A DNA stretch of 61,353 nt, counting the filler, from Sphacelaria rigidula (Eukaryota), in NCBI GenBank assembly GCA_964200075.2. It is 11 parts of 11 records of this genome, joined end to end, with 100 filler letters (N's around TTAATTAATTAA, not from the genome) between each part and the next. Parts side by side here need not be neighbours in the genome. Positions count along the whole stretch, not along the records: positions 39,110 to 44,595 come from CAXNAA020026929.1; 10 more parts are not named here. The stretch is one strand, 5' to 3'. The notes beneath the pieces were generated by a model. It worked only from the letters and a program-made list of their open reading frames with translations, ran no database searches and had not been told where the DNA came from. Position numbers and translations under genes: made by a program. Below, one piece after another: positions 1 to 61,353 of this stretch (the first letter of the stretch is position 1; each line of letters opens with the position of its first letter).

Positions 1-1461
1 CACGCTTGGGTTCGTTCTAGCCAATGTCGCCAATATGAGGCGCTTCATGCAGCCTGAATCCAAACATCAGGCGCTGTATGTTCATTCTTTTCGTGACACG
101 TTTGAGCTGGTTTTGGGGGGGGGGGGGTATCGTGGAAAGTGTCATCTCACATGTCTCTGATTGATTGATTGATTGATTGATTGCATGCTGCAAAATTCCA
201 TATCGGTTATCATCGGCCAGGTACACCCCCGCCGAGATAGCAAGAAGAAGCTATATTGATTTTTACATTTCGAAAGCAGCACCCCTTACAAGATTCAAAA
301 GGTGGTAACGCGTTCGGTTGATCGCGCGCGTCATTGGACGCCAAAATCCAGATCAATTGCAATGAGAGTCGGCTTGAAGAAGAGAAACGAACGGTCAAAA
401 CGTCAGGGTAACCCTCGGAAAATCAACTGCACCATAATTGAAAACAAATTCACGAGATGATGGTGCCATATACTCAAAGCCTGCCCTAAATATTTGATCG
501 TACATTTAGTGGTAAAGCTGTGGCCACGCAAACACGCCCCTTAAAGTAGTCTACGGATAGAAATGCATGAGGAGTAAACCATCTGAAACTAGCCTATTGT
601 AGCAGGTCTGGGGGGGCGAGGGAGGGCTAGAGTTTTTGTCTTGTTTTCAGATAGCGAGACGAGTCCCCTCTCTATGTCCTTTACAGCGTAAAAATCTTGA
701 TACATTCATATTCATCGGGAGAGTGGTCGCATCACAGGGGCGCATCCACATGGTTACGAAATTCCAACCAAACATGAATTTTCAGTCCCAATCGGCGTTT
801 CGGGTAAATGCCACCATCACGTGCTACAACTTGAAAACAATTTTCCGCTGTCCACTCTTTCACTGAAAGTGGAGTATGACAGCCGGAAATAAGCTCAAAA
901 TGGTGGGGACTTGGCACAAGATTGGTTGCAGTTGAGGTCGAAAAGGCCTAATTTCGAGTTCTCGCAGTCAGTTCCCTGTGTGAGTACCTTGGCGCTTTGG
1001 CGGACTGCATGTTCGCGTTTGATTTCTGCTCCAGTACGAGGTTTGAGACACGAGCACCCTTTTGAGATCGGCGCCTCAGCCCTTCTCGGCCTGGGGTTCT
1101 CCAACACGGGTTTGATTGACTGCTCGTTAGTGTAGGGAATGACAACTATGATCAAGATCAACCACGCTTTTAAACAAAAGCGTACAGTATACCCTACATC
1201 GGTCACAGTACTACAGTACGGTACAGAAGAAGAGCATGACGCAGCACATCCCCGCGCCGCACCATACAAGAAAGTGTGGTCCTACATATGCTTGTCAGTA
1301 TGAAGACCTGCGAACGACAGGCGTGACTCCCGGTACGATGTCAGAACAGCAGCGACGAGTCTTCAGGAGTGGCAATAAATCAAGTTAGCCAGGAGCGTAC
1401 AGCACAGAACAGTGCAGTATACTATATATTGTTGAAAGTATACGGATTTGATTCGATTGCT

Positions 1462-1799
1462 ATCTCACATTAGCTGATTGCAACAACCCAGCCCGTGCTC
1501 AGGAGCAGCAAAAACAAAGAACAGGACAAGAAAGAAGAAAGGGAACAGAAAAATACATGAGCAACAAACAACAAAACGAGATGATCATCTCACATTACGT
1601 AGCTGATTGCAACAATCGAGCTCGTGATCCGAAACAGAACACAAATGGAAAACAAATGAAAGAAATGAAAAAATAGAACGCTATGACGAAAAGAAAGGAG
1701 TACAGAAGACAAAAAAAAAAAAACGCAGAGAAAAGAACCAAAACGGGGAGGGGGGGGGAAAAAAAAAAAAAAAAAAAAACAGCAAAGGGGAAGAGACGG

Positions 1800-1845
<46 letters not shown>

Positions 1846-1851
1846 AAAAAA

Positions 1852-1888
<37 letters not shown>

Positions 1889-4560
1889 GCAGAGTCAGGA
1901 CCCTTTTCGGGGTGGGGGGGGGAACACAGACAAATAAAAAAACAGACAAGGAACCACCAGGAACAAGAGGTAAGCAATTCAGAGATGGGAACCAAACACA
2001 ATGTTTTTTCGTATCTAGCGTGGGCTATGACGAGTTGGTGTTGGCTGTTGGTACTGTCGGCCCCAGGTGCTGTCGGTGTATCTTGGCCTGCAGCTTTCCC
2101 GTGCCGGATTGCTGTCTCTGGGTCATCCTTTTGGCACCACTCCGCCATAAACCGTTCTGCTCCCTGTTCAACACAGTTGTGCCACTATACTACATTCAAG
2201 GCTCTGGTAGTCCATTCCTGCCGTTCGATACCGAACGCCTTCATGTCTTCCGCAAGGCAGCAAATCCAGTCCTTGTGCTTGGCGTTAAACTCTCGTTCGT
2301 GCCCCTTTACGGCTATAATTTCACCGAACATGACGTGTTTCGGTATCCGTCCGGGTGACATGCGCGTGGCGAAACCGGCGAAGTGGAGTGTCCTTTTCCT
2401 CACCGTCATCTCGATGCTTTCACATCCTATCCTCGCGAGGGTCTCTCGGTATGACAGAATGTGGTCTGTGCGATTGCGCTTGTGCCATCCAAGGCAGCGC
2501 CTGAGCAACGCAGGTGGGCCGCGCGCAGTGGGTTGTAATGGGCGTTGTAAAGGACACATGTGATGCACCCGTACAGAAACGCCTCGATGACCTCAGCTTT
2601 GAACATGCGGACCTTGAGGTAGATGGCCGCCATAAACCTTTCTGCTCTCGTCTATCGTAGGCACGACGTCGAGCGACGTGCTCGGAAGTCGCGCCTGAAG
2701 TTGGTCGATGATTGCTGGGTTGAGGTTGGGCGACGTAGTGTTGGGGAGGGTGTGAAACCACTGTGCCCACCGCATGCGGATGAGCTTTACGTCTCTGAGT
2801 ACTTGGCCCTTGTTGTCGCGGATATATTGCTGCTGTGAGCTACATGGCTTCCTCCCTTCGACATCGATTCTCTTCAGGTGCCTGTAGAAACCGCGTTGGT
2901 CACCTGCCGCGGTGTGCACTTCAAGTCGGCTGACGTAGGTCTCGAACAATATCTCCACCGCATGTGCTCTAAGGCGACCGGGTTCCTTGTTGGTCTTCTT
3001 CAAGACTTTCTTGAGGTTGGTGTCAGTGGGCGTTGGCATCGATGCCCTCCGTGCTGTTTCCCTCGCCATCCATACAGTGTGGAAATTTTCCCTGGCCTCG
3101 ACACTCGTGCACCAGCCGTGGGAATCTCCTTGGTTTTTCTCGTGGCGTGCGGTGTCTGCTTCGGCGGATATCAGCATCTTGGTAAGGCTGCAGCCATGTC
3201 GACGGCGGTGGCGTCTGTAGGCGAGGGGTCGAGGGGAAAGGTCGTCTGCAACGTCATTGCCCTCAACTCTGGGTCAGCCATCAGCCTTTCATGGTCGGTG
3301 GCTCTATGTCTTGGTACGTGTTTCCGCATCTTACGATTGAGCGCGAAGGCACCACGAAGCCGGACCTTTGCGCACAAGGTTATGATCAGACTCGCGTTTT
3401 CCGGGTGGTGGGCGGCGGGCGGAGATGTTGCGTACGAGTTTTTCGTCAGTCTGTCTGATAGTATGTAGTTAAGGCGATAGCGTACCTTCCCAGCGTTGGA
3501 GCTTTGGAAAGTATACGAGATGCCCCGCTTGGGTGTTCTGAAGAACGTATCGAGCACGGCAAGACATTATTCCTCTGCGAAGGCCAGTAGCCTCTCATCG
3601 TTATTGTTGAGTACGTCCCGCCCGTATTCGCAAAGTACCTTGCTATCATTCTCCCCACCTCCCTCCCGTCGTTTCCCAGTGCGGGCGTTGGCATCCATGA
3701 TGACGAATAGGTGTTCCTTGCCAGGTACTTGTGAGATGCTATCGGATACGTCGTCCCAAAACTTGTTCTTGTCGCGCAGCGGAGCGATCTCCGTGGGAGC
3801 GTGTCCAACTACAAATGATACTGCGTTCATAAGTCGAGCACTGAGGTACTCGACCGTGGTGCCTTTTTCTCCCATCTCCTCCAGAATCGACTCCTTGATG
3901 GCGATTCCTACCCTATGTTGTCCTGCCCTCCCCTTAGCCCCGCTTGTATCACAAGAACAGAGTACCGTAAATCCCGCCGCACTGGACTCCGATTGGTCAT
4001 CTCTTCGAGTCTCTTGCAAACCCACGATATTGCAGCCCGGACTCTCACGAGGTTTCAGGACCATCTCGCTGTGGCCAATGCCGTTCGCACCTTTGCAAGC
4101 GAGCGCGCGAATATTGTAGGTGCCGACAGTAACCTCGCCATCCTGGCCCTCGCCCTCGCAATCTTTTTTCTCTTGTCGGCCGTCCTCCAATCTGTTCGTC
4201 TCCTGCACCTCTTTTTCCGAGCGGCGCTTTTTTTATTCTCCTCTGTCCTTTTTCATGCAAGTGTATATTTCTGTTCTGAAACTGGCATTGCTCCGTGTGT
4301 GCTTGTTATCATAGATGGTTTCGGGAGCAGCAGTCTCGACATGCCTCGACCGGTTCCACCACCGCATCGCTTCTTGTGCTTACACACGAGTAAATACCTA
4401 GCGGTTCTACTCTCCTTGCTACGTATCCCACGCTTTCGGCTCAGCTTACCTGGTGCCGTTGCCCCGGGCTGTGCAGCCGCGGCAAATTTTGCCGTTGGAA
4501 AAAAACTCCCTCGGGCAAAATTCCACCGCATCAGGATTTAATACCATCATCGTCGAGCGT
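1462..4560 (-). mobile_element. Degenerate RTE-like LINE: APE endonuclease and C-terminal region present, RT core deleted
   Basis: Minus-strand fragments: GTYNIRAL…IVGLQETRR…VGIAIKESI…MDANARTG (3567-4130), LNYIL (~3470), RWAQWFHTL…DVVPTIDE (2650-2790), LKVRMFKAEVIEAFLYGC (~2560-2630), RTLHFAGFATRMSPGRIPKHVMFGE (~2320-2400). Frameshifts and stops throughout. Pyrimidine-rich 3' UTR with a duplicated end motif near 1465 and 1590. Confidence 0.85.
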
Positions 4561-5416
4561 AAGCAGCAGGTGGGGAAGCAAGACGGTTGCTACCCTAATA
4601 CTGCTGTTGATGGTGTTGCTACTGTCGACGATGATGCCTTTTCTCTGCACTTCAGGTGTGTGCACGCAGGGTCGCAGCTCACACACCCGCCTCGGGCCGG
4701 GAGGCAACGCGGGGAGGAAAGGTATCGGATATTGGAATGTCATGCGTACCAGAGGAAACTTCAAAACGTCCGTTAAAGTGAAAGGCGGAGCGACTAGTTA
4801 GTGCCGATTCGACTACAGTACACACATTTTCCACGCTCGCTTCCATGTCGCTTGCTTTATAACGAAAGCTCTCATGCACCACACAAAATCTTGAGGGCAA
4901 AACGACGTACATTCGTTCATCGTTTTCTTTCGAAACACACGACATACGTTACCCACCTCGCATTCAGGCACCCGGTGATCGTGTTGCCTGGTCGACATGT
5001 GCTGGGCGTTGCGGGTATTTTTTGTGCTCATTCCATGGGTTTCTTCGGTGCTTTCGACGTGCGCGGCTGCAGCAGAAACGCTGAAGGGATTAAACGTCCG
5101 AGCTCTGTAACGCACGGAAATATTGTACTGTCCAACGCCCACATTTCCCACTAAAAAGCTGCTGTCTCGAGACATTCGAGGAAGCTTCATGAAAGACAGG
5201 GACCTACGACCAGCAGGTGGGGAGAAGAAGAGGCCACGCGTAGATATGTGTTGTAATCTACTTCGTACAGAAAGATGTGGGCTGGGGCTTGGCTGGGGGG
5301 AAAGTATGACAAGAGAAGCCAGTTATGAGCCATAATGTTCGCCGATAAGCTGATATATATTGTGTCAAGATTACACATGAACGTCTCCGCAGAATGATGG
5401 CTTTTGTCAGAGTTTG

Positions 5417-5487
5417 TTAACCCTTAGACCGCGAGGTGAGTCTTCTGTTGAATCGGCATCAATTTCAAGTGAAAAAAAGTGTACATG
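5417..5487 (+). mobile_element. piggyBac-like MITE, truncated by scaffold end
   Basis: Starts TTAA-CCCTTAGACCGCG; homologous to 11271-11382 and 59916-60024. Confidence 0.6.
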
Positions 5488-5587
5488 NNNNNNNNNNNNN
5501 NNNNNNNNNNNNNNNNNNNNNNNNNNNNNNNTTAATTAATTAANNNNNNNNNNNNNNNNNNNNNNNNNNNNNNNNNNNNNNNNNNNN
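5488..5587. other. Artificial 100-bp scaffold spacer (N/TTAATTAATTAA/N); recurs at 11075, 16662, 22249, 27836, 33423, 39010, 44596, 50182 and 55768
   Basis: Identical spacer with stops in all six frames; the segments between spacers are 5487 bp (x7) then 5486 bp (x4). Confidence 0.98.
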
Positions 5588-6011
5588 TGTGTTTCTTTCA
5601 TTTTTTTGTCCGGGTTGTGTTATAGTAGGTTAAATAAGAAGGAGGGTTAGCTTCTCTATTTCATGTCTATGTCCGGACTGTGTCACAGTAGGTTAAATGA
5701 AAAGGAGGGTTAGCTTCTCTATTCCATGTCCATGTCCGGGCTTTGTTATAGTAGGTTCAATAAGAAGGAGGGTTAGCTTCTGTATTTCATGTCCATGTCC
5801 GGGGTGTGTTATGATAGGGTAAATAAAATGTGTTTCCGGTGAAAACCATCGGGTTGTTTCATTCGTTTCATGTTATGTCCGTCGGTCCGGGACTTTTTTC
5901 TAGTGGCAGTCCCCGGTATATGTACAGTGACAGTCTGTACATTTGTCTAGGTTTTGGTAGCTTGATCTACAGCGTCGTTGCCACTCGACGCCAGCCCAAG
6001 AGTCTAGAGGT
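5588..6011 (-). repeat. ~63-bp minisatellite (about 4 units) plus unique flank; same family as 51836-52615
   Basis: GTCCGG recurs at 5608, 5671, 5733 and 5796; flank 5830-6011 is the reverse complement of ~51836-52030. Confidence 0.8.
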
Positions 6012-6109
6012 GAGGGGGGGTATCTTGGTGTGGCCGCGACGCTCGTGCGGTTCAAGACTCTTGTGTTTGGCGAGGGATAGAAACTTATGTGCGCGAATTT
6101 GTCCGCTAG

Positions 6110-7728
6110 TGTCCTCGCTGTGCTGACTCGAGGGTGGACGATGTTGTTCCCCATCCGCTCGGTGGAACGGTCCACGGAACCGTGCCGAATGAAGCCGTTC
6201 ATTTTGGCTCCTTGTAAGTGGGCGAGAGTGGCCCGCTAAATTCCCAAGGTTTGTCGGAAGATGCTGGATTTCGATTCAAACATCATTGATGATTTGAGCA
6301 ACTTCGTGTCTCCGGAACCAGTAGCAGTGTGTACTGCTGAATAGACTGCTGCACCTTTGCTAAATTGGTGCAAAACTTGAGGGTACCGCGTGAGTGGGTG
6401 ATTGATACCGCCACACATTTCAAGAATGCGATCTTGGCCCAATTGTGAGAGGCTTTACCCGTCGATCACCAGTTTGCGGTTGCGTATTCTCCGTGGTCTA
6501 ACGGCACGTGCGAACGCATGGTCAAGGAACTAGTTTGTGCTCTTCGCTCTATGCTTCTCGAGCAGTGTAGAGCAGTTTCCGAGTGGGTGGACGTTTTGCC
6601 TGCGGTGCAATGGATGCTCAATACAGCGTATCGTCGTCGTTACGATAGTACGCCGTATCACGTGATGTTTGGCCGAAAAGCACGTTTTTCTCGGTGTTGG
6701 TGTCGTCTTCGGTGGGGGAATGGAAGTAGGATGTCTTGGATCATGTTCAAATCAAGCGTGCGTTGCAAGGAGTGTTAGACTTGCAAGAACGTTTTCACGC
6801 TCAAGTGCAGGAAGCAGTGTTTTCGTGGGATCGAGAGTAGAGGATACGATTGGCAGTGAAAAGCGGTCACTTAGTGAATGAATCGTCTTAGTTCCGAAAT
6901 ACCCCTCCACGAGCCCTAATATGCTTTCTGTAGTACCTGACCACTAATGCCCCCGATATCCCAGAGTAGGATATCGACGTGTAGCTGTAAGCACACGCAA
7001 GTGATAGAGGCAAAGAAAAGCACACAAGGAATAAAAAAATGGCTAAGTTCAAGCAATTGACCGAAGCCACTCTCACTCAGCGCTCTACTCTCAATATCAC
7101 GAAAACCGTTTTAGGAGCGTGTTTCCGCCGAACGTGCGCGTAGACGTTAGGGGTCGTCGTCGGGGCTGGAACTGCCGAATTTCGAGGTAGGCGGCTATGT
7201 CTTGTATGCACACGTGCGTGGTCCGGGCGCTATGACCAAGTTGATGACGACGTGGACTGGTCCGTGGAGAGTGGTTGGTGCTCACTACCCGCGGGTGTTT
7301 GAGATCCAGAACATTGTTTCGGGTTGTGTTCAGACCGCCCATGTAGCTCGTTTGCGTTTTTATGCAGACTCGCAACTTGATGTTACGGCTGACGGTAAAG
7401 TCGTGTTCCAGCACGCTTTCAATCAGGGGCAATTTCAGATGGCTGGTATTGTCCGAGTGGCAGAAGCAGATGATCGTTCGTTGATCGCGTTGGTCAACTG
7501 GGTTATTGGTTTCGAAGTTGAGGAGCGTACGTGGGAGCCTTTCAGGGATATTTTTGAGGCCGCTCCGGAATTTCTCACGAAGGAGTTGCGTAAATTGCGC
7601 GTCACTCGTGCGGTTGCTGCTCGCATTACCCGTGAGTTTGGTACTCAGTTGTGGCTTGCTCATCGTTTTGGCGTTTTCTATGTGTCAAGCTTGTTGATCG
7701 ATTTTCGTCCAACGCGCTCTGGGGATGC
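6110..7728 (+). mobile_element. Degenerate Gypsy/Ty3 pol 3' part: integrase, GPY/F motif and chromodomain
   Basis: AYSPWSNGTCERMVKELV…WVDVLPAVQWMLNTAY…TPYHVMFG (6480-6680); WTGPWRV…AHVARLRFY…WVIGFEVEERTWEP (7250-7540). Interrupted by an insertion at 6818-7106. Confidence 0.9.
6818..7106 (+). mobile_element. ~290-bp solo-LTR/MITE-like insertion inside the Gypsy element
   Basis: Ends TGTTTTCGTG…CACGAAAAC (short inverted repeat); homologous copy at 39502-39797. Confidence 0.65.
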
Positions 7729-7949
7729 TGTGATGAAATTGCGCCATTACGTTGAGTTGGTAGTGATGGTTTGGATAATGACCGGGGGCACGGGGATGAT
7801 ACCTCGCAGATCTGTGAGGCTGTGCTTGCAAAACACACCGGATAATGAAATGTTGCAAAGGCTGACAACTGAAACCGAGGCCAATGAGACAAGGGAGTCA
7901 CTCAAACAGCAGTGATCCAGCAGTTCTTCTTCTGGCTAGCGTCACAGTC

Positions 7950-9745
7950 CGCAAACATGAAGCAGTGCTTCACACTGAAGCAGTGGCACGATACTTTAGG
8001 ACACATCGATCCGGCTGTCATGAAATACCTCGAGAAGCCTGGGCTGATCAACGTCAGAGTCATCCTACGATAGGGAGGGGTATCTGGTTGCACGAAAAAA
8101 GAGGCTCATAAGTGTGTCAGGCATCCTTCCACACTTACGTTGCGCTTGTATTTGNNNNNNNNNNCTGACTCGAAATTTCGAGCAACAAATGGCCCAAAAT
8201 ATCCCCCCCCCTATCGTAGGATGACTCGTCACTGATACCACGATGGCGTCCGAGATGCGCTGCCGCGTCTGCAAGGAATGCAAGTCCAAGGTGCTCAGCT
8301 TTGGCCGCGGCGACAGGCGTTCCAAAGCACCAGGTGAAGTTGTGCACGCCGGTCGTGAAGGGCCTTTCCACGCCGATGTCACGGGAATGAAATACTTTCA
8401 GGTTTTCGTGGACGAGGTCAGTCGAGACAAGCACGTTGTTGGACTCAAGACACGATATATGCTGCCACTGGCGCCACGGGAGCCTATATCGACGAAATGA
8501 CCGTGAGAGAGTGATCATCAAACGTATTAGCGGAGACATCGCTGGGGAACTTAAACGGTCAGTCAACTTACAATGGATGCTGACCAATCGCGGCATCAAA
8601 TGGCGCTACTCACCGCCAAGGACACCGCGAAGTAATGGAGTCGCTAAACGTGCAATTCAACAAATGATGAGGATAGAACGCAGCCAACTGGTGGAAGAGG
8701 GACGCGGAGAGGACTACTGGTTCTCGGCTAAGATCCTAGACATCGTGGGGGAGCTGAAGGCGGTCAAATTCAGTGATGACGAGGACAAACCATCGGAAGA
8801 AGAGGAAGCAGCGCCAATCGACGGCGATGATGGCCCGGGCGGACAGCCACCACAGGACCCGCATCATCGAAGCGCTCTTCTCCGGGTAGTGGACTGCGCA
8901 GGTCCAGTCGACTAGCGCAACGGCATCAAGGGAGCAACGCACAGTAGCGCCTTAGGAGTTCTGACGACCGTAGTTCTGATGACGAAAGTTCCCTCGCAAG
9001 CCTTTTACAAGATCAGGACAAAGGCACATTGTGCATTATCGGCGGCGAAATTATCACTTTATCACAGGAACCGTCGACAGCGAAAGAAGCCCCGACAGAA
9101 CCTGACGCTAACAGATAGAAAGTGGTCATGGAAGAGAAACTCCAATGGGAAGACAACGAGTCTCACAGCCGAGAGGCCGGTGAACCGTTGGGACCACGGG
9201 TGTCACCGACGGCGTCTGTAACTCATGCGACACCAAGCGCGGACAAGCGCTCCGAAGGCTTAAACACCGAGGGATCCCAGACGAGAAACGAGCAGCAGGT
9301 TGGACTGGAGGATCAAGCCATCTCAAACGGAGATGATCGTGAACGGGACCGAATCACCGAACCACCGGAGATGCTGGGCGATAACAAATGAGCGAAGCTC
9401 GAGAAAATATTCGTGCCGAGCGCGGACGGTTCTGGCCTTGACCAAGAAGCGAAGGAACAGCCCGCAGTGAAGGAAACGACAAATGCAGTGGAGGGACCAC
9501 CCAAGGGTGCGGGATGCATATCGATCAAGAACAACCTCGCACAAAGCCAACAAACTTTCACGTAGCCGTTCTCGACGAAGGATATCAAAACGGAAAAGGC
9601 GGCGACAGTCGGGACGAGTCCGGAGGGTCCAGGTTCACCACGTGACTTTAATGGCATTCGATGGAAAGATTTTCGGCTCATATCTAGCACATTGGGTGTG
9701 ATCCTATTAGCTCTCTGGAGTTACCGCTGTACGGTCATGGAGGAG
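7950..9745 (+). mobile_element. Degenerate Copia/Ty1 element: GAG-pre-integrase HHCC and integrase core; no RT/RNase H seen
   Basis: QWHDTLGHIDP…[MITE]…MRCRVCKECK; GEVVH…YFQVFVDEVSR; IKRISGD.AGE…GIKWRYSPPRTPRSNGVAKRAIQ. Acidic linker follows; PPT-like GGAGGAG at 9739-9745. Confidence 0.85.
8057..8227. mobile_element. MITE with GAG…CTC TIRs and 4-bp TSD (Sola-like)
   Basis: TIR GAGTCATCCTACGATAGGG / CCCTATCGTAGGATGACTC; TSD GTCA at 8053-8056 and 8228-8231; the same TIR recurs at 34141-34157. Confidence 0.8.
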
Positions 9746-10158
9746 TGTGCAGATCATGTATTGGACATAAACCTCATGCGTAGATTATCAGGTATGTAGT
9801 CAACCTGCCTGGTACGAGTCAGTGCGGGCTAGTACAAAATACCAACGGGAACGGTCCGGGAACCAGTACTGTAGCCAGTGTTCAGTCGAGCCAGAACGGC
9901 TCCGCGGCTCTATATCGTAAGTTTTATACCTGGGACTAAGAGCTGAGATTCAGAGAGAGAAGGTTCAGATAGAGCTGTAAGCAAGCGGGTGGCATCTGAA
10001 TGAATAATGAAAAGCACGGCGATGCAGCGCCCCACTCGGGTCCGTTGTCTGCTCAACCCGTCAAGATCTCTCGAGACAATATTTGTCTTGTTCCGCTATA
10101 AACTGGTGCACTGCGAGGAAGCGCGCCACGGCCACACCAAACACCTCACAAATGCACA
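9746..10158 (+). mobile_element. Putative 3' LTR of the Copia element
   Basis: TGTGCA…TGCACA termini directly after a polypurine tract. Confidence 0.6.
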
Positions 10159-10160
10159 CG

Positions 10161-10166
10161 ACAACG

Positions 10167-10232
<66 letters not shown>

Positions 10233-10254
10233 GCAACAACAATAACAACAACAA
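10161..10254 (+). repeat. (CAA)n microsatellite
   Basis: About 30 CAA units with few variants. Confidence 0.97.
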
Positions 10255-10355
10255 GTGCAGCAGTAGGAAATGGACAACACTATTATGGTATTGATAACAT
10301 CACCCCCGCTCCCCGGTGGTCACAATTGAAATGGTACAATTGAAACCTATGAGGA

Positions 10356-10560
10356 TGTAATGCGTGAGAGGACCGCGTGCTTAGAGGACCGCGCCGTAGT
10401 TCAAAATACCTCAGGATCGACGTTTTTCAAAACCAATCGGGTCAGTCCCTGCAGGTACCACGCCCCTGACCCTAACCCTAACCCTAACCCTAACCCTAAC
10501 CATAGGGGTGTTTAAATTCCGATGCGATCCTCCAAGCACGCGGTCCTCTCACGCATTGTA
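10356..10560 (+). mobile_element. ~205-bp MITE carrying (CCCTAA)5
   Basis: TIR AATGCGTGAGAGGACCGCGTGCTT at 10359-10382 and 10534-10557; (CCCTAA)5 at 10470-10499; inverted homologue at 12253-12463. Confidence 0.85.
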
Positions 10561-11270
10561 AGGGCGTGAAGAGTGAGAGTTTGGATGCCAGCAGATGCGT
10601 TCGGTTTGTTTTTTGGAAAGTATCTGTTTTTCGTTGTTCAAATCGCGAGGACGTGAGCAGATAGAAACGTTTGTTTGGCAAGAGTAGGCGCGGTGTGGGA
10701 GTAGTACTGACGTAATCCATGATACCAGAATATCGAACGCGTATCGGGGGAAAGATGGTTGATCCCTTGAGACCACGGACTCGTCTCGATGAAGGGGAAG
10801 GGTCAGAAGTGCGATCCCCCCGAATGAAAAAATATTTGGGAATGTGTAGGTATCTCTCTCTGTATGACCCCATGCAGAGCACAACCGGTGAATTCACAAG
10901 CAATCTTGATTATCATGGCGGCGTAAGTTCCGTCTTCACACCCCGAGGACTGCGTACTTCTCCTCTAGTCTCTTGCCTTCCCCCCGAGACACTTTCTACG
11001 ATAGTCCCCCCCCCCAAAAGTGCACGATTTTGGGAGACAAAATCTTCACGTAAATCGAAATGGGAAAAGCCTAGNNNNNNNNNNNNNNNNNNNNNNNNNN
11101 NNNNNNNNNNNNNNNNNNTTAATTAATTAANNNNNNNNNNNNNNNNNNNNNNNNNNNNNNNNNNNNNNNNNNNNAGGAGCTTCCTCTCTGTCGTTGCTTC
11201 TCTCTCTGGTGATATCGTCATCGACACGCGTGTACACCGCATTTCGTTGGGTGCACCTAGCCAGAGTTGC

Positions 11271-11382
11271 TTAACCCTTGGACCGCGGTGCCCGTAGCCC
11301 ATCTGGACCACGCGTGTACTTTTTTCAAGTGGATATTGATGCCGATTCAGCAGGTGATCTACTCTCGCGGTCTGACGGTCAA
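11271..11382 (-). mobile_element. piggyBac-like MITE (~110 bp)
   Basis: TTAA-CCCTTGGACCGCG…CGCGGTCTGACGG-TCAA; the homologous host sequence near 25641 shows the empty site. Confidence 0.7.
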
Positions 11383-12252
11383 GTCCTCCTGGGGAGTTTG
11401 GGGGGGGGAGATACTTTCGCTCTGTGTTATTCTTTCGTATCTTCCCTGCAATAGAGAAATGCGACTTCAGCCCCATTTTAGTGTTGAACCCCAAAATTTA
11501 AAATCGGCTGTTCGTAGGATGCTCCTGTGAAATACAGGCGCAGGGATATCCTTGTGACAGGGTTGACAAGTGTGTCCTTGTGACAGGGATGACAGGGAGA
11601 ATCATACGAGTACGCACCTCATGTATCTTTCGACGGCTTACTACTACTGTATTTGAAGTACAAGTCATACGTTACTTTGCTTGTGGATTTCTCCGCCGTA
11701 TCTGAACGAACCACCCTGAAAAATGGCACAGCGCGAGACCACAACACAGACAGCACATTCTCGGATCGGCGGCACGTTTTACGTGGTGCGCCAGACGCAC
11801 GAAGTGAAAACGGATTCTGGGCAATGCCATCGATTCGCCCTCAAAACGGAGTCCCCTCGCCCCAGACAGTGTGAGACGTCAGTGAATGCATATATGGACA
11901 CGCAGATGCATTCACTCCCACATCATGACCTGCTGGATGGCACCTGCCCCGGCAAACGAGCATCGATCCGTATTGGGTACACTCTGGATAATGTCATTAT
12001 GCGCGATACTTATCTTGGCATCGCCTGTAGAGGTGCTCACTTCAGGAGGCACGGTGCTTCTCAGTGTCGCGCCAAAAGAAAGAGAACGTCAAATGTACGC
12101 CGATTTTCGCATACAATAACCATTGTATAAGTTACCAGCTTGGATCATCCGCAAAGTAGGTGTAGTTCACATGAGCGAGGTGCCCCAGAGGGACGACCTA
12201 CGGCCCAACACACGGCATATCTAAAAGGCTATGTTCAAGGCTGGATCGTCGG

Positions 12253-12463
12253 TGTAATGCGTGAGAGGACCGCGCGCTTAGAGGATCGCATCGGAATTTG
12301 AATATCCCTACAGTTAGGGTTAGGATTAGGGGAAGTGTTAGGGATAGGGTCAGGGGCGTGGTACCTGCGGGGACTGACCCGATTGGTTTTGAAAAACGTC
12401 GATCCTGAGGTATTCTGAACTACGGCGCGGTCCTCTAAGCACGCGGTCCTCTCGCGCATTACA
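12253..12463 (-). mobile_element. MITE with TGT…ACA ends, 5-bp TSD and degenerate TTAGGG tract
   Basis: TGTAATGCGTGAGAGGACCGCG…CGCGGTCCTCTCGCGCATTACA; TSD GTCGG at 12248-12252 and 12464-12468. Confidence 0.88.
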
Positions 12464-14752
12464 GTCGGCACAAGTTGCAGGTCGAGAACGTGATCGGTGG
12501 TGTGCATGGTGTTGCTCGGTGTGGGTGCCTTGCGGGCCCCATTGTACGACGATATGAGGCGACTACGCTTGGTGTTCCAGCGCACCACCGCGCCCAGGGC
12601 ATAGTATATGGAGTGTTTAACCCGCTTGAAAAAGAAGCATCTCATTTACTTTCATCGCACTGGAGAACACCACAATTGTTTGCATGCATGTCTGGCGGCG
12701 CAGCTGATGGGTTTGAAATTTGAAAACTCCGTCATGACCACAATAAAAAGTGCAGTAGAATACGCTGATGCAATGTATGGTTTACAGACAGTATACCCGT
12801 ACCGTAATACTACATAACCGCATATGATATGCGGCGTGATCAGGGCGTAACCGCATCATCTCATGTTTATTTGACTGCTTTCCTCAGGCAAACCACCGTT
12901 TTTCAGTGCAACTTGAGGTGTGGATTTCTCGCCTGTGACTGTGTGTTCCATCATGGAAATTTGCCCACTAGTTGGTCACAACACAGGCAGCATATGCTCG
13001 GAGCATCTACGCGATTGGGCCTGGAAACACCGTACAACATGGCCCGAGCCCATTGTGGGGAATACCGTCCATGCGCTCTCAAATCAGCCATGCAGCTGCC
13101 CACACTTCGCGCACTACAGGTGAAAGCATATGTGCACGCGCAGATGCACAAACTTGGACATTTAGCGCGGCTGGGCGGCCGATGTGGTAAAAAACTGGCA
13201 CCAGTCTGTACTACAATCCTGTCTGGATCATCACCATCTGTAGTGTACCGATCGTCACACAGTCTGTAGAGCTGCGCAGTTCATGACGCGCGACCATACG
13301 CGCGCTGTAGCCGCTGCGAGGCGTTGAAACGTTGCTCCTATGTTGTAAAAACCAGTCAATAGTTCCACGTCGCTATATCTGGTATTGTGTGCTGCAGGAG
13401 TGCGCACTGGAGGGAAGAATGGTCAGATTCTGTTCCGATTTTTATTTTTATCTCTACGCGCAACACTGTTTCACGCGCAATGTGTATCATTTACGTGTAT
13501 CATTTCACATTTCACCGCTTTTGCCGAGTTTTCTCTGGCGGCAAGGCATTTTTTCCCACACGTCCTATTTCAGCGCACCGAGAAGGCTCAGCGGTATATA
13601 TCATTATATTTATGAATATATCAAGGGGCAGTATATATACTATATTATTTTTTTATATTGATATGATAATATTATATTATCCCCTTAAATTGTATATTAT
13701 ACAAGGATCGGACGGGGCCGCCGATCGGCGGCCCCACCCTCCACAAAGTCGTGGGAGGGAATTAATTTATATCGGGAGAGATTAAAGGGAATGACTCCTA
13801 CCAAGAGGTTGAGCCAGAGATTTGACGTGTGTATCGATTATGAAACTGTGCTATATGTGATGACTAGAAGAATAGGGAAGATCTGGGATGGGTGTGGCAT
13901 GATAGGTGTTAAGGAACGCGAACGTTGAGAGCGCGGAATGGTGGATGAAACGCACTTAATTTTGTTCCACGTATCAAAAGTGTGAAGAACGCGGAAGACC
14001 CGAGTGTATCATAGACAATGCGTTCTGATTAAAACAAAAGCTGAAATATGGAGGGAAAAGTGGACTTGTGTTCCAAAAGTAGGAGTTTGCTCAGAAGTTG
14101 ATATTGTGCTTACGACAGAGCAACATCTCCAGTGGTTGACATTCGCTCCAACATATACCTATACAACATTCGACATGTCACGATGAAGCTACTGTATAGT
14201 ACATGAGTAAGCGAAAAGGACGCGACTTCATATATACTGTGGTAGTGACGGACCACATGAACAAATACCCCCGCGAGAAAAACGTCTGATGTGTGTGTGT
14301 GTTTTATCATCCCTTCTATTCTGGACGATGGTTTACACCTTTCGGTGTATATATGTGGGCGCATCAGCCGGGGTCACACAGGAGGAGGGTCCACACAGGA
14401 GCTTCTTTTCTAAACAATTTTTTAGTACCCCACCTCCCTTCTGCGGTGCTTGCCTTTACTTGTTATCGCGAGAGGAGTTCAGCAGTCCCTTTCCCTCGTC
14501 GACCGTGAAGTCGAATTTTCTGTACCCACGACATAGTCGCCCTACACTGTTGGGCATGGTGTGAGGGGAAGACGTTTATCGTGAAAACAACTGCTTGCCA
14601 ACAAATGCACAAAGTCAAGACGGAAAAGTAGCACACGCGGGCAAAGGTCTCCTCTGTGGGTGAACTGCGTAGGCCGAGTGCAGGGTACTCGGATGACCCA
14701 GTTTACCGGATTGTGTGCAAAGTCACTTTTCATACACTGTGAAGAACCTGAG

Positions 14753-14876
14753 CAGGGTTATCCCTATCTCAAGGATGAAAGTCCTGTTTCAGGGACATCC
14801 CTTTGCGTAGGCCCTGCGTAGGGGGCTCATGATGCCCCTGTAACAGGACTTTCACCCTTGAGACAGGGATACCCTG
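14753..14876. mobile_element. 124-bp hairpin MITE with CAGGG…CCCTG ends
   Basis: Arms of ~46 bp (14753-14799 and 14831-14876) with few mismatches; flanked by an imperfect 13-bp direct repeat. Confidence 0.7.
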
Positions 14877-16523
14877 TGAATAACCTGCGCCATAATGTTC
14901 GGGTAAATTACAGGATCCCAGGCATGCAGTCGGATGATTTGGGGTTCCACTGGAACGCAAGTGAGCCCGGTGTATATAGCAGTGAGCACCTGCACAAACT
15001 GGTGCGTATACGTATATAGGTCATCAGCTTGCCAAGTCGCGCGGAAACCCTCCCGTGCAGGCATACGCCTGGGGGGTACTCAAGTTCTCGTGCCTAGTTA
15101 AACAAACAGATGAATATGGGGTGCAAATACATGTGCGATGGTTAATTTTCAATAACATGCCTCACTTCAAATTGTCGGCGAAAGGAAATATTCGAATGTA
15201 TATTATTTAAGTCACCACGTCGAAGCAGCAAGAGGTGCTGCATTCAGTAAGAACGGTGAGTCGTTTCCCTAAACACACACGGACCCACGACACTCTAACG
15301 TATACACTATAATAGTGTGTTTTGGTTATTGAACGAAAAAAAACGCCCGACTTGTCGACTGAAAAAAAATGAATGTGTTATTTAAACCACTATACATACG
15401 TCGAAACCAACTACGACACACGATAATATGATTGCACCACACAATACCCCTACGCCAAATGTGTAACTGTATAATACGCACATGTGGAAGAGGAGCTGAA
15501 GGCGCACCAGGAAACCTTCGCAAAGCAACCGGCGTCGCTCCCCCAGTATGTATCTTCATTACGAAGAAGTAATGCATTTTTGTACAACCTGCAAGTCGAA
15601 ATGTCCCCTAACAGTTGCGTATCAACCTCCGATTCTACAACGACAATGAAAGTACGGAGAAAGCTAAACCGAGGACATCTATTGACTCTGGCAACATCTC
15701 AGTACATCTACGAATAGCTCTGAGAAAAACACAGCTATCACTGCTGAACACAAACTCTTGCTTACTGTGTCAAATAATGGATACTGAAAGCAAGACACAG
15801 CATAAGGTCACGGGAGTTGACCGCGCCGGACGGATGGCTGCAAACAGGTAACGACAAACAGCGTCTATGATTGTTGTTGATTGAAATCGTGGCAAAGAAA
15901 GGCCTGCGAAAAAAGCGCCGGGCGGTAAGCTGGAATTGTTTGTCGTTCTTGCTTACGCTCTTACTGATTGGACGCCTATGCTGAAAGGAAAACTAGTCGC
16001 GTTGCCGCTTGGACGTGAGTACGTTGCACATATACTTGGGTCAACGTGGAATCTTGTCTTCGTCTAAGATGAACGGTGATGGAAAACCATTGCACAGCCT
16101 GATCAACCTTACGTTATTATGTGTATTGCGCAATATACAGCCACACATTTACAGCAACATGGTCCAAAGAAGACTCTAGCCCGAAGGGAACAGATACGCT
16201 CTTCTTGCGTTCTGCAGTCTGGTATCACCTGTGTTCATCGCGTGAATGAATGTATAGTTGAAATTTACGTTTTTTAAAATCAAATTTACGTTTTCTAGAA
16301 TCAAAGTGTCAGATCCGCTATCAGGGCTCCGCGTATTGCCTATTATTACGCGCATACTTTCAGGCACTGACTGCTTGGGTCGAAGGTCGAATCTCGCACT
16401 CGTGGACCGTGAACGGTGATGGGAAAACATTGCACTATCTCATCAAGCTTTCGAAAATTAAAAAAGTAGCAGGGTGACGTCGAGCTCAAGGGGTTTGTTA
16501 AGTCTACTGTTCAAAGAGTAGGT

Positions 16524-16661
16524 CTAGGTGTCCCGCTTGGAGCGTTCACACGTAATCTTAGTTAGACATATTTTGAACGCGTAATCTTAGTTAGACATAT
16601 ATATATATATATGTCTAACTAAGATTACGTGTGAACGCTCCCGTGCAAGCGGGACACCTAG
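16524..16661. repeat. Inverted repeat centred on (TA)n at a scaffold end
   Basis: CTAGGTGTCCCGCTTG…CACACGTAATCTTAGTTAGACATA is mirrored by TATGTCTAACTAAGATTACGTGTG…CAAGCGGGACACCTAG. Confidence 0.75.
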
Positions 16662-16820
16662 NNNNNNNNNNNNNNNNNNNNNNNNNNNNNNNNNNNNNNN
16701 NNNNNTTAATTAATTAANNNNNNNNNNNNNNNNNNNNNNNNNNNNNNNNNNNNNNNNNNNNCAGCACCCCCGTCCACGTGCAAGGGGGGGGGGGGGGGGG
16801 GGGGGGGGGTGGGGGGGGGA

Positions 16821-17296
16821 GTACTTATGATCTTGATCTTGATGCCATAGTCATATGACAATTAACCTCGCATCCCTACAAAGCCGGGACGGAGAACCTC
16901 GCTGGATCAGGCTCGCAATCGATCACCAAGCGCGAAGCGCCGTGATGTGCTCGGCGAGTCGCACGAAGGGTGAGCTGCATCCTGTCAAGATTTTTCGGCT
17001 TGAAGCCTGCCTACTGATTATCTTGCGTTTGGATGGCAGCCTGCAATGAGTTGCTTCATTCTGTGATATCACCATCTCCGGAGACAGTCACGGCTTATAT
17101 ACTGCCTCATGGGTGTCTCACCATGTAAACCCTTGGCGTGGAATTGAGGCTCTCCCACCCCGCACAGTGTGATCTGACTCGACCACCATCATGGTTACCG
17201 CAAAAAACGCGAGCGAGAAGAAAACGGTAACCTGGTTGCCGACCTTACGCAGTTAGTGGCGTATTTTACAGCGTCATTGCCAACCGACGCCAACCC
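16821..17296 (-). mobile_element. Full-length ~480-bp SINE-like element ending in a GTAC tail; abuts poly(G)
   Basis: Homologous to 43822-44320, 33695-33983, 41521-41760 and 58743-59058; 3' end lies next to the G-run at 16784-16819. Confidence 0.85.
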
Positions 17297-17744
17297 TAAA
17301 AAGCGGGGGGAGAGCCACAGTACTTTCAATCCTCCCGACTCTCATTGAATCGACCGTTCCTGCGCTATATTTCGAGGGAGTCGCTGTTGCGCGGTCGTAT
17401 TGTGTCACACGGAAGTCGGTATCGCATTGAAGTCATGAGACGATGCGCGAGCGGGTTTCAAACCTAGTGTCGGTGACAGTCTCACAACCCACGGCAACAT
17501 GGTCTCTATATTTGTACACCCAGTTTACACGAAGAGCAGCGATTTGCGGCTAGCGTATCTCGTTTGAAGCGTACTTTAGAGAGATTGAATGGAGCAGGTT
17601 TCAGCATAGGTGCACGAACACCGACGAGAAACGTAGTCCATCACTGGTGGACGTCAACGGAGACGTCGCGCATCCTCCAGGAACTAGTGCTATCCCAAGC
17701 TCATCTACGACTGCGTTCTGTAGGTAGATAGCTGCTCCACTGAC

Positions 17745-17895
17745 CTGTTGGGTAGGTCATTCCTGGTAGCCAAAACACCTTGGGCATCGCAGTCATTGCC
17801 CAGTCCCTAATCTGATCTGCCCTCACGATCAAATCTCTCATCCACGACCCCAAGGGTTTCAAGGATGGATAGCACTTAGACCACGATTGCGGCAC
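17745..17895 (-). CDS. DNAH2: Axonemal dynein heavy chain (DNAH2-like), exon 6 of 6 visible
   Basis: VPQSWSKCYPSLKPLGSWMRDLIVRADQIRDWAMTAMPKVFWLPGMTYPT(G); AG/GT borders; 151 nt, in phase with the previous exon. Confidence 0.9.
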
Positions 17896-18359
17896 CTGCG
17901 AGGGATGCAGAAGTGAGTTCGTTCGGTGTCGTTTTTGATGAAGGGCTTGGGATTCTGTCTTGACACCGTTTTGTGATGTAGCATCCGCTCGCAGTTGACA
18001 GGCTCATTGAGGCATGACCAAACAGGCACACATCCATTGTTTTCTGGTTGGTCAGGACATATATCGTTGTCTTTTTTTCCCCATCAACGGTGCTAATATT
18101 TATTGCCGGCCGTATCTATTAAACCCAATTGTTGTTAGTGTTGATGATCACATGGCACTGCGGTGCACAGCTCCTAAGCTCACAAGACGTCCACGGCCGA
18201 TGTTTCCCTGTACGTTGGATGTCAAGGTCAGGCTGTCGACATGCTGCGCATGCATACTTCGTCGGATAGGACACGCATCATATTCGTTCAGCGACGCGGA
18301 GAACGATAGTACACGACAGCAACGTGTACCGTTCGTGATTTGCCACGCTGTTCGCGCAC

Positions 18360-18480
18360 CTTCCCCTGCAAAAGTGCCTGTGATATGTCCTCCAACTCCG
18401 GGGTGACAACCACCAATCCTTTCACCGCCTTCTTCAGGGCTGCGAGCTGCCTGGCAACCGCCATTAGTAAGGTGTTATAC
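18360..18480 (-). CDS. DNAH2: Dynein heavy chain (DNAH2-like), exon 5
   Basis: (R)YNTLLMAVARQLAALKKAVKGLVVVTPELEDISQALLQGK; 121 nt, phase 2 in and phase 0 out. Confidence 0.9.
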
Positions 18481-18865
18481 CTGAAGTTTGGGAGAAGTAA
18501 GCGGTATGAATTCGCCTCTGGCGGCATCAGTAGTGCCCAACAGTGTCAAGATTTTGGAAGAGTTGTTAAATGCTTGCAATGCTTGAACTTTAGACGGTTT
18601 GATGTGAATTAGAACAGGGTTAACGCGGAGACGGCCGAAATGATTACCAAATGCCGATGTCATTAAATAAATGAGACCGCAGAATTTTTTCCCACACGGC
18701 ATCAACACTTGATGACTTGTTCGACAGGTACCCTATGTGAGCATTTGGATAGGGTTGGGGTGATTTCTCCCGCAACGTTGTGCGTGCGATACTCCGTGTG
18801 TCCGATACAACAGACTTCAGGGACGGGATACATCTTGACAAACTTGTGGCGATGCTACTAATCAC

Positions 18866-18939
18866 CTCTCGGCCTCTTGCAGTAGCACGGTTTTCATGGG
18901 ATCCGGATCCGGACGTGCCATGAGCGCGTTCTTCACATC
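18866..18939 (-). CDS. DNAH2: Dynein heavy chain (DNAH2-like), exon 4
   Basis: DVKNALMARPDPDPMKTVLLQEAE(R); 74 nt with AG/GT borders; not in the ORF track. Confidence 0.88.
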
Positions 18940-19244
18940 CTGTAAAGATTAGCAGAAACTAATGTTGAATAGTAAAGTCAGTGCAAATCCAGCCAGCCTA
19001 GGGCTGATGGCCGTTCGAATGAAGAGGTTGCGCACATCGGTGAATTGATTCAAGAATACGCTGGATTCCACACACGGAACTTCAACCCACAAACGGAACT
19101 TCAAACGTCAACGCGACATGTTTGATCCCCGGTGGTATCAATGAACACTCCGTTTGCAACGCTAAACACATTTTACGCATGGTTGATGAATCGAATAGAT
19201 AACGAGAACGCTCGTGTAGAAAGATATTGTTGACCTTTTCGTAC

Positions 19245-19355
19245 CTTGATGTTGAAGGGTTTGGGGACCTGCTCCGCCAATAGGTCAGCTTGTTTGCTGA
19301 TTTTCTGTTCGTTTGTCTCCCCTCCTTCTGACACTGCCTTCGGTGCCAACGAAAC
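19245..19355 (-). CDS. DNAH2: Dynein heavy chain (DNAH2-like), exon 3
   Basis: VSLAPKAVSEGGETNEQKISKQADLLAEQVPKPFNIK; 111 nt, phase 0/0. Confidence 0.88.
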
Positions 19356-19842
19356 CTGCCATGAAAATATTGAATGAAGGGGTGGATTTGGCTTCAGCCA
19401 CACCACCAACATACTGCAGTGATGACACGGGCTTGTTTTTTTCGCCGGCAACAAGTTCCACAACAAGGGCTACTAACGCCCTCTAGCACAACGTTAACGT
19501 ATACTATCACCAGCATTACTACTACCGCCAGCAACACCACTACCACTACTGCTCCCAGCTACTGCTGCTACTGTCGCTACTGCTGCTACTGCTACTGCTA
19601 CTATTACTTGCCGTTTCTATTGCATCATTATAACCGGTATTCCGGCATATCTTTCCTCTAACCCCGCCTTCCTCGAGACGAGTCGGTAATCTCAAACGAT
19701 CTCGTCATTCCTCCGCACCTCCTTTCAATCTATAATCGAGCATTGGAGCAGCACCCCCACATCCCGCCCAAATGCATCGTGTTTCTCATCCGATTCCCGT
19801 TCTCACGCTTCCCACGACGGAAGCCATCACAATAGTGAATCC

Positions 19843-19999
19843 TGTCGGGATTCGAATCCATTTCCCCACTGAAACTGGCCGATCATGAACCAATTTTACC
19901 ACCGGCACGCAGCGGTCATGAGCATGAAAAAAAAGTGCCGGGGTCATACTGGTACACCTACGACCAGTTTGTGCGGGGTAATGGATTCGAATCCCGGCA
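19843..19999. mobile_element. Two tRNA-derived SINE heads, head-to-head, in a dynein intron
   Basis: Minus 19908-19843 and plus 19935-19999 both read GTGCCGG.GGT.A.A.TGGT…ATGGATTCGAATCCCG (A-box-like and B-box-like motifs). Confidence 0.55.
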
Positions 20000-20179
20000 A
20001 ACGTGGTATTTTGGTGCAGATTTCTGATTGCCACCCTCGGGAGCACGAGGACGTGGGTATCAGGACAAGATATCAGTGGAAGTCGACGGGCTGCGGGATA
20101 GTCCTGATACAATGCCCGAAACCAAATTATCAGGCACTGGGATGTAGATATCCATCTGAGATATGGATATGCATCTGTT

Positions 20180-20372
20180 TATTTTTTTGTTACGACTTAG
20201 TCTGCTACGTTGTTCTGTTCAATTTTTTTTCTTTCTTCTTTTTTCTGTTCCTTCTTTTCCTCAGAGCGTGCTTCAGGTTCGTTTTTGTTGGGTACGTCTA
20301 TCATGAGACGACGGCTGGACCCTGGGGGGTCAGTTATAGTGCGACAGTCAATCAATCAATCAATCAATCAAT
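20180..20372 (+). mobile_element. RTE-like 3' end with (TCAA)n tail
   Basis: GTTGGGTACGTCT…GGCTGGACCCTGGGGGGTCAGTT…GCGACA followed by (TCAA)n; matches the minus strand of 57779-57890. Confidence 0.75.
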
Positions 20373-20375
20373 AAT

Positions 20376-20940
20376 TTAGGATATGGACATCCATTTGGAA
20401 GATTGATATCCCGTTAAAATATGGAAGTCAGTCTGGGATATGGGCATCTCTGGTTGATCTCCGAGGTGGAAATCCATGTCCCAGATGGGTTTCCCAGATG
20501 GATCTAATACCCCACATACACATCGACATCCCAGATGGATGTTCCAGATAGACATGTTATCCCAGAATGAGGTTGCGCGATAATGCAAGGTTCCCAATAC
20601 GATGCAGTGACGCTAGGGTAACCACAGTATATCAGACGACGGCGCTGACACCACGCGCAGCTACCGACTGTGATGGACCGTAGTAAAAGTTGAACGGGTC
20701 TACACATCATTCCACCGACGCACAAAACCAAAGATGGTCCACAGCAACACCACCACCACTATTCCTGCTCCCAGAGCCATATCCAAGGTGGATATCCACA
20801 TCCCAGACTGATATACCAGAGGGATGTCCACATCGAAGATGGATATCCCACATGGACGTCCATATCCCAGGCAGGTATTCATCCGGGATGTGATATCTTA
20901 CGTTGGCAGCCACCCGGGATGGTCACGTCCCAGATGGAGA
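20376..20940. repeat. Degenerate element with many GGATATGGACATCC/CCCAGATGG-type short direct and inverted repeats
   Basis: Motif recurs more than 10 times in both orientations; also present at 20137-20177. Confidence 0.55.
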
Positions 20941-21035
20941 TTGCACGGCAACGCAATACCGCGGCTGTGTTTCGGGGTTTCAATGTCGACACTATGTTTG
21001 GCCAGAACCGTTTACCCTGAACACGAGTGTCTCAC

Positions 21036-21146
21036 CATGGTTCCGAGCAAGGCATTCGTGTCCTCTATGAGACTTGTGATGTCGGCGTTCACGTGCTGGC
21101 CGAAAGCGGCAGGGTGGTCAGACTTGGGGAAGCGCTTGATGAACTC
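21036..21146 (-). CDS. DNAH2: Dynein heavy chain (DNAH2-like), exon 2
   Basis: EFIKRFPKSDHPAAFGQHVNADITSLIEDTNALLGTM; FGQHxNAD is typical of DNAH2/I1-beta; 111 nt. Confidence 0.92.
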
Positions 21147-21591
21147 CTGTTCACAAACGGCGTATTCCGAGGGGAAAAAACACGCAGCCAAGATTCGTCG
21201 TGGTAAAGGAAATGGCTCGAGCCACAAGAAGTTCCTTCGAAATAGGCAACCGCCGAATGAACCAAAGGAATTTCCTCACAGATATCATTGGGGTGGCATT
21301 TGTTTCGTCTCCACTGTTGCCGCACAGACAGTTATTGTACGCAATTTTGCGCACACGCACTTGGCGTCAGCAAACCAATCGATGATCCCATTCAGGAAGT
21401 GTCTGATAGAACCAGACTCCAAAGTTGACTCTCAAGATACCGTCGACGCATACGCGGTATCAGTACGGTAAGTATGATTCGAAATTTTCACATTCGCGTT
21501 GGTAATCCACGCATCAACACTGACCTAATAGTCTCAAAGTCTCAGTGAGCGTGAAGGCGAAAAAAAGCGACCAAACGAAACCTGGTCGCAC

Positions 21592-21712
21592 CTTGTATGA
21601 CTGCAGGTCGCCATCGGGAGGAACGTAGTACTCCTTCAGCTCAGACAGGGGATAGTTTTGTTCCTCAATTGCTGCAGGACAGAAGAATTGGTTCATGTAC
21701 ACATTGACGAGC
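21592..21712 (-). CDS. DNAH2: Dynein heavy chain (DNAH2-like), first visible exon (AAA6 lid region)
   Basis: (R)LVNVYMNQFFCPAAIEEQNYPLSELKEYYVPPDGDLQSYK; 121 nt, AG/GT borders. The gene continues beyond the scaffold on both sides. Confidence 0.9.
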
Positions 21713-24700
21713 CTGTCGTGTGGACACACGAAAGAGCGAGGAGGCACATGATCAGGGGTATGGGCAGCGATGGAAGAGTTCATGATTATGGGCATGGAAA
21801 ATGAAAGGTTAACGCATAGAAAAATAGAATATCCCCGGCAACACACGTACGTACTTTGCCTGCTTCGAGTTGGGGAGCTTCCCACCCTTCTGAAACAATC
21901 AGGGGAACGATCTCAGCTACACCATCAGAAGTTTCTTGGCCAAGCATTAACATTTGTTTTTGCGTTATCTCAGCTATTGCTGTAAGTCAGAAGCATACCA
22001 CTTCCTGGCGCAATCATGTGTCTAACTGATGCGTACGTCCTAAAAGCGACAGAAAATCATGGCCGTGAATATTTCTGCCGCGGTGTTGGCCACGTGGCTT
22101 TTTCACGAGGCGACTCTCATCGCTATTGATCTTGTCGGTCTTACATCACAATGGCGTCGTCTACACTGCCAGAGCCATGCTGCCATAGGGGGGGGGGGGG
22201 GGCGTACTCTTTTTTTTTTTGCATTAGTTATTTTACCATTGACCCCGCNNNNNNNNNNNNNNNNNNNNNNNNNNNNNNNNNNNNNNNNNNNNTTAATTAA
22301 TTAANNNNNNNNNNNNNNNNNNNNNNNNNNNNNNNNNNNNNNNNNNNNCATTTGTCTTGAATTCAGGTCATGGAAAGCACGGCTTTTGAGTTGAACCCCA
22401 TTTTTTGTTTCAACCCCATTTTCGAGAATCCACTGTTGTTCCGTGCTAAACGGATACGATGATACATCGAAAATGCCATCATTACCATCCACACCGTTGC
22501 CAAGCCAATGGAATTCTCTCCTGTTCCCATCCAGATCATTACCGACCAAATCATAGTCTCACGTTCCCGTCCAAATAAACCACCGAAATCTACAAACGGG
22601 CGTTGTTTTTAGCCCCTCCGATGCTGTGCGATTCATCTCTTCTTCCTCAGAGCCGGCGGATCGTTCCATCGCCTGCGCCTCTTCTTGAACACCAACCACC
22701 ACCATATCCCGCACCTCATCGCGGCGCCGTTCCTCTCCACTCATAGTTTCCTTCCCGGGCTTGTCTGTTGCCGATGCCCTGGGGCCGCGGCGATACAAAA
22801 ACAGTGGAGAAGTAGTGATGTACTCGTGGTGCATTCAAGTATTTAGGGGCATAGTGGAGCACATACAGCTGCGGATTTCAAATTCTGCGCGCGCATAGTG
22901 TCAGACAAAAATGAGTACGGCTGGCCGCGAAAAGTACTTGGTGAAAAAATACATGGCGTCGTTGTTGCCTTTCGACCTTCGGGTGAGATGCTTGCTTGCC
23001 ATACGTTTCAACGCTTGTCCGCCTCGGTACGGGGTATGATCATGAAGGCGATCGAGCACAGAATGATAGGCATAGATACGATCATGTCCTCGCGGCTGGC
23101 TGCTGCGGTTTGCATGCCAGTGGGCATCTCGCATCTTCAATCAATTCTGATAATACTGTACTATGTGTATGTAGTCACGTGACGCGGCAAATTCGCAGCG
23201 GATCAGGTTGAAAAAATGGGTAGCGTAGACGGTAGACAAGCAGGCGCCAAAGGAAATACAAAACACAGCTAGCTGCCGTGGAGGGCTGGTCGCTACTCAA
23301 CGCCTCGAACCTTATCCACGCTGGGCGGGCTGAGCTCCAATGCTGCGACTTTATTGGCACCCATGTATAGCCACACCCGAATCACGCGGTCATAACACCC
23401 AACACCCTCCATCCATGTCACCAATTTTTGTAGATGCGAAGTGAACACACTTGCTTGGGCTGAACCAGCGGCATTTAGACCGCTTGACTGCCCCTGTGCT
23501 CTGCCCACCAGCGTTCCTCCTCTCTACGGCCAGCACCGTGGCCGTGTCCACCTCTTGCGAGCCATCATCGTTCGGGTGTAAACATTTATCAAAGCATTAC
23601 CCCATCGTGAACTGCAGTGCCTGTTGCGGTAGTTATGCTGCTGTGATATTGCACACCGATCGGATCTGCCTCCTTGTGACTTACCTGCCCGTTGGAGAGC
23701 AATTTGGTTGATTGTTGCGACTTGCGCCTTGCACAAGACAGCAGATGGGGGGCAACTGATGCAGGAATATATACACCTTTGAGAAAGACGCGTGGGAGAA
23801 CACCCTGCTTGGCTGGGGGCTGTCTAGGCGTTAGCTGTTCGCGCTTGCTATCTCCCGTCCTTGTCGACAGTTATCGCTTCGCAGTGGACTATTGAAAATG
23901 ACAGTGGGTATGGTGTGTTTGCGGGTGAGTGTGAACCCGATAAAGTACTGATATTTCGCCGCACTTTGTCTGGACCAAAAATACACTTTGAAATTCGGTG
24001 TAACGGACAACCGTCGTCGCGCCTTGAACGAAGCTCTCAACCAGGTGGCAAGCACTATAGTAGTCCTACAGCACATCCCCAAAAGTTTCGAGTACCTGGT
24101 GCCCTGTACGATGCACACTGCATGACGAAACGTTGTTACATGCATCTGTCCTCGACGAGTGCGCTATCGCTCATGGGTGCCTACTCCACAGTCTCCCCTG
24201 CACCCAATTGTCTCCGTAGCGTTCAGTCAGCGCCACCTTAAAGTGCACGTGTAGAGTCTATCCACGACGGTTTTTCAACGATTCATCACTGTCACCAACG
24301 TTCCACTAAGGCCGCGATAGATTTACGTTGCGAGATTTGATGTGTATTATCCTTGTGTAGCACTGCTTTCTAGTCTTGATCAGAGAAAACTGGAGAAAGA
24401 GTACACTAATGTCAAACTGTTCTGAAACGGCATCAGGGTATCGCCACTATAACGCTCTCACTACACACCCCACCATGTATGATTCTTTTGAGGATGCTGT
24501 TTTTAGCAGTGGCAAGGGCGAGGGAAGCCATGATAGTGGTTGTAGTAGTAGTAGCTGGCGGTTGTGGCGTCGGCGAGAGAGGTCATAGCGGCGACCGAGA
24601 CGAGCAGCTCGTTTCTCCGGACGGTACTACGAGAGCATGGATTGGGGTTCCGTTGCAAGCAGCTTCGACGGCGTGATTCGACTTCTGACTGCTGCCGAGA

Positions 24701-24963
24701 TAGCCCCCCCCCAAACCGGCCAAAAACGTGCACGGAGGCGATGATCATAACTNNNNNNNNNNTGCAAACGAGCCCAATAGTGGGATCGTAGCCGGTTCGT
24801 TGGATGGTGCCGGTGCACGTTTTGTGGGGGGACTATCTCGGCATTAGTCTTCTCGGCCGCCGACGCGATTGCCATCGTGGCGGACGCAACGCGATCGAAG
24901 TTGGTTTACCTTCGAGCCGGTACCTATTGACTGCAAGGGTTCTCTCTATTCGTATGAACGTGC

Positions 24964-25070
24964 CATGACTGGATGTATGCCTGCGTGCTGGTACAGAGGA
25001 ACGGTACTCGAAACAACGTTCCAATGACTGGATGTATGCCTGAGTGCTGGTACAGAGGAACGGTACTCGG
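24964..25070 (+). repeat. Two-copy ~59-bp tandem duplication
   Basis: ATGACTGGATGTATGCCTG.GTGCTGGTACAGAGGAACGGTACTCG occurs twice. Confidence 0.85.
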
Positions 25071-26190
25071 AACAAGTGTACCGTTGATTTGTTGGAGATC
25101 TCTGGATCAACTCGACAGATTCAGACTTGCATCGAAATGTATCAAGAGGTTGTCCTGCGGGGCATAACGATGACCTGCGAGGCACAACTACATTATGTGG
25201 GGCAAAATCATGTCCCGCGGGGAGTATCTGTGCCCCGCGGGAGATTGACTTTAGGTACAATTCCAGTCATTATGGGTCAGAGTTGTCGACCCTGTTGAGA
25301 TATTCCGTCTACAAGCGTTGCGCAGACCACAGGATATAGGCGATGCATCAATGTCGGTGCGATGTACGAGGCATGGCTTCGGGGGCGAGCCCAGCCACAA
25401 CCCTCTCAGATGCATAAAGGTGTAAAGATCGCATGTGGAAGAAGGAAGTGAATTGATGCGCATGCCTACTGAACCGATCAACCGTGCAACACGTTGTACT
25501 GTCTTGCACCTGTTAAGAGCGGATCCTGGAAATGGGGTCCATCTCAAAATTGAGGTTCAAGTGGCATATCGTTTTGGCAGGGATGATGCGAAGCAGTTAC
25601 ACAGAACGGAACCACATTTCCCTCCAAAACTCTGCAGCAGTTGAGCAGTTGTGGCCAGGTGCTCTCAACGAATGCGGTGTACACGCGTGTCGATGACGAT
25701 ATCACCAGAGAGAGAAGCAACGACACAGAGAAAGCTTCTCGCCGGTATCTTTTGTGTGTCCTCGCTCGGCGATTACCAATCGCTCGAGAAACTGGCATCA
25801 TCGATGTTCCCAGCATGTACCCAATTTTCCATGTGGCAGAACATCGAGCTGCGGAGAGATTTCGTCTCTTCTTGCGTTTGGACCTCACCAAGGCGAAGAT
25901 CGGTTTCTCTCTGCCTCTCTTTTTGGACAGGACGCGCGCCTCTATGCGCTGAAAAGCATGTCGTTGAAAAGCAGGGCAATGTTCCCGTCACCGCTACTAC
26001 TGTTCTCTGTCACACACATGCCAGAAAGGGCGGTGCTGCGGCAATTGGAACATATTCAATTTGAACTTGGGGGGTATTATTCATCGTTGATAGTACCTGG
26101 CCTGTGACCATTTAGGCGCCCGACCACAAGAGCGTGCCACAGGCAAGTTGGGGTGTGCGTGTGTGAGAGATCAAACGCTTGTGGAGACCT

Positions 26191-27412
26191 TCTTGACATG
26201 CGGAGTGAAAAAAGATACCTATGTTGGTGACCTAACTGTTTGAGCGTGGTGCAGAGGGGTGCGCCAATGCTGCAATCTGGAGCTTTCGTTGCTCTACTCT
26301 GCTGACTGCCCTCTACACAGACATCGCCCACCGTAACAACACGAAAAAGAACTGAAAATCGGAACAGCTATGGAAGCAAAACAGTTCGGTTTTATAAACT
26401 ACGTCCACATGATTGAAATGACTCTTGTTACCTGAGGGAAAGTGGCCGCTTTGGGTCCGGTAAAACCTGCGAAGATACTGTCGAACAGCACTACCAAACT
26501 TTACTGGCAGTGGCATGTGCCAATCCATACAGAACCGGACAGAAATCTACCGTTTGACTTTCTTATTAGAAAGCAACGGGCATGAAACGATTTGCAGGTG
26601 GGAAAAGGGGGATTTTCATACAGGATGAACTCTCTGTTGCCCCATGAGTGTCGCATACACTCGCAAAAACTCTGTAAACACGTGATCTTATAAATTGGGG
26701 ATGGATCTTTTATTGGGGATGAGAAACCCGGAGATTTAAAATCTTTGCATCCACATCAACTTTTCGGAATATGGTTCCATTTCTCCACCTACTGATGGCT
26801 ATGACAACTGCCACACGCCATAGAAATTTGGACTTCGATCACAAACATTTTGGGGTCCTAGGTGAAAAACCTTTTTGGGGGGAATTTCGGAAGTCCGAAC
26901 GGACGCCAAAATGGTTCCGAAATTGGTTTTTCACCTGGGACCCCAACATTTCGGTGATCGAAACCCAAATTTCTATGGCGTGTAGCAGTTGTCAATAGCT
27001 ATCAGTAGGTGGAAATGGAACCATATTTCGAAGATTTGGTGTGGATACGAAGATTTTAAATCTCCGGGTTTCTCATCCCCAATAAATGATCCATCCCCAA
27101 TTTGTAAGATCTCGTGTTTGTAGTCGTTCTTTCATATCTAGCGGTGGGGCGGAAAGGCCACAGTTCTTCAGGTAACAAAAGTCATTTCAATCATGTGGAC
27201 GTCGTTTATAAAACCGAACTGTTTTGCTTCCATAGCTGTTCCGATTTTCAGTTCTTTTTCGTGTTGTTACGGTGGGCGACGTCTGTGTAGAGGGCAGTCA
27301 GCCGAGTAGAGCAACGAAAGCTCCAGATTGCAGCATTGACGCACCCCTCTGCATCACGCTCAAACAGTTAGGTCACCAACATAAGTATCTTTTTTCACTC
27401 CGCATGTCAAGA
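26191..27412. repeat. ~1.2-kb foldback (nested long inverted repeats)
   Basis: Outer arms 26191-26447 and 27156-27412; inner arms 26676-~26890 and ~26905-27119. Confidence 0.9.
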
Positions 27413-27835
27413 TGTGATGGTAAATGACTGAGGGCCTGAATTAAAACTAGTTTCCTTGTGGATATGCAGATGGTCCCCAGAAACGACCAGCGGGTATGGA
27501 ACGATTCTAGTCGAATGTGTGTTTGTATTGTTGCCGCAGCGAGTTGAAGGTCAAAGGATTGTACCCGATTAGCCGCGTGTACCTGCTGCTACTGCAGCTT
27601 TTGATTGGCTTGGAGTACAGTGCGCCACGCGGAGTGGTATTTATATGACAAGATTGTATGCGTAGCTAGGAGGTTTTGAGGGCAATCGTGTGCCGCATCG
27701 CCTACGCAGGCACTTGCGATACACCTGTCAGAGAAAGATCTACCGTAGACTAATCACAAAAAGGATCATCAGCTTTTCGTCTGTTCTGCGCGACGTCTCC
27801 CCTTCTGCCGGCGAGCTGTGACAAGCTATAACACG
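27413..27835 (+). mobile_element. LTR 5' part (truncated by scaffold end) inserted in the right arm of the foldback
   Basis: Starts TGTGATGGTAAATGAC; homologous to the minus strand from 46116. Confidence 0.75.
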
Positions 27836-27935
27836 NNNNNNNNNNNNNNNNNNNNNNNNNNNNNNNNNNNNNNNNNNNNTTAATTAATTAANNNNNNNNN
27901 NNNNNNNNNNNNNNNNNNNNNNNNNNNNNNNNNNN

Positions 27936-28528
27936 AGGAGCGCTTAGACGCAAAGTAGACGAGGAAGAGCACCTGGAGATAAACGGGTAGCTGAGAGAGG
28001 GGATAGGGATGAAAGCATATTTGCACGGCCCGATGGACGCTGCGAAAAATATGAAATTGCTATATCGGGTGGGGGACCTAGACCTGCCAGAAACAAGGAA
28101 GAGATATACCAGTCGTCGAAAGGAGGAGAAAGTAGATCGACAGAACTGTCTCTGTGGCGAAGGAGTAGAGGGCAGAAGTCATATAGTGGCAAAGTGTGAA
28201 CTATACACGGAGGAACGGGACGTGCTAGAGGGGGAAATGCGGGACGTGAACAAAGGTGTTATGAAATCGTTTGGTGCATTAGACAGTAGGGATAAAACGA
28301 TGGCTATACTAGGAGATAGATGGTGGCCGCAGACGGCGAAACAGGACGGAGATAAGATATGTAAAAGGCTTTTGTGTAGTGTATGGAAGAAACGTGATGA
28401 GTTACGGAAAGAACGTAATGATCGCCAGAATGTAGGAGGTGTCTCTGTTAGGAGTAGGAACGGTGTTCCGTCTCGAAAGGGATGCGTGGTCAGTTGTCAG
28501 ACGACTAAGGCAAGCAACAAATGAGTAC
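27936..28528 (+). mobile_element. 3' end of a LINE: ORF2 C-terminus with CCHC-like knuckle, then tail ending ATGAGTAC before a C10 run
   Basis: ORF 28009-28524 …CLCGEGVEGRSHIVAKC…ILGDRWWPQ…; the stop codon lies inside ATGAGTAC; no poly(A). Confidence 0.85.
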
Positions 28529-31500
28529 ATCCCCCCCCCCACCTGTTCTATCCAGAGCTCGGTTGGGCAATTTCGATTTTGGGTACTTTTTTGAGTTTTC
28601 TCGTCTGGTATCCGTTCTTGACGCTGAAACCTCCTGGCGTCGATATATCTTGGGTAGAGAAGCAGGTCGTGCTCAAAACACAATCCTCCATTGGTGTTCT
28701 GGGGGAGATATGGAATAAGTTTCTTGTTCATCAGGAAATGTTATCGACTGTTGCTGGTCCAAAAAATCGTTTTTCGGTTCTAGAACAATTATTGGGTAAA
28801 ACAATCCGAAGAAGCAATCATTATCACTTGTCTGTGGGACCGCTTGTAATTGGTTCAACCGAGCAAAAATGCTCCAGGGTCAGAACCTGGGGCTGGGTAA
28901 TTTCGGGACCCCTGAAAACCGGTCAGCTCGTGAGGCGTTCAATTCTAAGCGCAAATGTGATCTTTTTATGGAATATGGAGGAATACTTGGTATCCCCTGA
29001 TCCCCAAACTTTGGCATCCAACGTACATTGGGATGAGCGGTGGTACGCCAAAATACTTTCCAATATCTTCGACCACGAAAAATCTACGAAAATATTCTAT
29101 CGAAGATGATAACTACAGTACCGTAACCATGTAGGCTTGGAAAGAAGGTTAGTGAATCGCGACCCCGACAGCCGTCACGTGTGCGGATTCCCAAGTGCAG
29201 CACTGAAGGCAGAAATCAGATATTTGAAACGATACGTTTACCGTAGCATCAATTTACCGAGGAAGGAATGCACACAACACCAACCAAAACAAAAAATGGC
29301 GAAAATCATTTGCATAATATCGACTTTGCCCAGCTCACCGCACCACGCCGATCACGACAACATAGCCTCGTTCCACCACCAAATATGATCACTTCCTGCA
29401 GCATTGTACGGTCACTGCCCTGAGCCGAAATTCGTATAAACAGGAACAAGTTACTTTCCTCAAAAGCGGGCAAAGCTATATGTTCTTAACCAGGTGCTCC
29501 ACCACGTCACCAGCCACTTCCCCTTGCATGTCAACGGTTTTCTTCGCGCATTTGGTGTCATTTTCACTCGATACTTGAATCTTCTTCGGTGAGACCCGTG
29601 GTCGGATGCAAGGTCATATGACGCGCACGCACCGTTTTTGACCAGCCACTTCCGAACCCGCTCCTTCTGATCCAAAAACAATGATCTGAAAAACGTGCTT
29701 CTGGTGATGATGCATCCAGATTTTACTCGAACCTTCCTATGGTACCTTCCCGAATAAGAGAGAACCTCTCCGCACGGGGATTGCCCCTGGACGACGTTTT
29801 TCGCCTCCATCTTGTTGAGACAAACGACCTGTTATCGGAGAAATGAAGGCTTGTCCACACAAGGGATCACCAAAACGCCTCCGTCAAGAATGGTGCGGTC
29901 AGCTGTGCAGACGGAGGACATACATGAGGATACTGCTACACACATAGCTGTGCATAACTGTACATCCAGTACCCACAGGTGTAGCACATAGGTTTTCAGT
30001 ACCTGTATGCAGCACAACGGCAGCAGCATACTGCAAGGTACGTGCAGTGCAACAGTGCATATGGGGCAGTATAGTACATGAGTACGGACAACGGAGAGTA
30101 CAGCGGCCGCTGTTTCGCACAACAAGTAAACCATTTCAAGTATCATGGCTGGCGGACGTACGGGCCATTTGTTTCTGGCGTTGTACGAAACAGTTCCAAA
30201 AACTGTTGTTCCTGGAAGACCGTCACTGGCCGATCTTTTGCTTCGTCATTGTATCATAGGAAACGACCTTGACAACAAGGGCTTTGAAAAAAACATGTAC
30301 AACTGTTCCGATAAATCGAAGCACAGTTTGAGGTGTCATTGCACTGTGGGCCCCACATGGTACAATCGCCGCGGGTTTTCTATGGCGAGTTCATTGTGGG
30401 GCACAGGTGTTTTCGCGGTATCTGCACTGTATGTTTTGTATTATCCACGGCCCGGCATTACGTGGTACACATAATCTGTTTTACGATACGGCACGACACG
30501 ATGACAGAGATTCGCGATACGGTTTCACTGTGAACGGGGCGTGCAAATTTTTGTTTCCGTAGTATGATAGATTCGCATATGTGTGCGTAATCCAGGAAAA
30601 CGTTCATTATACTGCGGAACACATTGGGGCAAACAAAACTTCTCTTGGTTCGTAATATCTTAATGAAACTTCCACAACAAGACTCACTTCAGCTGGCGAC
30701 CAAACACGTGTAGCACATCTGTTTATAAGTAATGAAATATGCCGTTTTGTGCCGTTTGTGTCATTTAGTTCGTGTTTGCATGGTTCAACAGCCGTTTCTG
30801 GAGGTCCGCCTTCACGCGTGAGTTTGTCTCCCACCTGTTGTTGACGTCTGTCCCCCCTTTTTCAAGATAGCAGCTTTCGTGTGCGTGTCCCCAAAAATAG
30901 CTCAATCATGATGTTCTCATGTCGATTCCTGCTCGTAAATTGATTCGATGATCGCTTTGTTCTCGATTTCTGACAACACGCCTCCTTCTTCAACACGCCA
31001 TTCCGTTTTACTCTAGAGGAGTCCCGAGCAGAAATACTGTTGAATTCTTCACTTTATTGTAACGGATACCATCCACCACGCCGTGTTGCTGCCCTGACAA
31101 CTCCGTGTACTCATCTTGGAAACACGTTTCATTGCCCTCAGCGTCTTCCTGCTGTACCCCAAATCTGGGGGGCACCAATTGCTTTCATTTCCAGCATGTG
31201 TGTTACATGCGAAACTCCGCCTCTGAGTAATTATGGCACGCTATGGTGTTGTCATCCGATACGGCGAAGAAACGAGCATGTCGTTCGTGCCTTACGTATC
31301 CACACAAGAAGACTGTTCGCCCAGAGCAGAGTGAGTGCCAATTACTCCAAGCCCTGTGCTCCTATGCTGCATCAGGTGGGAACTGGACGCACGGGCCACA
31401 GCTGTTCGAGCCCTTGGGGCTCAAGACCTCCGCTCGTTCACTGCATGGCCCGTCGATAACCCCAGTCTTGTGTCATGCAAATAGCTTGTGCCGCAGGGTG

Positions 31501-32532
31501 CCGGTTGGAGAGAGTATGCAAAAGTTGTCGTTGCTGGATCGAGGCGACAGATTAGAGTATTTCCGAGCCCAACACTCGGCGAGCTTCTCTGAATTCATCC
31601 TGTCCAGTAAATGCGTGTCAGGTATCAGTTTTTACACTCTTCAGGCAAGGAGGACATCAATGGAGTAATATCATTTTTCGAGAGGGGTACACTTCCACAG
31701 CCTTCCCTACTTCAAAGGTCTGTCTTATTTCAGCAGGTGATGACAGGGGCGACTGATGTAGGCACAGCTGGCTATCATCAGGCCCCCTGGCTAGTGCCGT
31801 ACGGTTGTTGCCCATGTACGCGCAAGCATCCTGCCAGTGGCCACCGTGACTACATCTAGTGTAGAGCATCCTTTGCGCACCCACACAAATTCAGGTGATA
31901 TATCCCAACAGCGCATGGCAGTACGCTGAAACCGTGATGGATTGGCGTGTACTGCCCACCTCCACATCACCATCTGCCTGGTGATCGTTTATATGCTGAG
32001 GAGTATCACTCACATAAACTGATGGTTCATCCAGCCTGTGACCCCGATGCGAGGTGCACAGAATAAAATGATCGCATGCGCGTCGTGTGTCACGTGAATG
32101 GGATGGGTGAACAAACCATACTAGCGTCCTAGATCCTGTATACTTCTGTGCATCTTCAGTTTTCCGCACTCCTTCCTTTGCTTTAGCCGTGGCCCCCGCG
32201 CTGCAAAAAAACGTGTCGAAACTACGCTTCTCATTGAAAGGGCCGCACCTCCACCCCCCACCCTCCTTCCCGTGTAACGATCGTGCCGCAGTAGTTACCT
32301 CTGTCGCCTGCCAACTCAATGTGTCGGTTTACTCTAGCGTACGTGCCCATATGCGACCGAGATACTATGATAACAGATCACTTATCTTTCACATAGGCAC
32401 GACCTAAGGTTATCTTTGCTGCTTGATTGGTGCAGGGTGCTCCTGAACTGATCAGCGGGTCTCGTGAACGAGTCAGTGGCAGTGCGGGGACTACCGCAGC
32501 CTTGTCCCTTCTCTGGTGCGGTTGTGAAGGGG

Positions 32533-33422
32533 ATGCCTAACATGTGCATTCACACGAGTTGCACCACGAGAGCAACATTGGGGATAGCGGGTAGCGAGAT
32601 AGCGGAGTTCTGCGCCGCACATGCCCGAGCGGGCATGGTCGATGTGGTCAGCAGGCGGTGCGGCGAGAAGGGCTGCTCCACAATACCGTCGTTCGGCGCA
32701 GCCGGCAGCAGGAAGGCGGAGTTCTGCGCCGCACACGCCCGAGCGGGCATGGTCGATGTGGTCAGCAGGCGGTGCGGCAAGAAGGGCTGCTCCACTCAAC
32801 CGTCGTTCGGTGCAGCCGGCAGCAGGAAGGCGGAGTTCTGCGCGACACACGCCCGAGCGGGCATGGTCGATGTGGTCAACAGGCGGTGCGGCAAGAAGGG
32901 CTGCTCCACAATACCGTCGTTCGGTGCAGCCGGCAGCAGGAAGACGGAGTTCTGCGCCGCACACGCCCGAGCGGGCATGGTCGATGTGAACAAAAGACGG
33001 TGCGGCAAGAAGGGCTGCTCCACAATACCATCGTTCGGTGCAGCCGGCAGCAGGAAGACGGAGTTCTGCGCCGCACACGCCCGAGCGGGCATGGTCGATG
33101 TGGTCAGCAAGCGGTGCGGCAAGAAGGGCTGCTCCACAACACCGTCGTTCGGTGCAGCCGGCAGCAGGAAGGCGGAATTCTGCGCCGCACACGCCCGAGT
33201 GGGCATGGTCGATGTGGTCAACAGGCGGTGCGGCGAGAAGGGCTGCTCCACTCAACCGTCGTTCGGTGCAGCCGGCAGCAGAATGGCGGAGTTCTGCGCG
33301 ACACACGCCCGAGCGGGTATGGCCAATGTGGTCAGCAAGCGGTGCGGCAAGAAGGGCTGCTCCACAAGACCGTCGTTCGGTGCAGCCGGCAGCAAGAAGG
33401 CGGAGTTCTGCGCGACACACGC
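32533..33422 (+). CDS. EsV-1-7 cysteine-rich repeat protein with at least 8 tandem 38-aa C-x4-C-x16-C-x2-H units; 3' truncated by scaffold end
   Basis: Open frame from ATG 32533 (MPNMC…). 114-bp units start at 32545, 32659, 32773, 32887, 33001, 33115, 33229 and 33343. Consensus CGKKGCSTxPSFGAAGSRKAEFCAAHARAGMVDVVSRR matches the EsV-1-7 motif. Confidence 0.9.
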
Positions 33423-33522
33423 NNNNNNNNNNNNNNNNNNNNNNNNNNNNNNNNNNNNNNNNNNNNTTAATTAATTAANNNNNNNNNNNNNNNNNNNNNN
33501 NNNNNNNNNNNNNNNNNNNNNN

Positions 33523-33983
33523 CGGCTTTGTAGGGATGCGAGGTCAATGGTCTGATGACTATGGCATGCATGATCATGAGTACACCCCCACCTACCCCCC
33601 CTCCCATTGCTCCGTCTTGACAAGGATGCGTGGTCAATGGTCAAACGACCAAGGCAAGCAACAAATGAGTACGCCCCCTCCCCCTACCATTCGCGAGGCA
33701 GTGTGTAAGCCGTGGTTGTCTCTGGAAGTGGCGATATATCAGAAAATGAAGCAACTCATTGGAGGCTTGTCATCCAAATGCAAGATAATCAGTTGGCCTC
33801 GGGCCGAACAATCTCAGCAGGACGCAGCTCACCCTTGATGCGACTTGCCAAAAACATCGCGGCCCTCAGCGTTTGGTAATGATTGCAAGCCTGGTCTGAC
33901 AAAAATCCGGCGTGCTCCCTCCCGGCTTTGTAGGGATGCGAGGTCAATGGTCTAATGACTATGGCATGCAAGGTCATGAGTAT
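33523..33983 (+). mobile_element. Head-to-tail stack of three truncated GAGTAC-tail retroposon copies separated by C-tracts
   Basis: 3' ends ATGAGTAC/T at 33576-33583, 33665-33672 and 33976-33983. Confidence 0.85.
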
Positions 33984-35999
33984 CTTTTCCTGACCACCAC
34001 ACGTCCTCGGCAAACCCCATCCCCGCTCCCACGGGCNNNNNNNNNNCCCGCCCCGCTTTGGGGGGGGAGGAGGGCAAGGTTATAATTACTAAGACAAAAG
34101 AGGGGCAGCATCCCCCCCCCCCCCCCCCCCCCGCCCCCGTCTATCGTAGGATGACTCTGCACGTTGCTAGGCCTGCGATAGGGGCCGAGCACTCGACTTA
34201 AGTATTAAACGGGGCCAATGGGCGGTCGAAGAGTGTGCCCGCTTGTTTTCCCTACTCCCCGCGTTACAGAAGGGCGTAGTTGCGCGTGCGAAGTGGCTGT
34301 TGAGGCATCGGTGAAGTTTCCCCTGGGTGGAAACATGCGAGCTGGGATTCCGTTCGGTGGATCATTGTTGATCGCTCCTTGATTCCTGCCCCCGGACCAC
34401 GAGAACATTATTGCGTGTAACGTTGCCTACATGCCCTCGACTGCAGCCTGCTGTAACAATGAAGATACGTTAGAGTACTGTAGACAGCGAAGCACCGTTG
34501 CTACTGTTACACCGCTCTACGAGCTTGGCCAGCCAAGGGTTCCTATTGACGGTTGGATAGTCACGCGCTGGTATTTCGACACGAGATTTATATCATCAAT
34601 ACGCGGAACAGATCCGGAGCAACAAAAGTAAAAGAAAAAATAACTCGAGAGAAAGTTGGGGCGATTTGAGATTGGAGCAAAAGACAAGTAATACTATAAC
34701 TCCGCTCACAGCAAAATAAACGGGGATTGCTTCTGTCACGATTTATCTACTTGCGTGCAGAAGATCCTTGTGTTTCGGGATATGCACGTTTTACGGCTGG
34801 CCCAGCTCGTGGCAGCAACTGTCGGGAGCACTCCCTGAGTCAAAGCAAGCCAGCAGCTTGCAGTGCTGAATACGGAATAGCCAGCACGCCGTACTTCGTA
34901 ACTGCGCACCCCGCGCTGCCGCGCACCGTGTAGGTAGTGCTTGCCGTTGCATCGTCGCCAACAAATCAAATCAAACCTAAGGGCCACTCAATCTTTACAC
35001 CTCGGAGCTTCGGCAGACACGCCTCGGAGTTGCTGTACAGCTCGAGTCATGCTCTGGTGCCCATTTTTTCCTCGGGCAAAACCTCAGTATAGCTGCGACA
35101 TGATTGATTATAGCAGGGTGCCTTGCGTAGCCCCTCCCGAGCCTTCTTCGAGCCGAACGTTTTTTTTTTCGCCCACGCTCCTGAGGATTGTAGACAAGTT
35201 CCCGCTTGCAGCGAGGTCATTCTAGCAACCATCGAACGTTTCCCCGTGGCGTAACGGTTTTCATCCACCGCTGATGTGTATGACACGGCCGACAATTTCA
35301 TCACACCACTAAAATTCCATAAGCTTGGTCCAGGTGATTCGGGAAATTCCAATTTATCCGAATCACCTGAGTGGTGGACATTTAACTTTTTCAGATCCAG
35401 ATCGCCTACCGCACGAGGCGACCTGCCAAGACGTCCTTACTCTCACATAAGCAAACGTTGCGCACCTAAACTACAGCAATGCAATGCAGCACAGAGTACA
35501 TGTACGCTGAACTGCGCTATCAGTCCCCAACTTCAATAAAAACGTCCTTCTGTCGAAGCTCCAGTGTATACAGTGATACTGTATATATATATATATATAT
35601 ACCTCCCTTGTCACATGAGTGAAGTCGGTTATGTTCGCATGGACTCTTTAACGTGTCCGATGCGTTGAGCGATGATGTGTAAAAAGTACTATTTTTTGTC
35701 GTTGTTCGCGCACTACTCTACGTGGACAAACGGCCGAAGAAAATACCAGGCCCGGAAATGGCCACTCCTGGTCTCTGTGACACGAGGAGAAGAAGTTGCA
35801 AAACACTTGTCTGAGAAACACATCACCCTCCTAGTCGGGAGTAACTCACTCCGGAGGCGACCGACAGGCGGTACTTTTCTCCCGCTCAAAAGGAAAGCGC
35901 TGACACCAAAGACTCGAATGAGAAACCTCCCCGAGCAATGCCAGACCAGTTAAGCAACCATACAGTCACTAGGGGGAAGTGGCGATTTACATTTTTACA

Positions 36000-36260
36000 A
36001 ATACATGATCGATAGACACATCGGTAATCGAAGAGATAAAGGGAAAGGAGAGGGGGGCGGGGGGGAGGGGGAGAATAAGAAAAGAGGAGAAGAAACAACC
36101 ATGTCACAAAAAAAAACGGAGCCAAACAAGGCAAAGCAAAGTAGCAAACAGAAACAAACACGAGCGGAACGAACACACCAAACAGCACCAAAGCGTGCGG
36201 TACGGCGCACTGGGTGGCGGGTGGGGTATGTCCATTCAATCGGGTGGTCTGGGCTCGGTC

Positions 36261-36300
<40 letters not shown>

Positions 36301-38400
36301 GCGATCGTTCACTAGCGGCTTTTTCCCCGGCCGCCCGTGCCGCCATGGATTTCGCTGCTCGGTCGTCCACCTGGTCGTGTCACCGGATGCTGTTTACGGC
36401 TTGTGTCATCTTTGATGACGAATTCCTCAGGCCGTCGGGTAGGCATGCCTGCAAGCTTTTTTCCGTACCCCCCTTTGTGAACCTACCCTTCGCACCCAAG
36501 ACTCCCCCGACAATCCTCGTGGGACACCGTTTGCTGTCCAGGAGTACCAGTCGTCTAGCGAACAAGACTCTCCGTCTCCGGATGGTTGGTTCGATGCGCT
36601 AGCATCCCTCCCTCTCCTCTCGAGGGCTTTCACGAAGAAGACAATGTGGTTCGGGGGTTTGCGGAGTTGTCGGATGCACCGCAGTAGGCGTTGATATTGG
36701 GTAGTGCGCGGTCACTCCCAACCGGTCTTGCCCAGTGTCACGTTGAGGGACCGGAGAGGATTTCGAGCGCTTCGGCTTTCAACATCCGGACCTTGAGATC
36801 CAGTGGCGCGGCCGACGCTCCTCTCTTGTCTCTTGTACACCGCTCGGCCGAACACCCTGTACTTCCGCCACGCTAGTCGGGCCCGGCGTTTGAGCTCGGG
36901 GTTCATGTCGGCCTCTCTGTTGATGTATGTCCCTGGGTACACGAAGTTCTTTATCTGTCTGAGCATACCGTTGCCCCGCTGCTCTAGTTCATCGTGTACG
37001 GATGTTGGTGAGGTGCAGGCAGACATGTACGGAGACAGTTATGTGCACCTGGATGTACCCTCGAATTTCATGTACACCCTGGGATAATGGCAAAAACAAG
37101 TGCGGCTGGTCATTCCGCATGACCACAACTTGTACAACAGCGAGACTATATTTGTGCAAGGCAATAACTCTAGTTAGTCCCAACCCTAACGCGCAGCAGA
37201 AGCTCGCGAGAAGTCGGGGATGAAAAAGACCGAGAAGATAGCCTAAAGCGGAGGTGGTGGAAGCTCTGTGGTACGGATGTGGCACATGAACGTTACGTTC
37301 CGAGGACTTCGACAGTCTGCGCACTGTCTATCACAAGCTTTTGATACGGGTGGTTGGATCCCGGTTGATGATATTGCGAACGAGCCTGCGATGATCTTGC
37401 CGTGTGAGGATGTAGTCAATGCGTTTTCTGTCCGCGAGATTATTCGCAATATCGTTGACCGTACGCAATGCGTCTCCCTTGGGGGTAGAAGAAAACGTGT
37501 TGGTCAGGGCAAGCCTGTCGTCGCCTGCAAGTATTAGCAAAGGTGCCGTTGCTGTCGGTCGGTTCGGGAATTCCGGCCGTATGCCCCCCCACTAGTTCAC
37601 AGTCCTCCTCGCCTGTTCGTACCCGAATCCAGTACCAGCGTTCATGAAAATCAACCGGTGGTGTTTGTTGGGGACTCGGTTCACAATGCTGTCCAACTCA
37701 GTTCAGAACATATCTCTCGTGTTGACTTCGATGTTTCTAGCGGGGCGTAGGCAACCACAAACGTGGCAGCATTTGATTTGCCTGCGAGTTTGAGAGTCAT
37801 GGACACGAAGCGTTCGCCGATGAGTGCCAGAGTCCACGTCGCCTTGCTGATGATCGACTCCTTGACCGCCAACCCAACCCCATGTTGTCTCGCCCTTTCT
37901 TAGCCCCCCTTCCGCGCCGCAGTAGAAGACACGGTATGCCACGGCAACGAACTTGTTTCGGCCCGGTTTCCCTGTCTCCTGCAGTCCAATCGCGTCACAT
38001 CCCGCCGCCTGACATTTTGCAGGACCGACTCAGCATGTACACCCCCGTTGTTTCCCGTGAGGGACTCTGTACGGACGTTGTACGTTGTCAATTTCAGTTC
38101 CCCTACACGTGACCTAGCTCTGGCCTTATCTCATTTACACTTTCCCCCGCCTATTCTCCCGTCCTTTTGGGTTTGTTTCTCCCTTCTGTCTTGACGTGCG
38201 AGTTTTCGTTTCCGTTTACCGAAGAAAAGCACATGATGCGTACTTGAAAGTAGATCGTGAGCATTGATGTACACGAAAGCTGTGATAGCTGACGTCGATG
38301 CCGAGAGACGTTGGAATGATCTCACAGGAGTCACCCTCACGGCTCACGGCGTCGAGATTCGTCATCACCAGCGACCATCGTATGGCCCTTCCAAAAATTG
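36000..38400 (-). mobile_element. Degenerate RTE-like LINE (endonuclease and C-terminus; RT core not seen)
   Basis: TTYNVRT, VKESII, FVVAYAP and RIDYILTRQDHRRLVRN (37330-38090); FVYPGTYINREADMNPELKRRARLAW (~36870-36950); RCPTRIVGG (~36510). Confidence 0.8.
36264..36297 (+). repeat. (TC)n microsatellite
   Basis: About 17 units. Confidence 0.95.
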
Positions 38401-39186
38401 ATAGCTGAGGTAAACAACAAACAACTGCCAGGGGGCAGCCTTCCTAGCCCGCGTTGGACGCTAGCTCTAATCCGTCGACTGTGGTACTTATTTACACGTG
38501 TATTATCTCCATCAACGTGCTTTTTGTGGCGTAAAAGTCGCGCTGTACTGCTGCCCAACGTGTGTTCTCACTGCACACTTCAAGGCTTACTAGCGGCCGT
38601 CGTTTGAGCCCAAGATCGGTATGACGGTGCTGCGAAAAATGCGGTATTTGTTGGCCGTTGTTCATGGTTCACCTCAGCTTCCGGTGACATATCCCACCTC
38701 CGCGAGCCGTGGGGTTGACTCTTGTTGAATCGTTCCAGCGCCTCTCTGCGTCGAATTCGGTGTTGACGACTTTTGTGTACATGCTCAATACTTACGATTT
38801 ACTTCGAAGTACGTATTATGTGCATTTCTGCAATATCTCGACAGAGTACCTTTCGCTAGAGATTTCTACACTTGATGTCCGCAAGACGCCGTACCAAATT
38901 GAGATTGATCGTGATCACTACTGGTACCGTCGAGTAATTAATTTTTTTCCCTCACACTTTGAACCCCTCCCCTCCCTCGGGATGAGTCCGTGGCCTGAAG
39001 GGATCAACCNNNNNNNNNNNNNNNNNNNNNNNNNNNNNNNNNNNNNNNNNNNNTTAATTAATTAANNNNNNNNNNNNNNNNNNNNNNNNNNNNNNNNNNN
39101 NNNNNNNNNTCTAAATTTTTTCTTATTTCTTGTTTGCCGTCAAAAGTTGCAATAATGTCCCATTTTTCGGTTTGGGTGTTTCACAT

Positions 39187-39240
39187 GCCCCCCCCCCCCT
39201 CCTCTCACAAATGAGTACGCCCCCCCCCCCCTCCTCTCAC
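39187..39240 (+). mobile_element. 10-bp retroposon tail (AAATGAGTAC) flanked by a perfect 22-bp TSD
   Basis: G-C12-TCCTCTCAC at 39187-39208 and 39219-39240; insert at 39209-39218. Confidence 0.85.
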
Positions 39241-39501
39241 CCAGCCGTGTTTTTCTGTGAGATATTTTCGAGTTCCTGTGCTGGGTATTTGGATTCATTA
39301 CTATTTGGTTCTTCTTTGTTTTCGCTTATTCGTCACGTCACGTCACGCCACGTTCCTGTGTCAATATATTAAGGCCTGACTTCAAAATATGTTCATTTCG
39401 TTTGTCATACGCATCCTCTGTCGGACACCAGCGTCGCTCGTCTTACGTGATTGTCTTCGGTTGACCTACATATATTATATGTATATATATATGTATAACG
39501 A

Positions 39502-39797
39502 TTTTTCCGTGAGATCGAGAGTCCAGGATACGATTGAGACAGTGAGAAGCGGTCAATTATTGAATGAAACGTTTCAGTTCCGAAATGCCCCTCCACGCGG
39601 CCTGATGCACGTTCTGTAGTAGCTTGCCAGTGAAGCCTTCTGATATCCCTGAGTAGGATACCGACGTGTAGCTGTAAGCAATTGGCAGAGTTGCAGGTCA
39701 AGAAAAGCACACAGAAGATGAAAATTCCGCCGTGTTAAAGCGAAGAATAACACTCACTCTCAATCTTAGCTGAACTGTCAGTCTCACGACAAAAACA
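39502..39797 (+). mobile_element. Second copy of the ~290-bp solo-LTR/MITE-like element
   Basis: Colinear with 6818-7106 (GATCGAGAGT…GAGTAGGATA.CGACGTGTAGCTGTAAGCA…AAGAAAAGCACAC). Confidence 0.7.
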
Positions 39798-40352
39798 TTG
39801 CTATATACTGTTTTAAGGGCCTCAAGCTGATCTCTTGCTGACACATGTGGTCTTGAGCATACTACGTATTATCGTGTTGTGTTGCCTTGCGTTGTGTTTT
39901 ACTGCTTCTGTCGCTGTTTGTTGTTCGCCAACGTTTTGTTTTTTTCTATGGTGGGTATGAATAAGTGCATGTGCTTTTGTGCGCGAGACCTTTATCCACC
40001 TGAATCCATATTAGAGATGCCGGCCCTGTCATCTGTAGTTTTTTTTGAAAATTTTGATCTTGTTCTTGTCCTCGGCTTCTTTTTTTTTTTCGTCCAGTCT
40101 ACTCTGTCCGGTCTACTTTCCTATCATCTTTTTTTTCGCCTAGTCTACCCTGTCTGTCCATCCTACCTTCCTGTTCTTCAAAACTTTTTTTCTGTGAATG
40201 TTCTCATGTCGGTTGCCTTGGTTACGCCTATCATGTGGACAATGACCGCGGCCTGGCCCCGCGGGGATCAGTAACTATGTGACAACCGAAGCAAATAAAA
40301 TCGATGTTGCGCGCGCGGTTCTGGTTTCATATGTCTGTCGTGTCGCGAGCAG

Positions 40353-40516
40353 TCTGTCTGGCAGTCTCTCGTGGAGCGTAACGAGCGCACAAAACTTCAG
40401 CAGGAGAAGGCAGCGGCAGGCGCCGATGCCCAGCGACAGGCGCAAGAAGCGGCGGAGTTGAGACATAAGCTTGAGGAGGAGCGGAGGAGAGCGCTCGAAG
40501 CGGAGAACACCGCGAG
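40353..40516 (+). CDS. Ala/Glu/Arg-rich helical-repeat protein, exon A (5' border uncertain)
   Basis: SVWQSLVERNERTKLQQEKAAAGADAQRQAQEAAELRHKLEEERRRALEAENTA(R), then donor GTAGGT; phase 2 out. Confidence 0.6.
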
Positions 40517-41520
40517 GTAGGTGGAAAATGTTTCTTATGTTGTTGTTGTCTTCACATTAAAAATCGGTCCGATATCTGCGCGGTACATTTGTACCGGGCA
40601 TCTGATGCGGACGCCTTCCGTGGTCACAGGCTAGCTACCTGTAATAAGGTTGAAGGAAATAAAAAACAACAAAAAAACGAAATAAAATGAAACAAAAATG
40701 AAATTATAATGGCATGCGTAGCAAATTAGACGACGACTGCTGTAGTATTGAAAGGACGCTCGAGATAGGGATCACTGCCAGGCAGAGTACGTGGGACATT
40801 TAAAACATATATATTGATGAAATAATGGATAATGACAGTTGTAGTTTTGAAATGCGCTCGACGCCGAGAACACGTTCCTTCGCTCCCCCCGTATTAATTG
40901 GCAAGTCAAACTCTATTCCTATCTATATATCGCTGAGAATCGCCAGCAAAAAATCTTCACTCTTTCGGCCGAGAATTCGAAGCTGAAAGTTCTATTAACA
41001 GACGGTTTTAGCTTTGTGAATACTTTCCCCTACAATGTAATAACCGATGCCTATGCGTGTACTAGAGATGCCAAAATTTTGTGCGCCGAAGTATTTAGCC
41101 CGTGTTATTGTGTCAGATGAAGACAGTTGTACAACGTGCTCGCCTGGTCCTGTCTTGAGGTCTGCTATCAATATTCCATGAGCCCAATATTCCATCAGCC
41201 CCATACCCATGGCAAGACAGCTTTAGTTGAATGAACATGGGGACATGGACGACGCTAGCTGTAATAGTAAGCAAACAATACTCGGACTGAAAACAGTTAC
41301 CGGTGCTTGACTCTGTCGCATTGTAGTCGCAGCAGCGCCCGTCTCCCTCTCTCGTCTGTAGCGCGCAGATCCAGCGGACTATCTAGTAGCCGGCAGTTTC
41401 GTACTTGAGATGAAAGGTACGTAGTACCCTTGTATCAACATTGGTATATATGAGACTGCTACGGCTGAGAGGGGGTTTACTTCTACTGTAGTGCGCTCAA
41501 TATTACCTCCCCTCCTGCCC

Positions 41521-41760
41521 GCAATGTTGAAATGGTGAGACACCCATGAGGCAGTGTACAAGCCGTGGCTGTCTCTGGAAGTGGCGATACCACAAAGTGA
41601 AGCAACTCATTGGAGGCTGTCATTCCAATGCAACATATTCAGTAGGCTTCGGGCCGAACCAACTTAGCAGGATGCCGCTCACCCTTCATTCGGCTCGCCA
41701 AACACACCACGGCGCTTAGGTCAATGGTATCATGACTACGACATGCATGATCATGAGTAT
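41521..41760 (+). mobile_element. 5'-truncated, internally deleted GAGTAC-tail SINE copy between C-rich tracts
   Basis: Ends ATGAGTAT followed by C12; left flank CCTCCCCTCCTGCCCGC. Confidence 0.8.
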
Positions 41761-41838
41761 CCCCCCCCCCCCGACCCGCCCGGCCCGCCCGCCCGCCTTC
41801 CTCCCTCATATGCACGCGCTGCGTTTGTGTCCTTACAG

Positions 41839-42007
41839 AGATGAAGCTGCTAAAGCCGAGAAGGCTAAGCGAGTGGCCATTGCCGCCAATCAACGCGCGC
41901 GGCAGGAGCTGGGGGCCAGGGAGAGAGAGGCTGTCGCCCGGGAGCAGGAGAGGCAGGAGGAGGCTGCTAAGAGGGCGGCGGAGAGAAATAGAACGGCAGC
42001 AGAGAAG
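41839..42007 (+). CDS. Ala/Glu/Arg-rich helical-repeat protein, exon B
   Basis: Acceptor TTACAG; DEAAKAEKAKRVAIAANQRARQELGAREREAVAREQERQEEAAKRAAERNRTAAEK; donor GT; 169 nt, in phase with exons A and C. Confidence 0.72.
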
Positions 42008-42743
42008 GTGGGGGGCTACGGGCTTTTGCCTAGCGGGGAGTATCTGATAGCGTGGTGTTGGGGATAGAGGAGTTGGTTTGTCGTTTAGTGCCATCATACC
42101 TTTTGGACAGAGTCGATTATGTTGGATGTGGATCGTTTCTCGTATTGTACTGTATCGTACTGCGACGCTAGCACGCATGGGTTTAGCCCCTGTTTCGAAT
42201 TTGAGGGCCTGGGTCCCGCTCCTTGAATTATAATAATCTGCCAAAGTAAGACTCTGTTTCGCCGTCCGTGCAGACTGAAGTAATATGACCGACGAGCGTG
42301 TAGTGAGTGAGGTGCGATTAGCGTCTGCCACTCACTCGTTTATTTTTGTGTCACATTTTTTGTGGCCCTTGTAGACTCGCTATCCGCAGTGCGCGTGTAC
42401 TTATGGCGGACGGGAATGGATGGAGCCTGGTGTGGTTCTGATATATCTTATACATACATCGAAATGCTGCTGGATGTATTGAGTGCCATCTTTCATCACT
42501 GTGTGTTATGGGAACGAAAGTCGGCCTGATATGATGAAACGATATCATGATATCCCCACCTATGGGAAAATATGACGATGTGTTGTCAGAAAGTTGTCAT
42601 CGACTTGCCCCTTGTTCTGAGGTATCCTCTGCAGATGTGCTGGACCTCGATCCGCACTCCTGTGCGCCATTTTTAACCCGCCCCGCTGTCCCTCCCTACT
42701 CTGTCGTCGCCTTTTAACCCTGGATACACACATACACACGCAG

Positions 42744-43608
42744 GCGGCGCTAGCGAAAGCAGCCAAGGATGCCACCTTAGCAGCTGCCGCTGCTAAGAAG
42801 GCCGGGGAGCACCAGGCGATGGCGGCGGCAGCTGCAGCGAAGGCGGAGGGCAGAAAGGAAGCCGAGGATAAAGCTGCGATCGAAAAAAGAAAGCTTGGCG
42901 AGGAGAAGCGGGTAGCGGTAGCAGCGGCGGAAGCATCGGCGGCGGCGGCCGCGGCCGCCGAAAGGAGAGAGCGAGAGACGAAAGCCGCCACCGATTCGGC
43001 GGCCGCAGCCGCGATAGCCGCAGCCCAAGCTAGAGAGCGAGCAGCTAAAGCCGCCGCCGATGCGGCCTCGGCAGCGGCGCTAGTGGCGGCGGAAGCGAGG
43101 GACCGGGAAGCTAAAGCTGCAGCTGAAGCGGCCACAGCTGTCGCCGCAGCCCAAGCGAGGGAGCGAGAGGCTAAAGCTGCCGCCGAAGCGGCGGAGGAAG
43201 CAGCCGCGAGGAAGGCGAGAGAGCGGGAAGCTAAAGCTGCAGCTGAAGCGGCCGCAGCTGTAGCCGCAGCCCAAGCAAGGGAGCGAGAGGCTAAAGCTGC
43301 CGTCAAAGCGGCTGAGGAAGCAGCCGCGAGGAAGGCGAGAGAGCAGGAAGCTAAAGCTGCAGCTGAAGCTGCCGAAGCAGCCGCGGCGGCCGAAGCGAGA
43401 GAGCGGGAAGCTAAAGCTGCCGCCGATGCGGCCGCTGCCGAGGAGCAGCAGGATAACCTGGATGGATTTGAAGATGCTATGGAAACTGAAGAAGATGACG
43501 GTCGTGGTGTTAAGGAGGAGAGTAAACCCGGTCGGCGGTCGCGACGGAGGCCCCGCGAGGAGGACGCGGAGGAGGAAGAGGATGAGGACGAGCCGCCGGC
43601 CAAACGAG
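42744..43608 (+). CDS. Ala/Glu/Arg-rich helical-repeat protein, exon C (20-aa AREREAKAAAEAA repeats, acidic/basic tail)
   Basis: Acceptor CGCAG at 42739-42743; 865 nt open; ends …EEEEDEDEPPAKR then donor GTTTGT. Confidence 0.78.
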
Positions 43609-43821
43609 GTTTGTGCGATTGGTTTCCGATTTATTTTATTTTATCGTTTTTTGTTATTTTATTATTTTCCCCTGTACGGGTATTGTTGTTGTGAGAGGGC
43701 GAGGAGGTGTCTTTTAGGTTACAAGACATTGGGGGTTGCCGGCGTTTCACGTGCCGCGCGTTTTGGTCAAAGGGCGCGCGTTGGGGTCGAGCTGGAGACG
43801 AGAAGCAGTTTGGGTGGGGTG

Positions 43822-44320
43822 TGCTCAGTATGTTGCATGTCGTACTCGTAAGACCGTTGGCTTCGCATCCCTACAAAGCCGGGACAGAGCACGCCGGTTT
43901 TCGCCGGACCAGGCTCGCAATCAATCACCAAGCGCGAAGCGCCGTGGCGTGTTCGGCGAGTCGCATGAAGGTTTAGCTGCATCATGCTACAATAAGATTG
44001 TTCGGCCCGAAGCGTATTGCTTATCTTGCATGTGGGTGGCAGCCTCCAATGAGTTGTTTCATTTTCTGGTATCGCCAGTTCCAGAGACAGCCGCGGCTTA
44101 CACACTGCTTCATGGGTGTCTCACCATTTCAACACCATGTAGTATGATCATCCCCTTTGCGCGGAGTTCGGGTTCCTCCATCCCGCACAATTTGATCTTG
44201 CTCCACCATCATCATGGTGACCGGAAAAGAGATGTGAGCGCGCAAAAAACACGGTAACCTGGTTGCCTAGCTCACGCAGTGAGGGTGTCTTACAGCGTCA
44301 TCGCCAACCGACGCCAGCCC
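43822..44320 (-). mobile_element. Full-length ~500-bp GAGTAC-tail SINE-like element
   Basis: Same 5' end as the 17296 copy (GGGYTGGCGTCGGTTGGC.ATGACGCTGTAA); G-rich flanks on both sides. Confidence 0.85.
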
Positions 44321-44426
44321 CATGGGGGGCTCGATATTTCGGGGGGACTTGACGATTAAAGTCCGTTTGCACGAACACTCTTCTGGTAGACTGGGCCGCG
44401 TGCACTTGAAGACTAGATCCACCTCC

Positions 44427-44595
44427 TAGGAGTAGGAACGGTGCTCCGTCTCGAAAGGGATGCGTGGTCAATGGTCAAACGACTAAGGCAAGCAACAAAT
44501 GAGTACGCCCCCCCCCCGCCTGGTCCGGCGAGAACCCGGCGTGCTCCGTCCCGGCTTTGTAGGGGCGGACCCCCGATGGGGTTGGCATCGCTTGG
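44427..44595 (+). mobile_element. LINE tail (to ATGAGTAC at 44506), C10 run, then a variant SINE fragment
   Basis: 44427-44506 is nearly identical to 28449-28528; 44518-44581 matches the minus strand of 50282-50345. Confidence 0.85.
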
Positions 44596-44695
44596 NNNNN
44601 NNNNNNNNNNNNNNNNNNNNNNNNNNNNNNNNNNNNNNNTTAATTAATTAANNNNNNNNNNNNNNNNNNNNNNNNNNNNNNNNNNNNNNNNNNNN

Positions 44696-45208
44696 CTGTG
44701 GGGGGCGGGGTAGTCCCGTGTGGAGAGGGGAGTCTGTACGTGATTCAATCTTGAAGACTGGGTTAGTGATCTGAGTGACTTTGGATGAAGGTTTCGGTTC
44801 ATCTAAGGATGAGGAGGGGTCGACATGCAGGAGACGGAGGCGTCTAAGTTGTTCGTCCAAACCGGACTGTGATACAGAGAGACGGACTGTTGCTTGCTCA
44901 GAGTGTAAACTGTGAGTTCGCTGGGCTTCTTCCAGCTGTAACTGTGCGGTCTGAATAGCTTTTGCTGATTGGCGCAACACTTTGCTCTGTTTGCTCTGTT
45001 GCAGAGCAAGGGCCTGTCTCTGATGGTCCACATCACGTTGAGTGCGTATGAGGAATTGACTGCGATCAAATTCTTGCCGCCTATCGCGTTCTGCCTTGGC
45101 CTTATCGGCCAGTAAGAAAAGAGCATCCCAGTATTCTGCCTGCTCCAAAGGTGTCCACTGTTCCCACAAATAAGGTGGGGTGAGTTCAGGCCGAGAGTGC
45201 TGGAACAT
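44696..45208 (-). CDS. Putative gag N-terminus of an LTR retrotransposon, open to scaffold end
   Basis: MFQHSRPELTPPYLWEQWTPLEQAEYWDAL…, Q-rich coiled coil; lies downstream of an LTR-like segment and a PBS-like TGG. Confidence 0.5.
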
Positions 45209-45456
45209 TTCGCGACATCTGTGGCCTGTGGTCAAACTAGACAACTGGAAGTAGCACGTGGACAGGTTGTCGTAAAATAACAGCGTATCACCCGCTGGAC
45301 GGTGTATAAAAAGCAAGTGAGAATCAAAGACCGAAAATACAGGGCTTGAAAAAATCAAACCAACGAAGAGTTGTGGTGGGCCGGAACGCTTACAACAGTA
45401 GGCCACGGAGAGAAAAACAGTACAGCTTGAGGTCACAAGCTACCTCTGAAGCCCCA

Positions 45457-46116
45457 TGAATGTGGAAGTATAAGCAATTACCGCAAGCAGTAGTACCGTA
45501 TACTCCGAACGCAAGCAAGCCACGCCCCTGAGGGGTGTAGACAGGTGGTCCTGTTTCCGACTTGCTAATCCAAACTGCTGTTTCACTCTCTCAAGACAAT
45601 AGCCCATCTGTCTAAGTGGGAACAGCCCCACAGCCAGCAAACAAGTAACAATAGTGAATGAGGGTGATAGTACAGCACAGCTAAGACTCGCGCCAATAAG
45701 GCTGTGGACTCGCGACACTGAAGACAGGAGATCGGTAGGTAGCTGATGAGCAAAGCTCTTCTTTATATTCAATTAGGCGTTAAGACTGTAGTCGAGGTTT
45801 TCGAGTGGGACAGGGGGGTAGAGCAGCTGCCCATACATCCGTCTGCCCTGCTTACAATCTCGTCATAATACACAATCACCTTGACGCGCCGTACCTTTAG
45901 GTAATCAAGGCTGTAGTAGCGGCAGGTACCCGCGGCTAATCGGGTACAATCATTTTGCCTTCAACCCGCTGTGGCAATAATACAGGGATCGAATCCTGCC
46001 TTACACAAACACACATTCTGCTAGAATCCTTCCATACCTGCTGGTCGTTTCTGGGGACCATCTGCATATCCACAAGGAAACTAGTTTTAATTCTGACCCT
46101 GTCATTTACCATCACA
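45457..46116 (-). mobile_element. Putative 5' LTR (~660 bp)
   Basis: TGTGATGG…CTTCCACA(TTCA) followed by TGGGGCTTCAG; homologous to 27413-27835. Confidence 0.65.
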
Positions 46117-47430
46117 CTATCGAAACTGTCGAGTAGTCTCCGAAGGGCAGAAGTCTGCGTAAAGAAATGCCTATGCTGAACCAACCTCTCAGGGAAATTC
46201 ACAGGAGGTTGCTGTCTGGTCAGTCAGCGTTGCACACGTCAACAGCGTGTCTGCACATACGCTACTCGACCCGGGCTGCCGATTTCGGGTTGCAGCAATA
46301 CAATGAGCTCCAATACATTTCGACCGGCTTCTGACTCAATTGCACGTGTGGTTGCCGTTTCGATTACCTATCGGAGCTGTCGAGTCGTCTTCGCAGTGCA
46401 GAAGCCTGTGTAGCGAAAACAAAAATATGCTGAACCATCCTCTCACGGAATTTCGTGGGAGGTTGCCGTCTGGTCAGCAGCGTTGCACATATGCACACTC
46501 CTTGACCGGGCTGTCGGGAATTTCCGAGTTGCAGCAAACAAAAAGCCCCCCCCAAAAAAAACAATCAGCAGGCTTTTGACTCGATTGTCATATTCAATTG
46601 CCGTTACGATTGTATATCGGAACTGTCGAGTCATCTTCGAAGTGCAGAAGTCTGCGGGCCAAATGCCTATGCTGAACCAACCTTCTACGGAAATCCACGG
46701 GAGGTTGCCCTCTGGTCAATTAGCAGATGGCACAAACGCTTCTTGATTCAAAGTGCCGAAATGCTTCGGGACGCAGTATATATATATATATATCAGTTAA
46801 AACTTTGAATCAATTGCACCCAGAGGTGGTCGCCGTTGCGATTGTAGTGCAACTATTGAGTTCTGTGTTTTTCTTACAAGTACAGAAGCCTACGAACGCC
46901 GCTGAACTAACATCATACGATGGTGCCGTTTCATCCCGGATGTTCGATTGCTTACCGGCGCTGTCAGTCGTCTTCGAACTGCAGAAACCGGTGTAAAAAA
47001 TAATAATAATATATGCTGAACCAAATGTCTCACGGAAATCCACGAGAGGTTGCCGTCTGGTCAGTAGCGGTGCACGTGTGTACGCTCCGTGGCCCGGGCT
47101 GTCGAAAACTTTTCGAGTTGCAGCAAACAATATGTTCAATATACATATATATATATATATATCAGCAAGTTTTCTGCCTCACCTGCCCTGTGTATTAGGC
47201 GTTCGATTGTATATCGATCCCCCGGATATCCGCGGGGGGTTGCCCTCTGGTCAATTAGCGGATGGTCAAGACGCTTCTTGATCCAGAGTGCCGAAAGACT
47301 TCGGGAAGCAGCCAAATAAACGTCAGTCGAAACTTTGACTGTCTATGAGAACGGTCGAGTGTAATTTTTCTTCGACGTACAAAAGCCTACGTACGCCTCT
47401 AAATCAACATCATAGGATGTTGCCGTTTTC
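46117..47430 (+). repeat. Degenerate tandem repeat with ~250-350-bp units
   Basis: TATGCTGAACCA…GGAAATCCAC.GGAGGTTGCC.TCTGGTCA at about 46172, 46426, 46668 and 47012, and partly at 47230. Confidence 0.75.
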
Positions 47431-47896
47431 ATCATGGACGCTTGGTGTGTCCTTGATGTAGAGCGTGTGTGTGATCGTCGGTCAAATATCGAATCCGTCG
47501 GCACAAGTGTTCTCTACTTTATTTATATATATACATACACATTCCCGCGGAGGGGGGGGGGGGGCATGACGGAAATGGCGGGGTGGGCAAAAAGCCATCG
47601 ATCCAAACGCCGGCGAGCGAAAAAACACACACGCACATAACAACGACACATGTCGACAGCTGATTTCTCCAGCTCGCGATAGGAATACGAGGCTTGTATA
47701 CGGGTAAGGTTAGCGGGGCTACTGTCCAAAATATCCACGACAGTTTGACGATGCGTTTCCACCTCGGCGTGATGCTCGCATGTGTTTGAAACCCGAACAC
47801 CAGAGGCCGGAGCGCGTTGATTTTCGTCGCTGAACTTTTCTTTATCCCATATTGGCCCATGTCCGCATGATCGCCTTATTTTTTCTCTACATTAGA

Positions 47897-50100
47897 TGCC
47901 TGCGACGACGAGGTCGTCGACTGGGGGCACTCCACGGGGGTAGGAGCGCGGCGGCGCCCGTACTACACGGCGCACGCCCGGTAGATCGGGGTCGATTGGG
48001 GGTACTTCACGGGGGCGCAGCCACGGGGGCGCCCGCACTACCCGGCGCGCGCCCGGTAGATCGGGGTCGGGGCGTGCACCACCCAGGGCGCGGTCGGCCG
48101 CACCTCTACGCGGGGAGGGTCCGCTCACGGCAGCCGAGGCAGCCGCGTTGTGGTCGCGGCTCGAGGAGATGCAAGCCGAGCGCGATGCGGCCGCGGTGGA
48201 ACGCGACGAGGCCCGTGGCACGGTTTAACAGCTTCAGGCCCCGGAGGCAGACCGCGCCGCGGCAGAGCCACCACCGACGCCAGGGGACCGCCGTCGTGAG
48301 AACAAGGAATTTGACGCTGGCGAAGGACGGCCTGCGGTCCACGATTTGAAGCAGCCGCGTGTTTCAATCGCGTCGACCTCGCACGTCCAACAGGCTCGTG
48401 CGAAAGAAAGCATAAAAGCGTGGTACAACCCGACAATGATGGAGTTGTGGGTTTTGATCGGGGAGAGTTCGACCGTCAGCGGGTTGAAGACGGCGGAGAT
48501 GCAAGCGGTGTTGCATGAGATCGTCAAAGTTACCCCCGCCGTCATGGAACAACTAAACTCCATGAGTGGTTTTCGCGTGCGGCTGTATGTGGCGGAGAAC
48601 GACGACCCACGCGTCACCAGCACGTCGTTGCACGAGCACCTGGGGATACTGATCGGGGCCACCATGACGCTCCTCCTCTCCCTGGGTATCGAGTCGGACG
48701 ACGGACGCGTCCGTCTGGAGATTCTTCGCGAAGCCATGGAGGAGGGCGCTATGCTGTTGCGGGCACACTGCCGCAAATGGCCCGCCAAGATGTTGGACCC
48801 GGAGGTAAGCACCATGCTGGAGTCCCTCGTTGATGATGACCTGGGTCGGTGGTCTTCGAGCCTGTTTACTAGCGCCGTCGCATTCTAGCGGCAGCACCCA
48901 ACGCCTCCAAATGTCGAGGACATGCCTCCGGTGGTGACGCCGCAGTGGACTTTCCTGCGCAACTTCATTGATAGCGGGGGGCTACGGGGCATCTGCATCC
49001 GCACCTCTTCCCTACTGTCGCCAACCAAGCGTTCCCGCTGCGGAAATAACCAAATTCGTGACCGACACTGGTTCCTGGGGATGAAGAAAGGGGTATGCCG
49101 TCGCCGAAACTGCCCATGGGAGTACAACAAGAAAGCAAACCGTTGATCCAGCAACGGGGGCGACGGTCCCCGAGCTAGCGGCGGGGGAGGCGGCGGCGTT
49201 GGCAATGGTCGCGCCGGTGGCACTGGTCGCGCCGGTGGCGGCGGCTTGGAGACCGGGGGAACCAACAAATGCCCCAGCAACCAGAGCGCCGGGGGCGGCA
49301 CTGGTGGACGCGGCAATGGCGGTGGGGGCGGGGGCAGCGGCGGCGGTGGGGGCCGAAACTAGGGATGCGGGCCTCGCCTCGAGGCGGGGCCAACCTCGGA
49401 CCAGCACGCGGTTTCCGTGGAAGGCGAGCAGGCGGGAGGATCGAAGTCGGCCTTGAGCGAGCAACAAGGTATGGCTGGGGATGTGGAAGAATGTGCGGTA
49501 GCACTAAAAGGGTTAGCGCTCTCAGCCGATCCTCAATCAACCTATACAGCACTCCATAATATAGCAGCAAAAAGCCAACGTTTTTTGGAAGCAAAAAGTG
49601 GTTCGTTTAGCAGTATGCTTGAAACTCTGACTGTATTGCCCGTTCCCCGCGTTGATGTATCTCTGATATGGCGTTGGTTTGGCGAAGTGATGGAGTTTCC
49701 CGACGTAGATCTGTTGGTGCAGATTGTCAGTATCGGGGCACCGGTTGCGGTATGTGGGCGGGGGGATTTGGTTGCGGCGCTCCGATATGGAAACCATAGT
49801 TCTGTCAGACCATATTCTTCGGAAATTTTGGCAAAAATTGTGGAGGATGTGTTACTTGGGAGAGCATTTGTTTTTCCACGCCACGCAGCTGCTGCTATTC
49901 CGGGTCTTCGCGTATCACCTATGGCGGCCGCTGTCTCCCCGTCAAAGGTTCGCATTTGTCATGATTTGCCAAACGCTGTGTCTGGAAACAGTGTAAACGA
50001 AGGTACTGATACATCGGCGGTACCGGAATGTAAAATAGGACATGTGTTCCGCAATGTGGCGTGGCGAATTTTGTACCTTCACGGAAAATGTGTTGCCAAT
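47897..50100 (+). mobile_element. Ngaro/DIRS-like tyrosine-recombinase retrotransposon: disrupted gag-like ORF and RT N-terminus
   Basis: ORF from 49417: YGNHSSV…IVEDVLLGRAFVF…LRVSPMAAAVSPSKVRICHDL…SVNEGTD, matching the NHxS/SP/RxxHDL/SVN pattern of YR-element RTs. Upstream GC-rich ORF1 has a CRRRNCPWE(Y) zinc-finger remnant. Confidence 0.72.
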
Positions 50101-51617
50101 TTCGACCCAACCCCCCCCCCCCACCCCCCCCCCCCACCCCCCCCACCACCACACACAACGAGCGCCCAGACCGCCAAAGAANNNNNNNNNNNNNNNNNNN
50201 NNNNNNNNNNNNNNNNNNNNNNNNNTTAATTAATTAANNNNNNNNNNNNNNNNNNNNNNNNNNNNNNNNNNNNNNNNNNNNCCCCATCGGGGGTCCGCCC
50301 CTACAAAGCCGGGACGGAGCACGCCGGGTTCTCGCCGGACCAGGCGGGACCGCCGGAGGGGGGGGGGGGAGAGGTACAGGGGTCTCGGAGGTGTTTTTTG
50401 GGGTACTCCCGGTATGAACCATATATTTCCAATGATGGGACACCATCGGAACAGAAACAAATGATACCAACCATGGACATGATACCCCCGATCGACTCTT
50501 GCTTTCCTGGCGTCGGGTTCAGGCGGCGTCTTATCAAAAGTCAATATCACTTTTCAAAAAATCACTTTTGCAAAAGTGATTTTGTGACACCTCGAACGGG
50601 AACATACAACATCCCGTTGACGGGGGCATAACCGAAGTCTTGACAGACAAGTCAACACAATCAAACGTGAACCTGAGGATTGCATCAGCCTCTCAAACCA
50701 AAACACACCGCTCCATTCATTGATGCTCATCAGCTGAGCACGCTGTGCGTGACCTTGTTCAAATCGGTTCAGAATTCAGTGAGAAATGATGATTTGCGTG
50801 AGACGCGCGCACAGCAGACGCTCAAAAACAGTCAGCAACAGCACGTTTTGGGTTGCTAGTTGACACGCAAGCGGCCGCCTTTCATCTAATACTGGACGGA
50901 TTTCCGTCAAACAAAGGCTGTCGTGTGTAGATGATCAAGAGCTAGCGCTTGAGCTAATGCGTGTGAGTGGTGAATATCTATCCGTCTGTTTTCGTAGCTA
51001 GGTGTGCCGGCGCTGTGTTACCTCTTTGCAGTACAGACATTTTGGACTAACGGTCAATTCCAGAACCGCCGGATTTTTTTCCTGTGCGCAGATCGGGGCT
51101 TCGATCTGAACAAAACTGCCTATCGATAAGACGCCGCCTCCACGTGTCCGTGCGCACCTACGTTCGCGCACAGGACTGTACACTGGCATGCGCCATCAAA
51201 TCAAGAGGCGGTCAAGATGCACTACAACAACAGTAGAAGTGCCTCATACCTGTGGAGTGCATGATGCCCACAAGCGGTCCGCGCACGCGATTGCCGAGGC
51301 CGTGCCTTCCCCGTGTGGGATCCATCACATCTCGCGCTTGCGTCACCTGCGGTAAAACAGTACGGGCCGTTGTTGGGATGAGAGTCGATACAATCTGTGA
51401 CATGGAATAACACCCCTCAAGTTCATCAGCTTTGAGATGCCCCTTCGAGCCTTGTGCGAGGCGGTGATATCGTTTCAGTCATACTTTGCCACCGGGGCCT
51501 TTTTCATATCCCGGAGAAGGATATGGGCGCGTAGATGGAAGCACACGATAGCATTGCAGAGTACAAACAGCACACACAAAAGTACAGACCCACCAAGTAA
51601 TTTATCTCGAAAACATT

Positions 51618-51663
<46 letters not shown>

Positions 51664-51835
51664 TCCCCCTGGGGGCGGGGGGCGGGGGGGAGAGGCACAC
51701 CACACCAACAAAGAAGCAAAAAAGANNNNNNNNNNCGACGACATTCAAAAGACCAAAACACCACCCCACCAACCCACCCCCCCCAAGACTTTTATCTCCC
51801 AAACCTCTCCCCCCCCCCCCCCCCCCACACACACA

Positions 51836-52615
51836 CACCTCTAGACTCTTGCGTTAGCGTCGAGTGGCAACGGTGCTGTGAAACAAGCCACCAAGACCTA
51901 GACATGAAATGCACTGACTATCACCGTACATATTCCAGGGACCGTCACCGGACAAAGAAAGTCCCGGACCGAGAGACACAACAGACACGCAAAAACCTGA
52001 GTAGCCCGATTTGTTTCCCCTCAGAAACACACAAAATGGATATATACGTGATATACCAACTTTTTTTTTTCCGACACCATATCACAGCCCGGACATAGGC
52101 ATGAAAATAAAAAGGCTAACTCTCTTTTTGATTCAACCTACCATAAGACAGCCCGGACATGGACATGAAATTGAGAAGCTGGCCCTACTTTTCTTGAACC
52201 TACCATAAGACAGCCCGGACATAGATATAAAAATGAAGAGGCTAATCCTCCTTTTTCTTGAACCTACCATAATAACACAACCCGGACATAGATATGAATC
52301 AAAAGCCGACCCTACTTTTTCTTCAACCCACCATAGCACAGCCCGGACATGGACAAGAAATGGAGAAGCTGACCCTGCTTTTTCTTTGACTTACCACAAC
52401 ACAGCCCGGACATAGACATGAAATAGAGAAGCCAACCCTGCTTTTTCTTCGATCTACCATAACACGGCCCGGACATGGACATGAAAGAGATAAGCTGACC
52501 CTCTTTTTTATTGAACCTACCATAACACGGCCCGGACATGGACATGAAATAGAGAAGCTGACCCTCCTTTCATTTGACCTACCGTAGCACAACCCGAACA
52601 TAGACGTGGAATAGT
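51836..52615 (+). repeat. Unique flank plus ~63-bp minisatellite (about 9 units)
   Basis: CCCGGACAT at 52088, 52152, 52214, 52281, 52342, 52405, 52468 and 52531; variant CCCGAACAT at 52593. Confidence 0.9.
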
Positions 52616-52899
52616 GAAAAAAACATATCTACTTCCCCATATCAAGTCCGAAAACAGCCGAGATTCTCCGCCATATCATAACAAAGGGAAGTAAAGAATA
52701 AAAGCCAAAACCTAGACATGTAAGTAATAGCGTGAAGGTTGACTACCTTACATGCATATGGAATATACAAAAGATAGAGCAAGTACGGGCAGGGTAGGGT
52801 CATCACCCCCTCCATATCAAAGTCACATGGAGGTCGGGATCTCGTGGTGAGATACCCATAAAACCTCACCAGTTTTCATTGGGCGGTGGAAGTCTGGGC

Positions 52900-55705
52900 A
52901 GTCATTTCCAGAAATTTCCGACATTAGGTGCACAAGGCGCCCAACGGAGGGAAGGGGTGGATAAAGCGTGACGTGAACGTCAAGATCTACTGCACTCATG
53001 AAAGAATCACCTTACCGATGACCGACCACATGACCTACGAGAAGGAGCACCAAGCGGTAGGTAGGCTTTTTGAGATCTTGAAGGATAAAAGCTGGTACAA
53101 AGTGCGGGGGAATCGATGGCCAAGCTTTCGGTAGCGAAGGTATACCCGGAAGCATCAGTGGAGTAGCGACCCATGGAGAACCGTACACGGAGTGGGAAAA
53201 GTGATGTACGGGACATCCCGATGTGAGTGAGGCCTTGTGTTACGCAAGCTGCTCTTGAACCTTATACCTGTACGGTGAAAATGACCTCCTTGGAGGAAAG
53301 CAGCCAGTACAGCAGCGGGGCAAGAAGACAGCAGATACGATCATGGGACGCCTGGATGGTTCACCATGAAGATTCCCTGGCACAAACGTGGGGTAATTGT
53401 GTCAAAGGAGTTGAACTTGGCTTCAGGCTACGAGCCCTTGCTGGAGGCATTATTTAGTGTCGGTGAGCCAGCAAAAGAACTGAAAGACACCAGACCCCAA
53501 CGAGTTCTAGGATTGGGATGTCCAAGTACGCTGATTACATCTCACCGATACAAATGAAACGAATAAGCTGGAGATTCTCTCGAAAGAGATCGAGAGAGAG
53601 ACGGTAAGGAAGGGCGGGTGGAGAAGTAAAGAGTGGACGAGTAAAGCACTAGTATTGCTGGTATTCGGAGTTTGTATCGATGTGACAAGAGTAGAGTTTG
53701 AAAGGAAATGTCATGCAGTTGAATTATACTGTTTGGTAAGAGGAAAAGTAGAAAGGGAGGGAGAACATTTCCGAGCCACGCTAAAACAGGGCGCGAGCAA
53801 GGAGTGAGAAAGGGTACAGACAACTGAGGTGCCGGCATGGGTTAGAAGAATAGGGTGGAGAGTATGCATAGCTAACGGAATAACAAACCTAAAGCTTAGT
53901 GCATGGGTAAACGGAGGGGGAGAGAGGCAGGAACAGGTAAGTGTCCAGAAGGGGAAGGGGGGGGGACATAGCGGCCCGAAACAAACAGATAAAGACCAAC
54001 GCAGAAACGGGGAGAACAGCCAAGCGAGGGAAAGTAAAAGTAAAAGCGACGGAGAGAGAACAATAGACAACACGAGAGCATACAATGATTCGGAAAGGAA
54101 GTTAAGGATAGGATCGTGAAACGTGCGTGGATTCGTCACAGACAAGCGCAAAAGAGAAGAGGTAGCGCAACAAGCGAGTAAACACGACCTAGATATAGTA
54201 GGAATCCAAGAGTCATGGGAGAAAAAGAGGGGGCGGAAATAGGATGCAAAGTCGAAGAGTACGTATGGATAGGGAGTAAGCGGAAGGGACAGAAGTCCAA
54301 GAGCAGGGGAGCGGGGGGAGTAGGATACTTGGTCAAGGAGTATCTGTGCGACAGTATAGAGGTGATCGACGACACGAAATTCGACGAGAGCATATGGCTA
54401 AGGGTATCAGGAGAACGGGGAAAGAAGGACTTCTTCGTAGGTAACATCTACATGCCCCCAGAATCGAAGAGTAAGGTGAACGATATGCAACGGAGGTTCG
54501 GAGAGATAGCAGCAGATCTACATGAGTACAAAAGGCAAGGAGGAGTAATGTCAGTGGGAGATTTTGATGCAAGAGTAGGAAGAGCAGGTCAACCGGATGA
54601 TATCATCGGGCAATACGGGGAAGGTGAGAAAAACATGAATGGGGTAGAAATGCTCAAGTTCCTCGAGCACAACGAGATGAAGACGCTGAACGATAGAGCA
54701 CGAAAGCCAGAGGCGCAATGGACATGGACTAGGATATACAACGGCGAGATAAAACGTTCCGTTCTTGACTATATAGTGGTAGAGCATGGGAACAGTGCAG
54801 AAATGGAAGTATTCGTCTGCGCGGAGGACGTGGGAACCACAGATCATTGCCTAATATGAACAGAAAGCCAGCCGACGAGAGCTAAAAGAAATCGGTGGGG
54901 TAGGAAGATGTACAAATGGAGAATCGATGAACTAGGTATGGAAGAAAGACGGCGAGAGTTGCAAGAAGAAGTGGAAAAAAATGCAGTGAAATTTCCCGAG
55001 CTGTTGGAATGCGTAGGTACAATTAATTCCCAAATGGAAAGAATCGGGGAGGAGCGAAGATCATAGAAGGATGGGAGCAGTTGGTCAAGCACACAGCGAG
55101 TAAAGGCAAAGGGAGGAAGCTGATCGTATGCAACAGAGCAGTAAAATGGTGGGATGAGGAAGTGGAGGAGGCTATAAGAGTAAGGAGAGAGGCCCACGCG
55201 AGATGGATGTCGAGAAAAACTGCGGTAGGATGGGAGGGGTATACTAAAGCTCGAAAGGAAGTAAAAAATATGGTACACCAGAAAAAGAAGGTAGCTTGAG
55301 GAGGTGTAGTGGAAAAACAAAAGAAGATTTCGACGGCGGGATGAAACAAATGTGCGCAGGGATAAGAGGGATAACGAGAAATCAGGGAGAAAAGATGGAC
55401 AAGGGGATAGCTACACTTCGGGCACAAAACGATAAAATGGTCAGTAGTTCGNNNNNNNNNNGTGCTAGTCGAGCACTACCGTAAACTGAGAACACCAGAA
55501 ACAACGACGGAGTTCGACGAGAATTCGAAAAATAAATCAACGCGTTGGCAGAGGCAAATGTAGAAACGTCGAAATGGGAGGATAGAGGGTCGACAGAATT
55601 GCCGAGAGAGTTCACTAGAGATGAAGTAAAGGAGCGCGCAGCTAAATTCAAGAACAGAAAGGCAGCAGGGGCAGACAGAATAGTGAATGAATTTCTGAAG
55701 TACGG
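52900..55705 (+). mobile_element. Degenerate APE-type LINE: ORF1 remnant, endonuclease and start of RT
   Basis: LRIGS*NVRG…DIVGIQESW; GGVGYLV…FFVGNIYMPP…VGDFDAR…NMNG…SVLDYI…GTTDHCLI; VKWWDEEV; KNRKAAGADRIVNEFLKYGG. Confidence 0.88.
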
Positions 55706-56970
55706 GGGGGGGGGGGGAATTATTTGTTGATTGCCTTTGTGAATTTGAAATTGAACACGCCAACAGTNNNNNNNNNNNNNNNNNNNNNNNNNNNNNNNNN
55801 NNNNNNNNNNNTTAATTAATTAANNNNNNNNNNNNNNNNNNNNNNNNNNNNNNNNNNNNNNNNNNNNACGGCAATGGCTATCGATATATACAACCCAGAA
55901 TCTATTGCGGTACACCATTTCCATCGATGACGAGTGATCTTCATATGTTGTAATTGCCAGAGACTATCGATCGACTATTGCAACATCTATTATTCCTTGC
56001 AATGCATATCAATAGATGTCTTTCACCATCTATCGTGTTCGATAATATATATCGATAGATTTTTCCCCGTGTCTATTGCTGAATCAATGAACTATTGTTG
56101 TGTCCATTGTCCAGGGTGTCCAACATTCCCGGGGATGCGAAGAAAGGTAAAAAAAAAAAACGTGGAGCGATTTGAAGTTTCTGCAAAGACTAGAAACGTT
56201 CTACGAGTATAACTCTCTGAAAATGATTAAATATGGGGGCATCTCAACTGTAGTTGTGTGTTCTTGTGTGGAGGAGATCCGTGTGCAATTTCGGCCAAAA
56301 ATCCCAGAAACTTGGCGCAGCATCCAACCTTTCGTGTGGCACGGCTGCGCTCCTTTGACCCAAGTGATGCAGTTGACTCCAGTTATGGAGGTCAGGAGAT
56401 CGAATCCCGACGGATTCCTTTTTTTTGTTCCGTCGGTAAGGTTGTAAATTATGCAGTTCATTTTTTTTCATTTTTTTCATTCAGCGGCGGTCCCGTGCGT
56501 TGCCACGTTGGTCTGCAGGTCACACCGATATACTCAAGTCGGGCTGGTAAACTTGATCATTTAAAGGTGTGACATGCAAATGCCGGATTTACTGCTTGCC
56601 CAGCTGATTGACGAAACTGAGTGAGCTCTTCCTCGATTTGAAAACCTACTTTTGAAATTGATGTGGTTGACTTGATTTGTGGATGAATGGTTGATCGATG
56701 GATTGATTGGTTGTCGCACATTCAGTGATCCCCGTGGGATGTATAGTAGTCGTGGTCATTGTCCAGAATAGAGAGGTAGTCAAGGTAGGCAACACGAAAA
56801 CAGTCGCTGAGAAAAGTGAAAAATACGCAGAGATAGAATAAACAGAGCAGCCGAAGACGGAAATAAAAAACCCGTAAGAACCAGAAATGGGCCGGCGCGT
56901 AAATGTTCGTGTTGCAATTGAAGTCATGGCATCCAACATTCACCCACATGTGCACAATATTCAACTACAG

Positions 56971-57147
56971 GGCTCTTCGTTTGGACTTATCCCCGGAGGA
57001 TTCCAAGAGGCGGCGATTTCGAAACTCGGGACCGATCGGATCTGGATTAGGAAAAGAAAAGGCTTCGTGAAATACGCTCTGCAGTACGGGTACCGGCTGC
57101 GGCCGGTGTTTACATACGGGGAGTGCAATGCCTACTGGAATATTCAG
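56971..57147 (+). CDS. Diacylglycerol/monoacylglycerol acyltransferase (DGAT2/MOGAT family), internal exon
   Basis: Acceptor CTACAG; GSSFGLIPGGFQEAAISKLGTDRIWIRKRKGFVKYALQYGYRLRPVFTYGECNAYWNIQ; donor GTGTG; 177 nt. GGxxE, RKGF and PxxxYGE motifs are present. Confidence 0.88.
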
Positions 57148-57778
57148 GTGTGTTTTGTTTTTTCATGTTGAGCGTTGGGCATGGGGCGTATGTGTGAAGT
57201 TGCGTTCGGAGGGTCTTCATTATTACCCCGCCTGTTTTTCACCAGAATCTCCGATTTTTTTCCCGGGTAAAAGCAACAAAAATATACGTGTGAGAATTGA
57301 TTGTGAGAGCAAATTTCTTGGCCAGATCAGGAAGGATATCAATTCAAGACTGACAATATATCTTCTCTAAAATCTGGCATCGGATTTTTTTCTTTAAACA
57401 ACTTGTTTTAGGAAGAAGTGAAAAAAAATACAATTTTTCGGAAAGAGTAGAAAGAAATCTGAAATATGTATATCTCGTTTACAAGACCCCTTAGAGATGG
57501 ATTCCTAACCGTACTCGACGGGTGCAATCCGGATTTTCCAAATTCGCGGATATGGGTAGTGAGGATACAGCAAAAGTATGAGCAATAAGTTGCCGCCACG
57601 CCAACATCTGGTGTGACGTGATATGCAGTACTGTAGAAGTCGTTCAGCCGACGGTAGGGTCATATCATGCGGGTCTAAGGCCAGGCCACTTCATCCGTGT
57701 ACAATATATAAACATGGTTGAAAATTACTTCTTTGGTCCCCCTGCGTCGTTTTACGCACCATAAGAGGGCTAGGCGGA

Positions 57779-58560
57779 TGTTGATTTGATCTGATCTGAT
57801 TTGATTTGATTGATTGATTGATTGTCGCACTCTAACTGACCCCCCAAGGGTCCAGCCGTGGTCGCATGACAGACGTACCCAACAAAACCGAGACTGAAAC
57901 ACTCGCTGAAAAAAACAAGGAACAGAAAAAAAGTCGAACAGAACGACATAGTAGAGTAAGACGTCAAAAAAAAAAAAAATGATTTCAAAAAGTCAACAAA
58001 AGTAAAGCAGAGAGAGAAATGGCCGACCTGAAACAAAAAGGAAATGAAGAGGAAAGAAAGGAGCACATGAAATGAAATGAAATAAATTAAATTAAAATAA
58101 AATAAAATAAAAGAATGAAGAAAAAGGGAGAAGCCCAAGAGATCAGGGCAGCAGAGCAGATACAGACATACACCAGTGGGCACCGCAGAGCCACCGACTG
58201 AGGACATGATCAACAACCGATATGAGCAGACAGGAATCTTCGATTAGCAGCCCTCGACGCAGCAGCCTCTCGCTTGTGACGGCGGTCTGATTCCCGCTTG
58301 TCCGCGCGTCGCCACGTGTCCTCAAACTCTTCCTCTCCTCTTTCGACTCCAATATGCCATTTGCCCATGTTCTTCGCCGCGGTGACCCAATCGTATGCAT
58401 CGTTAACCTTTACGCCGTAGACGAACCACTTCCGTCGGGCTCCTTTGTGCGGGACAGCCCCTAGCGCACGTAGGTTCTCCTGTACGGTATTCTCCTGTTG
58501 CTTGAGGGGGCTGCCGACCTCGTTGGGTCGTCGTGTGGGAAGCCGACCGTTCATGACGCG
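57779..58560 (-). mobile_element. 5'-truncated RTE-like LINE with (TCAA)n/(TCAGA)n tail
   Basis: ENLRALGAV…DWVTAAKNMGKWHIGVERGEEEFEDTWRR; pyrimidine-rich UTR; microsatellite tail at 57779-57823. Confidence 0.8.
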
Positions 58561-58742
58561 CTTGGGAAGGCGTGTGTCCTTCTGCCGGACAAGTTGACAC
58601 CTTGGAATGACTCGCTAGTCTCGTGGAGACGGTTTCAGGACACCTTCACGTCCGGTGGTCGCATTTCTTGTTTTGTTTTACCAACCTTGTATTCTTGGAC
58701 AAACGGTCAAATCCACAAAGTAACGACAAAGAGGGAGAGGGT

Positions 58743-59058
58743 GTATTCATCATATGCATACAACAGACACAAGGCCATTGAGCTCGCATCCCTACAAAGC
58801 CGGGACGGAGCACGCCGTGGTGTGTTCGGCGAGTCGCGTGAAGGGTGAGCTGCATCGTGCTAAGATTGCTCGGCCCAAAGCCTACTGATTATCTTGCATT
58901 TGGATGGCAGCCTACAATGAGTTGCTTTATTTTCTGGCATCGCCACTTCCAGAGACAGCCACGGCTTCTACACTGCCTCATGGGTGTCTCGCCATTTGGA
59001 CACGACTTGGTACGATCATCCCTATTGTGCGGAGTGGGGGTTCTCCCGCGCCCCACAA
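58743..59058 (-). mobile_element. 5'-truncated GAGTAC-tail SINE copy flanked by G-tracts
   Basis: Flanks GAGGGAGAGGGT and GGGAGGGGGGAG(G)nT. Confidence 0.82.
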
Positions 59059-59915
59059 CAGGGAGGGGGGAGGGGGGGGGGGTAGTGTTTGCAGATGGTG
59101 AAGGGCGGCTCAGCCAAGGCGCAGGAATCATCGACGTCGTTGACGGTTCGCCGCTGAAAGAAATTCGAACTGAAGCTTCGGGCATTAGTGGGCGCTTCAC
59201 GGTTGTACCCCCCCCCCCCTCCCCCGCGCTGCTGGGCTTGTGGGATCCTTACTGCTGGAAAATGTTGTACATTATTAGATTTTTTGGAGAACGTTCAGCA
59301 TTGGCGTCCATGCACTGAGCTCGAAATGACTGCCTCGCCCTTGAAAGGACCGGTGAGAATAATTGCCAGCAGTACCGCGTATCAGGACACCAAACGCAGT
59401 GCTATCGGCACTGTGAAGAAAAAAAATATCATTTTCTGCCGAAGGAATGCCCAAGACTATAATACATAATTGGAGCCCTCACATATAAGGGTGCGGTACT
59501 GTACATATTATATACTCGGAGTATAACTGATATTGCCTTATACGCATTTGCCCGGAGTGCATAACGTGTCCTCTTCTCGTAGGGGCACGGGTGTCCAGTA
59601 TGTGCTTGTGTATTGCTCACTCTTGTTTCTTTTTTGTTATCAATTCAAGCAACAACATAACCCTCAGTCCAAGCACCACACAAAAATATTTTCTACAGGC
59701 CAAAATTTGGTAGGGGGGGCGAGCGGGTACTTTCAATCGCAGTAGTTAGGCTGTCAGGCGTAGTCAGGCTTCTGAAAAAATAGATGATCCATGCGTTGAG
59801 TGCGTTCCTGGGTTCGGAGCTAGGATTAACACTGCTTTTGATATATTGGTACGAGTTGACCGCGAGTCAGAGAGACCGGATATATGTGGTGATTAAACAC
59901 AAACCAGTGAGGTGG

Positions 59916-60024
59916 TTGACCATTTGACCGCGAGGGTAGGTCATCTGCGGAATCGGCATCAATTTCACCTGAAAAAAGTATGTGTGATCCAGATGGACTA
60001 CCCGCACCGCGGTCTAAGCGTTAA
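59916..60024 (+). mobile_element. piggyBac-like MITE
   Basis: TTGA-CCATTTGACCGCG…CGCGGTCTAAGCG-TTAA. Confidence 0.65.
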
Positions 60025-61284
60025 GCTTTGGAGTTTCCCGGAGATCGCGTTGAACGCTCTAGAAGGAGTGCAGGGAGAGATCAGCACATCACACCAGATG
60101 TTGCTGTACGTCGGCTCACTTGTACGGCTAAATCAGCGGTTTGTAGAGGCCTTCGTGCTGTGTTTATATTGGCTTTTGGCCGATCTGTAAAAACGTTTCT
60201 CCGTCGGCATAAAAAGGGGGGTGAGACGAGGGGCCCCATATCGGGAAATTCATTCACCACCCCCTCTTTCGCCGCACGAACCTCATTTTGGGATTGAAGG
60301 AGGGAGGGGGAGTACCCGATTTCATGGGAGGGGTACCCCCCCCCCTAATCGCCGGATGATGACGATAAGAGTTGCTGTACTGCACTACACGTGTTTGCCG
60401 GTAACGTCGGCCTGTGCCGGGTGTACCGAAACGGTAGGTGGTGAGAGTAAGTCAAAGTAAGCAGAGAACAACATGCCCGCAGAAGCAGGGAGTAAAGATC
60501 GAAGCGCTCGGGGTACCGGTGCTGGAAATGTGCCGCAGGTTCTAGAAGTCTAGCAAGGGGTCAACGTGAAGTGGGCGCGCACGCCTGGCACCCGGGAGTT
60601 TACATGGATCTGCCCTTGCGGGCATAACAATATCAACATCACGTTGATTACATTTCATGACTGCCGCGACCTCGATGTTGGATATTCTTTTTCGCAACAC
60701 CACGTCCACAACATTCCCCTTTGCAACCTCTCCCTCTCTTGTGTCGCAGTGCAGTATCAATTGCGATGTGTAGATATACGCGTTGTATGAACACGGCTGT
60801 CCGCCCAGACGCGGGCAAGGTACGTTTTTATCTGCAACTAATACATTGTGCACGTCTATAATGTCAGAATATTTTCGTGTCAGCTGGTATCACCGCACAG
60901 TCAACTGTATGTACATTTCAGTCATTCAGTAGCAGTACAGAACTGCTCGTCGTACACCCCCCTTCTTAGCATGGTCATCGTATCACTGCAATAGTGCTAG
61001 GTCGGTATAAAAACGGTCTTGTAAAAACCAGGGGGACTCAATATTCACTATCCAGTGATCGCCGCGACCCAAAAGTCATTTTCCAGCCGGCAAAATTGCT
61101 CCCCGATCGCCACAAGAACAACTGACACACCAAAACTCCACGCTTTTGGGGTGCTGACGTTGAGGCGAACCCGGAGATATCTAACTGATCGTTCAATTCA
61201 GTATACTAGTAGAGGAATAGGAAGAACAAGGTTTTTCCCGAATTGATTTGGCATTTTCCTTATTCTCGACCGCGGGTAGGGGGT

Positions 61285-61353
61285 GTACTCATGATCATGC
61301 TTGCCATAGTCATTTGACCATTGACCACGCATCCCTTTCGAGACGGAGCACCG
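61285..61353 (-). mobile_element. GAGTAC-tail retroposon 3' end next to a G-tract
   Basis: Plus strand reads GGGTAGGGGGT then GTACTCATGATCATGC…CCCTTTCGAGACGGAGCACCG. Confidence 0.85.

Follow-up and report, generated by a model that had tools for sequence, protein, structure and literature searches.

A probable, extremely 5′-truncated LINE insertion at a C-run in the brown alga Sphacelaria rigidula

The window analyzed here, a stretch of 61,353 nucleotides from Sphacelaria rigidula, is made up of 11 pieces, each 5487 nt long, with N44-TTAATTAATTAA-N44 linkers between them. At positions 39187-39240, two 22-nt repeats (39187-39208 and 39219-39240) that match each other perfectly enclose a 10-mer, in the order G C12 TCCTCTCAC / AAATGAGTAC / G C12 TCCTCTCAC. 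The spacer, located at 39209-39218, is the exact 3′ end of a LINE found elsewhere in the window (28519-28528). The match to the LINE is really 12 nt long, ACAAATGAGTAC, because the final AC of the repeat also fits the element; this 12-mer occurs four times in the window, namely, in three LINE tails and in the minimal insertion, and nowhere else. Thus, the 5′ junction of the minimal insertion shows 2-nt microhomology, a usual feature of 5′-truncated LINE copies. The initial annotation of this DNA had described a 10-mer from a LINE end between identical 22-nt copies, with the C-run as a part of the duplicated target, and the sequence reads exactly so, with a 12-nt match if the overlap is counted and with C12 indeed inside a perfect duplication. 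The duplication is 22 nt long, or 21 nt if the G is part of the element. The features of the minimal insertion are as follows.

39187..39208, + strand: 5′ copy of the target-site duplication (TSD), G C12 TCCTCTCAC, same sequence as 39219-39240
39209..39218, + strand: minimal insertion, the final 10 nt of the LINE, or 12 nt with the 2-nt overlap at 39207-39208; AAATGAGTAC equals 28519-28528, and ACAAATGAGTAC matches
39219..39240, + strand: 3′ copy of the TSD, same as the 5′ copy; found in Logan contigs of X1/X3

The other copies of the family in the window are pieces of the autonomous LINE (A-type) or copies of a non-autonomous element (B-type).

16821..17296, − strand: B-type element, 476 nt, then T C9 A C26; with a C6 run 8 nt before the 5′ end
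22204..22248, − strand: diverged tail (profile E = 0.005), cut by the piece end, then G C15
27936..28528, + strand: 3′ part of the autonomous LINE (A-type), cut by the piece start, then AT C10; ORF 27991..28524, tblastn to P0003 residues 1174-1360 at 65% identity
33523..33583, + strand: B-type tail cut by the piece start, then A C5 ACCTA C7 T C3
33610..33672, + strand: 5′-truncated A-type tail, flanked on either side by C-rich runs; an imperfect TSD of 12 nt, CCCCCT(C/A)CCATT, is possible
33695..33983, + strand: B-type copy, 3′ side without a C-run (exception); its 5′ flank is the C-run behind 33672
41525..41760, + strand: B-type copy, 5′-truncated and with an internal deletion, then C12; a loose-end consensus precedes 41525
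43822..44320, − strand: B-type element, 499 nt, with a 5′ start in common with the 16821-17296 copy
44427..44506, + strand: 5′-truncated A-type tail, then G C10; 5′ flank without a C-run; the consensus of public contigs continues upstream as LINE body
44518..44595, + strand: 5′-truncated B-type (non-autonomous) copy that begins right behind a C10 run, cut by the piece end; local alignment to the B-type element at 43822
53604..55767, + strand: 5′ part of a degenerate LINE, ORF residues 1-700, containing stops and a G14 run, cut by the piece end; tblastn 48-66% identity, weak Exo_endo_phos_2 match
58743..59049, − strand: 5′-truncated B-type copy, C11 T C6 T C3 directly upstream, C-rich 3′ flank
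61285..61353, − strand: LINE-like tail whose end is B-type, cut off where the window stops, then A C5

Two candidate features were rejected. The copy ending at 41760 had been considered a 43-nt fragment and is instead the longer B-type copy with an internal deletion listed above. Likewise, the G14 run at 55704-55717 does not flank an inverted tail and lies inside the LINE coding region, at codons that read KYGGEG in relatives; the run resembles a homopolymer that expanded inside the element. Runs of C42, C8, and C18 (51619-51660, 51777-51784, and 51809-51826), 1.8 to 2.0 kb upstream of the ORF start at 53604, might be traces of the 5′ duplication that belongs to a full-length copy. Apart from this family, the window contains an ORF at 32452-33420 (+) that encodes the EsV-1-7 cysteine-rich repeat eight times (Pfam PF19114, E = 3e-117); this domain is typical of brown algae and their giant viruses.

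The 177 codons that precede 28524 correspond to the C-terminal end of long proteins found in marine metagenomes and in brown algae, and the closest named protein matches are from S. rigidula itself and from Ectocarpus sp. CCAP 1310/34. The protein P0003 (1360 aa) contains an APE-type endonuclease domain (Exo_endo_phos, residues 170-392, E = 3e-12) N-terminal to the reverse transcriptase (RVT_1, residues 740-989, E = 1e-30) and a C-terminal CxCx7Hx4C motif. An uninterrupted ORF of 1360 codons, 88% identical to P0003, is present in contig L006, so intact copies exist. The window itself carries only LINE residues 1-700 and 1174-1360, the RT core being absent from it; LINE 3′ pieces end at 28528, 33672, 44506, and 61285. 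All relatives end in ...KASNK-stop, where the stop is the TGA inside AAATGAGTAC (28522-28524), and the ORF ends 4 nt before the element does. A-type copies of 10-12, 63, 80, and more than 590 nt have the same final base and differ in the extent of 5′ truncation. Within the N-terminal ~95 residues, positions 11-91 of P0003 (homologous to window 53634-53876) are predicted to adopt a beta-alpha-beta-beta-alpha-beta fold (pLDDT 72); a Foldseek search with this N-terminal domain gave weak matches to RRM/ferredoxin-like chains, including L1 ORF1p, with a best E value of 0.05 and none at or below 0.001. Neither a scan of viral contigs for LINE relatives nor a first scan of genome contigs with a single LINE protein as the query produced a match. 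The tail at 61285-61353 (−) is a variant with one extra base before ATGAGTAC and no in-frame stop, such that the ORF would enter the C-run, and protein P0007 ends in ...QQMSTPSPPPSP..., a read-through into such a run.

The non-coding copies (16821-17296, 43822-44320, 41525-41760, 33695-33983, 58743-59049, and 44518-44595) have up to 476-499 nt in common with one another and only the last ~60 nt in common with the LINE (40-69 nt at 79-88% identity). By this pattern, the B-type copies are a non-autonomous partner of ~480-500 nt; the family is an APE-type non-LTR LINE with one ORF of ~1360 aa accompanied by that partner. This agrees with the initial annotation, which had proposed a non-LTR retroposon family lacking an A or microsatellite tail: relatives encode the EN/RT ORF, and tails are missing at the 12 ends described below. 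A search of the B-type copies for a tRNA or Rfam head found none. Retention of the last ~60 nt in a non-coding partner suggests that the reverse transcriptase recognizes that end. A conserved RNA fold in the tail was unsupported, with a consensus energy of −6.5 kcal/mol and a compensatory change in one of 14 pairs.

A profile of the last 60 nt detected 11 tails in the window (10 seeds and 22204 on the minus strand, E = 0.005), which together with the minimal insertion make 12 3′ ends, distributed over 5 of the 11 pieces; the earlier wording of about 12 copies in 5 unlinked scaffolds is fair. A C-run of at least 5 lies within 15 nt of the 3′ end in 9 of the 12 cases, compared to a window background of 1.4% (binomial P = 6e-15), and at least 8 C are found in the 15 nt after the 3′ end in 11 of 12, compared to a background of 3.3%. 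The same association was found outside the window: all seven related ends on six unrelated metagenome/MAG contigs, where the LINE ends are 49-74% identical in protein sequence to the window copy, read ...GAGTAC, usually followed by G and then by C7-C13 or C5, and in L001-L004, the junction run is the only C-run of at least 7 at the locus. The run begins 0-2 nt from the last base of the element in 9/12 window copies and in 7/7 outside copies. The association of the family with C-runs is therefore confirmed as real and highly non-random. The earlier statement that nearly all copies are followed by a C-run within 0-2 nt, with 33983 as the weak exception, holds for the 9 ends with a run of at least 5 and for 33983, which has no C-run, but has to be extended by two further weak 3′ sides, 58743 and 43822, whose longest runs are 3 and 4, respectively. 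Poly(A) or A-rich tails are present at none of the 12 window ends and none of the 7 outside ends, and the 12 window ends also lack microsatellite tails, as had been claimed. No sequence past the C-run is common to the copies in the window or to the outside ends, so nothing points to longer read-through. GAGTAC and the run are separated by G in 8 of 10 A-type ends; B-type ends have A, T, or no base at this position. Because of this variation, the sequence data do not set the exact nick site.

Such an association could be passive if the family made no target choice and simply survived or accumulated in C-rich, low-complexity DNA. Runs of all four bases are indeed frequent in the window, with 31 C/G and 22 A/T homopolymer runs of at least 8 in 60 kb, compared to ~1-2 of each expected, by our own arithmetic, in random sequence of this composition. 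However, the 0-2-nt spacing within and outside the window is too precise for regional enrichment, and we regard passive accumulation as very unlikely. Most of the 31 C/G runs have no family member adjoining, so free targets exist.

A second repeat family may also be located at, or contain, C-runs. The 16-mer TATCGTAGGATGACTC is found exactly three times, at 8057-8072 (−), 8212-8227 (+), and 34142-34157 (+), with 0.24 occurrences expected at ≤3 mismatches; two of these lie directly or ≤9 nt behind a C-run (C9 and C21), and a similar string follows C10 in L001 (~2029-2050). The C-runs at 115-127 (−), 11006-11015, and 24704-24712 come after ...ACGATA(GT) or ...GATAG and have AAA(A)C behind them.

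The 5′ side of the copies was then considered, with 5′ ends placed by alignment in nine copies. A C-run of at least 5 is present within 30 nt upstream of 7 of these 9 ends, compared to a background of 2.9% (P = 5e-10), the exceptions being 44427 and 41525. Three of the nine copies lie directly behind the C-run of another family member, and without them, the count is 4/6 (P = 1e-5). C-enrichment of the 5′ flanks had been named in the initial annotation as a point on which its reading depended, and the enrichment was found. Tandem arrangements are also seen in the Logan contigs of four public sequencing runs, X1, X3, and X4 among them: contigs that match up to 44517 go on with more C in 913, 799, 422, and 84 cases, and joints of tail, C-run, and tail (from 44513/44514/44517 back to 44442) occur in 53 (X1), 34, 22, and 1 contigs. 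Runs on both sides of the copies and between tandem units would likewise arise if the C-runs were made de novo, that is, if the reverse transcriptase added untemplated G to the primer before copying the RNA, and again at the cDNA end, at a target without a C-run; in two copies (59049 and 44518), the 5′ run indeed abuts the element. In the other 5 of 7 copies, however, the run lies 2-10 nt from the element, which fits duplication of the run together with a few bases and not addition of bases at the junction. Moreover, at the minimal insertion, TCCTCTCAC parts the 5′ run from the element, and this 9-mer is duplicated along with an equally long run, and C/G runs without an element in their vicinity are numerous in the window. 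De novo synthesis of the runs is thus highly improbable.

Target-site duplications are less uniform than the flanking runs. A clean TSD is found in one of the eight copies with both ends, namely, the minimal insertion, and imperfect 12- to 13-nt TSD-like matches are seen at three further copies. Cognate flank pairs reached a mean of 9.25 compared to 7.96 for non-cognate pairs (permutation P = 0.13), a difference driven by the minimal insertion. Of the TSDs that the initial annotation had proposed to call at 5′-truncated copies, the perfect 22-nt duplication is the clean case, and over all copies in the window, the signal does not rise above that of non-cognate pairs. The view that the C-run is part of the duplicated target, or that it at least flanks the element at either end, draws its best support from the minimal insertion and the C-rich 5′ flanks.

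Homopolymers are error-prone, and 39187-39240 might accordingly be a local tandem duplication or a homopolymer assembly error. No Logan contig listed for the four public runs spans the entire structure, and one X4 contig that covers its left part has C13 in the left run. In the same contigs, no empty site for 39187-39240 was seen. Conversely, the right half is present in contigs of two studies, with those of X1 and X3 matching 39209/39210-39537 with 0-1 differences and starting at 39209/39210. The spacer is the exact terminal 10-12 nt of the family, with only ~0.1 chance matches of a 10-mer expected in the window by our own arithmetic, and the 12-mer is otherwise confined to tails. Furthermore, the layout is 22+10+22 and not two full 32-nt units. 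An artifact at this position is accordingly extremely improbable.

Two other short copies of the element's end were observed. A fifth AAATGAGTAC, at 22909-22918, comes after GTGTCAGAC, which agrees with TTGTCAGAC of the 28528 tail at 8 of 9 bases, and is followed by GGCTGG, without a C-run, and may be either a deleted tail copy or a chance match. In L008 (2640-2665, −), the terminal 9-mer of a non-autonomous copy, ATCGAGTAC, occurs twice, 9 nt apart, and is then followed by A C5; the doubling may reflect a second stump-like or re-priming event.

We favor the interpretation of 39187-39240, with a probability of roughly 0.6, as an extremely 5′-truncated insertion of an RTE-X-type LINE into a C-run target, produced by target-primed reverse transcription at (C)n/(G)n tracts. 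Under this scenario, the first nick would fall in the G-run strand, at the 3′ end of the run (at the minimal insertion, 5′-...G12 C^ATGTG-3′), and the freed G-run end would prime cDNA synthesis at the 3′ end of the RNA (...GAGUAC, often followed by G). The second cut, on the other strand, would be made a few to ~10 nt past the far end of the C-run, such that the whole run is duplicated; synthesis would often abort early, and the 5′ end would be joined through short microhomology. The pre-insertion site at the minimal insertion would have read ...TTTCACAT | G C12 TCCTCTCAC | CCAGCC..., with the second nick 22 nt from the first. Both the nick positions and the role of the tract as a chosen target are what we infer from sequence comparison. 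That the endonuclease itself would nick next to G-runs is a reasonable conjecture, and the G-quadruplex-prone DNA mentioned in the initial annotation would be a more hypothetical element of it.

The principal alternative resembles L1 retrotransposition: a C-run at the 3′ end of the RNA, acquired by read-through or RT slippage, would pair with the nicked G-run, so that specificity would come from primer-template pairing, and the 3′ run would be partly element-derived, a true (C)n tail. A C-run lies downstream of every source copy and would be supplied by read-through, and the G that nearly always precedes the run in A-type ends is consistent with a templated GAGUAC-G-Cn end. The very long 3′ runs, such as C9 A C26 at 16821 and the 24 C in the loose-end consensus, suggest slippage. 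Other Ectocarpus LINEs carry (CAA)n or (CA)n tails, and the curators' wording "(C)n 3′" would suit a true tail, as far as the descriptions in PMC12477816 go. At the minimal insertion, however, both runs are exactly C12, with no visible growth of a tail, and the absence of any sequence common to the copies past the run is at odds with longer read-through. Given this balance, we consider the pairing scheme unlikely but far from negligible; it still requires a G-run in the target and hence overlaps with target-primed insertion at the tract, without replacing it. A wider reading is tentative, its chances being slightly under even: a brown-alga lineage of APE-type LINEs with (C)n/(G)n-specific integration would recognize its RNA inside the ORF, given that only 4 nt follow the stop codon and that the partner retains the last ~60 nt, and would exploit C-runs while also multiplying them.

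If the tract is truly chosen, the family offers a natural test of primer-template pairing versus endonuclease specificity in LINE landing, with a homopolymer that cannot come from polyadenylation. For repeat annotation in brown algae, the element boundary would be placed before the C-run and the run treated as flank. The findings also bear on why C/G homopolymers are so common in these genomes and on whether "stump" insertions of such small size make up a class of mutations that escapes notice. If the wider reading is true, the C-runs multiplied by the family would largely explain the unusual density of C/G homopolymers, and the family would become the first LINE with a mononucleotide C target to have its integration elucidated, offering a natural counterpart to the L1 model of poly(A) and T-rich targets.

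L1 nicks DNA at TTTT/AA and has a poly(A) tail. The consensus of the human L1 endonuclease is given as 5′-TTAAAA-3′ (PMC3812793). The logic of the window family is L1-like in that the RNA may end in a homopolymer able to pair with the one at the nick, old tails can serve as new targets, and 5′ truncation and microhomology are present. The family differs from L1 in that its homopolymer is C/G and not A/T and does not come from polyadenylation, its ORF ends 4 nt from the end of the element, and it belongs to another clade.

The RTE clade, reportedly described by Malik and Eickbush in 1998, is said to have a single ORF with APE and RT domains, almost no 3′ UTR, and frequent partner SINEs with the same 3′ end. 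The window family shares these traits, namely, a single APE-RT ORF, almost no 3′ UTR, and a partner with a common 3′ end. The RTE elements of the Ectocarpus library are described as ending in (CAA)n (PMC12477816), whereas the window family has a homopolymer, which is also present at the 5′ side.

Among APE-type LINEs, the simple-repeat targets given in the relevant part of PMC3812793 are (ACAY)n for Waldo, (AC)n for Mino, (TC)n for Kibi, (TTC)n for Koshi, and (TAA)n for Dong, with no mononucleotide run among them. In those families, practically all copies are embedded in the target repeat, which continues on either side. The window family is likewise APE-type and may insert into a simple repeat, with a C-run at the 3′ side of 9/12 copies and at the 5′ side of 7/9 (exceptions 33983, 44427, and 41525). 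Unlike these low-copy specialists, it is among the most abundant repeats, with very high summed depths in the public runs.

The initial annotation had not recognized this specificity as described, but RTE-X families with such features are already on record for Ectocarpus, where RTE-X is the most abundant LINE group, with 16,418 copies (PMC12477816, Genome Biology 2025). In supplementary file 1 of that article, RTEX-1a_Ec32 is listed with "single EN-RT ORF; (C)n 3′" and a "C-rich" TSD, and RTEX-2_Ec32 with "(C)n termini/TSD." The non-autonomous RTEX-N1a/b_Ec32 (607/604 bp) are described as "60 bp 3′ end 83% RTEX-1/RTEX-2," "can be present in tandem," with a "C-rich" TSD (PMC12477816). The passages of PMC12477816 that describe these families give no mechanism for the C-runs, and none for a (C)n-associated LINE was found in the literature within our scope, which excluded subscription journals and Repbase Reports. 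The value of the present case lies in the mechanism, the descriptive fact being already in a curated table. In its brown-algal host, single EN-RT ORF, (C)n 3′ end, and C-rich TSD, the window family resembles RTEX-1/2_Ec32 as described there, and its partner resembles RTEX-N1_Ec32 in the ~60 nt of LINE 3′ end and the tandem joints, although it measures 476-499 nt here compared to 604-607 bp. Protein matches between the window copies and Ectocarpus are at 38-59% identity, indicative of a relative, from another species or another subfamily, and not of the same family. We infer the RTE-X assignment from the curators' descriptions together with the Ectocarpus homologues, the families being compared by description. 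The C-run habit as such has already been recorded by the Ectocarpus repeat curators in these entries, and the family in the S. rigidula window is a further, related case.
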